From Armatimonadota bacterium (GTDB taxonomy: Bacteria > Armatimonadota > UBA5829 > DTLH01), in contig JAKPFN010000014.1 of NCBI GenBank assembly GCA_029551395.1, positions 319 to 64,318 of the forward strand: 64,000 nucleotides of DNA, in the 5' to 3' direction. How positions within the stretch are numbered: the stretch's first letter is position 1; every line of letters starts with the position of its first letter. Under the pieces are notes generated by a model. That model saw only the letters and a program-made list of their open reading frames with translations, made no database searches and was not told the origin of the DNA. This document shows, one piece after another, positions 1 through 64,000 of this stretch. Made by a program: the position numbers and the translations under genes.

Positions 1-657
1 CTTTACTGTTCTTTCGACCCCAGCATCTATTATCCTGAGGTGCAAGAGCCAATCTGGGACCTTGGCTACCTTGGAACCTATAGTGATGACCGCCAACCAA
101 TGCTCGATGCATTGATGCTCGAATCTGCCCGCAATTGGGCAGATGGCAAGTTCATCGTAGCTGGCCCTCAGTATCCTCAGACAATCCAGTGGCCTTCAAA
201 CGTTCAGAGAGTAGACCATCTTCCACCTTCGGAACACCGCACCTTTTACAACGCCCAAAAGTTTACTCTTAACATCACCAGAGCAGATATGATTCGGGCT
301 GGATATTCTCCCAGTGTGCGGTTGTTTGAGGCTGCCGCATGTGCCACTCCAATCATCAGTGACTGGTGGGAAGGACTGGACACAATCTTCGAACCGGATG
401 TTGAGATTCTGATAAGCAAATCAGCGGAAGATACCATTCATTACCTCTGCGACATACCGGACCAGGAACGGCGCAAATTAAGAGAAAACGCGCGCAAGCG
501 GGTGATGACCTGCCACAGTGCCGCACACAGGGCTGTAGAGTTGGAAAATTACATTCTGGAACTTGTCAGAGGAGGTTCATCCAATAAAGCTGGGAACTGT
601 TTGAAAAAACATCGCATTGCACTTCAGAATACTGCACATGACGTGTTATCTGAATAA
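1..657 (+). CDS. C-terminal part of a glycosyltransferase (CgeB/GT1-like family); the 5' end lies upstream of the window
   Basis: The frame is open from position 1 with no in-frame stop, and the track ORF 40..657 continues it. The motif 'FEAAACATPIISDWWEGL' resembles the C-terminal GT-B glycosyltransferase fold of CgeB-like proteins. Confidence 0.45.
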   Translation, partial: LYCSFDPSIYYPEVQEPIWDLGYLGTYSDDRQPMLDALMLESARNWADGKFIVAGPQYPQTIQWPSNVQRVDHLPPSEHRTFYNAQKFTLNITRADMIRAGYSPSVRLFEAAACATPIISDWWEGLDTIFEPDVEILISKSAEDTIHYLCDIPDQERRKLRENARKRVMTCHSAAHRAVELENYILELVRGGSSNKAGNCLKKHRIALQNTAHDVLSE

Positions 658-1320
658 TTAGTCCAGCCTCATCCGTTCCCTGCCGTACGGGCAAAGTTCC
701 AACACCGGGCAGCGTTCGCACAACGGAGTCGGTGCTTTACAAATCGCTCGCCCATGCGCTACCAACAGATGGTTCAACTCTATCCAATTGCTCTCTGGAA
801 TAACTTCCATCAGGTCAAACTCGATTTTCGTCGGGTCTTTGTGCTTAGTAAAGCCAAGCCGGGCAGATACCCGCTTTACATGGGTATCCACGACTATCGC
901 AGGCTTCTTATACACTATGCCAAGAATCAAGTTTGCCGTCTTGCGTCCGACACCTCTAAGCTGCGTTAGTTCTTCCAACGTATCAGGTACATTTCCGCCA
1001 TACTTAGCAACAATTTCCCTGGCTATCTCCATTATGGCTTTTGTTTTCTGATTAAAGAACCCCGTTGGACGGATAATCTCCCGAAGCTCAGACTCATCAG
1101 CTCCAGCAACTGCCTCAGGTGTTGGATAACGACGGAACAACTCCGGTGTTACCTGGTTTACCCTTTCATCAGTACACTGAGCGGCAAGGATAGTGGCAAC
1201 AAGAAGCTGAAAAGGTGTTTTATAATCGAGTGTAACCATAGCCTGTGGATAGGTTTTCCGCAGGATTTCTATCACCTTCAGAGCACGATTCTTCTTTTGT
1301 TCCAGTGTTTCTTCGCTCAT
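658..1320 (-). CDS. nth: Endonuclease III (DNA glycosylase/AP lyase)
   Basis: 220 aa with the HhH-GPD signature 'LTQLRGVGRKTANLIL' and a C-terminal 4Fe-4S motif 'CKAPTPLCERCPVLELC'. Confidence 0.9.
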   Translation of the reverse strand: MSEETLEQKKNRALKVIEILRKTYPQAMVTLDYKTPFQLLVATILAAQCTDERVNQVTPELFRRYPTPEAVAGADESELREIIRPTGFFNQKTKAIMEIAREIVAKYGGNVPDTLEELTQLRGVGRKTANLILGIVYKKPAIVVDTHVKRVSARLGFTKHKDPTKIEFDLMEVIPESNWIELNHLLVAHGRAICKAPTPLCERCPVLELCPYGRERMRLD

Positions 1321-1514
1321 TTACTTCTGCACGCAATAAACCTGGCAAATGACCGATCGTATGTACGCTCTACATCATCGGGAAAAGCACACGCCGGCAG
1401 TTGATTGTGGCTCAGATGATAACTCAGGCACTCGCAGCATTTGCCTTTTCTCGGACATCCCGGATAACTGCAGTTGCACATATCCATATTCTGTTTCAGA
1501 TTATCACAAGCCAT
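1317..1514 (-). CDS. Small cysteine-rich protein of unknown function, possibly metal- or Fe-S-binding
   Basis: 65 aa with 9 Cys in a 'CNCSYPGCPRKGKCCEC...C' arrangement. Its stop (TGA) overlaps the nth start as ATGA. It sits between mreD and nth on the same strand. Confidence 0.45.
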   Translation of the reverse strand: MACDNLKQNMDMCNCSYPGCPRKGKCCECLSYHLSHNQLPACAFPDDVERTYDRSFARFIACRSK

Positions 1515-1535
1515 GATTTTACCTCGATATAGAAA

Positions 1536-2030
1536 TTATAACCTTGCTTCTGCCATCTTGATTTTTCGCCGAACTTCCATCCAGCGCAGAAACCAGAAGA
1601 TAATCAGTGTAAGCAGGCTGTTATACAGAGATTTTATGAGCAGTACGTTCAGCGACGACCCTAAATCAGCAACAGGGTTAGCCAAAAGAAAAAGTGCTTC
1701 TCCAGAAAATGTCAGTACGCCTGCAGCCAATACAGGCACAACTGGATTATCAGAGAAGAACCGAATCGTTACCGACCCAGCTACAAACCCGATGATTGTC
1801 CGGCTTACGATAAAGCTTCCGACACCTTCTCCTACAATAGACCCATGAATAATGCCGCCAAGAAACCCTAATATTCCACCGGATAGAGGGTCAAGCGTCA
1901 GTGAGGTTGCAATCACTACAACCATCAAAAAATCCGGCCTTGCTCCTCTGATGACCATCCACGAAGGCAGATAGCCTTGCAAAGCTCCAGCCAGAATCAG
2001 CATTATTAACGGGAGAGCATACCGACGCAC
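1536..2030 (-). CDS. mreD: Rod shape-determining protein MreD
   Basis: 164-aa polytopic membrane protein immediately downstream of mreC with no intergenic gap, in the canonical mreBCD order. Confidence 0.7.
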   Translation of the reverse strand: MRRYALPLIMLILAGALQGYLPSWMVIRGARPDFLMVVVIATSLTLDPLSGGILGFLGGIIHGSIVGEGVGSFIVSRTIIGFVAGSVTIRFFSDNPVVPVLAAGVLTFSGEALFLLANPVADLGSSLNVLLIKSLYNSLLTLIIFWFLRWMEVRRKIKMAEARL

Positions 2031-2876
2031 TTACTCCACCTTCCGCAGAACAACAAATGCTTCTTCAACGCTCTCGAACCTGACGCTGGGCTTTACTTTT
2101 GCGCTTTTCATAAACCCACCGCTTTCCACCTGGACTTTTACCACACGTCCAAGCGGCAGGCCCTTTGGAGCTATTCCTCCCTGCCCGGATGTCACCACTA
2201 TATCGCCAGGCTTGACATCTGCATCTTTTGCTAAATACGTCAGATGCAGCAAGCCGGACTCTCCACCCATGCCCTGACACATTCCCATAGCTCTGGAGCG
2301 CTGTACCATTGCGCCTACACCGCTGTGGTTGTCATTGATTCCTCGTATCAGCGCGCTGGTAGGAGATACTTCGAACACCTGCCCGAGCATACCTCTATGA
2401 GTTATAACTGGCTGTCCAGGTTGAATGCCGCTTTTGCTGCCTCTGTCTATTGTAGCTGTTACAAACCATTCACTGGGGTTTCTGGATATGATTCGCACTG
2501 CCAGCAGTTTGTCAGGGGATTGCTGCTTGAGGGCTAATGCTGATCGGAGCCGCTTTGCCTCGGCTGCATCCTCTCTTAGCTGTGCAACTTCCATGTTGAG
2601 CCGCTTTACTTCTTCACGAAGCTGCCGGTTTTCCTTTTGAAGTAACTTGCGAGACCTTAGAGATTTGCTGATGCCATCAAATACCCCGCTCACACAGCTC
2701 AGCGTATTCTGAAAAGGCTTCATGACCACTCGCACGCAGTCTTCCGGGATGAACGGCTTTACTGAAAATACCTTGTCTTCATCCAGGGTGCTGTTGTGTG
2801 CTACACCTGTCAGCGTGCCAAACGCAATCAACGCAATCAGCACGGCTATCTTCCCATTCCGCAGCATGTGGAGCAT
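2031..2876 (-). CDS. mreC: Rod shape-determining protein MreC
   Basis: 281 aa with an N-terminal TM segment, a coiled coil ('LREEVKRLNMEVAQLREDAAEAKRL') and a C-terminal beta domain. It lies directly downstream of mreB. Confidence 0.85.
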   Translation of the reverse strand: MLHMLRNGKIAVLIALIAFGTLTGVAHNSTLDEDKVFSVKPFIPEDCVRVVMKPFQNTLSCVSGVFDGISKSLRSRKLLQKENRQLREEVKRLNMEVAQLREDAAEAKRLRSALALKQQSPDKLLAVRIISRNPSEWFVTATIDRGSKSGIQPGQPVITHRGMLGQVFEVSPTSALIRGINDNHSGVGAMVQRSRAMGMCQGMGGESGLLHLTYLAKDADVKPGDIVVTSGQGGIAPKGLPLGRVVKVQVESGGFMKSAKVKPSVRFESVEEAFVVLRKVE

Positions 2877-2906
2877 TTATGAATCAGCCTCCTCTGGTCA
2901 AGACAA

Positions 2907-3959
2907 CTACCGCATCCGAGTAGAGCTGATGAGTACCTTCTTCAAGGCCGGATTTGTTTCCGATTCCTCAAGCGCTTTCCCGGTGCCTATAACAACCGCG
3001 CTTAAGGGGTCAGGAGCAATATGTACCGGCATCTGTGTCTCAGCAGACAGCAGCCTATCCAATCCTCTCAACAATGCGCCGCCGCCTGCCAGCACTATAC
3101 CTCGGTCCATGATATCTGCAGAAAGCTCAGGAGGAGTTGCCTCCAGCGTCAGTTTGATACTTTCGATGATTGCATAGACCGGATCATTGATTGCCTCGCG
3201 AATTTCCGTAGAGGTAACAGTGGCGCTTCTTGGAAGTCCGGTTACCAGGTCACGTCCTCTCACCTGCATCTCCATCTCTTCTTCGAGCGGATAAGCCGAA
3301 CCTATCTGGATTTTGACTTCCTCTGATGTTCTGTCACCTATGAGCAGGTTATATACCTTGCGAATGTAAGCGATTATTGCCTCATCTATCTCATCACCAG
3401 CAATCCTTACGGACTTTGCAGTAACTATTCCGCCGAGGGATATGACGGCAACTTCCGTAGTTCCACCACCGATATCAACGATCATAGAGCCTGTCGGCTC
3501 GCTCACAGGCAGACCAGACCCTATTGCTGCAGCCATTGGCTCTTCAATAAGGTATGCATCCTGCGCTCCAGCCTTCTTAGCAGCATCTATAACAGCCCGG
3601 CGCTCAACTTCGGTAACTCCTGAAGGTATACCAACTACCACTTCAGGATGTATAAAGGTGTTACGGCGATGGACCTTGCGGATAAAACCGCGAAGCATTT
3701 GTTCAGTGTGGTCGAAATCTGCAATTACTCCATCTTTTAAGGGCCGTATTGCCACTACATTGCCCGGAGTCCTTCCTAACATACGCTTTGCTTCTTCACC
3801 CACAGCAAGCGGTTTGCGAGTTTCCGTCTCTATTGCAATAACTGACGGTTCGCGCAGCAATATGCCTCGTCCGCGCACATGAACCAATGTATTGGCTGTG
3901 CCCAAATCTATTCCTATCGCACGAGAAAACCTGGTGAATACTTTCGAGAAAATGCCCAT
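2907..3959 (-). CDS. mreB: Rod shape-determining actin-like protein MreB
   Basis: 350 aa. Actin/Hsp70-fold motifs '[12 protein letters not shown]' and '[18 protein letters not shown]'. First gene of the mre operon. Confidence 0.95.
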
Positions 3960-4286
3960 TTGTTACGGTTTGTCCCCCAGCCACTTCGGATTTACTTTTT
4001 TCTGCGGGGCTAAAAACTTCCCCACCTCAGCGGCTCAACGATGATAATTATACCAGAGTCGATTAAGTGAGTCGAGTTTAGATGATATTTCCTGTGAGAT
4101 TACGATTATACTTATCGTATTGGTGCCTGTAAGAAATGTAAGTTACAATAAAGCCGGTTGTAGTTTTAGCTTTTTTGATGACTAAGTTGAGGTGATACAC
4201 TTTTGATAGTACATACACATAGAGTTTTGCACCGAAAACGCACGGGTATAGGATTTATGAAGATAGTTGATTGCTGGTGTAAATTT

Positions 4287-5000
4287 ATGCGAGCTTTCGT
4301 TTTGGTGCTGCTTGCGATTCTAGTTTTATTATGTACAGGCTGTGCCGGACGAATAGTCACCGGCAGTGTTGAAAACAGAATAGAGGACCGACTTCCCAGC
4401 CTGATTGGTCCGGCTGAATCTTACGACGTTGAGGTCAAAGGTTCAACAAAACGGATGCTGAGAGGGCAGATTGATAGTGTAGTTATCTTTGGGCGAGAAG
4501 TATGGGTTCTACCCGGACTCCGCCTTGATAGTCTTAATATCAGGATGACGGATGTTGCTGCTAATCCTGATAACGGTACGCTGAAATCTGTAGGCAGTAC
4601 GGAATTCGATGCTGATATCTCTGAGCAATCGCTCAATGAGTATCTGGCCGAGATAAGGATGGACGATCCAAAAGTGGAACTCCTTGATGGAGAACTGATC
4701 GTCCGAACTACTCGAAAGGTGTTAGGGCTGTCTACGAATGTAGTGATGACTGGGACTTTGGTGCCGGAAGGTAAGAAGTTGAACTTCAAACTAAAACGTC
4801 TCAAGGTAGCGGGACTTGGAACCCCTTCCATTGCAACCAAAGTCGTGGAAGATTGGATCAATCCGGTGCTCGACTTGGAATCTACTGACTTTTCACCGGA
4901 GTTGGAGTCGGTGGTCATTTCACCGGGTTCAATACGAGTCACAGGAGAGGCTCATCTGGGTGATGGTGGATCGCCCCGGCGGGCCGATCAGGCAAACTGA
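4287..5000 (+). CDS. Lipoprotein of unknown function (DUF2993/LmeA-like?)
   Basis: Track ORF 4203..5000. The internal Met at 4287 begins a lipoprotein signal peptide 'MRAFVLVLLAILVLLCTGC' with an LCTGC lipobox. The rest is a hydrophilic extracytoplasmic domain. Confidence 0.45.
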   Translation: MRAFVLVLLAILVLLCTGCAGRIVTGSVENRIEDRLPSLIGPAESYDVEVKGSTKRMLRGQIDSVVIFGREVWVLPGLRLDSLNIRMTDVAANPDNGTLKSVGSTEFDADISEQSLNEYLAEIRMDDPKVELLDGELIVRTTRKVLGLSTNVVMTGTLVPEGKKLNFKLKRLKVAGLGTPSIATKVVEDWINPVLDLESTDFSPELESVVISPGSIRVTGEAHLGDGGSPRRADQAN

Positions 5001-5040
5001 AAATGACATTGCGGTAATACCGCTGGATAGGAGTTGAAAA

Positions 5041-5196
5041 ATGTCTACAGTGCTATGGGTAATTATTATAGCCCTGTTCGTGCTGTGGTTGATCGGCCTC
5101 GGTGTGAATTGGGGCAACTGGTTGTGGATTTTGTTTGTTGTTGCAGTTGTCTTGCTGCTTTACAACCTATTCACAGGTAGACGTGTCACAGCTTGA
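5041..5196 (+). CDS. Small membrane protein of the lmo0937 family (51 aa), below the ORF-track length cutoff
   Basis: ATG at 5041 preceded by 'ggagttgaaaa' (SD). It encodes MSTVLWVIIIALFVLWLIGLGVNWGNWLWILFVVAVVLLLYNLFTGRRVTA: two hydrophobic helices and a basic C-terminus, typical of this family. Confidence 0.5.
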   Translation: MSTVLWVIIIALFVLWLIGLGVNWGNWLWILFVVAVVLLLYNLFTGRRVTA

Positions 5197-5212
5197 CGTG
5201 ACTACTAAAATC

Positions 5213-5244
5213 GACAGGCGGGACCGCTTATGGTCCCGCCTGTC
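5213..5244 (+). terminator. Perfect 13-bp stem / 6-nt loop hairpin after the small membrane-protein gene
   Basis: gacaggcgggacc-gcttat-ggtcccgcctgtc. GC-rich stem with no clean U-tract. Its terminator function is inferred from position. Confidence 0.4.
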
Positions 5245-5295
5245 AACATCTATAACATCTACACTTGATTCAGAATAAAATACAGCCTACCCTTG

Positions 5296-5545
5296 GGCTA
5301 AATTTGCAACACCCTCGGGCTAAATTTGCAACACACTCGGGTGCTACACCCATACTCGGGCTAAATTTGCAATTTAGCCCGGAGAAGACAGCCAAGGGAT
5401 TTGCAATCCCGTTTATTGATATTTAAGACAATCATTCAGAATCACAGATTCTTCAGCAATATGTTCGGGAGAGATTGCAAATCCCTCCCGAGACAGGTTT
5501 CTCCCGAGAGATTAATCCCTTCCGAGATAGCTCCCTTCGCTTAAC
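5296..5545. repeat. Complex intergenic repeat element, copy A. It contains TTGCAA-centred palindromes and three tandem units of ~20 bp
   Basis: 'ctcgggctaaatttgcaaca' occurs three times. There are perfect palindromes gggctaaatttgcaatttagccc and gggatttgcaatccc. About 200 bp aligns at ~80% identity to the reverse complement of 13461..13770. Confidence 0.7.
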
Positions 5546-5610
5546 ATCTTCCAGCCTGTAATGGTTTGACCGAGAGACGATAGAATGAGATAATTGCCCT
5601 GGAGGATAAT

Positions 5611-6357
5611 GTGAGCTTCTATGCAATAATCCTTGCTGCCGGCAAGGGCAAAAGAATGAGAGATGAGAACACCCCGGCTGAGTTTCCAAAAGTCCTCAAG
5701 CAGGTAAATGGCCGTCCACTCGTTTCTTACGTAATCGACACCCTAAAGGCATCAGGAATCGACGATATAACTATCATAGTAGGCTTCGGGGCTGATTATG
5801 TTAAGAATGCTCTTGGCAGTGGATTCAGATTTGTTACTCAAAAAGAACAGCTAGGCTCCGGCCATGCCGTCGCCATTGCCAAAGATGCCTTGGCAGACTA
5901 TACCGGACATGTGATTATCATGTGCGGAGATAGCCCACTCTTTAGAAAAGAAACGATATCTGCCCTTAAAAATCAGCATCTAGAATCCGGGGCTGTGATA
6001 ACGCTTGTTTCCGCTGAATTAGCAGACCCCACAGGCTACGGCAGGATAAAACGCCTTCCTTCTGGTGAAATCGCGGGAGTCGTCGAAGAAAAATGCGCGT
6101 CACCTGAAGAAAAGACCATCAAGGAAATCAATGGAGGGGCTTACGCTTTTAATTCTGCATGGCTTTGGTCCAACATTGATAAAATAGAGCGCAATGAAGC
6201 TAACGAGTTTAACCTGACATACCTTGTGAGTGTTGCAGTTTCCCAGGGGCAAAAGGTAGAAGCTGTCCAGGCCGCACCAGAAGAGGTCATGGGTGTCAAC
6301 ACGACGGAAGACCTGCAAAGAGTCGAGGGAATTCTTCTAAAAAGGTCCGGCAGATGA
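5611..6357 (+). CDS. Sugar-phosphate nucleotidyltransferase (GlmU-N-terminal/NTP_transferase-like)
   Basis: 248 aa. N-terminal 'ILAAGKGKRM' (G-x-G-x-R pyrophosphorylase motif). 'GTGYGRI' and Rossmann-like layout. Confidence 0.7.
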   Translation: MSFYAIILAAGKGKRMRDENTPAEFPKVLKQVNGRPLVSYVIDTLKASGIDDITIIVGFGADYVKNALGSGFRFVTQKEQLGSGHAVAIAKDALADYTGHVIIMCGDSPLFRKETISALKNQHLESGAVITLVSAELADPTGYGRIKRLPSGEIAGVVEEKCASPEEKTIKEINGGAYAFNSAWLWSNIDKIERNEANEFNLTYLVSVAVSQGQKVEAVQAAPEEVMGVNTTEDLQRVEGILLKRSGR

Positions 6358-6367
6358 TGGAAATTGC

Positions 6368-7162
6368 TCAAACCTCCAGGTCCTGGTAGTCATCCCGCAG
6401 CCACTTGAGCATTCGCACAAACCCGCCATTTCCGCTCAAGCGGAACTCTACCTCGTCCATCATCGCATGCATCAAACGCAGGCCTAATCCGGCTTCGTTT
6501 AGCAAACTTCCGGAATCATCCGGTGTTGGCTGGCTTATCCCTGGCCCTTCATCCATGACTTCAATGACAAATGCTTTCGGACAGCTCAAGCATCTGAGTA
6601 TAATCTTACTCTTTCCCGGCTCAGGTGAACCATGTTGAAGCGCATTGGCAAGAGCTTCTGTAAGTGCAACCCGGATTTCTGCAATGGACTGATCATCTAT
6701 CTCTGATTCCAATGCAGCATACAGGCCAAGGTCGCGAAGCGAACCAATTACTTCAGCGTCAGCGAGAATAACGGATTCAGTAATCCGCCATTCCTGCCTG
6801 CGAAGATCAGGTTTGTCAGCCTCAGGCTCATCAGACTTCAATGTGAGTACAGACAGCCCCAGCATTGTTGCCAGCCCGCTTACCTGGAGGACTCGCAATA
6901 TTCCCTCATTAGCCCCGGTAACAGCAAACCTTACTCCCAATGCTTGTGCGCGTTTACAAGCAGATGACAGAGTATGCACGGCGCTGGAATCCAGCGATTC
7001 TGCCCTGGAAAGGTCGATGGTAACTTTTGATCCTTTGTCCACAGCACGGGCAAGTACTGACCTGAACTCGCCATTGCAAATAAAATCAATACTGCCCAGC
7101 ACTCGTACAACCTGTTCTTCACCAAGTTCAAGACTGACTATCGGTTTTGGTGCGACTCCCAT
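6368..7162 (-). CDS. Fused anti-sigma-factor antagonist (STAS) / anti-sigma serine kinase (HATPase_c, RsbW-like) protein
   Basis: 264 aa. Residues 1-110 have a STAS fold ('SLDSSAVHTLSSACKRAQALGVRFAVTGA'). The C-terminal half has a GHKL ATPase N-box 'EALANALQHG' and a G-box 'DEGPGI...GLGLRLM'. There is a 14-bp gap to the upstream PP2C gene. Confidence 0.7.
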   Translation of the reverse strand: MGVAPKPIVSLELGEEQVVRVLGSIDFICNGEFRSVLARAVDKGSKVTIDLSRAESLDSSAVHTLSSACKRAQALGVRFAVTGANEGILRVLQVSGLATMLGLSVLTLKSDEPEADKPDLRRQEWRITESVILADAEVIGSLRDLGLYAALESEIDDQSIAEIRVALTEALANALQHGSPEPGKSKIILRCLSCPKAFVIEVMDEGPGISQPTPDDSGSLLNEAGLGLRLMHAMMDEVEFRLSGNGGFVRMLKWLRDDYQDLEV

Positions 7163-7176
7163 CTCCTACCACCTCG

Positions 7177-9933
7177 TTAGCTGGTTCTTGTCAGAGAATT
7201 ATGTACAGCGCTTGGCTCCAATGCAGCCGCAATTATTGCAATATCATCCCTTATTTCTTGATTAGCAAAGTTGGTAGTCTCTTCTATGACCTTTTCAACC
7301 ATTTCACGCGGGCCTACACGTGCATACTTAAAAACAATATCCTGCAGCCCTTCTATAGACAGCATATTACCGGCTTGCTTGGCGTCGATAATGCCATCCG
7401 TATAAAGCAACAGCATATCGCCAGGGTTTAGCATAAGTTCCCTCTCATCATACTCAGAATCCTCCGAGTAACCAACAGGAATACCCGTGCGGTAGAACAT
7501 TATCTGCTGCCTGCCGCCTCTGGTCAGTGCAATCGCTGGCGGATGACCTGCATTTGCATAAGTCATCCATCCTGTATCTGGATCTATCACCGCGCAAAAT
7601 ACCGTTACAACTGCCTTGGATTCAAAATAAGTCATTAGAGCGCGATTTAACAAGTCCAGCACTGCAGCAGGTGAATCTGGCCACTGGAAAAAGAACGCTC
7701 GAATCATATAACGCACCATTGCAGTATGAACGGCTGCCTGAATACCTTTGCCTGTTATATCAGCAACAACAAGAGCTACTTTTTTGTTCGGGAGAGTAAT
7801 CACATCGTAAAGGTCGCCGCCCACACGCGCTTCATCAAGAGCAGGTATATACTTGTGTCCAAACACTAACCTGCCCAACCTGTCAGGAATGACTCCTATC
7901 AGTGTGCTCTGCAGAGTCTCTGCTATCTTATACTCCCTGTGGAACAGCTTCGCATTGGCAATAACCACCGCTGCATGACTCGCAATAGACGCAAGTAAAT
8001 CGATTTCAATAGGCTTGTAATTATGAGGCTGTCTGGTCCATACAGTGATAGTGCCTATTGCTTCTTCACCTACGATTAGAGGCGCAGATATCAGTCCCCG
8101 AAGCTGTTCCCTTTTCACAAGCTCATGCAGACGAATGTCCATCTCACTGCTGATATCCGTCCGATGCACCGGCCGCTTCTCCTGATAAACCACTCCAGAC
8201 CAGCGCTCCCCAGGCTGGATTATTACTTTTTCACAAAACTCCTTGCTGAGATTGTACGCCTCTGCTATTTTCATTCTCCCATCTTTGTCTGCCAAAAATA
8301 TAGCACAGGCATCAACCTCCATTACTTCGCAGGTAGCCCGGACCAGTGAACGCAATACCTGTTTCAAATCCAGCGATGCAGATATCGATTCATCCACTTT
8401 TCTTAGCGAATCCATTACCTTTATTAGCTCTGATGTGCGGCTGTGAGTATAAGCGTTATGAACTGCAATAGCAGCGGTAGAAGCAAATGCACCTAGAAAC
8501 TCTATTTGTTCATGTAACGCCAAATCACCAGCCTGGTCAGTTGGAAAGACTGCCGCAAGCACTCCCACTGGTCTATTGCCGACTACTAATGGCAACATAA
8601 CTGCCGTAAGCCCCTCCAAATCGATATTTGGATACGCAATTGTCGCAGGCACTTCCAGAGACCTAGGAGAATCCAGAGCATGTTCTGCCAGAGGAAGCAT
8701 TGCAGCAACCACACTATCTGTATTTATCTTAGGACTGACAACAGGTTCAAGGGCACCGGTAGTATCGTCCAGGCGGAATATTACTACATATACAGCACCA
8801 AACTGCAGCTTCAATACTTCAGCTATCGACGCTGCAACTCTGCTGATATCAAGGCTTGCTGTAATTGTTCGTGAAACCTCCAGCAAGCTCTGCTGAATAC
8901 GTGTGGTGAACCTCAACGCACGCTGCTGCATCTCAAGACTCTCAGTCATCTGATTGAAACTTTCAGCCAGAGTCTGAAGTTCATCTCTAGTGTTGACATC
9001 CACACGTCGTCTAAGGTCACCAACAGTCACCGCTTCTACTGCATGAGATAACTTCCGAATAGACGAGATTATCCTGTTCCCAATGCCGTAATAAATAGCG
9101 ATTGCAGGCAATACAAGCACCAGCCAAAGTAAATACCAACCTTCTCTGGCAAATGATGGCCCTGGCACTCCTGCCGTACTTATCACTGCAACACGCCAGC
9201 CAAAATCAGGTAAAATCGTAGCCGTGCTATAATCCGATGCATTTCGAAGTTCCACTATCCGGCCTGGCACCAGCATGGAGGCTTTTTCTAAAGCTGCAGT
9301 TGAACTTTTAGATAGATTGTTCCCTGACTTACAGACCAGCTTTCCGTTCCGGTCGATTATTACCGCACTGCGGTTGCCATCCATAACTGATGAAAGCACC
9401 TGACCTATTGCATCTGCTGACACAACTGCATAAATCGTTCCAGTGCCTCCATGGTCAAATGAAACCGGCAGGCTTATGGTAAACACATTCCTCCCTGCCA
9501 GATTATATACAGATGTAACACTCTCATCAGAGCGAAGACTGGATGGAGGTAGTTCTTCCTTTTGCTGACCTGGCTGTAATTCAGGATATCTGTAGTATTT
9601 ATTATTCTCCGTATCTATCAGTCCAGCAGCCAGACATTCGTGGTTATCTGAAACTATTGATTGCAGTAAATTGGAGACCTGCTCAGGATTGTCACTACGT
9701 TGAATCTGACCTAGAGCTTTATAAAGGGAATTGACCAACTCGTCAACAAGAAACTCAACCGAGGTAGCAGCGGCACGAGTTTGTGCAGCCTGCGCACGCG
9801 CGGCAAGGATATCCGCTTGCTTGCAGTAACTTCTGATAATGACATACTGAAGCGCTGCCAGCGGGACAAACGCTGCCAAAAATACAGCCACAAGCCTGCT
9901 TGTGATGCTTTGGAGCCTTGGCCTCAATCCCAT
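7177..9933 (-). CDS. Membrane sensor PP2C-family serine phosphatase (RsbU/SpoIIE-like) with periplasmic sensor, HAMP and two GAF domains
   Basis: 918 aa with two TM segments flanking a ~250-aa extracytoplasmic domain. HAMP ('LRRRVDVNTRDELQTLAESFNQMTESLE'), two GAF-like regions, and a C-terminal PP2C ('DITGKGIQAAV', 'LLLYTDGIIDA'). Confidence 0.85.
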   Translation of the reverse strand: MGLRPRLQSITSRLVAVFLAAFVPLAALQYVIIRSYCKQADILAARAQAAQTRAAATSVEFLVDELVNSLYKALGQIQRSDNPEQVSNLLQSIVSDNHECLAAGLIDTENNKYYRYPELQPGQQKEELPPSSLRSDESVTSVYNLAGRNVFTISLPVSFDHGGTGTIYAVVSADAIGQVLSSVMDGNRSAVIIDRNGKLVCKSGNNLSKSSTAALEKASMLVPGRIVELRNASDYSTATILPDFGWRVAVISTAGVPGPSFAREGWYLLWLVLVLPAIAIYYGIGNRIISSIRKLSHAVEAVTVGDLRRRVDVNTRDELQTLAESFNQMTESLEMQQRALRFTTRIQQSLLEVSRTITASLDISRVAASIAEVLKLQFGAVYVVIFRLDDTTGALEPVVSPKINTDSVVAAMLPLAEHALDSPRSLEVPATIAYPNIDLEGLTAVMLPLVVGNRPVGVLAAVFPTDQAGDLALHEQIEFLGAFASTAAIAVHNAYTHSRTSELIKVMDSLRKVDESISASLDLKQVLRSLVRATCEVMEVDACAIFLADKDGRMKIAEAYNLSKEFCEKVIIQPGERWSGVVYQEKRPVHRTDISSEMDIRLHELVKREQLRGLISAPLIVGEEAIGTITVWTRQPHNYKPIEIDLLASIASHAAVVIANAKLFHREYKIAETLQSTLIGVIPDRLGRLVFGHKYIPALDEARVGGDLYDVITLPNKKVALVVADITGKGIQAAVHTAMVRYMIRAFFFQWPDSPAAVLDLLNRALMTYFESKAVVTVFCAVIDPDTGWMTYANAGHPPAIALTRGGRQQIMFYRTGIPVGYSEDSEYDERELMLNPGDMLLLYTDGIIDAKQAGNMLSIEGLQDIVFKYARVGPREMVEKVIEETTNFANQEIRDDIAIIAAALEPSAVHNSLTRTS

Positions 9934-10300
9934 AGTAGTTCAACTCCTGGACCTTCGAGGCGTCGCAGCTTAGATTGCCACGTAGAGAAGTATAATAGGG
10001 TGTCGCCAGCCTGTCAAGCACTAGTAATTATAAATCTATATATTCATGACTATGACTCTAATGTCTGAAAATGGATTTTTAACTGTTGAATTGATAAGCA
10101 TACTCGTAAATTGTCCTCTGTTTTATTGGTGATATCACTCTGCTGTTGACAGAACCAATGGGTAACATCATCTACAGATTTAATATGCGAGTATGTGTCA
10201 CGATGTTGTCAAAACTGTAGGGCTGTGATAAAGTAGCAGAGTGCCTCTAAAATAGAAGAGAGAATAATTTGCAAGCCGCTGGCACCTAGGAGGATAGTCC

Positions 10301-11788
10301 ATGCAATTTAATGTTCTGCAGAAGTCATTGACTGAAGCTGAGTGTGATGTACTTGTTGTCAATTTGTTTGAAGGCGTCAAGCAGCCTGGTGGTGGAACCG
10401 GAGCTGTAGATAAAGCAGTCGGTGGAGCTATAACTCAACTAATCGAACGTGAAAATTTCGAAGGTAAACTGGGCCAGACTGTAGACCTCACTCCTGCCTC
10501 TGGAGTCAAAGCGCCTAAAATCTTAGTAGTAGGACTTGGCAAGCAAGAAGAATTCAATGCTAACAAAGTCCGAGAAGCATCTTCGGCTGCTGCCAGAAAA
10601 GCAAAAGAATTCTCCGCCAAAAAAGTAGCCACAATCCTGCATGGCGCTGGAACTGGCGGCATTGAACCATCAGCAGCAGCTCGCGCACTAGTTGAAGGTA
10701 CGATTCTTGGCACTTATGAGTATACAAAACATAAAACCAAGGATGTCAAACCTAACCCGCTGGAGCAGATTGACATCATAGAGTTGGACGCTGCTAAAAT
10801 CGATGCCATTAAACAGGGAATTTCTCGTGGACAGATAACAGCAGAAGCAACAAATTTCGCCCGAGACCTGACCAATGAACCAGCCAATATCCTGACACCT
10901 ACGCTTATGGCCGAACAAGCTGCCTCTATAGCCAAAGAAGGTGGGCTTGAGTGCAGAATTATCGGCCAGGAAGAGATGAAGCAGTTAGGCATGAACCTGA
11001 TTCTCGCCGTAGCTAAAGGAAGCATGCAGGAACCGAAGTTCATTATCTTAAAATATACTGCCCCTGGAGCTTCCAAGACCGTTGCGTTTGTTGGAAAAGG
11101 TATCACCTTCGACTCTGGAGGATTGAACCTGAAACAGGGCGAGGGTATGGCGGATATGAAAGACGACATGTCTGGTGCGGGAGTCGTTCTTGCAACTATG
11201 AGTGCCGTTGCAAAACTCAAACCAAAAGTCAATGTGCTTGGCATCATGCCTGCAACTGAGAATATGATTGGCGGAAACGCTACTCATCCAGGCGACGTCA
11301 TTCGTGGATTCTCCGGCAAGACTGTCGAAATCAACAATACAGATGCTGAAGGCAGACTGATACTCGTTGACGGTGTCGCTTTTGCAGAAAAAGAAGGCGC
11401 TGACGAAATTATCGACATTGCAACACTTACCGGAGCCTGTGTAGTTGCACTTGGCAGGCAAATGGCAGGAATTTTAGGCACTGACCAGAGTATGATTGAC
11501 CGCATTATCAGCGCTGGAGAAGAAAGCGGTGAGAAATTCTGGCAGCTTCCGCTTCATGAAGGATATCAGGACACTCTTAAGAGCGATGTAGCTGACATGA
11601 AGAACTCTCCTGGTCATGCCGGCACAATCACGGCCGCTCTTTTCATCAAAGAGCATATCGAAATGAATAACTGGGTACATCTGGACATTGCTGGCCCGTG
11701 CTTATCAGACAAAGAGACACCGATTGGCCCCAAGGGCGGCACTGGATTCGGCGTTGGCACACTCGTCAACTACCTCATGAACCAGTAA
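10301..11788 (+). CDS. pepA: Leucyl aminopeptidase (M17 family)
   Basis: 495 aa with the M17 signature 'NTDAEGRL' plus 'GKGITFDSGG'. SD 'ggagga' upstream. Confidence 0.9.
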   Translation: MQFNVLQKSLTEAECDVLVVNLFEGVKQPGGGTGAVDKAVGGAITQLIERENFEGKLGQTVDLTPASGVKAPKILVVGLGKQEEFNANKVREASSAAARKAKEFSAKKVATILHGAGTGGIEPSAAARALVEGTILGTYEYTKHKTKDVKPNPLEQIDIIELDAAKIDAIKQGISRGQITAEATNFARDLTNEPANILTPTLMAEQAASIAKEGGLECRIIGQEEMKQLGMNLILAVAKGSMQEPKFIILKYTAPGASKTVAFVGKGITFDSGGLNLKQGEGMADMKDDMSGAGVVLATMSAVAKLKPKVNVLGIMPATENMIGGNATHPGDVIRGFSGKTVEINNTDAEGRLILVDGVAFAEKEGADEIIDIATLTGACVVALGRQMAGILGTDQSMIDRIISAGEESGEKFWQLPLHEGYQDTLKSDVADMKNSPGHAGTITAALFIKEHIEMNNWVHLDIAGPCLSDKETPIGPKGGTGFGVGTLVNYLMNQ

Positions 11789-11941
11789 CATCATAACTTA
11801 CTGACCATACAAATAGCCCGGTAGTCCAGTCAGGCTGCCGGGCTTATTTGTTCCTCTAACATCCTCCTTCTTAGCCTCAAACATTCCTACTTACGGGTAA
11901 GTACAGTATGTAGAATAATCTTTCGAATAACGAGGCTGCAG

Positions 11942-12397
11942 ATGTCTATCAGGAATAAATGGAGTTGGGTAGCAGGGCTGGCAACTGCAGGTGTAATAGA
12001 TTCGCTATATCTCCTGCTGTTTCAAACAAAAAAGATAGACCGTATAATCTGTCCCATCTTTGGAGAAGGATGTGAACGGGTATCAAGACATCCTATAGCG
12101 TACCCAAGAGGGATACCGGATGCTATTTTTGGAGTAGCAGGATATACCGCGGCTGCTGCTATAGCGCTTGCAATTCCTCGTACAACCGGGAATACTCAAA
12201 AGACCCTTGCTGCAGCCGCTGCAGGAGGTTCGGTACTGGCTGCTGGGCTTAGCGCGTTCCTTACCTATGCCCAGCCAACCAAAACCGGAGCCTGGTGTTT
12301 TTGGTGCCTGGTGTCGGCTATCATTTCGACAACCATGGCTCCAATAGCAATATCAGGGTCAATAGAAATCCTGCGAAATTCAAACAAACAGGAGTAG
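11942..12397 (+). CDS. Vitamin K epoxide reductase (VKOR)-family membrane thiol oxidoreductase
   Basis: 151 aa with four predicted TM segments. It has the loop Cys pair 'CPIFGEGC' and the TM CXXC active-site motif 'CFWC'. Confidence 0.55.
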   Translation: MSIRNKWSWVAGLATAGVIDSLYLLLFQTKKIDRIICPIFGEGCERVSRHPIAYPRGIPDAIFGVAGYTAAAAIALAIPRTTGNTQKTLAAAAAGGSVLAAGLSAFLTYAQPTKTGAWCFWCLVSAIISTTMAPIAISGSIEILRNSNKQE

Positions 12398-12402
12398 GAA
12401 CT

Positions 12403-13092
12403 ATGTCACAGTTTCCTGAATACGGAGTCCCAGAATCGAAAGTCTCAGATAATTTAATTATTGGTGCTGTAAGAAACGCTCTGGGTGAGAGTGAGGAAGT
12501 CGATACAAGCGATATCGTAGTCGATGCCGCAGACGGCATTATCAGGCTGACCGGTGTTGTCAGCACTTTTTACGAAAAGAGAAAAGCCGGACGCCTCGCA
12601 CGGGCAGCAGAGGGTGTCAAAGGAGTTGATAACTCCCTTGTTGTAGTGCCAGACAAACAACCAACAGACCAGAAGATTTTTGATGCTATAGATAAAGCTC
12701 TTGGTAATTTCCCTGAGGGAAGACCTGCAAGAATTGGAGTGCGTATGGTCGAATCCGGAGTAGCTTATATTTCCGGCAAGGCATCAAATGCCCAGGAAGC
12801 ATGGAATGCTATCGATATAGCCTCCAAAATCCCCGGTGTAAAAGATATTGTAGATGAGATAGATATTGCGCCAGGTGAACCGATAGATGATGTAGAAATC
12901 AAAAATCTGGTAATAGATGCTCTCTCGGAGGATTCAAGAGTCGACCCATTTGAGATTGAGGTAAATGTTCGCAATGCAGAAGTATATCTGGAAGGAGAAG
13001 TAGAAGACGAGGAGGCTATAAGAGCCGCTGGAGAACTGGCAAGCACCGCAGCAGGCGTCAAACGTGTCATCAATCATATTCGCATCAGATAA
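12403..13092 (+). CDS. BON-domain protein (OsmY-like, three BON repeats)
   Basis: Track ORF 12295..13092. The start is reassigned to the ATG at 12403, after SD 'caggagtagg'. There are three repeats of the BON pattern ('...V.V..G.V.L.G.V.S...'). Confidence 0.65.
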   Translation: MSQFPEYGVPESKVSDNLIIGAVRNALGESEEVDTSDIVVDAADGIIRLTGVVSTFYEKRKAGRLARAAEGVKGVDNSLVVVPDKQPTDQKIFDAIDKALGNFPEGRPARIGVRMVESGVAYISGKASNAQEAWNAIDIASKIPGVKDIVDEIDIAPGEPIDDVEIKNLVIDALSEDSRVDPFEIEVNVRNAEVYLEGEVEDEEAIRAAGELASTAAGVKRVINHIRIR

Positions 13093-13460
13093 ACCGGCAC
13101 TGCAACATTGTATTTGAATCTGAAGAAAGGTAGAAATGGGATAAAGATTACTGTCATGCTTTATCCCTTTCCATCTTTCCAACGTTTTAGGTCTCTAGCA
13201 ACAAATTGTTCTACCAGACATCTGATGGATTTAGGATGAATTCATTAACTAAATGCTGCCCCTAACTGGAGCGCAAACCTTTACTATGCCCCTCACCCTC
13301 CGCCCGGAGTACATCCTGCGGCCAAAAGCATTACTATGAGTAGTATAATAGCTTGTATTATTCGATAAATCACACTTACTCACCTCCTCTGCTTAGGAAA
13401 CCCTATTACTTATTCCGATTTTTCCACAGTTTATGGCTATCTTCCTTTTAGTAATATCTG

Positions 13461-13770
13461 ATAGCCTCAGACCTTTATGATTCATCTCTCGGGAAGGCTC
13501 TCACACGGGAGGGATCTTTCTCGGGAGGGCACTCTCTCGGGAGGGCACTCTCTCGGGAGGGCACTCTCTCGGGAGGGCACTCTCTCGGGAGGGCACTCTC
13601 TCGGGAGGGATTTGCAATCCCTCCCGGACATATTGCTGAGGAATCTGTGATTCCGGGTTATGGTCTGAAGCACCAATGACCGGGATTGCAAATCTCAGCT
13701 ATTCTTCCGGGCTAAATTGCAAATTTAGCCCGAGGGTATTGCCTCAGACCTTTATGATTCTACTTGACCG
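13461..13770. repeat. Complex intergenic repeat element, copy B. It is inverted relative to copy A and includes about six tandem copies of a 16-bp unit at ~13517..13612
   Basis: 'ctctcgggagggcact' in tandem. Palindromes gggatttgcaatccc and gggctaaattgcaaatttagccc. The reverse complement aligns to 5296..5545 (e.g. 'cagcaatatgtccgggagggattgcaaatccc' against 'cagcaatatgttcgggagagattgcaaatccc'). Confidence 0.7.
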
Positions 13771-14131
13771 GCTCTCCGTGTACCTTCAACTGACCCGGTT
13801 CCTCAGGAGAATACTCCCTGAAGTAACAAGTGAAGTAGTTTTTATGGCAAGCGGCTACTTTCTGGTCTACCCGTACAAGCAAAGACTTGCCCTCACAGTC
13901 CAAAAAGATGGACTTTACAGCTTGAGTATGGCCTGAAGTCTCTCCTTTCATCATCAATCTGCCTGCGCTTCTCCTAAATACATGGACAAAGCCTGTTTCC
14001 AGCGTCTTATCGAGCGCTTCCTGGTTCATATAACAAAGAGTAAGCACTTGACCAGTAGAATCATCCTGAATAACAGCCGGGATAAGCCCCTGGTCGTTGA
14101 AAACTAAAGAATCTAAGAAACTCAACTCCAA
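13760..14131 (-). CDS. hisI: Phosphoribosyl-AMP cyclohydrolase
   Basis: 123 aa. 'GLIPAVIQD...' and the His/Cys-rich C-terminus 'HTG...SCF'-like region typical of HisI. Overlaps hisF by 10 bp. Confidence 0.85.
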
Positions 14132-14895
14132 ATACTCCTGACAATAACTCCTCGCTCGGAAAGATAGTCTTTTATCTGCTTGATAGTATAAATCTGGTAG
14201 TGGACTATAGATGCAATAAGTGCTGCATCGGCTCCACCGGCAGTCAGTGCGTCATAGATATGCTCAAGCGTACCTGCTCCGCCAGATGCAATTACGGGAA
14301 TACCGATACTGTCTGCCACGGCACGAGTAAGTTCAATATCATAACCTGCCTTAGTGCCATCTGCATCCATACTGGTAAGTAGAATCTCTCCAGCGCCCAA
14401 CTTTTCTGCCTCGATGGCCCATTTTACGGCATCTATACCAGTTGGTGTGCGCCCGCCGTGCGTGTAGACCTCCCATGAAAGGCCATCATCCATTCTCCGT
14501 TTTGCATCTATGGCAACAACCACACATTGAGAGCCGAACATCTCCGCTGCTTCCGAGATTAGCTTCGGATTATGTATAGCCGCCGTATTCACACTGACCT
14601 TATCCGCTCCGGTCTTGAGAATTGCACGGAAGTCCTCTACAGACCTGATACCTCCGCCTACAGTAAACGGAATAAATACCTTTTCTGCTGTTCGGCTGGC
14701 AACATCCAGAATGATATTACGCTTCTCATGACTTGCGGTAATATCTAAAAAGGTTACCTCATCCGCGCCTTCTTTATCATACAGCTCTGCAAGTTCTACC
14801 GGATCACCCGCATCCCGCAGGTTAACAAAATTCGTTCCTTTGACTACTCTACCTTCCTTGACATCGAGACAAGGAATAATTCTTTTAGCTAGCAT
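14122..14895 (-). CDS. hisF: Imidazole glycerol phosphate synthase cyclase subunit
   Basis: 257 aa. '[20 protein letters not shown]' and a (beta/alpha)8 pattern with 'GGGIRS' and 'SGGAG'. Confidence 0.9.
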
Positions 14896-15043
14896 AGCAA
14901 CAGTCTACCGGATCAAGTGCTTGTTGGCAAGGATAGAGAGATGGTCTGATTGTCCAATTTGTGTTCACAACGCATAGATACTGGTCTAAGATAGTTACCA
15001 GGCTCAATAATCTTCCCATATATGACATTTACCTTCATACACA

Positions 15044-15072
15044 AAACTTTGAGTTAACTTTTGTCGTATAAT
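15044..15072 (+). promoter_or_regulatory. Candidate sigma70-type promoter upstream of the ECF sigma operon
   Basis: AAACTT-N17-TATAAT at 15044..15072, about 75 bp upstream of the GTG start. The -35 element is weak. Confidence 0.25.
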
Positions 15073-15146
15073 ACCTATAGCGTGGCTGTAACCAGATACA
15101 GGTCACAGCCGTCTGTAGTAATGGGAAGGCCAAAAGAGGATATCTC

Positions 15147-15803
15147 GTGACCAATGGGTTTATCTATGATTTCGGCATAAGCAATGAAGAATTGCTTAGC
15201 CGATGCAAAGAGAACGACGAGTCTGCACTTCGCGAGTTGCTGCGCAGGCATGAGAAGCCTGTGTACGGCCTTTTATATCGGATGCTCGGGAACCACGAGG
15301 ATGCCGAAGAAGCCCTGGCAGATGTCTTCGTTAAAGTCTGGAGAGCTGCAGGAAGCTTCCGAGGCACAGCGAAGTTCACTACGTGGTTATACCGCATTGC
15401 AGGCAATACTGCTCGGGATGTGCTGAGGTCACGCAAGGCCAGACCGGAAATTGCAATCGAGGACGATATTTTAACAGAGACCGACTTGGTCGGTACAGCA
15501 GCAGTTGATCCTGAAACAACCGTGATCAACGCAGATGAAGTTGCCAGAATCGAGCTGGCAATGCAGAAACTGACACCTGAAGATCGGCTTCTGGTTCACC
15601 TATATCATATACAGGAGTTGGACCTTGAAGAGATTAACAGGATAACCGGTATAAACAGGTCGAACTTAAAAGTGAAACTTTTCAGGGCAAGGCAAAAGTT
15701 GAGAACTCACCTGGAGAGTCTTGACCAGGAGAAAAATAATGAACTGCAACCAGATACAACCGAATCTATTGGACTACAACCGGGGTCTGCTGAATCAGCG
15801 TGA
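15147..15803 (+). CDS. ECF (group IV) RNA polymerase sigma factor
   Basis: 218 aa with a GTG start after SD 'agagga'. Region 2 ('LLRRHEKPVYGLLYRMLGNHEDAEEALADVFVKVW') and region 4 ('LDLEEINRITGINRSNLKVKLFRARQKL'). Confidence 0.85.
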   Translation: MTNGFIYDFGISNEELLSRCKENDESALRELLRRHEKPVYGLLYRMLGNHEDAEEALADVFVKVWRAAGSFRGTAKFTTWLYRIAGNTARDVLRSRKARPEIAIEDDILTETDLVGTAAVDPETTVINADEVARIELAMQKLTPEDRLLVHLYHIQELDLEEINRITGINRSNLKVKLFRARQKLRTHLESLDQEKNNELQPDTTESIGLQPGSAESA

Positions 15804-16203
15804 GGCTGCTGCTGTTCGGGCACACCTCAACGTATGCCCGGAGTGCCGTGCGGTGATGGATGCAGAAATTAAACTTGCGGATAGACTTTCTGCAGCACCA
15901 GCAATAGAGCCGCAATCTGATGTGTGGACGCGCGTGGAAGCTAAAATCAGCACGCACAGGCACAAAAGGTCTGTCTTTGACCTGTTCTTTGCTGGCACTG
16001 CCAGAAAATTAGCGACGGCTGTGACTGCTCTCACTGTCCTGATTGCGGTAATGATAGCCATGTATGAGCCGCCTGCGCCTCCTTCTCAAAAGGAAAGCAT
16101 TAACCAGGCTATCGTTATGATGCAGGTCCAACCGGTCGAACCAGCAGCATCCGTTGGAGATACTACAGACGAAATGATGAAGGTGCTAGAAAATGCACTT
16201 TAA
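15739..16203 (+). CDS. Membrane-anchored zf-HC2 anti-sigma factor
   Basis: Internal ATG at 15739 after SD 'aggag'. 'HLNVCPECRAV' gives an H-x3-C-x2-C zinc motif. A single TM segment, 'LATAVTALTVLIAVMIAMY'. Overlaps the 3' end of the sigma gene. Confidence 0.6.
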   Translation: MNCNQIQPNLLDYNRGLLNQREAAAVRAHLNVCPECRAVMDAEIKLADRLSAAPAIEPQSDVWTRVEAKISTHRHKRSVFDLFFAGTARKLATAVTALTVLIAVMIAMYEPPAPPSQKESINQAIVMMQVQPVEPAASVGDTTDEMMKVLENAL

Positions 16204-16990
16204 TAAAAAACCAGGAAAAATATTTAATCCGGCTGCATTAATCCTGATACTGTTTGCTGTGCTTATGCTGGGCTTTTCAGCAGCTCCTACTCAGGCAAAA
16301 GGCTCAAAAGGCAGACAGGAGATTAATCTGAACAAAGAACAGAGGGACAGACTTCAACGCCACATCGAACAAAACAAAGGTGAAGTGGCTGATGTCAGAC
16401 GGCAGATTCAGGCTGCTCGCTCAGACCTGTCTCAGCAGCTTCGCCAGTATGATGTTGACGAACGCAAAGTCCAGCAGACCATCCGCCGGATCAACGACCT
16501 GCAGACCAGACTTCAGCTAATCCATCTTGAAAATCAGGTCAAGCTGCGCGATATCCTGACCAAAGAGCAGTTTGCCGACCTTCGCGAAGCCGTTGGCAGC
16601 CGAGGAATGGATGGAGACGAAGTTCACGCATGGCCAGAAAGAGACGGCCCACACGCAAGAAACGTTCAGAACCTGGACCTATCAGAACAGCAGCAGGATC
16701 GGATAAACAAGCTGTTTCAACGATCCACTGAATCAATGAACGTACTCATACGCAAGGCCAAAGGCGATGCTGGCAGTCTTCGAGAGCTTTATCTGAGCTA
16801 CAGCCTGGATACAAAACGTGCTAAGGAGATTATCAACCGGCTAAGCAATACCAGGTTGGAAATCTTGAAAACGATGGTGGACCGTCAGGTTGAACTGCGG
16901 AATATCTTGACCAAGAAGCAGTTTGAAGCGCTGGCAAAAAGTATGCCTGGGCATGGCGGTGGATCGGGTAAAGGCCGCGGACGAAGGTAG
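16193..16990 (+). CDS. Periplasmic Spy/CpxP-family (LTXXQ) protein with a duplicated domain
   Basis: Signal peptide 'ILILFAVLMLGFSAAPTQA'. Two LTXXQ motifs ('ILTKEQF', 'ILTKKQF'). Gly-rich basic C-terminus. Start overlaps the anti-sigma stop. Confidence 0.6.
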   Translation: MHFNKKPGKIFNPAALILILFAVLMLGFSAAPTQAKGSKGRQEINLNKEQRDRLQRHIEQNKGEVADVRRQIQAARSDLSQQLRQYDVDERKVQQTIRRINDLQTRLQLIHLENQVKLRDILTKEQFADLREAVGSRGMDGDEVHAWPERDGPHARNVQNLDLSEQQQDRINKLFQRSTESMNVLIRKAKGDAGSLRELYLSYSLDTKRAKEIINRLSNTRLEILKTMVDRQVELRNILTKKQFEALAKSMPGHGGGSGKGRGRR

Positions 16991-17038
16991 CTTTGACTAT
17001 ATATCACGTTACAAAGGCTGATCCTCACGGATTGGCCT

Positions 17039-17302
17039 TTACTTTGTACCTACCCGTTTCCTGATCTCTTCTTCGTCCAGTCCTTCTATCTCAAATGCCT
17101 TGTCCCGGCTTTTTTCACCCGATACAAGCGTCACCTGAGACCGCTTTACGCCTAGAACCTTGGCAAGGAAATCAACACAAGCTTTATTGGCAGCGCCTTC
17201 GACTGGAGGTGCAGTCAGCTTGACGGCAAGAACATCATCCCGCCAGCCTATAACCTCTTCCTTGGACCCTCTGGGAGTGACACGAACCTTGAGCCTTGAC
17301 AT
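17039..17302 (-). CDS. DUF167 (YggU-like) protein
   Basis: 87 aa. 'KVRVTPRGSKEEV...LAVKLTAPPVEGAANKA' is typical of the DUF167/YggU family. Confidence 0.65.
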   Translation of the reverse strand: MSRLKVRVTPRGSKEEVIGWRDDVLAVKLTAPPVEGAANKACVDFLAKVLGVKRSQVTLVSGEKSRDKAFEIEGLDEEEIRKRVGTK

Positions 17303-17306
17303 GAGA

Positions 17307-18236
17307 CTACATCCGCTTCAGGATTACATTCGGCAGTAAGCGGTCGATATCTGCTCTCTTGCCCATCTCTACTCCCGAACTCATTGCAGTTGCCGCACCT
17401 GCTGCAGAGCCTAAGGCAAGCGCCTGAGCCAGAGTCTCACCTCTTGCTATTGCTGCAGCTATACCGGCAACCATCGAATCCCCCGAACCTATCGTGCTGA
17501 TTGTCTCGACTGAAGGTGGAACCGCATGCCAGACCTCATCTTTAGTAGCAGCAACCGCTCCATGCTTCCCCATCGATACTACAACTATCTCAACACCTTG
17601 CTGCACCCGGTTCTTCGCTGCTTCGGCAACATCCTCAGTTGCAGTCAGCTTTTTCCCGCAAATCCGCTCTGCTTCTGCACGATTAGGCTTAATCATTACA
17701 GGATGAGACTCTATACCCAGGATAAGCGGCTCACCATCAGCATCCAAAATTGCCTGGGCACCTTCCTTTTGGGCCATAGCAATCAAATCTCGATAAATGC
17801 CTGTGTCAATCCCCTGCGGAATACTGCCGGCAAAGATCATAATCCGGCTTCTGCCAGCCCAATACTTGATTTTTTCTTTGAGCTGTTCCAATTCCTCCGG
17901 TAAGATTGGCCCGCCTTTTTCATTAAGCGTGGTTGGCGGATTGCCATTCAGGTCTTCAATGGCTACATTGGTGCGGGTTTCTACCCTGGTTTGAACAAAA
18001 TCGGTGGGAATGCCTTCTTCTGCCAGGTCAGATGTGATGAACCTTCCGGCTCGACCGCCGACAAAACCGAGTGCAATCGTCTCTTCTCCAAGGACAGCAA
18101 GCATTCTGGATGCGTTTATCCCTTTACCGCCAGCATCCAGTTCAACTTTTCGGACTCGGTTGGTATCTCCTACTTGCAAACCTTCGACAAAAACGGTCTT
18201 GTCTAATGCTGGATTGAGAGTAACGGTTGCAATCAT
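17307..18236 (-). CDS. PfkB-family sugar kinase (1-phosphofructokinase / tagatose-6-P kinase type)
   Basis: 309 aa. 'TLNPALDKT' at the N-terminus, the 'GGKGIN' motif, and the C-terminal 'GSGDSMVAG' anion hole. Confidence 0.8.
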   Translation of the reverse strand: MIATVTLNPALDKTVFVEGLQVGDTNRVRKVELDAGGKGINASRMLAVLGEETIALGFVGGRAGRFITSDLAEEGIPTDFVQTRVETRTNVAIEDLNGNPPTTLNEKGGPILPEELEQLKEKIKYWAGRSRIMIFAGSIPQGIDTGIYRDLIAMAQKEGAQAILDADGEPLILGIESHPVMIKPNRAEAERICGKKLTATEDVAEAAKNRVQQGVEIVVVSMGKHGAVAATKDEVWHAVPPSVETISTIGSGDSMVAGIAAAIARGETLAQALALGSAAGAATAMSSGVEMGKRADIDRLLPNVILKRM

Positions 18237-18304
18237 ATCAGCGGCCCTTAAACCAAAAAGAGGGATGAAGAGTTACTCTCCATCCCTTACAGTCTTTACC
18301 AAAT

Positions 18305-19261
18305 TTACTCGTGGTATTTTATCTCGCTGGCAGTCAATCCGCTCACAGCACCGTTTCGGCCTGCTTTTCCGTTAGACCCAAACAGTTTGATGTAGTAGCG
18401 AACGACTTCCTTGACTGCGTTCTTTCCGGGGAGCATGATCTTGCGCATATCTTTCTCGCCCGGTCTGGCCTCAAAGGCTTCCTTCATACCACGGAGGTAA
18501 GCCATCGAAAGCTCGGTAGCAACGTTGACTTTGGAGATACCATGCTTGATAGCATCTTCAAGTGTTCCTTGATGGGGCTCAAGCTTCACGCCCTTTTCTG
18601 CAGCGTCCGCGCGAGTGCAGAGAACACCTGATGCACCATGCAGAACGAGTGGAAGACCCGTACGCTGCTTGATCTCATCAAGGCGCTCTATGTTCAACGG
18701 CTGGATGCTTTCCTTCATTCCGTGAACGCTTCCAATAGCAACTGCCATAGAGTCACAGTCGGTTTCCTCTACAAATCTCTGAGCCTGCTCAGGATCTGCC
18801 ATAAGATTATCGACCTGCTCCTGGGTCAGATTATCTTCGACCTTCGGAATCTTACCAAGCTCCGCTTCGACCGGCACGCCTACTGCATGGGCGATTTCGG
18901 TGATCTTGCGGGTGATTTTTATATTCTCATCGAGCGGAAGGCTCGACCCGTCGAACATAAGACTGGTGAATCCGGCACGCAGGCATCGGACATTCTGAAG
19001 GAAGTCCGTGCCATGGTCAAGGTGAAGCACTACAGGAACTGTCGCCAATTCGGCTGCGGTCTTGACTAACATTGTGGCGAACTCAAGTCCTGCATAGGCA
19101 ATTGCACCCTGGCTGACTTGAAGAATTACTGGGGACTGCTCCTCCTCAGCCGTTTCGATAACGGCCTGGACGCACTCCATGTTGTTTGCGTTGAATGCTC
19201 CAACTGCAAAGCCCTCCGCCTGGGCTCGCTTAAGAAGCTCTTTGCTGGTTACGAGAGGCAT
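18305..19261 (-). CDS. fba: Class II fructose-bisphosphate aldolase
   Basis: 318 aa. 'VVLHLDHG', 'LMFDGS' and 'HGASG' metal/substrate motifs of class II FBA/TBP aldolases. Confidence 0.85.
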   Translation of the reverse strand: MPLVTSKELLKRAQAEGFAVGAFNANNMECVQAVIETAEEEQSPVILQVSQGAIAYAGLEFATMLVKTAAELATVPVVLHLDHGTDFLQNVRCLRAGFTSLMFDGSSLPLDENIKITRKITEIAHAVGVPVEAELGKIPKVEDNLTQEQVDNLMADPEQAQRFVEETDCDSMAVAIGSVHGMKESIQPLNIERLDEIKQRTGLPLVLHGASGVLCTRADAAEKGVKLEPHQGTLEDAIKHGISKVNVATELSMAYLRGMKEAFEARPGEKDMRKIMLPGKNAVKEVVRYYIKLFGSNGKAGRNGAVSGLTASEIKYHE

Positions 19262-19469
19262 TAGTGATCGGTGTTAGACGGCATTAAGCCGCACACGTCC
19301 TCCTTCCTGTGATTTCCTGCCTGCCTTCACATCGTTGGGAAAGAGGCAAATGCGTGTGAAAAGCCTGCGGGGCATCGCTCCGCAGGCAAACATAAAATAG
19401 TAATAGAATGAAAAGCAACGAGGTGCATACTGAACTTTAAACTCATTGCTCTTCATCTTTACTGCCTAC

Positions 19470-20042
19470 TTACAATTCCGGTTCAATAAGGCCATAGTTG
19501 CCGTCTTTACGCCGGTAAACGACGTTAAACGACTGCGTATCATCATTCAAGAACACAAAGAAATCATGGTGAAGCAGCTCCATCTGGTTGGCAGCTTCTT
19601 CAGGACTCATCGGCTTCAGTGCAAATCTCTTTGTCCGGACGATTCTTGGAGACTCCTCTTCTTCAGCAGGAACCTCTGCCAGACTCTCTACACCGACAGC
19701 CTCAGCGACCATCTGCTCTCTTTGCGCTTCCTTCTCTTTCGGGCCTTTTTCGGTAGACTTGCCGTAAAGTTTGCCCTTAAACTTCTGCACACGTCTTTCC
19801 AGCTTCTCTACAACTAGGTCTATAGACGCGTACATATCATCAGAACGTTCTTCTCCGCGGATCAGCACTCCATCGCCCTCGAGCTGTACCTCGACTATAT
19901 GCCAGTTCCGCTGAACACTCTGCGTGACCTGTGCTTCTTTAATATCTCTGAAGTACTTCTCCAGCTTCTGGACTTTCTTCTCAGCGTAACGCTTGAGGGC
20001 ATCGGTCACTTCGACATTCTTGCCCTTTACTGTTACGAGCAT
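19470..20042 (-). CDS. hpf: Ribosome hibernation-promoting factor (long form)
   Basis: 190 aa. 'MLVTVKGKNVEVTDALKRYAEKKVQKLEKYF' at the N-terminus, plus the C-terminal dimerisation extension. Confidence 0.9.
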   Translation of the reverse strand: MLVTVKGKNVEVTDALKRYAEKKVQKLEKYFRDIKEAQVTQSVQRNWHIVEVQLEGDGVLIRGEERSDDMYASIDLVVEKLERRVQKFKGKLYGKSTEKGPKEKEAQREQMVAEAVGVESLAEVPAEEEESPRIVRTKRFALKPMSPEEAANQMELLHHDFFVFLNDDTQSFNVVYRRKDGNYGLIEPEL

Positions 20043-20331
20043 ATGAGGTGGAAACTCCTTTCAAATATGGTAGGCGAGCCTCAAAAGCCCTATCCCAAAC
20101 CTATCAAGTCTAACATGAGCGAGGCTAATTGTCAAACTTGAGCTTGCCGTCAGTGCATCAAAGACTCGCATCAGCCGGAATTACCAGCTATTCTTCTTAT
20201 GCCCTTGCCGACAGCTAATATCACATAATAAGCCAGTAGATTTCTGCCCCATCAGCTAATAACAAGGATTAAAACACTCTTGCCGCTAAGTAAGTATTAT
20301 AAACTGACACTATCAAATCTCAGGAGTAAAT

Positions 20332-20757
20332 ATGGCACTACGAACCGCATATGCCCAGTGGACTGGCGATTTCCAGACAGGCAGCGGCACAATCAACTTC
20401 GCCAACGATACCATCAGCGCTGATTACTCGTACGCATCAATCTTCAAAAACGCATCAGGTACGAGTCCGATTGAAATGCTTGGGGCATCGCTTGCAGGAT
20501 GTTTCACTGGAGCGCTGGCAGCGATTCTTACAAAAAACGGCAACGCTCCCAGACAGATAAACACCAAAGCGGAAGTCCACGTAAACCCAATAGAAAAAGG
20601 CTTCACTATCGCCAAAATACACCTTCACACTCAGGTAGAGGCTTCTGACATCAATGAAGCAGCGCTGACCGAATGTGCAGAACGCATCAAATGCAGTTGC
20701 CCAGTCGGCCAGGCTCTTGGAATCGTAGAAATCACAGTTAAGGCAGAATTGGCCTGA
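20332..20757 (+). CDS. osmC: OsmC/Ohr-family peroxiredoxin
   Basis: 141 aa with the two conserved Cys in 'LAGCFTG' and 'CSCPVG'. Confidence 0.85.
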   Translation: MALRTAYAQWTGDFQTGSGTINFANDTISADYSYASIFKNASGTSPIEMLGASLAGCFTGALAAILTKNGNAPRQINTKAEVHVNPIEKGFTIAKIHLHTQVEASDINEAALTECAERIKCSCPVGQALGIVEITVKAELA

Positions 20758-20782
20758 TTAATCTACATCTATATAAAGGCAT

Positions 20783-21385
20783 TTATTTTCTTACAAGTCC
20801 AAAGTCGCCATCTGTCATGGTGAGAGAAAACTGCACACCACACATTCGGCATCTGGACTCGGCACCCGGTGTTGGATTAGCGCCAAACGAAACCGTCCAT
20901 CCGCAGACTGGGCAGAAGAATGCTGTCTCGTGTGTCTTTTCTTCAATGCCTTTAATCAAGCTGCGAAGACCGTTGACATGACCACGCTCGGCTCTGGCAA
21001 GCTCAAGAAACAGCTCTTTTACTTGCTCATCAGACGCCTGTGCAGCAAATCCTGAGTATATCTTTACAGCCTCAGACTCAAACTCAAAATCTGCTCTGAG
21101 CATAGCCAGATTGGTCTTCTGCCCAAAAATCTGATCTCCCGTAAAAATCATCTGCTCCAAAGTCGGTCCTGGAAACGTTTCGGCAACCTTCGGATCACCC
21201 TTGTAACGATCAATCAGCTTGATCAAATCCCTTTCATGCCCGTTTTCATTCCGCATCAGACCTTGAAGAAGCGCAAGGATAAGCGGATCTGATGTTTTAT
21301 TCTGGTGATCCTGATACCGCGCGACGGCAGCAATCTCCAGGTTGAGCGATGTATATAAGTTCTGTAGATCAACGGATGTGGACAT
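20783..21385 (-). CDS. Rubrerythrin-like ferritin-fold protein with a C-terminal zinc-ribbon (rubredoxin-like) domain
   Basis: Track ORF 20783..21451. The start is reassigned to the ATG at 21385, after SD 'aagagga'. Paired E-x-x-H motifs ('NENGHERD', 'RAERGHVNG') and a C-terminal 'CPVCG...CRMCG'. Confidence 0.55.
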   Translation of the reverse strand: MSTSVDLQNLYTSLNLEIAAVARYQDHQNKTSDPLILALLQGLMRNENGHERDLIKLIDRYKGDPKVAETFPGPTLEQMIFTGDQIFGQKTNLAMLRADFEFESEAVKIYSGFAAQASDEQVKELFLELARAERGHVNGLRSLIKGIEEKTHETAFFCPVCGWTVSFGANPTPGAESRCRMCGVQFSLTMTDGDFGLVRK

Positions 21386-21443
21386 TGTCTTAGTTTCCTC
21401 TTTTCTCAATAAAAAGATATGAATAAAATCTGCCTGAGCAACA

Positions 21444-22727
21444 TCAGGCAAAACTGGCTAAAGTAGCTTCAAATCCAGGATAGGAAGTCCTGATGCACTC
21501 GGTATCATGGACTACAGTTTCTCCTGAAGCTGCCATACCTGCAACAGCACAGGACATTGCTATACGATGGTCTCCGTGAGACTGGCACTCAGTTCCTGTA
21601 AGCTCTGACCTGCCGTAGATAACCATACCATCCGGCAGCTCATCTATACTTACCCCAAATTTGGCAAGTTCAACAGCTACCGTAGCAATTCTATCCGTTT
21701 CTTTAACCCGAAGTTCCTTTGCATCGGTGATTACAGTATCTCCCTCAGCAACTGCAGCAGCTACAGCCAGAATCGGCACTTCATCTATCAGCCTCGGGAT
21801 AAGCTCACCCTTGATTTCCGTTCCATGAAGGCTGCTTGTCCTCACAACAATGTCAGCCGCAGACTCTCCTGCTTCTTCGCGGATATTCTCCAGAACAAGG
21901 TTTGCCCCCATTGCCCGAAGAGCATCGATTATCCCTGTCCTTGTGGGATTTATCCCGACATTGGTGATTGTAAGCTCTGAATTCGGGATTATGAGACCTG
22001 CAACCATCCAATATGCAGCCGAGGATATATCGCCAGGAACCTGCACCGACTGTGCGTTAAGCTGCGGCCTTCCAACTACGGTTGCGGTCGTCCTTTCGCT
22101 TCTTACATCTGCCCCAAAGCCTTTAAGCATCAGTTCTGTGTGGTTTCTGGAAAGCGTGGGTTCGGTTACTGATGTCTCGCCTTCAGCAAAAAGTCCTGCC
22201 AGAAGGATTGCCGACTTCACCTGAGCGCTTGCTACGGGAGATTGATAGCTGATAGGCCAAAGCTCGCCGCCGATGATGCTCAGAGGCGCCTTATCTCCGC
22301 CTTCCCGGCCAAAAATCATCGCTCCCATTTCTTTTAACGGCTCTACTACCCGTCCCATAGGCCGCCTGCGGATAGACTCGTCTCCTGTTATGACTGAATA
22401 GAACGATTGACCAGCCAGCACTCCGGTTATAAGCCTGATTCCGGTTCCTGAGTTGCCGACATCTATAACATCTCCCGGTTCCCGAAGCCCATCAAGCCCA
22501 TTTCCGTGGATTTCCAACACATCAGGAAACGGCCAGGAGATGGAAACTCCAAGACGCATAAACGCCCGAGCCGTATTGAGGCAGTCTTCACTTCTGAGGA
22601 ATCCTGTAACCTGTGTTGTTCCCTTAGCAAGCGAACCCAGGATAACCGCCCGGTGGCTGATAGACTTATCCCCCGGTACGCTGACCTCTCCCACAAGCCC
22701 TATTGTACTTTTAACTTTCAATTCCAT
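21444..22727 (-). CDS. aroA: 3-phosphoshikimate 1-carboxyvinyltransferase (EPSP synthase)
   Basis: 427 aa. 'LVGEVSVPGDKSISHRAVILGSLA' and 'NSGTGIRL' signatures. Confidence 0.9.
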   Translation of the reverse strand: MELKVKSTIGLVGEVSVPGDKSISHRAVILGSLAKGTTQVTGFLRSEDCLNTARAFMRLGVSISWPFPDVLEIHGNGLDGLREPGDVIDVGNSGTGIRLITGVLAGQSFYSVITGDESIRRRPMGRVVEPLKEMGAMIFGREGGDKAPLSIIGGELWPISYQSPVASAQVKSAILLAGLFAEGETSVTEPTLSRNHTELMLKGFGADVRSERTTATVVGRPQLNAQSVQVPGDISSAAYWMVAGLIIPNSELTITNVGINPTRTGIIDALRAMGANLVLENIREEAGESAADIVVRTSSLHGTEIKGELIPRLIDEVPILAVAAAVAEGDTVITDAKELRVKETDRIATVAVELAKFGVSIDELPDGMVIYGRSELTGTECQSHGDHRIAMSCAVAGMAASGETVVHDTECIRTSYPGFEATLASFA

Positions 22728-22765
22728 TATCTAGCTCAAAACGGCTGCCTGAAACTTGCTGACTC

Positions 22766-23662
22766 TCATTCAGTCTCGGAATCATCAGGAAAATCTTTCG
22801 CCCAACTATCTCTAATCATCTTGCCTTCTGAGAAGTGCCGCTTGACCACTTTAGCATCGCCGGACTCTATTCCCATTCTGACTTCGGTAAGCAGATCCTC
22901 AAGCTTCTTCAATGCAGAACTGATAGCCTCCTTGCTGGAAAGGCATATATCTACCCATATCTCAGGAGGACTGGAAGCTACCCTCGTCATATCCCTAAAA
23001 CTGCCTGCTGCAAGCTCCAAAACCTGCCCTGACTTTGCTTGTTCCTCTGCTGCAAGCCTCAGGATTGCCGATGCAAGAACGTGAGGCACGTGGCTAATTA
23101 TCGCCACACTTCGGTCATGTTGTTCCGGGTCCATCAGAATAACATTGGAACCAAGCCCTTCAGCAAACCGAACAAGTGTATTCAACGCCATTACATCCGT
23201 CGAAGAGGTTGGAGTGATAACATAGGTAGCATTCAGAAACAGGTAAGGCAGCGCTGCTTCGACTCCATCGGCCTCTGATCCAGCCATTGGATGCCCACCG
23301 ACAAAGAACCTGCCTTCTGGAAGCGCCTCATCTGCCCCGCGAGTAATCTCTGCCTTGGTGCTCCCTACATCAGTTACGATTGCTCCTTCTTTAAGGACTG
23401 GGGCAATTGCTTTGATGGTTGGCACAATAGCAAGGACCGGAGTGCAGATGAATACAATGTCCGCCTCTCGCACTCCGGCAAGAAGATCAGTAGTATAGGC
23501 ATCGACTGCGGCCAGTTCCTGGGCACGATGAAGCTTGCGAGCATCGCGGCCTATCCCGATGACCTTTCTGGCCAATCCTCTGGCCTTCGCTGCCATCCCG
23601 ATTGACCCGCCAATCAGACCAACGCCTATTATGGAGATTGTGTCTACTACTCGCTCGCCCAT
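22766..23662 (-). CDS. tyrA: Prephenate/arogenate dehydrogenase
   Basis: 298 aa. N-terminal Rossmann '[12 protein letters not shown]' and the 'GGHPMAGSE' catalytic motif. Confidence 0.85.
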
Positions 23663-23709
23663 AGTCTTACAGATCGAGGAATGACTGATAAATCGTTAAA
23701 TCCTGATCC

Positions 23710-24732
23710 TTATACAAACCTTCCCACAGCTCGCGCACACAGCCCAATTTCCGTCATAAGAGTGCTGAACATATCCGGCGTAAGTGATTGCGCTCCATCT
23801 TTAAGCGCTTTTTCCGGGCAGGGATGGACTTCTACCATTAAAACATCAGCGCCTGCAACAACCGCTGCCCTTGCTACCGGAGGAACCAGATGCACTCGGC
23901 CAGTGCCATGACTTGGATCTGCGACTATAGGCAAGTGTGTCAGCCCGAAAAGCGCTGGAATGGCGCTTACATCAAAAGTATTCCGGGTGAATGTCTCAAA
24001 CGTGCGTATTCCTCGCTCGCAGAGCATAATATTGTAGTTGCCGCGATTAGCTATATACTCAGCCGCCTGCAGCCACTCCTCAATAGTCGATGCCATACCA
24101 CGCTTTAGCATCACAGGCTTATTGGAATTCCCAATCTCCCTCAAAAGCGAGAAATTGGTCATATTTCTGGTGCCTACCTGTAGAATATCCGCATACTCTG
24201 AGACCAACTCGACATCCCTGGTGTCCATTACCTCGGTAATAAACGGCAGTCCTGTAACTTCCCGCGCTGCTGCAAGAATCTTGAGGGCATCTTCTCCAAG
24301 TCCGTGAAAACTGTAAGGAGATGTGCTTGGTTTGAACGCGCCACCTCGTAGTATCGATGCACCTGCTGCTTTTACTGCCTTGGCTGTCTCGATAGTCTGC
24401 TCTTCGCTCTCAACCGAGCATGGCCCGGCCATTACAACAATCTTTTGACCACCTATATCGACTCCTCCAACCCTGATTATCGACTTATCCGGATGGAACT
24501 CGCGGCTGACTATTTTATACGGCTTCAGGATTGGAATAACACGCTCAACATAGTCAAATGACGAGAGCTGTTCCGCAATAATCGCCTTATCCTGGTCTGG
24601 TGCGCCAATAGCTCCGACTATCGTTTTTTCTACGCCTTTGGATATGTGGACTCCATAACCACGATCCTCCAGGTTTTGGACTAACTCTTGAAGGTCGCCC
24701 TCCGTAGCTGCTGGAGTCAATAGGATGATCAT
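23710..24732 (-). CDS. aroF: 3-deoxy-7-phosphoheptulonate (DAHP) synthase, type I-beta, with an N-terminal regulatory domain
   Basis: 340 aa with a ~75-aa N-terminal ferredoxin-like domain and then a KDO8P/DAHP-synthase core ('MAGPCSVES', '[15 protein letters not shown]', 'ADPSHG'). Confidence 0.85.
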
Positions 24733-24791
24733 AAACTTCCCTTTCCAAGAACACGTGCGGCAAAGATTCTCATCTCAAAAATCCTGCCATT

Positions 24792-25904
24792 TTACCCTTT
24801 ACTACTTATACTCCCTAAAACTTCTTCAAGTGCCTTGATGCACCGTTCATTATCCTGCGGTAGTCCTGTGGAGATGCGGATATGGGTCGGCCAACCAAAA
24901 ACATCTCCCGTGCGGATGATAACCCCGCGCTTGAGCAGTTCAACAAACACCTGCTTGCTGTCTTGTCCAACATCCACCCACACGAAATTAGCCTCGCTTG
25001 GCACGTATTTCAATCCAAGCCGGTCGAACTGGCTGTAGAAATAATTCTTGCCATCACTATTCATCATCCTGCTTTTGATGACCTGGTCCTGGTCTTGAAG
25101 ACTGGCAATTGCAGCCACCTGGGCAATAGAACCTACATTAAACGGCAGTCTGATACGTTCTATTAAGCTTATCAACTCCGGTCTTGCAATAGCATAACCC
25201 AGCCTCAGTCCGGCAAGGCCGTAAATCTTCGAAAAAGTCCTGAGCAGGATGACATTTCTGCCTTCCAATACCCACTTTAACCCGTTTGGATAGTCCGAGC
25301 GTTCAATATACTCATAATACGCTTCATCCAGAACAAGAATCGCACGCTCAGGCAGAGCATCAAGAATCCTCTCAGCATCTTTATGAGGCAGCATATTCCC
25401 TGTCGGATTGTTAGGGTTGGCAATAAAAACCAGCTTGGTATGCTCATTAAATTGGTCAATCAACGCATCTACGTCATAACTGAAGTCCTCATGTAGAGGA
25501 ACCATACAGCATGTGCAATTATTCGAAGTTGCCGCACCTTCATACTGGCTGAATGTCGGATCGCTTTGAATTACGCAATCGCCTTCCTCAAGGAAAACAT
25601 TGCCAATCTCTCTTATCAGCTCATCCGATCCTGCGCCAAATGAAAGGTAATCCGGCTGCACCCCAAGATGACTTGCAAGCGCATTACGCAGCGTAAAGCA
25701 ACTGCCATCTGGATACAGCGCAACATTATCGCAGGCTTTCTTCATAGCCTCGATAGCTTTCGGGCTGGCCCCAAGCGGATTTTCGTTCGAAGCCAGCTTC
25801 ACAATATCCGTCAACCCATATTCCCTCTGGACTTCCTCTATCGGTTTGCCAGGAATATAAGGCTTGAGTCTTAAAACGCATTCTTTACAAAGTCTTGGAG
25901 ACAC
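24792..25904 (-). CDS. hisC: Histidinol-phosphate aminotransferase
   Basis: Track ORF runs to 25946 with a TTG. A likelier start is the GTG at 25904, after 'gaggtg'. 'KLASNENPLG', the class-II aminotransferase fold, and the PLP lysine in 'SKIYGLAGLRLGY'. Confidence 0.85.
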   Translation of the reverse strand: MSPRLCKECVLRLKPYIPGKPIEEVQREYGLTDIVKLASNENPLGASPKAIEAMKKACDNVALYPDGSCFTLRNALASHLGVQPDYLSFGAGSDELIREIGNVFLEEGDCVIQSDPTFSQYEGAATSNNCTCCMVPLHEDFSYDVDALIDQFNEHTKLVFIANPNNPTGNMLPHKDAERILDALPERAILVLDEAYYEYIERSDYPNGLKWVLEGRNVILLRTFSKIYGLAGLRLGYAIARPELISLIERIRLPFNVGSIAQVAAIASLQDQDQVIKSRMMNSDGKNYFYSQFDRLGLKYVPSEANFVWVDVGQDSKQVFVELLKRGVIIRTGDVFGWPTHIRISTGLPQDNERCIKALEEVLGSISSKG

Positions 25905-26143
25905 GTGATTATTCACCTCATCTGTTATAAATGAAGTATAGCACAAAGGTGGGAATCAATAGAAACTCGTAAGGATTAAGTTACTATTAAGGCTGTTTGA
26001 GATACATGGATTAGTCATCCCATACTGCCGGAAACGGGGAGACGAGGAAAGAAAGTAAAAAAACAAAAATACAGAGAACAGACAAAATCTCAATCTCTTT
26101 TTTGCTTTCTCACTTTCGAGCTTTCCTCGTCTATCTCTATCCT

Positions 26144-28288
26144 TCACGCTGAATAGAATCCACTCAGATAATGTTTACAGATGAACTGCTCTACACGCCA
26201 GGTAGACTTGCCATTTTCTGTAAACTCATAAACGCCATTAGCCCGAGTCATAAAGCCGAGTTCCACCATGTAGCGCCTTGTTGCGCAGTAATCAGAACAG
26301 ACCTGGGCAATACCCTCAGTAACATCGCGCTCGCTGTAATTTTTCATCTCAGACAGGCCAAAACGCATCACTGCATCAGGCGATATATTCGCTACCGGAT
26401 TTACCTTCCGGCGCTTCTCAGCCAGTCTCATATCAACATCCGATAGCTTAGGCTCTCTGCGTCGAATTCCTCCGAAAACCGCTTTAGCTGCAATTTTCTG
26501 CAGCTTTGCATCACCATTTCGCATCAATTCCTGCAGTGCGACCTGCGAGCTTACCGTTCCCATCTCACCAAGCGCTGCTGTCGCTGCTTCGCGGACTTGC
26601 CTTTCCTTACTGTTTGTCATCTCGATTAAAAGATGCTCAGCCTGCCCTATTTGCAACCTGCCAAGTGCTGTTATAGCTACAGCCTTTTCCTGCCCTTTGC
26701 TGTTTTGTACAAGGTTTATCAACTCTTCAGCAGATGCAATATCGCCAATCTCCGATAGCGCGAAGACCGCCGCAACCCTGACTGCAGTCTCAGTATCCGA
26801 AAGAAAACCTCTTATAAGGCCCGAGTAATCACCTGCTTGCAGATGTCCCAGTACTCTAACAGCCTGGCTGCGAAGCTCTAAAGGTCCATGTTCCGCAATA
26901 GATGCAGCCTCCTTCGCTAAATCATCTAACAGCCCGCCGCCGATGTCTTCCACACGAAGCGGAGACCACTTTTCACGAGTACGCAGGTCGTTCAGAAACT
27001 GCTCCCGGCTGACTTCATACATTGTTCCTGGACAAAGCGACCTTGCTATATACTCAAGCCCCAGCAGACCGGCAGCCTGTTGCTTCACATCGTTGCTTTT
27101 CAGCATCTTCAGCAACTCATCACCAAAACGCGCTCCAGTTCTGACCAATGCCTGCAGAACCCATGAAGACTGGCTCTCCTTACTACCGTATGTTGCAATA
27201 AAACGCTCCTTCAGAATAGGAAACGCTGCATCAGCATAACACATCAATGTATTCACAAAGAGTACTGCAGGGCAGGAGTGTCTACAAGCCTGAATCATAT
27301 CCAGCAGTATTCCGGCCTTTGCCTGTTCATCCGCAGAATGCATGACGAGCCTGTCCAGAAGCATGTAAGCATCTCGTGACGCCATATTCGACATACCATC
27401 TCTAGGATCAACAATCCCGCACCTGGAAGCATACTGCACCAGGATATCCCGAGCACGCGATGCCCTTGGCTCCTGTCCAGAAAAACAGCAGTCCAGCACA
27501 ATATCTATTGCTTCACTTCCAAGGTGAGGCAGCAGAATGGCAAGATTTCCGATTGCATCTTCTGCTGTTACCATCAACTCTATCAAACGCTCTGGAGACT
27601 TTCTGAGGACTATACTTAACCTCTCCGGCGCATTTGGTTCATCGTTGAACATACGCAAAAGAACTGCAATCTCAGCTTGTACTACTTCTTTGAACCTGTC
27701 ATCCGGGATGGCAGGGATTTCTTGATGTTCGGTCATTTGCTCCATTACCTCTTTCAGTGCTTGACGCGCACGATGCAGGCGGCTCATAACCGTACCCTTG
27801 GATATCTCAAGGAACCTGGAAATCTCGTCATAGGACAACTCTTCATAATAATGCAGGACCAGGACAAGGCGGTGGGACGCTGACAGCGATGCAAGACCAT
27901 AGGACATCCGGGCATAAATAGACCGGTCTTCCATATCATCTTCAGCCGCAGCAATCTGTTCTTCTTCCAGCTCAACAAACTGATGGCTGTTGCGTCGGTA
28001 CCACATCCTGCAGACGTTGAGTGTCAGAGCCTTCAACCAGCCTGCGAACCTCTCCGGGTTGCGAAGCTGCCCCAGCTTCAGGTAGGCTTCCACAAATGAG
28101 TCATGCGCTAACTCCTCAGCATCCGGCACATTGCCGGCCATATTGAGGCATACACGATAAACCATTGTGTAGTACCGGTCCATAAGCAGGCTGAACGCCT
28201 CTTTGTCTCCCTCCAACACTGCTGAAATTAATTTACTATCGTCCACCTTATCTGCTCCTGCACAATGTTGCATTGAGCACCACTGCAT
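26144..28288 (-). CDS. ECF-type sigma factor fused to a long C-terminal extension containing HEAT/PBS-lyase-like repeats
   Basis: Track ORF 26144..28339, of which ~715 aa are used. The N-terminal ~200 aa have sigma region 2 ('DKEAFSLLMDRYYTMVYRVCLNMAG...DSFVEAYLKL') and region 4 ('LSYDEISRFLEISKGTVMSRLHRARQALK'). Residues ~560-650 carry repeats 'AVRVAAVFALSEIGD', 'AVAITALGRLQ' and 'VREAATAALGEMG'. Confidence 0.7.
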   Translation of the reverse strand: MQWCSMQHCAGADKVDDSKLISAVLEGDKEAFSLLMDRYYTMVYRVCLNMAGNVPDAEELAHDSFVEAYLKLGQLRNPERFAGWLKALTLNVCRMWYRRNSHQFVELEEEQIAAAEDDMEDRSIYARMSYGLASLSASHRLVLVLHYYEELSYDEISRFLEISKGTVMSRLHRARQALKEVMEQMTEHQEIPAIPDDRFKEVVQAEIAVLLRMFNDEPNAPERLSIVLRKSPERLIELMVTAEDAIGNLAILLPHLGSEAIDIVLDCCFSGQEPRASRARDILVQYASRCGIVDPRDGMSNMASRDAYMLLDRLVMHSADEQAKAGILLDMIQACRHSCPAVLFVNTLMCYADAAFPILKERFIATYGSKESQSSWVLQALVRTGARFGDELLKMLKSNDVKQQAAGLLGLEYIARSLCPGTMYEVSREQFLNDLRTREKWSPLRVEDIGGGLLDDLAKEAASIAEHGPLELRSQAVRVLGHLQAGDYSGLIRGFLSDTETAVRVAAVFALSEIGDIASAEELINLVQNSKGQEKAVAITALGRLQIGQAEHLLIEMTNSKERQVREAATAALGEMGTVSSQVALQELMRNGDAKLQKIAAKAVFGGIRRREPKLSDVDMRLAEKRRKVNPVANISPDAVMRFGLSEMKNYSERDVTEGIAQVCSDYCATRRYMVELGFMTRANGVYEFTENGKSTWRVEQFICKHYLSGFYSA

Positions 28289-28537
28289 TTTTGCGCTTCC
28301 AAATAGAGGATGCAGCAACTTGCCAAATATTCCATTCATCGGGGAAATTTGTTCTTTATCAGAAAAAAACTCCGCTGTCTTGAATCACTACCCATTGTAT
28401 CCTATGTCGTCCAGCTATTACAGCATCCTGGCTTATTCTGTGTGTTGTCATGCTCTACAGTGGGTATGTTAACTGTAAAGCCTGCAAAATTAAATCAACG
28501 CAGCTTCCGAAAAATGATTGTGCATCAGGAGGTCAAT

Positions 28538-29689
28538 ATGATTCGCGCAGCGATATTTCCAAATAAATACATCCAGGGCCGCAATGCTATCAGAGAAATA
28601 GCAAATTTCATTGAACCAATCGGCGAGTCTGCCGTTTTACTTGTGGACAGAAACGTCCGCAGCTTCATCGAACCTGCAATAATGGATTCTGCCCAAACAA
28701 AAGGCATTAATATCCAGTCCATTGAGTTTGGCGGAGAATGTACATGGGATGAGGTAAACCGAATAGCCGATGTAGCCAGGTCCGTTGATGCACAGATGAT
28801 TATAGGCGCAGGTGGAGGTAAGACTCTCGATACAGCAAAGGCTGCAGCAATAAAATCTGACCGAAGAATGATAGTCCTGCCTACTACAGCTTCCACTGAC
28901 GCTCCAACAAGCGCTCTTTCAGTCATTTATACGGCTCAGGGAGAATTTCAGGAGTATTTCTTCCTGCCAAGAAACCCGGATGTAGTACTTGTAGACACTC
29001 AAATCGTCGCCAATGCACCTGCAAGGTTTCTGTCAGCAGGTATGGGAGATGCTCTTGCCACCTGGTTTGAGGCAGACACTGCTTCCAGGGCTGGTGCTAA
29101 GAACATGGCCGGAGGTTTTACTACCAGTACCGGGCTGACACTGGCTCGACTGTGCTTCGACACATTGATTGAATACGGCCCTTCAGCACTGAAGGCTGCG
29201 GAACAACATGCAATAACTCCAGCACTCGAAAGGGTTGTTGAAGCAAATACGCTGCTTTCAGGTCTTGGCTTTGAAAGCGGTGGACTGGCAGCAGCCCACT
29301 CGATCCACAACGGATTGACGGAACTCAAGCAGACGCATGACTACCTGCACGGCGAAAAGGTCGCATTTGGAACACTGACTCAGCTTATTCTGGAGGACAG
29401 AAGCCAGGATGAGATAATGACAGTGCTCGCTTTCATGACCGCAGTCAGCCTTCCTGCCTGTTTTGAAGGGATAGGTCTGAAAAACGTCTCAAGAGACGAC
29501 CTCCGACGCGCAGCCGAAGCAGCAACTGCAGAAGGTGAAACAATCCACAACTTGCCGTTTGAAGTTAGCGTAGATGATGTGGTAGACGCAATGATTGCCG
29601 CTGATTCGCTTGGAAGGACCATTCCCGGAGCCTGCGGTTGGCAGGAACGCGAAGAGGAATTGGAAAAAGAACCTGCACCAGCGATGTAA
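28538..29689 (+). CDS. Glycerol dehydrogenase-like iron-containing/zinc alcohol dehydrogenase (GldA family)
   Basis: Start reassigned to the ATG at 28538, after 'caggagg'. 'GAGGGKTLDTAKAAA', the 'VLPTTASTDAPTSALSVIY' block and 'AAHSIHNGL' are typical of GldA/Fe-ADH. Confidence 0.8.
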   Translation: MIRAAIFPNKYIQGRNAIREIANFIEPIGESAVLLVDRNVRSFIEPAIMDSAQTKGINIQSIEFGGECTWDEVNRIADVARSVDAQMIIGAGGGKTLDTAKAAAIKSDRRMIVLPTTASTDAPTSALSVIYTAQGEFQEYFFLPRNPDVVLVDTQIVANAPARFLSAGMGDALATWFEADTASRAGAKNMAGGFTTSTGLTLARLCFDTLIEYGPSALKAAEQHAITPALERVVEANTLLSGLGFESGGLAAAHSIHNGLTELKQTHDYLHGEKVAFGTLTQLILEDRSQDEIMTVLAFMTAVSLPACFEGIGLKNVSRDDLRRAAEAATAEGETIHNLPFEVSVDDVVDAMIAADSLGRTIPGACGWQEREEELEKEPAPAM

Positions 29690-29714
29690 AACAGCATCAC
29701 AAGTGTCGATGTTT

Positions 29715-29741
29715 AGGGGACGGCTTATTGAACCGTCCCCT
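29715..29741. terminator. Hairpin between convergent genes: 9-bp stem, 9-nt loop
   Basis: aggggacgg-cttattgaa-ccgtcccct, located between the stop of the gldA-like gene (29689) and the stop of protease paralog 1 (29779). On the plus strand 'ggatttatcat' follows. Confidence 0.45.
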
Positions 29742-29778
29742 GGATTTATCATATAACGAAGTTCTGAAAACCCTTCAG

Positions 29779-32595
29779 CTACTTCACAACCTTCACTTTT
29801 ATGACAACCTGATCGCTTGTCCTCAGCCCATCGATAACAAAGAACCTGTACTCTATCTCCTTTGGTTCATTCGGAGCTGTAGCTTTCAGTATTGGGTCTT
29901 TAGAGAGATCAGCTCTCAGCCAATGTCCATTCTCAGACCATCTGTATATCAGTGGCTGGCCTTCAGGATCGTAGCTCTTTGATCCGTCGATAACATACTC
30001 TTCGCCGCACTTCACTACAATCTCTTCTGGAGCAATAGCCACCGGTTTCAAGTTCTTCTCCTTGATGGCATCCGGGATAACAGGCTTCACTACAGGCGTG
30101 ATGCCTGTCGATGGCTGCAGACTTGTCCGCTTGGTGAATATACCACGAATCCTCTCACCTCTGAAGAATGCTTCGTTCATCTCAGTAAGCGGCAGCCAGT
30201 GGAATTCAGCCTGGTCTCCGCTGACAATCTTCAGAAGGATCAGCCCTTCAACGCTCCAAACATTCGGAGTGAAGGCAGTGTCAGTCTTTGCGGTTCCATA
30301 GGGGTTCCAGACTCCAATCGCACCATCTACGTCATCTGTGTCCGGCGAGTCCCAGGTCGAGTCAGTCTCTCTGGGAATGATAAACCGTCCGTCCTTGTCG
30401 GTATTGCCCATGAACTTCGGTCTATCGGCAAAATATTTGGTCCCAGCATCCTGTGCGCCGGTCTGTGACACATGGTATACATAAACAGCCGCGCCTGAAA
30501 GCGGCTCATCGTTAACATCATATATCTGCAGAACATGCCCAAGGCTTGGAATCAACCTGCCTTGAGTTCCCCAGAACTTCTCTCCCCGATACCCGGCAAA
30601 ATACTGCACTTGACCTGCATGTGCCGGATGCAGCCACATGTGGCAGTAGTCCATAAGCGGGGTATATCCGCCGCCGCAGGGAATAGTCTGCGCTGAAGAG
30701 CACATTACGCTGCCATGCGACACATCCGGTAGAAGCTCTCCACCCGCATAATACTCACCATTCTCATCTTTCAGAAAGATGTTGTCTACCTTTACCGGAT
30801 AGCCATACAGGTCTGGCAGTGCTATGCAGCAGTGACCAAACTCATGAACCAGCCCAGATGATATAACCAATTGATTCCCTGACTTGTTGTCGGCAACAGG
30901 GAAACCTCCGTCATAAAGGTGTGCTTCAAGGTCGTAAGGCTCCTTACTGAGGTCATCCGACGAAAGCGCATAGAACGCATCGGTGCGGATGGCATCTTTA
31001 ACACCAACAGGGCTTGTAGTCGGGTAGACTGCTTCCTGAAGCATCAAAGTGACTCTGTGAGCCTGTGCGTTGAACCAGTCATAGTAGCTGAACGAACCGA
31101 CCATATTGATTTTCTTAGCATCATAGTCGTCATCCAGTACGCATTGCTTATACCCCCAGCGCATAGCACGGGCAGTATTCAACTCGCAGCGTTCGTTGTT
31201 GGCTTCACAGATTTCCCCTATCTTCTTATCAGGGTCTACTGTTACTTTAATCCATACCGGATCATTGGGCCAGGTATAGTTGAAAGTCAATTTGATCTCT
31301 TCCCGCGGCTTCATTGACTTCTCAATGACCTGCTCTTGAGTCTCGACTGGTTTCTCATCCTTATCCAGCCGGAAATTACCGTTTTTATCAGGAATAAGCT
31401 GGAACCGGACTACTGCACCTGCAGGAACGTCTCTATAGCCAAAGTTGGCAATATGCGCCACAGCCTGCACCCGCTCTCCTGGAGCCGGCCACCATTTAGG
31501 ACCATTAGATGAGTAACGAGGAAGCCGCGAAACACAATACAAGTCCAAATCAGGCTGTTCAGGAGAGATAACTTCAATGTTATAGGCGTCTTTCATCCCT
31601 CTGAACTCGGCAGTGAGCTTGCACTTGCCGACTGACTTGCCAGTTACAATACCGTCTTTGTCTACGGTGGCAACTTTCTCATCAGATGTGGACCACTTGA
31701 TAAACGGTTTTGCGTCAAAATCAGACCAGTTGCCATATCCCGCGATATTCTCAGTGATGCGAACCATCTGTCCATCCAGCTTAGCCCGCATGCCAAACTG
31801 CTTGGGACATCCGTTGACGACTCTCTTGTCAGACGGCACATCACACGCATCAGGATCTATCTTTATGGCAGTAAACGGAGCTGTCGCGAAATAATCCCGG
31901 TAAACAACGCTTATCATATCACGAGACAGCTCAGTTTTAGCCTCTTTGCGGATGATAAGTTCGTCCATAGCCGCATCTGAGGTCTCATCGCCGATGTAAA
32001 GCCGCTTATCATCCATCTTCTGAACATCAAAAAACTGGTTGCCGCTTGCAATCGGGCCATCGACAGCAACCTTATCGATCCAAAGCGGCATACCAAGCGG
32101 CTTATTATCTTTACTGAACCACACGATAGCGATATGGTGCCACTGTCCGGCCTTCCAGTCAGAAACATCAGCACGGGATGATGTAACTTTCTTTGGAGAG
32201 GCCATAACATACCGGAGGAATCCCTTTTCAGACTTCTCCACAAGCAGTCCGTTCTTATTCATATCACCAACACGGAGGATAACATGCCTCTTACCATCAT
32301 TCCCATTCCAGTTGGGCTTTATCCAAAAACTGATGTAACCAGATTCCTGCGAAAGATTGACTCCTTCGATGGCTGCAGGTCTTGAAAGCAAGACTCCTTT
32401 TCCCGCAGTGCCTGGAACTTCAGGAAGTCCGGCTGCAGGACTGCTCATTCTAGCGCTATTATCAAAAGCAGCATCACTGAACCAACTAAGCAAGGTTTCT
32501 GCCGACTCCAAATCTGCACAAAACAGCGGAGCAGCAGCCAACAACCCGAGCAGTACAAATAATACAATTAACCTCAAAATGCGGCTCCTTTCCAT
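29779..32595 (-). CDS. Large secreted multidomain zinc metalloprotease-like protein, paralog 1 (LamG-like + BIG2 + M6/InhA-like zincin + C-terminal Ig/PKD-like)
   Basis: 938 aa with a signal peptide 'LIVLFVLLGLLAAAPLFCA'. LamG/ConA-like block ('FWIKPNWNGNDG...QWHHIAIVW'). BIG2 ('VATVDKDGIVTGKSVGKCKLTAEF'). Zincin motif 'LVHEFGHCCIALPDLYGYP'. C-terminal 'SKSYDPEGQPLIYRW'. Confidence 0.6.
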   Translation of the reverse strand: MERSRILRLIVLFVLLGLLAAAPLFCADLESAETLLSWFSDAAFDNSARMSSPAAGLPEVPGTAGKGVLLSRPAAIEGVNLSQESGYISFWIKPNWNGNDGKRHVILRVGDMNKNGLLVEKSEKGFLRYVMASPKKVTSSRADVSDWKAGQWHHIAIVWFSKDNKPLGMPLWIDKVAVDGPIASGNQFFDVQKMDDKRLYIGDETSDAAMDELIIRKEAKTELSRDMISVVYRDYFATAPFTAIKIDPDACDVPSDKRVVNGCPKQFGMRAKLDGQMVRITENIAGYGNWSDFDAKPFIKWSTSDEKVATVDKDGIVTGKSVGKCKLTAEFRGMKDAYNIEVISPEQPDLDLYCVSRLPRYSSNGPKWWPAPGERVQAVAHIANFGYRDVPAGAVVRFQLIPDKNGNFRLDKDEKPVETQEQVIEKSMKPREEIKLTFNYTWPNDPVWIKVTVDPDKKIGEICEANNERCELNTARAMRWGYKQCVLDDDYDAKKINMVGSFSYYDWFNAQAHRVTLMLQEAVYPTTSPVGVKDAIRTDAFYALSSDDLSKEPYDLEAHLYDGGFPVADNKSGNQLVISSGLVHEFGHCCIALPDLYGYPVKVDNIFLKDENGEYYAGGELLPDVSHGSVMCSSAQTIPCGGGYTPLMDYCHMWLHPAHAGQVQYFAGYRGEKFWGTQGRLIPSLGHVLQIYDVNDEPLSGAAVYVYHVSQTGAQDAGTKYFADRPKFMGNTDKDGRFIIPRETDSTWDSPDTDDVDGAIGVWNPYGTAKTDTAFTPNVWSVEGLILLKIVSGDQAEFHWLPLTEMNEAFFRGERIRGIFTKRTSLQPSTGITPVVKPVIPDAIKEKNLKPVAIAPEEIVVKCGEEYVIDGSKSYDPEGQPLIYRWSENGHWLRADLSKDPILKATAPNEPKEIEYRFFVIDGLRTSDQVVIKVKVVK

Positions 32596-32686
32596 TATGA
32601 ATCACTAAAACAAAGGAATGGGATTAGGGGTTTTGACGAACAGCCTTGCCCTGAGATAGAGAGCAGGATTTAACACCTGACCAATT

Positions 32687-33268
32687 CTACTCCTCAATGG
32701 AAAACAGGAATGTACAAGGCAGTTTACCGCTGCTTGCCAGCGCTGAAGTTCTGACTGTGCAAGACACCTTACGCCCCAGCGCGTTTTGGAGATGATGCTT
32801 CACATGTCCGCCGCAGCAGTAGCAGTAAGTAATTGACACACTCTCTTTAGCTTTTGGCAAACAGACACACCTGTAATGCTCCAGCCCTTCAGGTGCAAAG
32901 CTCACAAGCACTTTTCCATCATCCTGCATTGTCACGCTGTGCCCGAAAACAAATCTGGCTTCATTTGCAGCCATTATTCTGTCTTCCAGGCTTTCGTGAG
33001 TCTTAGCTATTCCCTTGCTGATCTCTTCTCTTTTTCCTCCAAGACAACAAGCACAGGCTTCGCGGATCGAATACCGGGTTTTAGGTTCGATCAGCGCATC
33101 CATCCGGCTCATTGCACATCTCAGCCAATCGGCCTTCTTCTCTGGAGAAGTGTTTCTTCTAATCAACTCACCACCTGCCATAATCTCATCCATTACTTCC
33201 CGAGAAACCCCAGCCTGCTCAAGCTTAGCTGCCAGAACCTTTATCCGGCCATACTCGTAATCAGCCAT
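32687..33268 (-). CDS. Cysteine-rich cytoplasmic protein of unknown function (putative metal-binding)
   Basis: 193 aa with no signal peptide. Cys clusters 'CACCLGG', 'CVCLP' and 'CYCCGGHVKHH'. It lies between the two protease paralogs on the same strand. Confidence 0.4.
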   Translation of the reverse strand: MADYEYGRIKVLAAKLEQAGVSREVMDEIMAGGELIRRNTSPEKKADWLRCAMSRMDALIEPKTRYSIREACACCLGGKREEISKGIAKTHESLEDRIMAANEARFVFGHSVTMQDDGKVLVSFAPEGLEHYRCVCLPKAKESVSITYCYCCGGHVKHHLQNALGRKVSCTVRTSALASSGKLPCTFLFSIEE

Positions 33269-33312
33269 TTACCTCATCCCTTTAAAAAGCATTGTTATCG
33301 CAGCTTGCAATG

Positions 33313-33347
33313 AAAAATCAGCCTCCGAAAGCAAATCCGGAGGCTGA
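33313..33347 (-). terminator. Rho-independent terminator downstream of protease paralog 2
   Basis: On the minus strand: stem tcagcctccg, a 10-nt loop, stem cggaggctga, followed by UUUUU (complement of aaaaa at 33313..33317). Confidence 0.6.
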
Positions 33348-33366
33348 CAGTTTTATCGCATAACAA

Positions 33367-36177
33367 TTACTCTACTACATTTACCTTGATGCTTACCGGC
33401 TCGCTCACGCGCAGGCCATCGATTACATACAGCCTGTACCTAACCTCTCCCGGCTTGCCAGGAGCCTTGATAGTGCAGGTGGAATCCGTAGATAGATCAG
33501 GCTTCAGCCATCCTGCCTGCTCTCCCCATCTGTAGGTAAGAGGCTGGCCTTCCGGATCGTAGCTCTTTGACCCATCAAGCGTGAACTCCTCGTTGCACTT
33601 CACTGTCAGTTCCTGCGGGGTTACAACAGCAACCGGCTTCAGATTGGTCTTCCTGATCGATTCAGGAATCTCAGGCCTTACAACCCGCGTTATACCGTTT
33701 GATGGTTGCAAGCTGGTCCTTATGTGGTAGACTCCCCTGTTCTTGTTGCCTTTAAAGAATTGCTCATTGAACTCCGTAAGAGACATCCAGTAGAACTCAG
33801 TCTGATTACCGCTCACAATCTTAATGAGCAACAGCCCTTCCACGGTCCAGACATTGGGGGTGAACGCAGTGTCCGTCTTCACCCGGCCAAACGGGTTCCA
33901 GACGCTGATTGAACCATCTACCTCGTCCGTATCAGGATCATCCCATGACCGATCCGTTTCATTTGGGAACCGCCAGCGGCCGTCTTTATCCGTATTGCCG
34001 ACGAACTTCGGCCTGTCCGGGAAATACTTAGTGCCCGCATCCTGGAGGGATGTGTTAATAACGTGATACACATATACCGCAGCACCGGAAAGAGGTTGAT
34101 CGTTGATGTCATAAATCTTCAACCAGTTCTCGAACGCAGGAATCAACCTGCCCTGAATTCCCCAAAACCTGTTGCCTCTGTAACCGGCAAAGTACTGAAT
34201 CTCTCCAGCATGTGCCGGATGCAGCCACATATGGCAGTGATTCATAAGCGAATCATAACTCACGCCACATGGCACGCCGTTAGCTGATGAGAGCGGCACG
34301 ATGTTGTCTCTATCTCGAATGAGCGGCATCAGTTCGCTGCCTGCATACGGTTTACCATTCTCATCCTTCAAGAGCACCGACCAGTAGTTCACCGGATAAC
34401 CGTAAAGGTCCGGCAGAGCCACACAGGTATGCCCGAACTCATGCAGGATTGCCGCATCTATCGCCATCAGGTCGATAGGCTCTCTGACAGGGAATCCTCC
34501 ATCATAGTAAGGACCTTCTTTTTCCCAAGGCTCATCTTCCCACCTGGTATCTCCAAGCTTCAGTGCATATGTTTTATCGTTCCGCAGTGTTTCCCGCACC
34601 CCATCAGGGCTTGTGGTAGGCAATACGGTCTGCCGCAGCAGTGCCTCGAACCTGTAGAGCTGACCATTGATCCAGTCATACTCGCTGAACGATCCTACAT
34701 GATTGATCTTCCGATTGTTGTAGAAATCCTCGAGTTGCGCCGGATCGTAACCCATGTGAAGCGCGCGGGCTATGTTCATCTCACAGCGCTCGTTGTTAGC
34801 TTCGCAAATCTCTGCAATCTTGTTTGCCGGGTCTACGGTCACGCGAACCCATATAGGATCATCAGACCATGTCCAGTCAAACTCTACAGATTCCTCTTCC
34901 CTGGGCTTCAACGCTTTGGAGATGACCTTGCGCTGGGTAGCGATGGGTGTTTCGCTTCTGTCCAGCCTTAAATTGTTGTTGGAGTCTGGAATCAGCTCAA
35001 AAACAACCTCAACTCCCGCCGGAGCAGTCTTGTAACCAAAGTTGATAATCCGCGCAACGAACCTGACCTTCTCACCAGGAGATGGTCTGTCCTTGTCATC
35101 GCCGTCCTTGTACTTAGGGAATCTCTCCACATACACCAGATCCAGGTCCGGCTGCTCGATTGGAATAACCTCAAGCTGATAGGTTGCCTTCATCCCTCTG
35201 AACTCGGCTGTTAAGGTGCATTTCCCGAGAGATTTACCTGTCACCCGTCCATTGGCATTCACGGTAGCAATCTTCGGGTCGGATGTAGTCCATTTGATAA
35301 ACGGCTTTGCATCGAATTCTGACCATTGGCCGTAACGAACGGCAAAATCGGTGACTCTGGTCATCACCCCGTTCATCTCAGCCATCAGACCATACTGCTT
35401 CTCGCATCCAATGACCACACGTGGATCCATTGGGCCATACATCGGTCTCAAGTCTATTGCAACCCTGGTATAAGGCGCAGAGCGGAAGAAATCCCGATAT
35501 ACCGTGGCAATCTGCCCATGAGGACCTTCAGTATCGAACCTGTCCCGCATGATCAGCTCATCGATCACACAGTCTGACGTAGCATCTCCGATAATTACCC
35601 GCTTATCTGCCATCTTGTCTGGATTCATGAACTCGCTTCCGCCAAAGATTGGACCAGCAACAGCCCATTTGTCTATCCAGAGCGGCAGTCCGAGCGGCTT
35701 ACCTCTTACTGACATCCATGCTATTGCAACATGGTGCCACTGTCCGGCTTTCCAGTTAGAGACATCAGCACGAGCAGCAGTAACTTTCGTCGGGCTAGCC
35801 ATCACATAGCGCAGCATGCCTTTGTCCGACTTCTCAACCAAAAGACCATTCGTAGCCGGGTCACCGATTGTAAGTATTCGGTGAGTCTTTCCATCATTTC
35901 CATTCCAGTTCGGCTTGATCCAGAACGTTATAAGCCCGTTGTCCTGCTTGAGAAGCGGATTTTCGATGGCTGCAGACCTACTGAGTACAACTCCTTTGCC
36001 TGCTGTGCCTGGAGCTTCAGGAAGTCCGGCAACAGGCTTCGCTGTGCGGACACTCTTCGGCACGGTTGAATCGGTAAACCAGGCTACAACCGCCTCAGTC
36101 GTGTCCTGCGCAGTCGCGAGAGATGGCGCAAGAAGCACTGCAGATACCAGTACTATAGACAACACTAATTTCAACAA
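33367..36177 (-). CDS. Large secreted multidomain zinc metalloprotease-like protein, paralog 2
   Basis: 936 aa. Same architecture as 29779..32595 at roughly 50-55% identity by eye. Signal peptide, 'FWIKPNWNGNDG', and the zincin motif 'ILHEFGHTCVALPDLYGYP'. Confidence 0.6.
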   Translation of the reverse strand: MLKLVLSIVLVSAVLLAPSLATAQDTTEAVVAWFTDSTVPKSVRTAKPVAGLPEAPGTAGKGVVLSRSAAIENPLLKQDNGLITFWIKPNWNGNDGKTHRILTIGDPATNGLLVEKSDKGMLRYVMASPTKVTAARADVSNWKAGQWHHVAIAWMSVRGKPLGLPLWIDKWAVAGPIFGGSEFMNPDKMADKRVIIGDATSDCVIDELIMRDRFDTEGPHGQIATVYRDFFRSAPYTRVAIDLRPMYGPMDPRVVIGCEKQYGLMAEMNGVMTRVTDFAVRYGQWSEFDAKPFIKWTTSDPKIATVNANGRVTGKSLGKCTLTAEFRGMKATYQLEVIPIEQPDLDLVYVERFPKYKDGDDKDRPSPGEKVRFVARIINFGYKTAPAGVEVVFELIPDSNNNLRLDRSETPIATQRKVISKALKPREEESVEFDWTWSDDPIWVRVTVDPANKIAEICEANNERCEMNIARALHMGYDPAQLEDFYNNRKINHVGSFSEYDWINGQLYRFEALLRQTVLPTTSPDGVRETLRNDKTYALKLGDTRWEDEPWEKEGPYYDGGFPVREPIDLMAIDAAILHEFGHTCVALPDLYGYPVNYWSVLLKDENGKPYAGSELMPLIRDRDNIVPLSSANGVPCGVSYDSLMNHCHMWLHPAHAGEIQYFAGYRGNRFWGIQGRLIPAFENWLKIYDINDQPLSGAAVYVYHVINTSLQDAGTKYFPDRPKFVGNTDKDGRWRFPNETDRSWDDPDTDEVDGSISVWNPFGRVKTDTAFTPNVWTVEGLLLIKIVSGNQTEFYWMSLTEFNEQFFKGNKNRGVYHIRTSLQPSNGITRVVRPEIPESIRKTNLKPVAVVTPQELTVKCNEEFTLDGSKSYDPEGQPLTYRWGEQAGWLKPDLSTDSTCTIKAPGKPGEVRYRLYVIDGLRVSEPVSIKVNVVE

Positions 36178-36191
36178 CGCACAACTCCTTC

Positions 36192-37211
36192 TTATTGTTC
36201 TATTTCAACACCCTTGCCAGTCTCAGCAGACTTGTAGAGTGCATCAAGTATCTGCATGATGTGCAGGCCATGCTCTCCCGTAGAAATGCATTCAGTCTCA
36301 CCTTTTATGCACGAAATAAAGTGCTTGATCTCCATTTCATGCCCGGAGAGGTTCGGGAACTGCGGCTGAATGTCAACGGATGTGCCGCGAACATCCTTGT
36401 AAATCCTCAGTGGATCGAACTCAGCTCCGCCTTCGGTTCCCATAAGCTGCGTATAGATTTTCTCTTTGTCAATATGAGACTCCCAGCTTGCTTCCAGCAT
36501 CACAGTCGCGCCATTTTCCAGCTTAACAAAACCTGCAGCAAGGTCTTCTACATCATAAATGCGGCCCGGTTCGTTGGCTCGCTTGGCTCTGAGCATCGAA
36601 TATGTCGATCCCATTACATAAACCGGCTTCGGATTGCCCATTAACCACAATGCAAGGTCCAGCACGTGTACACCAAGATCAATCAATGGACCTCCACCTG
36701 CAAGTTTCTTGTTGGTAAACCAGCCGCTCAGGAATTTGCAGCAAGACCTTCTGACCCATCCTGTCTTGGCATAGTAGATCTCTCCAAGATCCCCATTCTG
36801 AATGAACTCCTTCAGAAGCTGAGAATCGCCTCTGAAACGGTTGTTGAAGCCCATCATGAACAGCTTGCCGGACTTCTTTCCTGCCTCTACCATCCGAGCG
36901 CCTTCCACCGCGTTCATGGCAAGTGGTTTCTCACATAAAACGTGTTTTCCTGCTTCAAACGCTGCCACTGCTATTTCCGCGTGGGTTGAATTTGGGGTGG
37001 AAACAATGACTGCATCGATCTCATCCATTTTCATGAGATCTTTGTAATCAGTAATAACATGGGGCACGGAAAAGTCGTTGGCCAATCTATTCGCGCGTTC
37101 TTCGTTGATGTCGCATATCGCGGTTATCTCTGCATCAGATACTTTTGCCAAACCTCGTGCATGCACCGTTCCTATGCCGGCGCCAATAATCCCGACTTTG
37201 ACCTTCTTCAT
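36192..37211 (-). CDS. Gfo/Idh/MocA-family NAD(P)-dependent oxidoreductase
   Basis: 339 aa. N-terminal 'VGIIGAGIGTVHARG' Rossmann fold and the 'EKPLA' motif. 14 bp upstream of protease paralog 2. Confidence 0.85.
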   Translation of the reverse strand: MKKVKVGIIGAGIGTVHARGLAKVSDAEITAICDINEERANRLANDFSVPHVITDYKDLMKMDEIDAVIVSTPNSTHAEIAVAAFEAGKHVLCEKPLAMNAVEGARMVEAGKKSGKLFMMGFNNRFRGDSQLLKEFIQNGDLGEIYYAKTGWVRRSCCKFLSGWFTNKKLAGGGPLIDLGVHVLDLALWLMGNPKPVYVMGSTYSMLRAKRANEPGRIYDVEDLAAGFVKLENGATVMLEASWESHIDKEKIYTQLMGTEGGAEFDPLRIYKDVRGTSVDIQPQFPNLSGHEMEIKHFISCIKGETECISTGEHGLHIMQILDALYKSAETGKGVEIEQ

Positions 37212-37457
37212 TTCGACTCCTAAACCTATTGAATTGTTTTGGTAAGGAAGAATACTTCCTATCGTACCTTACGACATCCAGGTACATTCGTCCTGCTTAA
37301 GAGATAAAATTTGTAATTTATTGTTTGCTGATTACTGATCAGTGTAGAGGTTAAGACCACTTCGCAGTCAGATGTAAGAGAATACGAGGCTGCTGCTTAA
37401 CCGGGAAGTACACTTCTACTTCACCTGAAACATGATATGGCAGCAGTTAAACATCGA

Positions 37458-37501
37458 GCAATGAAGTACAGCAATGATAAGCCTTACTGCACTTCATTGC
37501 T
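37458..37501. terminator. 11-bp-stem hairpin just downstream of apt
   Basis: agcaatgaagt...(22-nt loop)...acttcattgct. It begins 15 bp after the apt stop. Confidence 0.35.
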
Positions 37502-37515
37502 TATATAATCAGATA

Positions 37516-38040
37516 TTAATACGACACCAGGGTATCTGTAAAATAGCCTTTTAACCTGTCCCGGCCATTCAAGAAGGTAAGCTCTACCAGGAACACTACT
37601 CCTGCCACTTCACCGCCCAGTTCCTCAACCAATTGGACAGAAGCAGACGCTGTACCTCCGGTAGCCAGCAGGTCATCCACAATAACCACCTTCTGACCGG
37701 GTCGGATTGCGTCTTTGTGGATTTCTACAACATTGGTTCCATACTCCAGCGCGTATTCAGCCTTAATCGTCTCGGCAGGCAGTTTTCCGATTTTACGGAC
37801 TGGCACGAATCCTACACCAAGTTCAAGTGAAATCGGCGCTCCAAGGACGAATCCCCTGGACTCGATACCTACTACAACATCCGGTTTGAGAGCACGAACC
37901 TTATCAGCCATAGCACAAACTACTTCTTTGAATGCTTTGGCATCCTGCAATACCGGTGTTATATCCCGGAAGAGAATACCGTCCGTTGGGAAGTCCGGTA
38001 TATCGCGGATAAGCTCCTTAAGGGTCTGTTCCTGTATCAC
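37516..38040 (-). CDS. apt: Adenine phosphoribosyltransferase
   Basis: 174 aa with the PRPP-binding motif 'VVIVDDLLATGGT'. Confidence 0.9.
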   Translation of the reverse strand: MIQEQTLKELIRDIPDFPTDGILFRDITPVLQDAKAFKEVVCAMADKVRALKPDVVVGIESRGFVLGAPISLELGVGFVPVRKIGKLPAETIKAEYALEYGTNVVEIHKDAIRPGQKVVIVDDLLATGGTASASVQLVEELGGEVAGVVFLVELTFLNGRDRLKGYFTDTLVSY

Positions 38041-38117
38041 TTTTACCTCCGGAAATCAGTGTGTGGCGCAGTATAACGGGAAAAGGCATTATAATCCAGC
38101 TTTCGGACTTCAGTACC

Positions 38118-39182
38118 TCATCCCTCGCCTTTTAGTAACTTCAACGTCTTCTCAAACGTTGGGCGGACAACACCTTTCTCGGTTATTATAGCAGAGATGT
38201 ACTCGGCGGGCGTGACATCAAACGATGGATTCATCACCGGTACGCCTTCTGGAGCTATTCTATGCCCGTCAACGTGCGTCATCTCTTCAGACGACCGTTC
38301 TTCTATAGGAATTTCTTCACCTGAAGCAATCTGGAAGTCAACAGTAGACATCGGCGCAGCAACATAAAACGGCACGCCATGAGCCTTTGCCGCCAGCGCA
38401 ACCGAGTAAGTGCCGATCTTGTTAGCAGTATCGCCGTTAGCGGTTATTCTATCTGCTCCGACCACGCATGCATCGATCATCCCTTTTCGCATCAGCGACG
38501 CGGCCATGTTATCAGCGATGATCGTCACATCTATCCCATCCTGAGCAAGCTCCCAGGCCGTCAACTTCATCCCCTGTAGTCTGGGACGAGTCTCATCTGC
38601 AAAAACCCGAATACGTTTTCCGCTTTCGACAGCCGCCCGGATGACACCCAGCGCCGTTCCATACCCAACACAAGCAAGTCCGCCCGCATTGCAGTGAGTG
38701 AGCACCGTATCACCATCTTTTAGTAGCTCGGCGCCGTTTCTGCCAAGCCTTCGGCAGGTATCCTCATCTTCCTGTACCATCGATCTTGCCAGTTCGTTAA
38801 GCTCTTCCTTGATCTGCTCGATAGGCTTACCATCTGCCTGCCTTGCTGCTGCCAGTATCCTGTCAACACCCCAGAACAGGTTGACCGCAGTTGGCCTGGT
38901 GGCACGGATCTCTGAAGCTACCTGCTCCAGCTTGCTCATAAATTCCTGATGGTCCGCTGTTTCTATCTCCTGCGCGCCAAGTGCAACCCCGATAGCTGCC
39001 GTAACACCCAATGCAGGCGCTCCTCGGACTTTCATCGTTTTGATGGCATCGGCTACTTCGCGATAATCGAACAATTCGATTGTCACAAGCTGATGAGGCA
39101 GCCTGTTCTGGTCTATTAGGACGACTTTACCATCTAAGTAGTCTACGGTGCGTATCATTCTGTTACAGCCTTGCATGTTCAA
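38118..39182 (-). CDS. mtnA: S-methyl-5-thioribose-1-phosphate isomerase (eIF-2B alpha/beta/delta family)
   Basis: 354 aa. 'RGAPALGVTAAIGVALG' and a C-terminal 'GADRITANGDTANKIGTY'. Confidence 0.85.
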   Translation of the reverse strand: MNMQGCNRMIRTVDYLDGKVVLIDQNRLPHQLVTIELFDYREVADAIKTMKVRGAPALGVTAAIGVALGAQEIETADHQEFMSKLEQVASEIRATRPTAVNLFWGVDRILAAARQADGKPIEQIKEELNELARSMVQEDEDTCRRLGRNGAELLKDGDTVLTHCNAGGLACVGYGTALGVIRAAVESGKRIRVFADETRPRLQGMKLTAWELAQDGIDVTIIADNMAASLMRKGMIDACVVGADRITANGDTANKIGTYSVALAAKAHGVPFYVAAPMSTVDFQIASGEEIPIEERSSEEMTHVDGHRIAPEGVPVMNPSFDVTPAEYISAIITEKGVVRPTFEKTLKLLKGEG

Positions 39183-39963
39183 GTGCAGTTGCGCACTTGC
39201 AGTCCCTGACAGGAGACATCCGCTTGATCATCTCAAGTATCACATCCCTCACGCGCTCGTTGTTTGCGTGGAAAACTTCCATAACCTCGGCTGCGCTTAC
39301 CGGCTCTACTCCTTCTTCAGCAACAAGGCCGGTGTCGTAATCGGTGACCAATGCGATGTTTACGTAGCAAAGCTCCTGTTCCAGCGCCAGTATAGCTTCT
39401 GGATACTGGGTCATACTGATTACTTCCCAGCCCATGCTTGTAAACCATCGGCTCTCAGCTTTGGTAGAAAACCTCGGCCCCTGGATAACCACATTAGTTC
39501 CCCGCTCATGCCCGGATATGCCTTGCTCTTTGATGATTGTGTTTGCCAGTTTGCGAAGTTCGGGGCAATATGGATCAGCCGAAGATATATGAACGGCTGT
39601 AGGACCATCATAAAAAGTATCCTTGCGGCCGCTGGTCCTGTCTACAAACTGGTCGCAGACAACAAAATCTCCGGGTTTTATGTGCGGTTGAAGGCTTCCT
39701 ACAGCACTTGGCCCGATAATCCGCGTCACTCCAAGCGATTTCATTGCCCAAACATTGGCCCTGTAGGGGATTGTATGCGGCGGCCACTGATGCTGCCTGC
39801 CATGACGGGGCAGAAATGCCACATTTTTACCTTCGTATGTGCCAATGGTGATGACATCACTTGGCGGCCCGTAAGGTGTGTCTACCTTGATCTCTACGGC
39901 GTTCTCAAGAAGCGAATAGAATCCTGATCCTCCAAATACTCCTATCTCTGCACTCGTGCTCAT
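39163..39963 (-). CDS. mtnP: S-methyl-5'-thioadenosine phosphorylase
   Basis: 266 aa. 'IGVFGGSGFY' and 'FLPRHG' PNP/MTAP motifs. Overlaps mtnA by 20 bp. Confidence 0.9.
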   Translation of the reverse strand: MSTSAEIGVFGGSGFYSLLENAVEIKVDTPYGPPSDVITIGTYEGKNVAFLPRHGRQHQWPPHTIPYRANVWAMKSLGVTRIIGPSAVGSLQPHIKPGDFVVCDQFVDRTSGRKDTFYDGPTAVHISSADPYCPELRKLANTIIKEQGISGHERGTNVVIQGPRFSTKAESRWFTSMGWEVISMTQYPEAILALEQELCYVNIALVTDYDTGLVAEEGVEPVSAAEVMEVFHANNERVRDVILEMIKRMSPVRDCKCATALEHARL

Positions 39964-40027
39964 TGTTTATGCATCTCCCAGGAAGGTGCAGGATACAAAA
40001 AAGCAACTGCGCCTCCCTTCCCCTTTA

Positions 40028-40750
40028 TTATTCTTTAGCGTGCTCCGATTGAAGCTGTGTTCTGCATTTTTCCAGTGCTTCCAGGGCAGCAGCCTGTTCT
40101 GCCTGCTTTTTGCTCTTTCCGGTTCCAACACCCAGCACGTCTCCGTCCAGTCTGGCCTCAACCAGGAAGGTCTTATCGTGGTCAGCGCCCTGCTCTTTTA
40201 TGACAACATAGCGCGGGGCCTTTTTGAACCTGCCTTGTGTCAACTCCTGCAGCAGTGATTTATAATCCCTTATGTGTTCCTGACGCTCGATATCTATCAG
40301 TATCGACTCCAACGCCCGAAGACAGAACTCCTTGGCATTGTCCAGACCTGAATCAAGATACACTACTGCTACGATAGCCTCGAAAGTATCAGCCAGAATC
40401 GAAAGCCGGTCTCTGCCTCCCGATGCCTCTTCTCCAGCGCTCATCAAAATCATCTTGTCAAGCCCAAGATGCTTCGACGCATCTGCAAGCACCGGTTCAC
40501 TGACCGCTACAGCTTTAGCCTTGGCAAGTTCGCCTTCCGTGCGGTCTTCATACGTCCTGTAAAGGTATTCGCAGACTACCAGACCAAGCACTGCGTCTCC
40601 AAGAAACTCAAGCCGCTCATTGCTGCGAGTACCGTTAGATTCACCTAGAAATGACCTATGGGTCAATGCCTGCTCGAGCAGGTTGAGATTACCAATATTT
40701 ATCTGCAGCTTCTTTGCCCATGCCCGAAGCCGCCTTTTATCGATTGCCAT
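40028..40750 (-). CDS. rnc: Ribonuclease III
   Basis: Track ORF runs to 40840. The start is reassigned to Met31 (40750), giving the canonical spacing to 'LEQALTHRSF'. 'ERLEFLGDAVLGLVV' is the RNase III signature, and there is a C-terminal dsRBD. Confidence 0.85.
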   Translation of the reverse strand: MAIDKRRLRAWAKKLQINIGNLNLLEQALTHRSFLGESNGTRSNERLEFLGDAVLGLVVCEYLYRTYEDRTEGELAKAKAVAVSEPVLADASKHLGLDKMILMSAGEEASGGRDRLSILADTFEAIVAVVYLDSGLDNAKEFCLRALESILIDIERQEHIRDYKSLLQELTQGRFKKAPRYVVIKEQGADHDKTFLVEARLDGDVLGVGTGKSKKQAEQAAALEALEKCRTQLQSEHAKE

Positions 40751-40894
40751 GAGTGAGTGGAGAAAGTCGAGTGAGTCGAGAAAGTCGAAGAGAATGCCAA
40801 TTGCTGATTGTTGATTGCCAGGTAAACCCGCAACCATCAAACGGCAATCTGCCTTCCCTCGGCCCTCTCGACTCCCCCCTCTCGCTCTGCCTCC

Positions 40895-42088
40895 TTACTT
40901 TAGTTTATTAATCGCCTCCGCCATCCGGTCGAGGCCGTTGGTAATTGCTGACATGCTTGTTGCATAAGACAAACGGATATAGTCCGGTGCGCCAAATCCG
41001 CTGCCTGGAACTACGGCAACATTCGCTTCATCTAGCAGGAATTCAGCAAACGTATCCGAACTGTCGATTGCCCTGCCACCGTAAGACATGCCGAAAAGTT
41101 TGCTCACATTAGGAAATACGTAAAAAGCTCCACCAGGCATCGCACAGGACACTCCAGGGATGCCGTTCAACCGTTCCACAATGACTTTTCGCCGATTATC
41201 GAACTCGGCTATCATCTTCAAAACATCATCCTGTGGCCCTGTCAGCGCTTCAACTCCGCCTTTTTGCGCGAAAGACACAGGATTGGATGTGCTGTGGTCC
41301 TGGATTCTAGTCATCGCTGCAGCAATCTCCGGTTCGGCTGCCGCATAGCCTAACCGCCACCCTGTCATAGAATAACTCTTGGAAAATCCGTTGATGGTGA
41401 CTGTCAGCTTCTTGATTTCCGGCCCCAGAGAAGCTATGGACACATGTTTCTGTCCATCGTAGATTATTTTCTCGTAGATTTCGTCCGAAAGAACGTAGAT
41501 TTGCTTGTTGACAGCAAGTTCTGCTATCTCCTCAAGCTGCTTTCGGCTATAGATACCGCCGGTAGGGTTGCTTGGACTGTTTAAAACAAGCAGTTTGGTC
41601 TTCGGAGTAATTGCCTCGGCAATCATATCTGCTGTTGCCACAAACCCGGTGGATTCATCTGTCTTTACAAATACAGACGACGCTCCAGCGAGCTTTGCTT
41701 GTTCAGGATAACTCACCCAGTAGGGTGATGGTATTATAACCTCGTCCCCAGGATTTACAAGCGCCAGAACAGCGTTATACAGCGAATGTTTGGCCCCGTT
41801 GGATACTACGATTTGAGATTTCTCGTATTCCAGCCCGTTATCTTGGGCAAATTTGCTGACTATAGCCTCTTTAAGAGCATCTATGCCAGAAGTAGCAGTA
41901 TATCTAGTGAAACCTGCTTCGATGGATTTTATCGCAGCTGCTTTGATGTTGGCAGGGGTATCAAAATCCGGCTCACCCGCACCAAACGAGATCACGTCAA
42001 TGCCTTCAGCCTTCATTTTGGCAGCCTTAGCTGTTATTGCCAGAGTTGGTGAGGGGCTTACATTCTTTGCTCGTTCTGAAATTGCCAT
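40895..42088 (-). CDS. PLP-dependent class I/II aminotransferase (aspartate aminotransferase-like)
   Basis: 397 aa. 'NSPSNPTG' and the 'SKSYSMTGWRLGY' PLP-lysine block. Confidence 0.85.
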   Translation of the reverse strand: MAISERAKNVSPSPTLAITAKAAKMKAEGIDVISFGAGEPDFDTPANIKAAAIKSIEAGFTRYTATSGIDALKEAIVSKFAQDNGLEYEKSQIVVSNGAKHSLYNAVLALVNPGDEVIIPSPYWVSYPEQAKLAGASSVFVKTDESTGFVATADMIAEAITPKTKLLVLNSPSNPTGGIYSRKQLEEIAELAVNKQIYVLSDEIYEKIIYDGQKHVSIASLGPEIKKLTVTINGFSKSYSMTGWRLGYAAAEPEIAAAMTRIQDHSTSNPVSFAQKGGVEALTGPQDDVLKMIAEFDNRRKVIVERLNGIPGVSCAMPGGAFYVFPNVSKLFGMSYGGRAIDSSDTFAEFLLDEANVAVVPGSGFGAPDYIRLSYATSMSAITNGLDRMAEAINKLK

Positions 42089-42202
42089 ACTACTCTCCAG
42101 TGGAAAGGTGAAGCTCTACATAAAAAGTGTCAGGCCGACAGGCCATACGCCCTTTACTAAAGTGCGGAGCCGCATTGCAACTCCGCACCACACAATTCTT
42201 TA

Positions 42203-43447
42203 CTACGCTTTCTTGAGCACAATCGTCGCGTTGTGGCCTCCGAAACCAAAGGAGTTGGAGATTGCTATCTCCAGGTCGGCTTTTCGGGCGACGTTAGGCA
42301 CATAATCAAGATCACAATTGGGATCAGGGAACTCATAATTGATGGTCGGTGGGATAATACCTTCCTCAAGCGCTTTCACGCAGGCGATTGCCTCTATTGC
42401 CCCAGCAGCCCCAAGCAGATGACCGGTCATAGACTTTGTGGAACTGACCGGTACCTTATAAGCATAATCACCGAAGACAGCTTTTATTGCCATTGTCTCC
42501 AGCTTATCGTTAAGCTCTGTGGATGTGCCGTGTGCGTTGATATAGCTGACATCTTCAGGTTTGATGCCTGCGCTGTCCAATGCGGCCTTTATACATCTGG
42601 CTGCGCCGTTTCCTGTTGGGTCCGGGGCAGTCATATGATAAGCATCACCGCTCATTCCATAACCAATGATCTCCGCATGTATCTTCGCGCCGCGAGCTTT
42701 TGCGTGCTCCATTTCCTCAAGAACCAGTATGCCTGCGCCTTCGCCTATTACAAATCCGTCTCTTTGCTCATCAAACGGCCGACTGGCTTTTTCAGGTTCA
42801 TCGTTGCGTGTAGAAAACGCTTGGGCATTACAGAAACCTGCGCAGGAAAGCGGACAAATCGCCGCCTCTGCACCACCAGCAATCATAGCATCGGCATCAC
42901 CACGAACAATTACCTCGTAAGCATCACCAATAGCGTTCGTTCCTGTTGTACAAGCAGTTACCACTGTTGTATTAGGCCCTTTGGCTCCAAACATTATGGA
43001 AATCTGGCCTGAACCCATATTGGCAATCAGCATCGGCACGAAGAACGGGCTAACGCGACCGGGGCCTTTTTCAAGCAGCGTCTTATGCTGTGTTTCCCAC
43101 GTATGCACACCACCAATACCGGAACCAACCAACACTCCCACTCTGGCAGCATTCTCCGGGGTTACCTGCAGACCGCTCGATTCCATCGCCATCTTGGCTG
43201 CCGCAACAGCATACTGAACGAATGGGTCCATCCTCCGGGCTTCTCTTGGATCGATATAGTTGCTGATATCGAATCCCTTCAACTCCGCGGCTATCTTCGA
43301 CGCATGATTCGATGCATCAAAACGGGTAATCAATCCAACGCCGCCCTTACCCGCTACAAGCGATGCCCAGAACTCCTCTACACTGTTTCCGACAGGCGTC
43401 AGTGCGCCCATCCCGGTTATAACAACCCTTCTTTCTAGCATTATCAC
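42203..43447 (-). CDS. fabF: Beta-ketoacyl-ACP synthase II
   Basis: 414 aa with the active-site Cys in '[10 protein letters not shown]' and the His-His dyad in 'INAHGTST' / 'GHLLGAAG'. Confidence 0.9.
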
Positions 43448-43550
43448 CTCAGAACTAGACTACTGATGATAAGGAACAGGCAACAGTACGATGTAGTCTC
43501 ATATTTGAACTTCCGCCTGTTACCTGTCTCTTAATTGCCGCTATCTGCTG

Positions 43551-43784
43551 TTAGCTTCCTGCTTTTTCATCGATGTAAGCAACAGCCTGCTCGACGGTCT
43601 GGATCTTCTCTGCATCCTCATCCGGTATTTCTACGTTGAACTCTTCCTCAAGTCCCATTACCAGATCCACAACGTCCAGAGAATCGGCTCCAAGATCATC
43701 TACGAATGATGCTGTCTCAGTAACCTCATCATCGCTTACTTTCAGGCGGTCTACCACAACCTTCTTCACCCGATCAAATGTTGA
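43551..43784 (-). CDS. acpP: Acyl carrier protein (copy 1)
   Basis: 78 aa from a TTG after 'aggagg'. '[19 protein letters not shown]' contains the phosphopantetheine Ser. Confidence 0.8.
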
Positions 43785-43850
43785 CAATTTTGCACCTCCT
43801 TGCAAATAACTACCACTATTTTTAGTAACGGTTGCCAATCCGATTGGCTG

Positions 43851-44087
43851 CTATGCTATTCTCCGGTCGATATAAGCTACTGCCTCGCCGACCGTTCCAA
43901 TTGTCTCCGCGTCTTCGTCCGGGATTTCAACATCAAATTCTTCCTCAAGTCCCATGACGAGTTCTACTATTTCAAGAGAATCAGCTCCGAGGTCGTCCTT
44001 GAATGACGCTCCCTCTGTAACTTCGTGTTCATCTACCTTCAGCGTAGCCAACACGACATTCTTTACTCGCTCATAAGTCGTCGGCAT
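43851..44087 (-). CDS. acpP: Acyl carrier protein (copy 2)
   Basis: 78 aa. '[19 protein letters not shown]'. About 65-70% identical to copy 1. Confidence 0.85.
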
Positions 44088-44097
44088 ATTAGCCTCC

Positions 44098-44871
44098 TTA
44101 CATTACCATTCCGCCATCGATATTAATGACCTGGCCTGTTACGTAGCTGGATGCCTCACTGCAAAGGAACAGGATCACATCAGCCACATCATCAGGTGTG
44201 CCTTGCCTGCCAAGTGGAATCCGGCTCTCGATGCTTTCCTTAGCTTGCTCTGTCATCTCATCTGTCATAGCCGTTTGAATAAAGCCCGGAGCTACTGCGT
44301 TCACATTAACCCCTCTCGGGCCAAGTTCTCTGGCTGTTGTTTTCGTCAGAGCAATCACGCCTCCTTTGGAAGCTGAGTAGTTAGCCTGACCTACGTTGCC
44401 GATGACTCCCATCACTGATGCAACATTTACGATCCTGCCGCTTCTCTGCCGAAACATCAGTTTTGATACGGCTTTAGTACAGTTAAACGTGCCTTTCAGG
44501 TTGGTGTCAAGCACGGAATCCCACTGATCTTCAGTCATTTTAAGTATCAGACTATCTCGCGTGATGCCTGCATTGTTCACGAGTATATCGACTTTACCGA
44601 ACTTGTCAACTGCTGAGTTTACCATACGTTCTACATCTGCTGGATCAGCTACGTTTGCCTGCACCGCAAGTGCTTCTCCACCTGCGGCCTCTACTTCCTT
44701 TGCCACCGCTTCAGCAGCCTCTACAACGTAGTCGGCAATCACTATCTTTGCGCCGGATTTGGCCAGCTTCAGGGCTATTGATCTTCCGATCCCTTTCCCT
44801 TCTCTGCCTGCACCTGTTACAAGCGCTACTTTCCCATCAAGTTCCACTACAACCTCCCTAAAAAACGCCAT
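44098..44871 (-). CDS. fabG: 3-oxoacyl-ACP reductase
   Basis: 257 aa SDR. '[11 protein letters not shown]' and the 'YSASKGG' catalytic motif. Confidence 0.9.
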
Positions 44872-44882
44872 CAGTTGACAGC

Positions 44883-45821
44883 TTAACTCTCTTTAAGCAG
44901 TGCCTCAAGAGAGTTGGTATCGCCTACGCTTACTACGTAGACATCTTTCACAATTCTTTTAACGAGACCAGCAAGCACAGTGCCGGACCCCAGTTCAACA
45001 AAGCTTTCCACACCGTCTGCAGCCATCTTCTGCACAGATTCATCCCATCTTACACTACCTGTAATCTGGTCTGCCAGTGCTTTTCTGACATCCTCGGCTG
45101 TTCTAACATAATCCGCCGTCACATTGGCAACTACTGGAACGGATGGATCAGAAATCTGCGCCTTCTCAAGCTCGAGCCTCATCGATTCAGCAGCAGGAGC
45201 CATCAATCTTGAATGAAACGCTCCACTTACTTTAAGAGGCATCACCCGTTTTGCGCCTCGCTCTTTTGCGATTCTTCCGGCTTCTTCTACACCTTCCGGT
45301 GTTCCAGAAATCACTATCTGACCTGGTGAGTTGAAATTAGCGACATCGACTATCCCGGCTGACTGAGCCTGTTCGACTGCACTCTTTACATCTTCATCCG
45401 ATAATCCAAGCACCGCCGCCATTGTACCGGGCACAGAAGAACCGACCTCATGCATCAACTCGCCTCTTCTTCGCACAAGGCGCACTGCTTCGCTCAGATC
45501 AAGCGCTCCTGCAGCAACAAGCGCGGCATATTCGCCAACGCTGTGACCTGCTGTGACATCTGGACGGATTCCCTTGGACTCAACAACCTTTAGAGCAGCT
45601 ACGCTGACCGTAAGCAGCGCTGGTTGTGTATTGACTGTTCGAGTTAGCTCATCTTCAGGCCCTTCAAACATTAACCTGGACAGCTCGAACCCCAAAACAG
45701 CATCGGCAGTCTCAAAAACTTTTCTTGCCTCTGGGAATGACTCGTACAAGTCGCGCCCCATTCCAACACACTGCGCGCCCTGCCCTGGAAATATAAATGC
45801 AACCTTAGACGGAATTGCCAT
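44883..45821 (-). CDS. fabD: Malonyl-CoA:ACP transacylase
   Basis: 'FIFPGQGAQ' and 'GHSVGEY' active-site motifs. Start taken at the internal Met at 45821. Confidence 0.9.
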   Translation of the reverse strand: MAIPSKVAFIFPGQGAQCVGMGRDLYESFPEARKVFETADAVLGFELSRLMFEGPEDELTRTVNTQPALLTVSVAALKVVESKGIRPDVTAGHSVGEYAALVAAGALDLSEAVRLVRRRGELMHEVGSSVPGTMAAVLGLSDEDVKSAVEQAQSAGIVDVANFNSPGQIVISGTPEGVEEAGRIAKERGAKRVMPLKVSGAFHSRLMAPAAESMRLELEKAQISDPSVPVVANVTADYVRTAEDVRKALADQITGSVRWDESVQKMAADGVESFVELGSGTVLAGLVKRIVKDVYVVSVGDTNSLEALLKES

Positions 45822-46824
45822 TATTTGCGCTGATCCCCCACTTGACCACACTTGCAGCCCATGTCAGACCTGCTCCGAATCCTACCATTACAACTACATC
45901 ACCAGGCTTCAGCCTGCCTTCTTGCATCGCTTCGCTCATTGCAATCGGTATGGATGCAGCAGATGTGTTGCCGTACTTTTGGACATTAACAAATATCTTC
46001 TCAGGCGGCAGGTTCAATCTTCTCGCGGCTGATTCGATGATTCGGATATTTGCCTGATGCGGAATGAAAATATCAACATCTTCTGGTGTCAAACCACACT
46101 TCTCAAGCGCCTGGAGAGAAGCATCTCCCATAATCCTTACAGCAAACTTGAATACTTCTGATCCGGCCATCTTGATACAATGCTGGCGTGTTTCAATCGC
46201 TTCCACTGTGATCGGCATGCGTGACCCGCCAGCCTCGATCTTCAGCAGTTCCGCGCCTGCCCCATCAGAACCAAGCACCGTGGAAAGAATTCCGTGACTG
46301 CCGTCTGTTGGAGCCACTATAACTGCACCTGCCCCATCGCCAAAGAGTATGCATGTAGTCCTGTCAGTATAATCCGTCACCTTGCTGAGGAGATCTACCC
46401 CCACAACAAGAACTTTGTTGTAGGTTCCCGAACATACAAAAGAGTTAGCTGTGGTAAGAGCATATACAAATCCAGAACAGCCTGCAGACAAGTCAAACGC
46501 TGCCGCTTTTTTCGCCCCAATCTTCTCCTGGACAATCGATGCTGTTGCAGGAAAAGGCATATCTCCACTTATCGTTGCGCAGATGATCAAATCCAGTTCT
46601 TCTGCCGATATTCCAGCGTTGTTAAGTGCTTGCTCTGCTGCTCTTGCGGCCAGTTGTGAAGCGCACTCTCCGTCAACCGCTACTCTTCTTTCTTTTATGC
46701 CGGTCCGGGTGACAATCCATTCGTCACTCGTATCGACTATCGACTCAAAATACTCGTTATTGAGTACCTTCTCAGGTAATGCTGAGCCTATTCCGACGAT
46801 ACCAGCCCTTCTTACGCTATTCAT
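45805..46824 (-). CDS. fabH: Beta-ketoacyl-ACP synthase III
   Basis: The track start at 46881 is a TTG. The ATG at 46824 gives 'MNSVRRAGIVGIGSALPEKV'. Active-site Cys in 'SAGCSGFVYAL'. Confidence 0.9.
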   Translation of the reverse strand: MNSVRRAGIVGIGSALPEKVLNNEYFESIVDTSDEWIVTRTGIKERRVAVDGECASQLAARAAEQALNNAGISAEELDLIICATISGDMPFPATASIVQEKIGAKKAAAFDLSAGCSGFVYALTTANSFVCSGTYNKVLVVGVDLLSKVTDYTDRTTCILFGDGAGAVIVAPTDGSHGILSTVLGSDGAGAELLKIEAGGSRMPITVEAIETRQHCIKMAGSEVFKFAVRIMGDASLQALEKCGLTPEDVDIFIPHQANIRIIESAARRLNLPPEKIFVNVQKYGNTSAASIPIAMSEAMQEGRLKPGDVVVMVGFGAGLTWAASVVKWGISANNGNSV

Positions 46825-46852
46825 AGAACTTACCGAATGAGTCCTTCCTGCC

Positions 46853-47860
46853 CTAGCTTCTAACAGCCGGGCTTCTTTCAACGCTTGGCAGCGATGTCTT
46901 GATGCAGTTAATTATATCGTGGTCTACCGCTTCTTTAGCAGCTCTGATTGCACTTGATACGGCCTTCGCATTTGATCGGCCATGCCCAATTATGCATACT
47001 CCATTTACACCAAGAAGCGGCGCTCCTCCATACTGGGTGTAGTCAAACCGTCGTTTGACCTGCATGAGTGCTGGCTTGAGGCAAAGAAGCGAAATCTTTA
47101 GTATTGGGTTCTTGCTCATCTCCCTGAACTGTCCCAGTAGCAGATCTGCAAGCCCCTCTGCTACTTTTAATGCTACATTTCCAACAAAACCATCTGCAAC
47201 AACAACATCTGCTCCTCCCGAAAACAGATCACGTCCTTCTACATTACCTATGAAGTTGATATCCATCTCGCGAAGAACAGGATGTGTTGCCTTGGTCAGT
47301 TCGTTACCCTTGCTTGACTCTTCTCCAATGGAAAGCAATCCCACACGAGGCTGCGGTTTCTTCAAGACTTTTTCTGCATAGATGCTGCCCATTATTGCAA
47401 ACTGCAAAAGGTTATTTACTGAACAATCAGCAGTCGCACCTGCATCCAACAGAATAGTATTGCCTCCCTTGCTGGGTAGTATCGTTGCGATTGCAGGTCT
47501 ATCGATACCCGGAATCCTTCCAAGTTTAAGGGTAGCAACGGCCATCGCAGCCGCAGTATTGCCGACACTAATCATTGCCTGGGCTTCTCGAGATCTGACC
47601 ATCCCAGCAGCGATGACAACAGACGCACCTGGTTTTGTCCGAATGCTGTCCACATGGTCATCCATTCGGATGCAGTCAGGCGTATGATGAACCTCGACTC
47701 GGCCATTCATATCCATCCGCTTGGGCAGATGACTTTTTATGGCCTGCTCATCTCCCACAAGCACTATATCCACGTCGTACAAAGCAGCAGCCCCGACTGC
47801 ACCCTTTACGATTTCGGCCGGGGCATAATCACCGCCCATTGCATCGACGGCAATCCTCAT
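46853..47860 (-). CDS. plsX: Phosphate:acyl-ACP acyltransferase
   Basis: 335 aa. 'MRIAVDAMGGDYAP' N-terminus typical of PlsX. Confidence 0.9.
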   Translation of the reverse strand: MRIAVDAMGGDYAPAEIVKGAVGAAALYDVDIVLVGDEQAIKSHLPKRMDMNGRVEVHHTPDCIRMDDHVDSIRTKPGASVVIAAGMVRSREAQAMISVGNTAAAMAVATLKLGRIPGIDRPAIATILPSKGGNTILLDAGATADCSVNNLLQFAIMGSIYAEKVLKKPQPRVGLLSIGEESSKGNELTKATHPVLREMDINFIGNVEGRDLFSGGADVVVADGFVGNVALKVAEGLADLLLGQFREMSKNPILKISLLCLKPALMQVKRRFDYTQYGGAPLLGVNGVCIIGHGRSNAKAVSSAIRAAKEAVDHDIINCIKTSLPSVERSPAVRS

Positions 47861-47963
47861 CTAGGTAGAACCCTCTCCTGAAAATAGAACCTCAGGTTAT
47901 GGGTGTTAGGTCATGGGTCACAAGAAAACCCAACACCCAACACCCATTACCCAGTAAAAAACC

Positions 47964-48158
47964 TTATTCTTCGGTCTTTTTCTCTTTCTTCTCGATTACA
48001 AGCCGACCGTTATAGAACCCGCAAGATGGACATGCATGATGCGGCAAACGCGGTGCATGGCAGCGCGGACAATTTACTACATTCGGCGCTTCTAGTTTCC
48101 AATTAGCTCTTCGCTTGGCCTGCCTGGCCCTGGAATGTCTTCTTTTTGGCAGTGGCAT
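47964..48158 (-). CDS. rpmF: 50S ribosomal protein L32
   Basis: 64 aa. 'PKRRHSRARQAKRRANWKL' and a C4 zinc ribbon 'CPRCH...CPSCG'. Confidence 0.85.
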   Translation of the reverse strand: MPLPKRRHSRARQAKRRANWKLEAPNVVNCPRCHAPRLPHHACPSCGFYNGRLVIEKKEKKTEE

Positions 48159-48317
48159 TATTTTAACTCCTATATACCGATAGTCGAATCACACTTATGG
48201 GTCGTAATAATTTAGAAGACCCTGCATAATATAACAAAAGTGATGGGTAATGAGCAACCACCCTCTGCCTAGACCGTATCCGGCGAGGCATAGGCGATGG
48301 TGGTTTCTCACCACACA

Positions 48318-48854
48318 TCACTCTTTTTCTTCAGTATCTTCCTCTTCAAGCATACTTGCAAGTGCTGCAAAAGGAGATGCCTCCACATCAACCGGACAGT
48401 TGCATAGTCCCTGGTTCAGATTAGTACCGCACGTAGGACATAGCCCTTTACAGGTATCACTGCACAGCGGTTGTATCGGAACCTCCACAAGAACTACTTG
48501 CCTTATATACTCTGAAAGGTCGAATACATTATCCCGAAAAAGAGGCTCTTCCTCTTCTTCATCCACATCTTCCTGCTCAACAAACGCTGTCTGGAACACT
48601 GGAATAGGCAACTGCTCATCGATTTTTACGTTGACAGGAATCGTCAGCTTCTCCAAACACCTGCTGCATTCCAGTTCTATCTCCGTTTCAAGTTTGCCCC
48701 GAGCAACGATAAGGTTGCCTGTATTTGTGAAGTTAATGCTGCCCACAATTGGCTTGGTGCAGCGCAGATCCTCACTCTCAGCGCACTCTTCCCGGATTTC
48801 GTAATTATAACTCTTGCCTACATTACTGGCAATTTCCCTTAGATCCAGTTTCAT
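48318..48854 (-). CDS. yceD: YceD/DUF177-family protein (large ribosomal subunit accumulation)
   Basis: 178 aa with an acidic stretch and a C-terminal 'CKGLCPTCGTNLNQGLCNC' zinc ribbon. Conserved position upstream of rpmF-plsX. Confidence 0.8.
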   Translation of the reverse strand: MKLDLREIASNVGKSYNYEIREECAESEDLRCTKPIVGSINFTNTGNLIVARGKLETEIELECSRCLEKLTIPVNVKIDEQLPIPVFQTAFVEQEDVDEEEEEPLFRDNVFDLSEYIRQVVLVEVPIQPLCSDTCKGLCPTCGTNLNQGLCNCPVDVEASPFAALASMLEEEDTEEKE

Positions 48855-48864
48855 TGTAATAGAC

Positions 48865-50094
48865 TCATACAGATGCAGCAGCCTTGCTTGTTACCACTTC
48901 TACAGTATCCCGAGCAATCATGCGCTCTTCGTTTGTTGGGATAACCAGTATCCGCGCTGAAGAATCGGCAGCGCTGATGTCAGCTTCCTCGCCTCGCTTC
49001 GCTGTATCGTTCTTCCGGGTATCAAGCTTAACTCCCATAAATTCCAATCCACGGGTAGACTTTTCTCGAATGATTGGACCATTTTCGCCGATACCGCCGG
49101 TAAAGACAATTGCATCGAGCCCGCCCATTGCAGCAGCATACGCGCCGATATATTTCTTTACGCGATAGCAGAACATCTCAAGTGCCAGAGCAGCTCTTTC
49201 ATTACCTGATTCCGTAAGCTCCTCTATATCTCGCATATCGCTTGACTTACCCGAAATACCAAGCAGACCGCTCTTCTTGTTTATCAGGTTATCTGCCTGC
49301 TCTGGAGTCATCCCAAGCGCCTTTTGGACATAGACCATTATAGCCGGATCCATATCACCAGCTCTTGTGCCCATCATAAGCCCTTCTGCCGGAGTCATAC
49401 CCATACTGGTATCTATTACTTTCCCTCCGACGATAGCTGTCATGCTGCATCCATTGCCCAGATGGCAAGTAACGAGCTTCAAAGACTCGGGTTTAACGCC
49501 ATTTTCAGCCATGATCTTGCTTGCTCTTCCGCTGACATAACGGTGAGAAGTGCCATGGAACCCATATCGGCGGACACCGTGCTCAGTATACAACTCATAA
49601 GGTAGAGCATACATATAAGCATGCTGCGGAATAGTCGCATGGAACGCTGTATCGAACACCGCAACCTGCGGTACACCAGGCATAAGCTTCATGCAAGCAT
49701 GGATGCCCATCAGATTGGGCGGATTGTGCAGCGGAGCAAGATGGCTGACCTTATCTATCTCGGCAAGCGTCTCATCCGTGATGAGTGTCGATTCCGAAAA
49801 CCTTTCTCCGCCATGAACTACCCTGTGGCCAACCGCACTGATCTCTGAAACATCCGAAATAGCTCCGCCTTCAGGGTCTGTCAGGACCTTGAAGACCAGA
49901 TCCATTGCTGCATAGTAATCCGGTATCGGAGACTCGATTACTTTCTTGCCTTTACCCGATGTCTCATACTTCAGTGCTCCCATTTCCAGCCCGATTCGCT
50001 CTGCAAGTCCTTTGGCGAGCACTTCCTCTGTTTCTGACTCGATCAACTGATACTTTAGGGATGAACTCCCGCTATTCAGGACGAGAATCTTCAT
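48865..50094 (-). CDS. ackA: Acetate kinase
   Basis: 409 aa. 'KILVLNSGSSSLKYQL' and the 'VVHGG' and 'HLGNG' motifs. Confidence 0.9.
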   Translation of the reverse strand: MKILVLNSGSSSLKYQLIESETEEVLAKGLAERIGLEMGALKYETSGKGKKVIESPIPDYYAAMDLVFKVLTDPEGGAISDVSEISAVGHRVVHGGERFSESTLITDETLAEIDKVSHLAPLHNPPNLMGIHACMKLMPGVPQVAVFDTAFHATIPQHAYMYALPYELYTEHGVRRYGFHGTSHRYVSGRASKIMAENGVKPESLKLVTCHLGNGCSMTAIVGGKVIDTSMGMTPAEGLMMGTRAGDMDPAIMVYVQKALGMTPEQADNLINKKSGLLGISGKSSDMRDIEELTESGNERAALALEMFCYRVKKYIGAYAAAMGGLDAIVFTGGIGENGPIIREKSTRGLEFMGVKLDTRKNDTAKRGEEADISAADSSARILVIPTNEERMIARDTVEVVTSKAAASV

Positions 50095-50108
50095 TGAATT
50101 CTCCTAGA

Positions 50109-51110
50109 TTATTCTTCTATCGCTTGAACTGCCGTTATGGCAGTAACATTCACTATATCGCTTGCGTTGCAGCCTCTGGACAGATCGTTGACAGGCTTTC
50201 GCAGTCCTTGAAGCACCGGGCCGTAAGCTTCTGCCTTCGCAAGCCGTTCCGTAAGCTTGTAAGCTATATTGCCTGCGTTCAAATCAGGGAATATAAGCAC
50301 GTTGGCTTTACCAGCAACTTCACTTCCCGGAGCTTTCCGCTCTCCAATCCAAGGCACCAAAGCTGCATCTCCCTGAAGTTCTCCATCTATGAGAAGATGC
50401 GGCGCCCGCTCTTTAGCGATTCTGGTTGCTTCAACCACCTTATCTATGAGCGGATCAGATGCGCTTCCCTTGGTCGAGAATGAAAGCATTGCCACTCTCG
50501 GTTCAACATCGAATAGCTGCCGCATTGTTTTCGCGCTCGTAATGGCAATTTCAGCCAGTTCATTTGAGTTCGGATTGATTACAAGGCCTGAATCGCTGTA
50601 GATGAACAGTCCTTTCTCCCCGTACTCGCAGTCTGGAACGATCATTACAAAGAAACTCGATACAATAGACGTACCTGGAGCGCATTTAAGCACCTGGAGT
50701 GCCGGACGAACCGTATCAGCCGTCGAATGGATGGCTCCTGATACCTGCCCGTCTGCTTCTCCGGTGTAGACCATCATAACACCAAAGTAAAGCGGATCTT
50801 TAACTGTTTCCAGTGCTTTTTCTTCGGTTATTCCTTTGGATTTTCTAAGCTCATAAAACAGTTTGGCATACTCTTCGAGTTTCGGAGATGTCTCAGGATC
50901 TATCACTGTGACCTTGGACAAGTCCGCGCCACTCTCTCTGACAGCCTTCTCTATATCGCTTTTTTTGTCAACAACTATGATCTTTCCCAGGTTCTGAGCT
51001 GCTGCATCTGCTGCCGCCTGCACAACCCGGGGGTCACGACCTTCCGGAAGCACGATTGTTTTCTGGGCCGCCCGTGCTTTAGCATAAATGCCCTCCATAA
51101 CGTTCATCAT
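50109..51110 (-). CDS. pta: Phosphate acetyltransferase
   Basis: 333 aa of the PTA_PTB family ('SGAIHSTADTVRPALQ', 'GDAALVP'). Confidence 0.9.
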   Translation of the reverse strand: MMNVMEGIYAKARAAQKTIVLPEGRDPRVVQAAADAAAQNLGKIIVVDKKSDIEKAVRESGADLSKVTVIDPETSPKLEEYAKLFYELRKSKGITEEKALETVKDPLYFGVMMVYTGEADGQVSGAIHSTADTVRPALQVLKCAPGTSIVSSFFVMIVPDCEYGEKGLFIYSDSGLVINPNSNELAEIAITSAKTMRQLFDVEPRVAMLSFSTKGSASDPLIDKVVEATRIAKERAPHLLIDGELQGDAALVPWIGERKAPGSEVAGKANVLIFPDLNAGNIAYKLTERLAKAEAYGPVLQGLRKPVNDLSRGCNASDIVNVTAITAVQAIEE

Positions 51111-51555
51111 CGTCGAGATTAACTCCCACGCTTAGATTTTAGATTTTACCTAATCAGCAATTACTGCATCAAATAAAAAGGCAATTTCAGCCATTCCAAG
51201 ACCCGTTTACTTCCTCAACTGCTTCAATGGCAGACAAAAACCGGTCTCAGTTAAAATACCATTTATTCCCCAATACTTCTCGCTGACAGACGTGGCAAAA
51301 CACGGCAAACACTCTATATCAGCATCAAAGGCTGATGCTGTAGGGAAAGGCCTGCCGTTAACTGTATAGCCATAGAGTTTTACCAATAGATGTCAACAAA
51401 CATCCAGAGCTTCTATAGCGCGCTTGCGCGCTACTTCTAACTGGCAAAACTCTTCCGAGAGTCTCAGGCGCAAATCAACATCTGAAACTCAATAAGAGAT
51501 TCATCTGGTTAATTACAGGTTAAAAATCCAAAATCCGGAACGCCAGGAGATGCGA

Positions 51556-52149
51556 TTAACGTCGTCCCATCTCACGAACAGGCGGCAACACAGGCTCTTC
51601 TTCCGGTTTGGTATACTCTATCCGCTGTTCCAGCTTCTCTCTGCCACGCTGAATAGTCCCCATCAGCTTGGCTGTGAAGTTCTCCAGATTAGCCAATACT
51701 TCTCTTGCATATTCATCAGCGCCTCGTCTGATCTCACGAGCTGATGCTTCAGCGCTCGCAACGATCTCGCGTGCCTGTGCAGTAGCCATTCTATTGATTT
51801 CACTGGTCTCCACAAGCTGACTGGCCTGTACTTTTGCCTCTTCTACAATGCTGGCTGCTTCCTGTCTGGCGTTTTCGACAAAAATTCTAGCTTCTTCCTT
51901 TGCAGCGCTAACAATCTTGTCAGTATCGCTTGCCAGCCTGGTAGCAGTCCTGACTTCATCCGGCAGCGAAGCCCGGATTTTATTTATGAGCATGGTGACT
52001 TCTTCTATCTGCACTCCCCATGCTCGACCCATAAACTCTCTTACATCTACTGCATCCTCGATTTTGTCGAGTAGCTTAAGTATGTCTACTTCAGGTCCGC
52101 GGTTATTAAGAAATGGATACCTAGGTATAGGTGTCTGCTCTTGGCTCAT
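51556..52149 (-). CDS. Coiled-coil protein of uncertain function (ATP-synthase b/E-subunit-like or DivIVA-like helical protein)
   Basis: 197 aa. Almost entirely predicted alpha-helical, with an Ala/Glu/Arg-rich heptad pattern ('AKEEARIFVENARQEAASIVEEAKVQASQL'). Confidence 0.35.
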   Translation of the reverse strand: MSQEQTPIPRYPFLNNRGPEVDILKLLDKIEDAVDVREFMGRAWGVQIEEVTMLINKIRASLPDEVRTATRLASDTDKIVSAAKEEARIFVENARQEAASIVEEAKVQASQLVETSEINRMATAQAREIVASAEASAREIRRGADEYAREVLANLENFTAKLMGTIQRGREKLEQRIEYTKPEEEPVLPPVREMGRR

Positions 52150-52158
52150 TTAAATGTA

Positions 52159-52647
52159 TTAACCTCCTGCAGCTTGCGAAAACTTTTCCCTCAGGCGATA
52201 CTCTACGGTCTTCGGCACTAAACCGTTGACCGATCCCCCCAAAGCAGCAATCTCCCTAACGATGCTGGAACTCAAGTAAGAGTATTCTGCTCCAGTCATC
52301 ATAAATACCGTCTCAACCCCAGGATTGAGATTCCGGTTCATTAGTGCCATCTGAAATTCGAACTCGAAATCAGATACGGCTCGCAGTCCTTTTACAATCA
52401 CATTTGCTCCAAGGCTCTGGACATAATCGACCAGCAGTCCTTCGAAGGCATCGACACGTACATTCGGCAGGTGGCTTGTCGCCTCGCGAAGCATCTGGAC
52501 CCGCTCCTCTACTGTAAATAATGTCCGCTTCGAAAGGTTTGGCGCCACTGCGACAATTACCTCTCCGAAAACCCTCGCAGCACGCTCGATTACATCGATG
52601 TGTCCGCTGGTCACCGGATCGAAACTACCAGGAACAACAGCTTTCAT
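52159..52647 (-). CDS. coaD: Phosphopantetheine adenylyltransferase
   Basis: 'KAVVPGSFDPVTSGHIDVIERA' (the H-x-G-H nucleotidyltransferase motif). Start taken at the internal Met. Confidence 0.9.
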   Translation of the reverse strand: MKAVVPGSFDPVTSGHIDVIERAARVFGEVIVAVAPNLSKRTLFTVEERVQMLREATSHLPNVRVDAFEGLLVDYVQSLGANVIVKGLRAVSDFEFEFQMALMNRNLNPGVETVFMMTGAEYSYLSSSIVREIAALGGSVNGLVPKTVEYRLREKFSQAAGG

Positions 52648-52737
52648 TGTTCTTAGCAACAACAGGCAAGAAGTAACTGCTTAAAGTAATACGTCTCATC
52701 ACACATTACTTGTCACTTCTCCCTGCACACTCCCTTC

Positions 52738-54927
52738 TCAGCTTACTGCTGCAAGCTGGAAGTCTTTATATTTCTTGAGCATATCCTTCTTAAGCGCCCG
52801 AAGTGACGGATCTGTTAGCTTCGGGTCACGTTTAATTATCTCAAAAGCTTCTTTTCTTGCCAATTCCAAAATTGGAATATCTCTGAAAATGTCCGTGACA
52901 TTCAGTGCAGGCATTCCACTCTGTCTGGTTCCGTAGAACTCTCCTGGTCCTCGGATTTTCAAATCTTCTTCGGCTATGGTAAACCCATCGTTTGTTTGGG
53001 TCATCACTCGAAGTCTGGCTGCGGAGTCATCGCTGTTCGCATCCGCAACAAGCACGCAATAAGATTGATACTCCCCACGGCCTACGCGGCCTCTCAACTG
53101 GTGCATCTGGGCAAGCCCGAATCTGTGCGCGTCTTCTATTACCATTACGGAAGCATTCGGCACATCTACGCCCACTTCTATCACCGTGGTCGACACCAAT
53201 ATGTCCGTTTCACCAGCCCGGAAGGATTTCATCACCATTTCCTTCTCCCAGGTCTTCATCTGGCCATGAAGAAGGCTGACACGAAGGTCAGGAAAGACCT
53301 CCGATGCCAGGTGTTCATAAATCTCCGTCGCCGCTTTGACCTGCAGCTTTTCGGACTCTTCGATAAGCGGACATACTACATAAGCCTGCCTGCCTTCTGC
53401 TATGAGCTTGCGCACACCTTGATAAACTCTGTCCCGTTCGTCTGCTGTCTTCCAGTGTGTCTTGATAGGCTTGCGCCCCGGAGGCAGTTCATCGATGATA
53501 GAAATCTCCAAATCTCCGTAGACGGTAAGCGTCAGCGTCCTTGGAATAGGGGTTGCTGTCATCACCAAAACATCCGGGTTCAGCCCTTTTCCCTTCAGTG
53601 CAGCCCGCTGCAGCACACCAAAACGATGCTGCTCGTCAACTATCACCAGGCCGAGCTTTGCAAACTCCACGCTTTCCTGTATCAACGCGTGAGTTCCTAT
53701 CACAAGACTGGTCTCGCCTGAGGCAATTCGCTTCAGAGCGGCACGCTTCTCCCGTGCAGTCATGCTTCCAATCAACAAATCCACCTTGATATCAATGCTT
53801 GAAAGCATCTCCGACAGCCCCAGATAATGCTGCTCTGCAAGAATTTCCGTCGGAGCCATCAACGCAGACTGATAGCCATTCCCAGCAGCAATAAGTATTG
53901 CCGCCAGTGCAACAACCGTCTTGCCGGATCCGACATCACCCTGCAGCAGCCGGTTCATGCAGTCTGGACGCGCCATGTCTGATGCTATCTCATTGATAAC
54001 CCTCTGCTGTGCGCCGGTCAACTCGAACGGCAGGACAGAACGCAGCGTCTCTTTCCAATTGTCAGGGATCACGAACGATATCCCATGCCCAGGAGTATCG
54101 ATCTCTCGTTTTCTGAGCGCAAGAGCAAGCTGCAGCAAGTAGAGTTCTTCGAAAACATGCCGCCTTCTAGCAGCTTCGAGCGCTTCCATACTCTCGGGAA
54201 AGTGCATATTCCTGAGAGCTTCCTTAATATCCATAAGGTCCAGCCGGTCACGCAAATCTTCCGGCAGGACTTCCGGCACCAAATCTATGTAACCATCCAG
54301 GGCATTGGTAACAATCTTCCGCATCGTGCCCTGGAAAAGCCCCTCTGTGAGCGGGTAAACGGGAACAACCCTTTTTGCAGACAGCGGGTCAGTATCCTCT
54401 TTAAACTCCTCCCACTCCGGGGATTGAATCTCGATTCCCCACCGTCCAACCTGCGCTGTCCCGTAGGCAATAATCTCTCGGCCCCTCATCTTGAAGAACC
54501 GGTCTTTGAGATAATGCTGGTTGAACCAGGAAAGCGTGGCAACTCCAGAACCGTCATCTATGGCAACCTTGGTTATCACTAGCCCGGTCCGCGGCCGAAC
54601 ATTATCTACTGCCACAATCGTACCGGCTACAGTAACCTCTTCGCCGCCGCGCAAGTTGCCAATACGCGCCAGACGCGACCTGTCTTCATGCCTGCGAGGG
54701 AAGTGATAGAGCAAATCGCGTACGTCAAAAATACCCAGCTTTCCGAGCACGCGGGACATACGCTCGCCGACGCCCTTCACATACTGCACTGGCGAATCGA
54801 GTGTCTTATACGTGGACACGGAGCTGGGTCCCTTTTTGTGCGTTGCAAGGCCGTGGGCCGGTTTTGTTGCCATTCGGAGCTCCCGCTCGTCCTTCAGATT
54901 GTACTTGCCGACGGGCCGCTTTGTCAA
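52738..54927 (-). CDS. recG: ATP-dependent DNA helicase RecG
   Basis: 729 aa. N-terminal wedge domain and then SF2 helicase motifs ('GDVGSGKT', 'DEQHRFG', 'LRGRVGRG'). Confidence 0.9.
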   Translation of the reverse strand: MTKRPVGKYNLKDERELRMATKPAHGLATHKKGPSSVSTYKTLDSPVQYVKGVGERMSRVLGKLGIFDVRDLLYHFPRRHEDRSRLARIGNLRGGEEVTVAGTIVAVDNVRPRTGLVITKVAIDDGSGVATLSWFNQHYLKDRFFKMRGREIIAYGTAQVGRWGIEIQSPEWEEFKEDTDPLSAKRVVPVYPLTEGLFQGTMRKIVTNALDGYIDLVPEVLPEDLRDRLDLMDIKEALRNMHFPESMEALEAARRRHVFEELYLLQLALALRKREIDTPGHGISFVIPDNWKETLRSVLPFELTGAQQRVINEIASDMARPDCMNRLLQGDVGSGKTVVALAAILIAAGNGYQSALMAPTEILAEQHYLGLSEMLSSIDIKVDLLIGSMTAREKRAALKRIASGETSLVIGTHALIQESVEFAKLGLVIVDEQHRFGVLQRAALKGKGLNPDVLVMTATPIPRTLTLTVYGDLEISIIDELPPGRKPIKTHWKTADERDRVYQGVRKLIAEGRQAYVVCPLIEESEKLQVKAATEIYEHLASEVFPDLRVSLLHGQMKTWEKEMVMKSFRAGETDILVSTTVIEVGVDVPNASVMVIEDAHRFGLAQMHQLRGRVGRGEYQSYCVLVADANSDDSAARLRVMTQTNDGFTIAEEDLKIRGPGEFYGTRQSGMPALNVTDIFRDIPILELARKEAFEIIKRDPKLTDPSLRALKKDMLKKYKDFQLAAVS

Positions 54928-55228
54928 GCAGGACCGAAGTGTGATTAATTATGGTTATCTATAGTATATCAGAATGACGACCCTATGTCGATTCGTTGAG
55001 GAACCTCAAGTAAGTTCGGAATTGCCCAATAAACACTTCCTGTGCTAGATGTTTCAGACTCACATACTTAAACACAGTATTCAAAAGCAAATTCGGTTTT
55101 TCCTTTCCAAGTTTATCCGCCATACCCTGCGGGTAACAGTTATCCTTAGACATTTGCGGGCAAATAGTTGCGCTTGTTGTATACTTTGAGGTAATCTACC
55201 ATCGTACTGCTTGGGTAAAGGGTGGAAA

Positions 55229-57271
55229 ATGAGAGACTCAGAGATTCCGGTAGATGCTCGAAATGATTCCGTTATGGCTTCCCGGTCTGAAGTTCTTTGG
55301 ATGCTGGATTGGGCCGCAAACGCCTTTGCTGAGACAAAAATCCCCCATGACAAGACCTTTCTAAGCACCACCTATCCCTTTTCATTTATCTACGATGGCC
55401 ACTCGTCTTCAAGACTTCTGAAAAGCTGGAAATATGCATCAGAAACCCAGGAAAAAGCAGACAGAATAGAAAAACTGGTTACCTGGAAAGACCCTGTTAC
55501 CGGATTAAAAGTTAGCGCAACTATCACTGCTTATAAACACTATCCGGCAGTTGACTGGATACTCCATTTCGAAAACGAAGGCAGCCATGACACGCCGATT
55601 ATCGAAGACATTCAAGCTCTGGACATCACTCTACACCCGGATAACCTCGGCGCACCTGCCGTTCTACACCAGATAAAGGGAGATACAGAAAAAGAAGATG
55701 CCTTCCTGCCGTTTGATACCGCGCTTGCCCCAGGAGACCATTTTTGCATAGCGCCTGCTGGTGGTAAGTCTTCTTCGGGTGCATTCCCGTTCTTCAATTT
55801 CCAATACGGCAGGCGAGGGATAATCACCGCTATCGGATGGACAGGCCAGTGGGCAGCTTCATTCAATCACATTGACTCAGATGCATTACAGATAAAAGCC
55901 GGGATGGAGAGAACTCACCTTCGCCTTCATCCAGGCGAACGAATCCGCAGCCCAAGAATCCTCATCATGGCCTGGAATAACGACCTGTACACGGCACACA
56001 ACAGGTTCCGCAGATTGATGCTATTCAACTACTTGCCCAAGCCTAATGGCAGACCTGCCAGAATACCGGTTGCCCTTCAGTGTTTCGACCGCTACAGCCT
56101 GAGACCTGATTGGGCCAGTGAGTCAGGACAGATGAAAGCTGCGCGGGTTGCAGATGAATTGGGCTGTGACACACTTTGGCTGGATGCGGCATGGTTTCCA
56201 GGAGACTTCCCTTCAGGAGTCGGCAACTGGTTCGCGAAACCTGATGCTTTTCCAAGAGGATTGAAACCCGTAAGTGACCTTTGTCACGATTTAGGGCTTC
56301 AGTTTATGCTCTGGTTCGAGCCTGAGCGGGCAGATTCCAATTCTTCCATTGCAAAAGAACATCCTGAGTTCCTTTACCCACGGACAACAGTCGAGTTTGG
56401 CGGAACCAGCCACTTAGTAAATTTGGGAGACCCGAACACCCGGTTCTTCATGACCGATCTGCTTTCCAAGTGCATCCATGATTACGGAATTGATATCTAC
56501 CGGCTGGATTTCAACATCAGTCCGCTCAGGTTCTGGAGAGAAAATGACGAACCTGACAGACAGGGAATGAGCGAAATACGGCACATCGAGGGATTATACG
56601 CGATGTGGGATGATCTATTGGCACACCATCCGGGGCTTTTGATAGACAATGTCGCCGGCGGCGGCCGCAGGATAGACCTGGAAACATGTATGCGCTCTAT
56701 CCCCATGTGGCGAAGCGACACCGCTTGCGGAACCAATCCGCCGGACTGGAATCAGACTCAAAGTTATGGCCTGAGTCTCTATATCCCGCTGCATTCCATA
56801 GCTTTCTGGTCGCCTGACGCCTATGAATGCCGCAGCACAGCTACTGTAGGCGTCATCTGTCAGTTGGATTACTTGAAAGAAGGCTTCCCGATGGACGAAG
56901 CCGAAGCTTCCATTGACGAAGCAAAAGAAAACCAGAAATATTGGTACGGCGATTTTTATCCGCTTACTCCTGCCTCTGCGGCGATGGACAAATTCATTGC
57001 ATACCAGTTCCATCGGCCAGACCTGAACGAAGGTATGATTCTAGCCTTCCGGCGCTGTGAATGCACTGCCGACAATCTTGTGGTCAAAGCACAGGGGCTT
57101 AGTGCGGAGTGCATATTCCAGGTGGAAATCATCGACGACAACCGAAACAAGATCGAAAAGACTCTAACCGGCCGTCAGTTGATGTCAGGACTGGGCTTAC
57201 ACTTCGATAGAAAGCCTGGCAGCCTGCTGGTGAGATACAAGCGGATCATCCCCAGGGGAAATCTCGCCTGA
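55229..57271 (+). CDS. Glycoside hydrolase, GH36-like alpha-galactosidase family
   Basis: Track ORF 55211..57271. A likelier start is the ATG at 55229, after 'aagggtgga'. 'DTLWLDAAWF' and 'LWFEPE' are characteristic of the GH36/GH27 (clan GH-D) catalytic barrel. Confidence 0.55.
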   Translation: MRDSEIPVDARNDSVMASRSEVLWMLDWAANAFAETKIPHDKTFLSTTYPFSFIYDGHSSSRLLKSWKYASETQEKADRIEKLVTWKDPVTGLKVSATITAYKHYPAVDWILHFENEGSHDTPIIEDIQALDITLHPDNLGAPAVLHQIKGDTEKEDAFLPFDTALAPGDHFCIAPAGGKSSSGAFPFFNFQYGRRGIITAIGWTGQWAASFNHIDSDALQIKAGMERTHLRLHPGERIRSPRILIMAWNNDLYTAHNRFRRLMLFNYLPKPNGRPARIPVALQCFDRYSLRPDWASESGQMKAARVADELGCDTLWLDAAWFPGDFPSGVGNWFAKPDAFPRGLKPVSDLCHDLGLQFMLWFEPERADSNSSIAKEHPEFLYPRTTVEFGGTSHLVNLGDPNTRFFMTDLLSKCIHDYGIDIYRLDFNISPLRFWRENDEPDRQGMSEIRHIEGLYAMWDDLLAHHPGLLIDNVAGGGRRIDLETCMRSIPMWRSDTACGTNPPDWNQTQSYGLSLYIPLHSIAFWSPDAYECRSTATVGVICQLDYLKEGFPMDEAEASIDEAKENQKYWYGDFYPLTPASAAMDKFIAYQFHRPDLNEGMILAFRRCECTADNLVVKAQGLSAECIFQVEIIDDNRNKIEKTLTGRQLMSGLGLHFDRKPGSLLVRYKRIIPRGNLA

Positions 57272-57312
57272 TTATACCGCAGCATCTACGCTAATATCTA
57301 GACTGTTGCCTG

Positions 57313-58131
57313 ATGAAGACACTAAGAGACAAAACAGTCGTTATCACCGGGGCATCGAGCGGAATAGGCCGTGCAGCGGCAGTTGCGTTCGCAAAACGTG
57401 GGTCCAACCTGGTGCTTGCAGCTCGACGAACCGAGCTTTTGGAAAAGGTAAAAGCTGAGGTAGAAGGTCTTGGTGTAAAGGCTTTGACCGTTCCAACTGA
57501 TGTAACTGCCCCAAGGCAGTCTCAAGGGCTGATAGATGCTTCCATAGAACACTTCGGGCAGATAGATGTTCTGGTCAATAACGCAGGCCGAGGCATTTTA
57601 GGCGCATTTCCCGAACTAACAATTGAAGATGTCAAAAGCCTCTTTGATGTCAACTTCTTCGGCGCAGTCAAAGTGATGCAGTCAACCCTGGAAGCAATGG
57701 AACGGCAGGGCTGGGGTGTGATTATTAACGTTGCATCCGTCGCCGGACTGGTTTCTGCCCCGTATACCTCAGCTTATAACGCTACCAAAGCTGCTCTGAT
57801 TGCTCTCTCGGAATCCGCCAGCGCCGAGTATTTCGGAACGAGAATTGAAATAGTTGCATTTTGTCCCGCTTCGACAGTTTCGGAGTTTGACCAGTCCATG
57901 CAAAAGGTAGGACGGTTCCAGAAATGGATTCATCCGCTTAAAAAAGCATCTCCAGAATGGGTTGCGGAAAGATTAGTCCGTGCTGCACTCAAACCAAAAC
58001 CTCTTATTCTGCTAGGAACTTACTCAAGGACAGGTGTTATAGCCAAATTCCTCACTCCATCGCTCTACTACCGGGCTATCAGGTGGTACAGAGATGTGAT
58101 GCAAGAAGCAAATCCTCCTTTGGATGAATAG
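57313..58131 (+). CDS. Short-chain dehydrogenase/reductase (SDR)
   Basis: 272 aa. 'VITGASSGIG' and 'YNATKAA' (the Y-x3-K motif). Confidence 0.85.
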   Translation: MKTLRDKTVVITGASSGIGRAAAVAFAKRGSNLVLAARRTELLEKVKAEVEGLGVKALTVPTDVTAPRQSQGLIDASIEHFGQIDVLVNNAGRGILGAFPELTIEDVKSLFDVNFFGAVKVMQSTLEAMERQGWGVIINVASVAGLVSAPYTSAYNATKAALIALSESASAEYFGTRIEIVAFCPASTVSEFDQSMQKVGRFQKWIHPLKKASPEWVAERLVRAALKPKPLILLGTYSRTGVIAKFLTPSLYYRAIRWYRDVMQEANPPLDE

Positions 58132-58373
58132 TTTGAGCTTAATACTGCCAAAGGCGCTGCAAACACCGGATAACCGTCATATTATTGCCCACAATCACAC
58201 CATTTATCTCACATTAACCGGTTTGGCGATGTGTTGAGCGGGTATATACGAGCCGAGCAATGATGAAGAAGATGCTGTTTACAGACTCGTTTCTCAAAAC
58301 CGGGGCGCCGGCTGGTGGGGACGCAGTGCGTGCCGCTTCTCACCCGGTATGTAAGGAGGTAAGGGAAGAGCAA

Positions 58374-59702
58374 ATGAATATTTGTGTGATTGGTACGGGC
58401 TATGTTGGGCTGGTCACTGGCGCTGTATTTGCCGACCTGGGCAACGATGTCATCTGTGTGGACAAGGATGAGTCCAAAATCGAGATGCTGAAGCAGAGTG
58501 AGATGCCCATTTATGAGCCGGGACTGGAAGAAATGGTTGTCCGTAATGTCGAAGATAGTAGGCTCGCATTCAGCACTGATATTGGCGAAGGTGTCAGAAA
58601 GTCCGAAGTTGTGTTCATCGCTGTAGGTACTCCGCCTGCTGAGGATGGTTACGCAGACCTCTCTGCAGTCACTGATGTCGCAAAAATAATAGCCCGTAAT
58701 CTCGACCGCTACAAGGTTATCGTCAACAAAAGCACCGTGCCTGTTGGCACAGGAGACCTGGTACGGGAGGTCATAGACCGCAACAAAATCCGCGATGTAG
58801 AGTTCGACGTTGTCTCAAACCCGGAATTCCTGCGTGAAGGCTCTGCCATAACCGACACTCTGTATCCCGATAGAATAGTTATCGGCGCTCCGAATGGCAA
58901 CGTTGCCATGAGAATAGTAGAACTGTATGCGCCGCTTGAAAGACCGATGCTGATAACAGACGTGCACTCCGCAGAGATGATAAAATATGCCTCCAACGCA
59001 TTCCTGGCAACGAAAATCTCCTTCATCAACGCAGTTGCCAACATCTGTGAACGCGCTGGAGCAGATATTGTGCAGGTTATTAAGGGAATGGGCTTCGACA
59101 GCCGCATCGGGCCTCAATTCCTGAATGCCGGGTTAGGTTATGGTGGTTCTTGCTTCGGAAAAGATGCAAGCTGCCTCATACATACGGCTGACAGATTAGG
59201 TTACGATTTCAAGCTGCTTCGCACAGTTGTAGACATCAATTCAGAGCAGCCTCTGCGCTTCGTCGATAAAATCAGAAATGCGCTGGGAGACCTTGAAGGC
59301 AAGACTATCGGAATACTCGGGCTGGCGTTCAAACCAAATACAGACGATATGCGTGATGCAAAGTCCATAGACGTAATAGGTGCGCTTATTGCTGATGGAG
59401 CTGCCGTAAAGGCATACGACCCGATAGCTATAGACAACGCGAAGAAAATTTTCCCGCAAATCCAATACAGTTCGAACGCCTATGACACTGCTGAAGACTC
59501 TGATGCCCTGGTAATTATCACGGAATGGAATGAATTTAAACTTTTAAACCTGGAAAGACTCAAGGAACGGATGAAAAGGCCGATAATCTTTGATGGCAGG
59601 AATATGTACGACCCACAGCGTATGAAGCGGCTGGGGTTCGAATATCACTGCATCGGCAGGTGCGATAACGCAAAAGGCTCGAACGGAATAAACGGGCATT
59701 GA
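58374..59702 (+). CDS. ugd: UDP-glucose 6-dehydrogenase
   Basis: Start reassigned to the ATG at 58374, after 'ggaggtaag'. 'MNICVIGTGYVGLVTG', the catalytic 'GGSCFGKD', and 'GLAFKPNTDDMRDA'. Confidence 0.9.
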   Translation: MNICVIGTGYVGLVTGAVFADLGNDVICVDKDESKIEMLKQSEMPIYEPGLEEMVVRNVEDSRLAFSTDIGEGVRKSEVVFIAVGTPPAEDGYADLSAVTDVAKIIARNLDRYKVIVNKSTVPVGTGDLVREVIDRNKIRDVEFDVVSNPEFLREGSAITDTLYPDRIVIGAPNGNVAMRIVELYAPLERPMLITDVHSAEMIKYASNAFLATKISFINAVANICERAGADIVQVIKGMGFDSRIGPQFLNAGLGYGGSCFGKDASCLIHTADRLGYDFKLLRTVVDINSEQPLRFVDKIRNALGDLEGKTIGILGLAFKPNTDDMRDAKSIDVIGALIADGAAVKAYDPIAIDNAKKIFPQIQYSSNAYDTAEDSDALVIITEWNEFKLLNLERLKERMKRPIIFDGRNMYDPQRMKRLGFEYHCIGRCDNAKGSNGINGH

Positions 59703-60667
59703 TGCGTAAAATGCTCCTGCCGGGCAATAACCCGAGGGGAGCTGAAGCATCAACCGTGTCATCTGTGCGAGAGCTTAACGAACATTACAGTAAGGGAATC
59801 GAGTTCTTCGATCAAGGCCTGTATAGAGAAGCGATATCTGAGTTTGAAATCATCATTCAGACTGTCGACTCATCTGACCCGGCCTGCAAGCTTGCGAAAT
59901 TTTACCTTGGTGAAGCGCATGCCCAGTTGGGCCTTGAACGCGCATACCGGGGCGCATCTGTCCAGGCTGAAGGAGATTTGCGCAGGGCTATCGATATAAA
60001 TCCGAAATACCCTGACCTGCATTATCACTTGGCCCGTGTGTACATCCAGAAGGGAGAGTATCAACAAGCTGTTTCCGAATTCGAGACGGCTCTAGCGCTT
60101 AATCCACGCTATGCCAGGGCACTTTTCGAACTTGGAATGCTTCGCTACAGGATGGGTGAGCGAGAGTTGGGTATGGAAATGGTCAGCCGCGCAGTAGATA
60201 TTGAGCCGGGCTACTCCAATAAGCTCTACAGAGAGGCACTTGCTGCTCATAAGACACGGCACTGGAACAAAACACTCTCCAAGCTCGAAGAACTGTCTGA
60301 GACAAATGTAGACGATATCTCTTACCACTTCCGGCTTGGTAAAGACCATTATAAACGGGGAGATTATCAATCAGCCATTGGAGATTTCGAAAGGGCGCTC
60401 AGCATACAACCAGGTTATGCGGACATCAGAAACTGGCTGGGACTTGCATATCTGGCTGCAGAGGAACCTTCCAAAGCTCTTATCGAATTCAGCCGGGCGC
60501 TTGAAATCAATCCTAACTTCATTGCTGCGCGCATAAATGCCGGTGCTGCGTTCACCAAGCTGGATTGCCTGGAAGAAGCTTCCCAATGCTACCGCCGGGT
60601 GCTTGAAATCGACCCTGACAACACAGAGGCAAGAGAAAGACTGGCAGAATTGCAGCTTAGAGGTTGA
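59702..60667 (+). CDS. Tetratricopeptide-repeat (TPR) protein
   Basis: About 8 TPR units ('YHLARVYIQKGEYQQAVSEFETALALNP' and others). The ATG overlaps the ugd stop as tgATG. Confidence 0.7.
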   Translation: MRKMLLPGNNPRGAEASTVSSVRELNEHYSKGIEFFDQGLYREAISEFEIIIQTVDSSDPACKLAKFYLGEAHAQLGLERAYRGASVQAEGDLRRAIDINPKYPDLHYHLARVYIQKGEYQQAVSEFETALALNPRYARALFELGMLRYRMGERELGMEMVSRAVDIEPGYSNKLYREALAAHKTRHWNKTLSKLEELSETNVDDISYHFRLGKDHYKRGDYQSAIGDFERALSIQPGYADIRNWLGLAYLAAEEPSKALIEFSRALEINPNFIAARINAGAAFTKLDCLEEASQCYRRVLEIDPDNTEARERLAELQLRG

Positions 60668-60716
60668 TTATCAGAATTGTAAGGCCCTCCCATAGTTCAA
60701 AGGGAGGGCCTTATTG

Positions 60717-61508
60717 TTAATCCAGCCTTAATGTCAGGCACTTTGACGAACCACCGGCTTTAATAAACTCGGACATATCAACTGGAACGCATTTTATACC
60801 CCGCTCAGCCAGCGTTGCACTTAACCTGTCGCTCGGCCTATGCAGCACGAACATATCATCAATTACAACCGTATTGCAGGCAAACCGGACTGCTTCTTCC
60901 TCAGTTACCTCAACCGCATCAGGGAACCGATTACGAAGCAGCCTGAGAGAGTAATCATCAAACGCTCCGGGATAATAAAGAGCAGAGTCCTTCAGCCTGC
61001 AAAGGCACGTATCCAGATGATAAAACCGTTCATCTTTCAACCTGAGCGGCAGGACTGCCTCTTCCATAAGCTGCGAGACTACTGCCAGTGCCTGCGGATC
61101 GCTTCTGAAGTAGTAGCCGCCAAACCAGGTGTCCCCTATCTTCAACAAATCGCCGGCGCCTTCAAAAAACAGCCCTTTTGGCAGGACTTCGACACGGTAT
61201 CCGTGCTCTCTGAACCATTTCTCGAAGAATTCAGATTCGCCCTGCCTCTCAGGATGCCTGAAGTTGGATGGAATAAACAAGTCACCCTTCACGACTCCTG
61301 CATTGGCTGTGAAGACCATATCGGGAAGACCTTCCTGTGGTTCAATTAGCTCGACCTGCACTCCCGGTATCGATGCAAGTGTATCATGCAGGTCCTGCCA
61401 CTGTTTACTGGCAAGGTCTTTGTCCACCGGCTGGCCCTGAGCCATCCATGGGTTTATCTGATACATAACTCCGTAGTAAGTAGGAGGACACATCAGGAAG
61501 CGCGCCAC
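60717..61508 (-). CDS. Guanidino-group-modifying enzyme superfamily protein (amidinotransferase / DDAH / arginine dihydrolase-like)
   Basis: 263 aa with a C-terminal catalytic Cys in 'GGSSKCLTL'. The pentein beta/alpha-propeller fold is suggested by 'FTANAGVV' and 'LDTCLC'. Overlaps the upstream gene by 16 bp. Confidence 0.6.
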   Translation of the reverse strand: MARFLMCPPTYYGVMYQINPWMAQGQPVDKDLASKQWQDLHDTLASIPGVQVELIEPQEGLPDMVFTANAGVVKGDLFIPSNFRHPERQGESEFFEKWFREHGYRVEVLPKGLFFEGAGDLLKIGDTWFGGYYFRSDPQALAVVSQLMEEAVLPLRLKDERFYHLDTCLCRLKDSALYYPGAFDDYSLRLLRNRFPDAVEVTEEEAVRFACNTVVIDDMFVLHRPSDRLSATLAERGIKCVPVDMSEFIKAGGSSKCLTLRLD

Positions 61509-62722
61509 GGGCCTGCCTCCTTCAGTTCATCTGCAAGCTCACTCATAAAGAGCGCAGCATCGGTTACAACACCGACTGCCTGGTGCGTACCCCGGTCAGC
61601 CAGCTTGGTTACTACGGCAGTGTTGATATCGACGCACACCACTTCCACTGAAGCAGGCAGCAGGTTGCCGGTTGCTACGGAGTGAAGCGTTGTGGCAACC
61701 ATCAGAGCCATGCCAACCTCAGAAAGCTGGGCACGCATCGCGTCCTGTGCCTCCATAACATCCGTAATGACATCGGGAAGCGGGCCGTCATCTCGGATAG
61801 ACCCGGCCAGAACATACGAAACACCAGCCTTGACAGCTTCATACATAATCCCTTTGGTCAGCACGCCTTGTTTGACAGCCTCAGCTATGCTTCCAACCCG
61901 GCGGATCTCATTGATTGCCCTCAAGTGATTCTCATGCCCGTGTGGAGCCGGTTTACCTTCTTCAATGTAAACTCCAAGAGCCGTCCCATACAGCGCGGAC
62001 TCGATATCGTGGGTCGCAAGCGCATTCCCGGCGAAGATGACATCGATCCATCCATCCCGGATCATCCTTGCGACTGCTTCACCTGCACCAGCATGAACAA
62101 TTGCAGGGCCGCCAACAAGTAAAACCTTCTTGCCAGCTTTCTTCGTATCCCTGATTTGCCGGGCTACTTCGGCAACCATCAACGCTTTAGGCTTTTCACT
62201 TGAGACAGTGCTGGTCATGAACTCAAATGTCCCAACACTCTCGCGCCGTTCCGGAGTCTCTACCTTGATCCCATCATGTCCAACTACCACCATCTGTCCA
62301 GCTCTGACATCGTTCATAGGGGTAGTCCGGGCCTGACCGTTCTCAATCACTATGCCGCAGTCCATCTCTACCCGGTCAACGGGTATCCACTTGCCGGAAA
62401 CCTTCACGCTTGTCGGCAGGTTGGTTGTGCAGTAGAAATGCTCCGGGAAAACTCCATCCTTAGGGGCTGGCACAAGCTCAGCATCCTGTTGCTCCAGCCG
62501 ATTTGCCCCTTCCTGTTCGATGTATGCCAGCACTGCATTCAGCTTATCATCATTTGGAGCTTGTATGCGGATGAGTGCGCGGCTCTGATCATCGCGAGTC
62601 TTACCGACGGTCATCTCTAATATCTCAAACTCGCCACCTTGAGCCAGGATGCTGTCCAACACCCGTGGCAGGCTCAATGAATCAATAATATGTCCTTTTA
62701 GTTCAACAAGTTCAGACGGCAT
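61493..62722 (-). CDS. LOR/SDH-conserved-region (TIGR00300-like) protein, homologous to archaeal-type ornithine cyclodeaminase
   Basis: 409 aa with a Rossmann-like core 'KKVLLVGGPAIVHAGAGEAVARMIRDGWIDVIFAGNALATHD'. Its size and motifs fit the conserved family that includes the M. jannaschii ornithine cyclodeaminase and the C-terminal domain of cyanobacterial ArgZ/AgrE. Confidence 0.5.
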   Translation of the reverse strand: MPSELVELKGHIIDSLSLPRVLDSILAQGGEFEILEMTVGKTRDDQSRALIRIQAPNDDKLNAVLAYIEQEGANRLEQQDAELVPAPKDGVFPEHFYCTTNLPTSVKVSGKWIPVDRVEMDCGIVIENGQARTTPMNDVRAGQMVVVGHDGIKVETPERRESVGTFEFMTSTVSSEKPKALMVAEVARQIRDTKKAGKKVLLVGGPAIVHAGAGEAVARMIRDGWIDVIFAGNALATHDIESALYGTALGVYIEEGKPAPHGHENHLRAINEIRRVGSIAEAVKQGVLTKGIMYEAVKAGVSYVLAGSIRDDGPLPDVITDVMEAQDAMRAQLSEVGMALMVATTLHSVATGNLLPASVEVVCVDINTAVVTKLADRGTHQAVGVVTDAALFMSELADELKEAGPWRAS

Positions 62723-62779
62723 TGTCTACCTCCAGATACTTATCCGTTACCAATACGGTTACTTTAACGAGATTATCGC

Positions 62780-62803
62780 CCTGTACATCGTTTCCTGTAC
62801 AGG
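62780..62803. promoter_or_regulatory. Palindromic operator-like site in a divergent promoter region
   Basis: CCTGTACA-tcgtttcc-TGTACAGG. Each half contains a TGTACA palindrome. It lies ~60-80 bp upstream of the 62722 start and ~190 bp upstream of the 62996 start. Confidence 0.3.
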
Positions 62804-62995
62804 TTCACTCGCTTTCTCTATTTCTTTAGTTTAACAGCCAGTCTTTACGTTCCTCTACATTGTTATAACTGTTTTAAATCACGTTGTCCAATAATCAGCG
62901 ACAATTGAACTAAGCAGTCATATTAACTGACATCGATGGGTAACATACATAAGACTAAAATGAGCACATCAATGGATTGATGGAGGTATATCTTA

Positions 62996-63610
62996 ATGGC
63001 AGACAAGGCACTTGTTATCATAGATGTCCAAAAGTGTTTCCTACCAGGCGGACCGCTTGCAGTAGAAGAAGGAGACAAGGTTGTTCCTGTACTGAATGAA
63101 TATATTAAGATATTCAAAAACCGAGGACTTCCAATTTTCGCAACCAGAGACTGGCATCCACCTGTCACAAAACACTTCAAGGAATACGGCGGACTTTGGC
63201 CGCCTCACTGCATCAGAGACACTCCCGGTGCGGAATTTGCGCCTGGTCTGGAACTACCGGAAGATACGGAAATCATATCTGCAGGTGTTGGCCCTGAGGA
63301 AGAAGGTTATTCCTCTTTTGAAGGCGCCAACGAAGATGGCGAAAGCTTCGAAGAAGTACTGCGGTCCCAGGGAATTTTGCATCTTTATGTCGGTGGAATA
63401 GCAACAGATTACTGCGTAAAAGAAACAACCCTGGATGCTCTACGGAAAGGATTCAAGGCGACACTGCTTCAAGATGCCGTAAAGGCCGTAAACTTGAAGC
63501 CTGGAGATGACAAAAGGGCAATAGACGATATGGTAGAAGCCGGAGCTAAAGTATCTGAGCTGGAAGAGGTAAGAAAAGAACTGGAATCCACTGTCAGGAC
63601 GCAGATTTAA
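62996..63610 (+). CDS. pncA: Isochorismatase-family cysteine hydrolase (nicotinamidase/pyrazinamidase-like)
   Basis: 204 aa. 'ALVIIDVQKCF', 'TRDWHPP', the catalytic Cys in 'IATDYCVKET', and a conserved Lys. SD 'ggaggt'. Confidence 0.75.
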   Translation: MADKALVIIDVQKCFLPGGPLAVEEGDKVVPVLNEYIKIFKNRGLPIFATRDWHPPVTKHFKEYGGLWPPHCIRDTPGAEFAPGLELPEDTEIISAGVGPEEEGYSSFEGANEDGESFEEVLRSQGILHLYVGGIATDYCVKETTLDALRKGFKATLLQDAVKAVNLKPGDDKRAIDDMVEAGAKVSELEEVRKELESTVRTQI

Positions 63611-64000
63611 TCCGGCACATACGGCACTACATTGGGAATCAACATAGGCACATGTTCGCGGTAGTGCTCGTATTCTATTCCAAAGCGCTTGACAAGAGTC
63701 TTCTCTTCAAAAAACCGGATGTATCCGGCGGAAATCAAGGCTGCGACTGGCAACAGCGCAACACCTGCTACAGAGTTCACCAGAAACGCTGCTCCCAGAA
63801 AGATGAATTGCAGCCCGAATACCATCGGATTACGCACATAAGCGTAGGGGCCGGTTATCACTAGCTGCTTGGTAGGTTCCAGAGCATAACCAAATATCTC
63901 TGAAGGTGATCCCTGTCCTATAAAGACCAACGCTGAGTAAGCCCATAATATCCAGAACAAACCCCAGGTCCATACTACACCGGTAAGCAGCAGGTTTGCA
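63607..64000 (-). CDS. Isoprenylcysteine carboxyl methyltransferase / phospholipid methyltransferase-family membrane protein; the 5' end lies beyond the window
   Basis: C-terminal 117 aa are visible. 'ITGPYAYVRNPMVFGLQFIFLGAAF' followed by 'EEKTLVKRFGIEYEHYREHVP' is the ICMT/PEMT signature. Confidence 0.6.
   Translation of the reverse strand, partial: ANLLLTGVVWTWGLFWILWAYSALVFIGQGSPSEIFGYALEPTKQLVITGPYAYVRNPMVFGLQFIFLGAAFLVNSVAGVALLPVAALISAGYIRFFEEKTLVKRFGIEYEHYREHVPMLIPNVVPYVPD

Follow-up and report, generated by a model that had tools for sequence, protein, structure and literature searches.

Does a pair of overlapping genes in a 64-kb stretch of bacterial DNA (64,000 nucleotides, hereafter the window) encode, as two separate proteins, the route from arginine to proline that cyanobacteria carry on a single fused enzyme, ArgZ/AgrE? 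An initial reading of the letters and their translations (the sequence-only reading) had proposed such an unfused route, with an archaeal-type ornithine cyclodeaminase (OCD) gene upstream and a gene for a guanidino-modifying enzyme of the pentein fold downstream. Family scores, alignments, and gene layout support this proposal, with both activities standing as predictions, and we put the probability that the locus is a self-contained two-gene operon for the conversion of arginine to ornithine to proline at roughly 75%. Both enzyme types are already known, and the locus does not represent a novel type of system.

Two overlapping genes and their boundaries

Both genes lie on the minus strand. 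The upstream gene (61493..62722) begins with ATG and encodes a 409-residue OCD-type protein of the TIGR00300 family, and the downstream gene (60717..61508) begins with GTG and encodes a 263-residue pentein, a predicted arginine dihydrolase. Sequence inspection shows that the two share 16 nt (61493..61508). Within the junction (61493..61520, minus strand), a GGAGG Shine-Dalgarno motif (61516..61520) is placed 7 nt 5′ of the pentein GTG (61506..61508), and the OCD stop codon, TGA, occupies 61493..61495. An alternative pentein ATG at 61493 overlaps this stop codon as TGATG; the GTG start is favored because the N termini of homologs (MKSARFLMCPP, MRRFLMCPP, and MTNFLMCPP) line up with the GTG-initiated MARFLMCPP of the window protein. 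Thus, the coordinates, the strand, and the 16-nt overlap given at the outset for two separate genes, in the order opposite to that of the ArgZ domains, were all borne out, as was the view that the host is not a cyanobacterium, its closest relatives being metagenome-assembled genomes of the Armatimonadota.

With its overlap and internal ribosome-binding site, the junction is consistent with translational coupling of OCD and pentein; in relatives, the corresponding junction consists of overlaps of 4, 16, or 1 nt or of short gaps. A programmed frameshift generating a fused protein was rejected on inspection, which found no slippery heptamer in the overlap (GGC CCG TGG CGC GCT TCC TGA), and the ordinary 4-nt ATGA overlaps present in relatives also disfavor it.

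Upstream of the pair, in a 273-nt divergent intergenic region, lies a perfect 8-nt inverted repeat, CCTGTACA-N8-TGTACAGG (62780..62803), 58–81 nt from the OCD start codon. The pattern TGTACA-N6-10-TGTACA occurs once in the 64 kb, against 0.01 occurrences expected by chance. A σ70-like promoter match (TGTACA-18-GATAAT, 9 of 12 positions; 62772..62801, minus strand) shares its −35 hexamer and spacer with the palindrome; it is only a consensus match, in a region where the number of such matches equals the shuffled expectation. The palindrome had been described as operator-like. It does exist, and the window has no second copy, but its absence from relatives leaves an operator role unproven: it is missing both from two loci (L001 and L002) in which another gene abuts OCD and from all other loci compared, save an identical contig. 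An NtcA-type site was also considered and set aside, as the palindrome does not match the GTA-N8-TAC spacing on inspection. No known RNA element was found in the leader or intergenic region, with no Rfam match at E ≤ 1 over 60500..63200.

At the other end, a 12-bp G+C-rich hairpin, UAAGGCCCUCCC-N10-GGGAGGGCCUUA (60680..60713), lies between the pentein gene and a convergent TPR gene, which are 49 nt apart, and begins 4 nt past the stop codon of the former. Its predicted minimum free energy is −25.8 kcal/mol (z = −5.5), and none of 200 shuffled sequences folds as well. The hairpin is likely a bidirectional terminator closing the two-gene unit.

Conservation of the pair

The arrangement extends well beyond the window genome, as a conserved operon of wide distribution. 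OCD followed by pentein was found in eight of the eight close relatives examined, among them the cultured planctomycete Aquisphaera giovannonii (CP042997.1), with pentein identities that range from 64% down to 53%. In metagenomes, the pentein is linked to an OCD-family sequence in 62 of 71 informative loci (87%): at 55 of these an OCD gene lies directly upstream, at six the linked sequence is a mini-gene containing only the N-terminal OCD domain, PF04455, and at one the two are fused. Across 51 taxa, the distance matrix of OCD agrees with that of the pentein (Mantel r = 0.884; none of 4999 permutations reached this value), and the two genes co-evolve as a conserved module rather than constituting a local curiosity.

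A first genome scan, based on OCD, had given the impression that pairing is rare (2 of 48 loci). This was overturned by searches from the pentein side; the figure was low because the OCD-based scan was biased to archaeal OCDs. In two relatives that fall inside the paired OCD clade (L003 and L004), no pentein lies within 8 kb. Clustering of 1056 neighboring ORFs from about 130 loci revealed no other gene family that recurs beside the pair across lineages, and the neighbor families that are recurrent, such as PolX, FtsZ, and ThiG, reflect lineage-specific synteny. At the six mini-gene loci, PF04455 is the sole OCD-derived piece beside the pentein. The pair is widespread in environmental bacteria yet uncharacterized, and its pentein is usually labeled dimethylarginine dimethylaminohydrolase (DDAH) or amidinotransferase.

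Protein families, substrates, and the predicted pathway

The 409-residue protein contains three Pfam domains, PF04455 (residues 4–101), PF21571 (residues 103–183), and the Rossmann-like PF21570 (residues 185–396). Its score against NCBIfam TIGR00300, the model for nickel-pincer nucleotide-dependent ornithine cyclodeaminase, is 518.9 bits and exceeds the curated equivalog cutoff of 410.8, with residues 3–402 covering profile positions 3–406 of 407. It also aligns with the Methanococcus maripaludis structure PDB 3C2Q (355 bits; 52% identity across the catalytic core) and with the C-terminal half of AgrE (345 bits; about 45% identity). All 61 positions that are invariant among 50 archaeal, fused, and paired TIGR00300 members are retained, including H210, H238, D239, H263, H266, R310, D311, D312, and H347. 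These scores uphold the assignment to the archaeal-type OCD family made in the sequence-only reading. Nor does the protein turn out to be another Rossmann enzyme, as Pfam searches found no alanine-dehydrogenase or saccharopine-dehydrogenase catalytic domain in it. Judged from its sequence, it is most likely an ornithine cyclodeaminase, which would convert L-ornithine to L-proline and NH3.

The enzyme might instead act on another diamino acid (e.g., lysine, giving pipecolate) or be mainly biosynthetic, with the pentein supplying a different substrate. Few members of this old and diverse family have been assayed, and pairwise identities among the paired OCDs go as low as 34%. We nevertheless regard this as very unlikely: the protein exceeds the threshold of a model set at the equivalog level, it keeps the 61 family-invariant positions common to the M. 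maripaludis and AgrE enzymes, and the partner with which it is conserved is a homolog of an enzyme that makes ornithine.

What the original family assignment lacked is the cofactor. According to Desguin 2025, as cited in PMC13524815, the OCD family is reported to depend on nickel-pincer adenine dinucleotide (NPAD) in place of plain NAD. Pfam labels, which cover most of the 64-kb window, include no LarB/C/E-type genes, and no Lar-type gene recurs beside the pair among the neighboring ORFs of about 130 loci. The ornithine cyclodeaminase would probably use noncovalently bound NPAD made by genes elsewhere in the genome, and this predicted dependence would imply an unrecognized nickel requirement.

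The 263-residue protein gives end-to-end alignments with AgrE (PDB 6LRF, 248 bits) and ArgZ (PDB 6JV0, 241 bits), being 48–49% identical over its full length to their dihydrolase domains, and it matches the ArgZ model NF052231 over the N-terminal half of the profile (286.8 bits). Its active-site residues are N69, E116, D120, R135, H164, D166, and C257, with Cys257 located in the C-terminal sequence ...GGSSKCLTLRLD. AgrE N71, E118, H168, and C264 correspond to N69, E116, H164, and C257 of the window protein and are invariant in nine paired and fused sequences, and every position that is invariant in the ArgZ/AgrE dihydrolase domains is retained. The Cys and Asn positions were taken from PDB mutant entries (6LRH and 6JUZ, respectively); the roles given to Glu118, His168, and Asn71 of AgrE follow the general literature, and an Asp-versus-Asn difference between Pseudomonas aeruginosa DDAH and AgrE is expected at AgrE position 71. 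The downstream gene had been read as a pentein with a C-terminal catalytic Cys, and the alignments agree, with C257 near the C terminus and the full Asn/Glu/His/Cys set in place. We infer from this homology that the 263-residue pentein is an arginine dihydrolase.

Sequence alone, however, leaves the pentein substrate unsettled, because the protein passes neither of two curated models, NF052232, “arginine dihydrolase” (283.9 bits, cutoff 450; other paired penteins tested score 279–301 bits, all below this cutoff), and NF045659, the Mycobacterium tuberculosis-type “dimethylargininase” model (274.7 bits, cutoff 300), with nearly equal scores on the two. The score on the latter model would suit a DDAH, or a related single-step hydrolase, whose link to OCD is not a shared arginine–ornithine–proline pathway. 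So would a match above the gathering score to the pentein/DDAH-type Pfam family PF19420, “DDAH_eukar” (49.8 versus 23), and most database names agree, many homologs carrying the JGI name DDAH. Several observations make such an enzyme improbable. The pentein is under the cutoffs of all three NCBIfam DDAH models (the other two being NF045658, 48.3 versus 450, and NF045660, 81.3 versus 340), and its match to AgrE reaches 248 bits, compared with only 47.6 bits for the P. aeruginosa DDAH structures and 25.9 for human DDAH1. Moreover, a DDAH would produce citrulline, which the neighboring OCD could not use, yet the genes are paired in 87% of informative loci and co-evolve. Finally, the DDAH label of the M. 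tuberculosis-type family is itself homology-based, and genetics connects its member Rv2323c to arginine use.

Two other activities of the pentein superfamily, which has a common Cys–His–acid catalytic core, bear consideration: that of an arginine deiminase, with citrulline as the end product, and that of an amidinotransferase, which would pass the amidino group to an acceptor and release ornithine for removal by OCD. Sll1336 (ArgZ) itself was long annotated in this way (PMC2242806), and the gene pairing is compatible with an amidinotransferase because that enzyme, too, would yield ornithine. Either activity nonetheless appears unlikely, given the 48% full-length identity to proven dihydrolase domains and the retention of all ArgZ/AgrE-invariant positions, including the Asn mutated in 6JUZ; furthermore, the neighbor clustering of about 130 loci showed no recurrent acceptor-related or carbamate/OTC-type gene around the pair.

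The homology, residue conservation, and gene order described above, together with the conservation and co-evolution of the pair, are most consistent with arginine dihydrolase and ornithine cyclodeaminase acting in sequence. The operon would be bounded by the promoter region with its palindrome upstream and by the terminator-like hairpin downstream, and the overlap and internal ribosome-binding site would couple translation of the two proteins. The pentein, through Cys257, His164, and Glu116 together with Asn69, would hydrolyze the guanidino group of L-arginine twice, releasing L-ornithine, 2 NH3, and CO2 as does the N-terminal domain of ArgZ/AgrE. OCD would then cyclize ornithine to L-proline and NH3, as do the methanogen OCD and the C-terminal domain of ArgZ/AgrE. 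The pathway is predicted to run toward proline, and its role may be nitrogen release or proline supply; the two proteins might also form a complex.

Wider implications and comparison with known systems

Stand-alone penteins that lack a name in any curated model number in the thousands; the conserved operon places them in a functional setting, and those now called DDAH or amidinotransferase are probably arginine dihydrolases. For Armatimonadota, Planctomycetota, and many soil bacteria not yet in culture, the pathway would be a way to release all three extra nitrogens of arginine independently of arginase. A broader proposal, which we advance only tentatively and think rather doubtful in its entirety, is that the ArgZ/AgrE pathway commonly takes the unfused form of the OCD–pentein operon in Armatimonadota, Planctomycetota, and many soil bacteria, with three consequences. 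If it is true, a large bacterial family labeled as related to DDAH, amidinotransferase, or arginine deiminase, possibly including Rv2323c, would consist of arginine dihydrolases; arginine catabolism in these bacteria would have a hidden need for nickel, as NPAD, met by unlinked genes; and the separable PF04455 domain would dock both enzymes into a noncovalent ArgZ-like complex.

Among known systems, the archaeal OCD (M. maripaludis MMP1218, PDB 3C2Q) belongs to the same TIGR00300 equivalog family, and all of its family-invariant residues are present in the window protein. Archaeal OCD is thought to serve proline biosynthesis. In the archaeal loci examined it has no adjoining pentein (0 of about 40), whereas the window OCD gene overlaps one. 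In M. tuberculosis, arginine is converted to ornithine and proline without arginase, and Rv2323c is needed for growth on arginine (PMC4569260). Rv2323c, annotated as DDAH (NF045659), is a stand-alone pentein similar in size to the window protein; however, its neighbors, in a roc cluster, are genes for ornithine aminotransferase and transporters and not a TIGR00300 OCD. An unfused arginine-to-proline route has also been predicted in Coxiella burnetii, from CBU_0279 and CBU_1727 (preprint PMC13252051). There, too, a stand-alone homolog of the ArgZ N-terminal domain is combined with a separate OCD, but the genes sit at separate places in the Coxiella genome, whereas the window pair forms one overlapping operon conserved across phyla.

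The closest parallel is with the bifunctional enzymes ArgZ (Sll1336) of Synechocystis and AgrE (Alr4995) of Anabaena, both modules of which are homologous over their full length to the window proteins. The window OCD and the C-terminal half of the fused enzymes have PF04455, PF21571, and PF21570 in common, the catalytic Asn, Glu, His, and Cys are conserved, and the same overall conversion, of arginine into proline, 3 NH3, and CO2, is predicted. On NF052231, the model for bifunctional ArgZ/AgrE (cutoff 1025), OCD scores 414 bits over profile positions 285–693 and the pentein 287 bits over positions 6–269; both modules are present, each scoring below the cutoff. ArgZ/AgrE is, however, one polypeptide of about 700 residues with the pentein N-terminal and OCD C-terminal, whereas the window has two polypeptides, OCD and then pentein. 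This opposite order gives the comparison its evolutionary interest: because the modules are reversed, neither a simple split nor the loss of a stop codon can interconvert the two forms. In quick neighbor-joining trees, moreover, the fused OCD half falls outside the clade of the window OCD and nearest to archaeal OCDs. Taken together, the reversed order and this grouping suggest that the fused and unfused forms are related by something other than a simple split or join.

Structure of the two-gene unit and its protein families

The 409-aa ornithine cyclodeaminase gene (OCD; 61493..62722, − strand, ATG start) and the 263-aa gene for a pentein, a predicted arginine dihydrolase (60717..61508, − strand, GTG start), lie exactly where the sequence-only reading had placed them; their ORFs share 16 nt. 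The coding-strand sequence of the junction is ...GAAGGAGGCAGGCCCGTGGCGCGCTTCCTGATG..., in which the pentein GTG is preceded by GGAGG at a distance of 7 nt, and the OCD stop codon, TGA, overlaps an alternative pentein ATG. Because the N-termini of homologues match the GTG-initiated MARFLMCPP, GTG is the more likely start, and with it the 16-nt overlap. The 49-nt gap between the pentein stop codon and a convergent TPR gene contains a 12-bp hairpin (60680..60713, z = −5.5), and a 273-nt intergenic region separates OCD from a divergent isochorismatase-family gene; these two features delimit a unit of two genes with clear boundaries.

Both family assignments proposed in that reading held. The OCD contains domains PF04455, PF21571, and PF21570 and exceeds the NCBIfam TIGR00300 curated cutoff of 410.8 with a score of 518.9 bits, while a domain search of the 409-aa protein found no catalytic domain of alanine dehydrogenase or saccharopine dehydrogenase, the rival identities that had been named. 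It matches the Methanococcus maripaludis structure 3C2Q (355 bits) and AgrE over its C-terminal half (6LRF, 345 bits). In 50 archaeal, fused, and paired family members 61 positions never vary, and the window OCD keeps every one of them. Its closest relatives are in Armatimonadota MAGs (78–79% identity), followed at ~50% by those of methanogens, Sumerlaeota, and Asgard archaea.

The pentein is claimed by no curated model, scoring 283.9 bits on the arginine-dihydrolase domain model NF052232 (cutoff 450) and 274.7 bits on the Mycobacterium tuberculosis-type "dimethylargininase" model NF045659 (cutoff 300); the N-terminal half of the ArgZ model gives 286.8 bits. Against solved structures it aligns over its full length with AgrE (248 bits) and ArgZ (241 bits), to whose N-domains it is 48.8% and 47.7% identical, as compared to 47.6 bits for Pseudomonas aeruginosa DDAH and 25.9 bits for human DDAH1. 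Two active-site positions were taken from mutants in the PDB, AgrE Cys-to-Ala (6LRH) and ArgZ Asn-to-Ser (6JUZ); at these positions, C264 and N71 in AgrE numbering, the pentein has Cys and Asn. AgrE C264, N71, H168, and E118 correspond to C257, N69, H164, and E116. When seven paired penteins were aligned with the two fused enzymes, these four residues did not vary, so that the predicted catalytic Cys and its triad are present.

Conservation of the pair

A scan anchored on OCD found an adjoining pentein only in the two closest MAGs, a result that is due to sampling bias towards archaeal OCDs. When the pentein was the anchor, each of the five homologues examined (64–53% identity) was directly preceded by a same-strand OCD of TIGR00300 type, with junctions of 4-nt or 16-nt overlaps or short gaps; one of the five is from a planctomycete with a complete genome, Aquisphaera giovannonii. 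The paired OCDs of these relatives all exceed the TIGR00300 cutoff, and their penteins, like that of the window, all fall between the dihydrolase and M. tuberculosis DDAH models. A metagenome scan with the pentein alignment yielded 80 loci (46–52% identity), 71 of them informative: OCD lies directly upstream in 55, one encodes a fused 715-aa ArgZ-type protein, nine have no OCD-family sequence, and six have only an 83–85-aa PF04455-domain gene. Moreover, the distance matrix of OCD agrees closely with that of the pentein (Mantel r = 0.884; 0/4999 permutations as high; 51 taxa with both genes complete), and this congruence indicates long-term co-inheritance of the two genes as a unit.

In the six PF04455-only loci (L065, 235..486; L115, 3232..3489; L117; L125, 559..810; L126, 1049..1306; L138) the small gene precedes the pentein and no OCD catalytic part lies nearby. 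PF04455, the N-terminal domain of OCD, is suggested by these loci to be separable, and it may be functionally tied to the pentein. Two loci whose OCDs are 68–70% identical to that of the window carry defence-type genes directly downstream of OCD, at the usual place of the pentein, which may have been replaced there or lost: a TIR-domain CAP12/Pycsar-like effector and AbiGi in an Armatimonadota MAG (L003, 9485..12164), and NOV_C and an AAA_15/AbiEii-like ATPase in an unclassified bacterial MAG inside the paired OCD clade (L004, 9442..12098). In one further locus (L092, 3473..5227) a pentein and a KsgA/RsmA-type rRNA adenine dimethylase domain (PF00398) share a 584-aa open frame, which may be an assembly or ORF-calling read-through and no real fusion.

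Genomic surroundings and the upstream palindrome

Among the neighbours of the compared loci, no further gene family is a recurrent companion of the pair in different lineages. The gene divergent to the operon (62996..63610, + strand) belongs to the isochorismatase family and is close to nicotinamidase PncA (155.9 bits on NF008623; cutoff 174). Two relatives also have a homologue near the pair (L002, 801..1397; L056, 2884..3480); the close relative L001 has none there. Nicotinamidase supplies nicotinate for the salvage route to NaAD, from which nickel-pincer cofactors are made, and the link of this gene to the pair could be functional or coincidental. In the closest relatives (L001, about 7100..7967; L002, about 1600..2458; L056, 3889..4782), a co-directional xylose-isomerase-like TIM-barrel gene (PF01261 AP_endonuc_2, weak iolE-like match) ends ~30 nt 5′ of the OCD start and may form a three-gene operon with the pair; it is absent from the window. 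In A. giovannonii (CP042997.1; locus L058, 6914..8748), genes for a PF04199 cyclase (kynurenine-formamidase-like) and an Aminotran_5/KYNU_C protein (kynureninase-like) adjoin the pair downstream and co-directionally, a hint that the pair may belong to a larger cluster for amino-acid catabolism in this planctomycete. Some 25 methanogen loci (Methanomicrobia; e.g., L015, 7275..7880; L033, 6265..7272) have, 5′ of OCD, a conserved MobA-like nucleotidyltransferase gene (PF12804) and an ORF homologous to a class I/II aminotransferase gene of the window (24792..25946, PF00155); these could reflect gene order shared within the lineage or a functional tie to OCD or to its dinucleotide cofactor.

The window is otherwise ordinary chromosome, with fatty-acid synthesis and shikimate-pathway genes, MreBCD, PBPs, and GroES. 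Its fatty-acid cluster (plsX, fabH, fabD, fabG, fabF) has two tandem acyl-carrier-protein genes (PF00550 twice, about 43551..44087, − strand) rather than one, and a ~700-aa protein (26144..28339, − strand) combines sigma-70 regions 2 and 4, HEAT repeats, and DUF2087, an unusual sigma-factor architecture.

The palindrome CCTGTACA-N8-TGTACAGG (62780..62803), an inverted repeat in the divergent intergenic region that had been read as operator-like, is real and unique in the window: a single copy of its core pattern is present in the 64 kb, versus 0.01 expected by chance, and it overlaps the −35 hexamer and spacer of a sigma-70-like match, a position as for an operator. However, the promoter scan of this region was no better than chance, and the palindrome is absent from L001 and L002, where another gene abuts OCD, and from all other loci compared save an identical contig.

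Proposed route and comparison with known systems

The best-supported reading of these sequences is a two-step route in which the pentein would turn arginine into ornithine, 2 NH3, and CO2, and OCD would turn ornithine into proline and NH3. The chemistry of the steps is suggested by homology to ArgZ/AgrE and the methanogen OCD, and the pathway logic by the conservation and coupling of the gene pair. In M. tuberculosis, Rv2323c, labelled DDAH by homology, is arginine-induced and needed for growth on arginine, and arginine is converted to ornithine and proline without arginase (PMC4569260); by analogy, these data support independently that stand-alone penteins of this family may produce ornithine. 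According to a recent report (Desguin 2025, as cited in PMC13524815), the OCD family uses a nickel-pincer adenine dinucleotide (NPAD) that is bound non-covalently, and from family membership we infer that the window OCD may do so; Lar-type genes are absent from the annotated parts of the 64-kb window. The literature searched contained no description of a conserved OCD–pentein operon, which the NPAD paper may cover.

That a fusion protein should have a counterpart in two pieces is in itself unsurprising. The OCD–pentein operon is widespread but uncharacterised. Its steady pairing does, however, allow a large protein family with poor names to be assigned a concrete function that can be tested, and it suggests that arginine catabolism may depend on nickel in many environmental bacteria.

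The unfused arginine-to-proline pair proposed at the outset is confirmed as an observation, and its interpretation, with both activities predicted, is supported by family scores, residues, and conserved pairing. In quick distance-based neighbour-joining trees, midpoint-rooted and without support values, so that deep branching is only indicative, the OCD half of the fused enzyme falls outside the clade holding the window OCD, nearest to archaeal OCDs (~48% identity), and for its pentein half the closest sequences are paired bacterial penteins (50–53%). An unfused route has been proposed for Coxiella in a 2026 preprint (PMC13252051), with genes that are unlinked. The window system would work in the same way as ArgZ and AgrE, but with two polypeptides in the reverse order, OCD then pentein, as first noticed, and outside the bifunctional family, each half scoring far below the full-length ArgZ/AgrE cutoff. 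By homology, the pair represents the known two-enzyme pathway as an operon of unfused, translationally coupled genes in reverse order.
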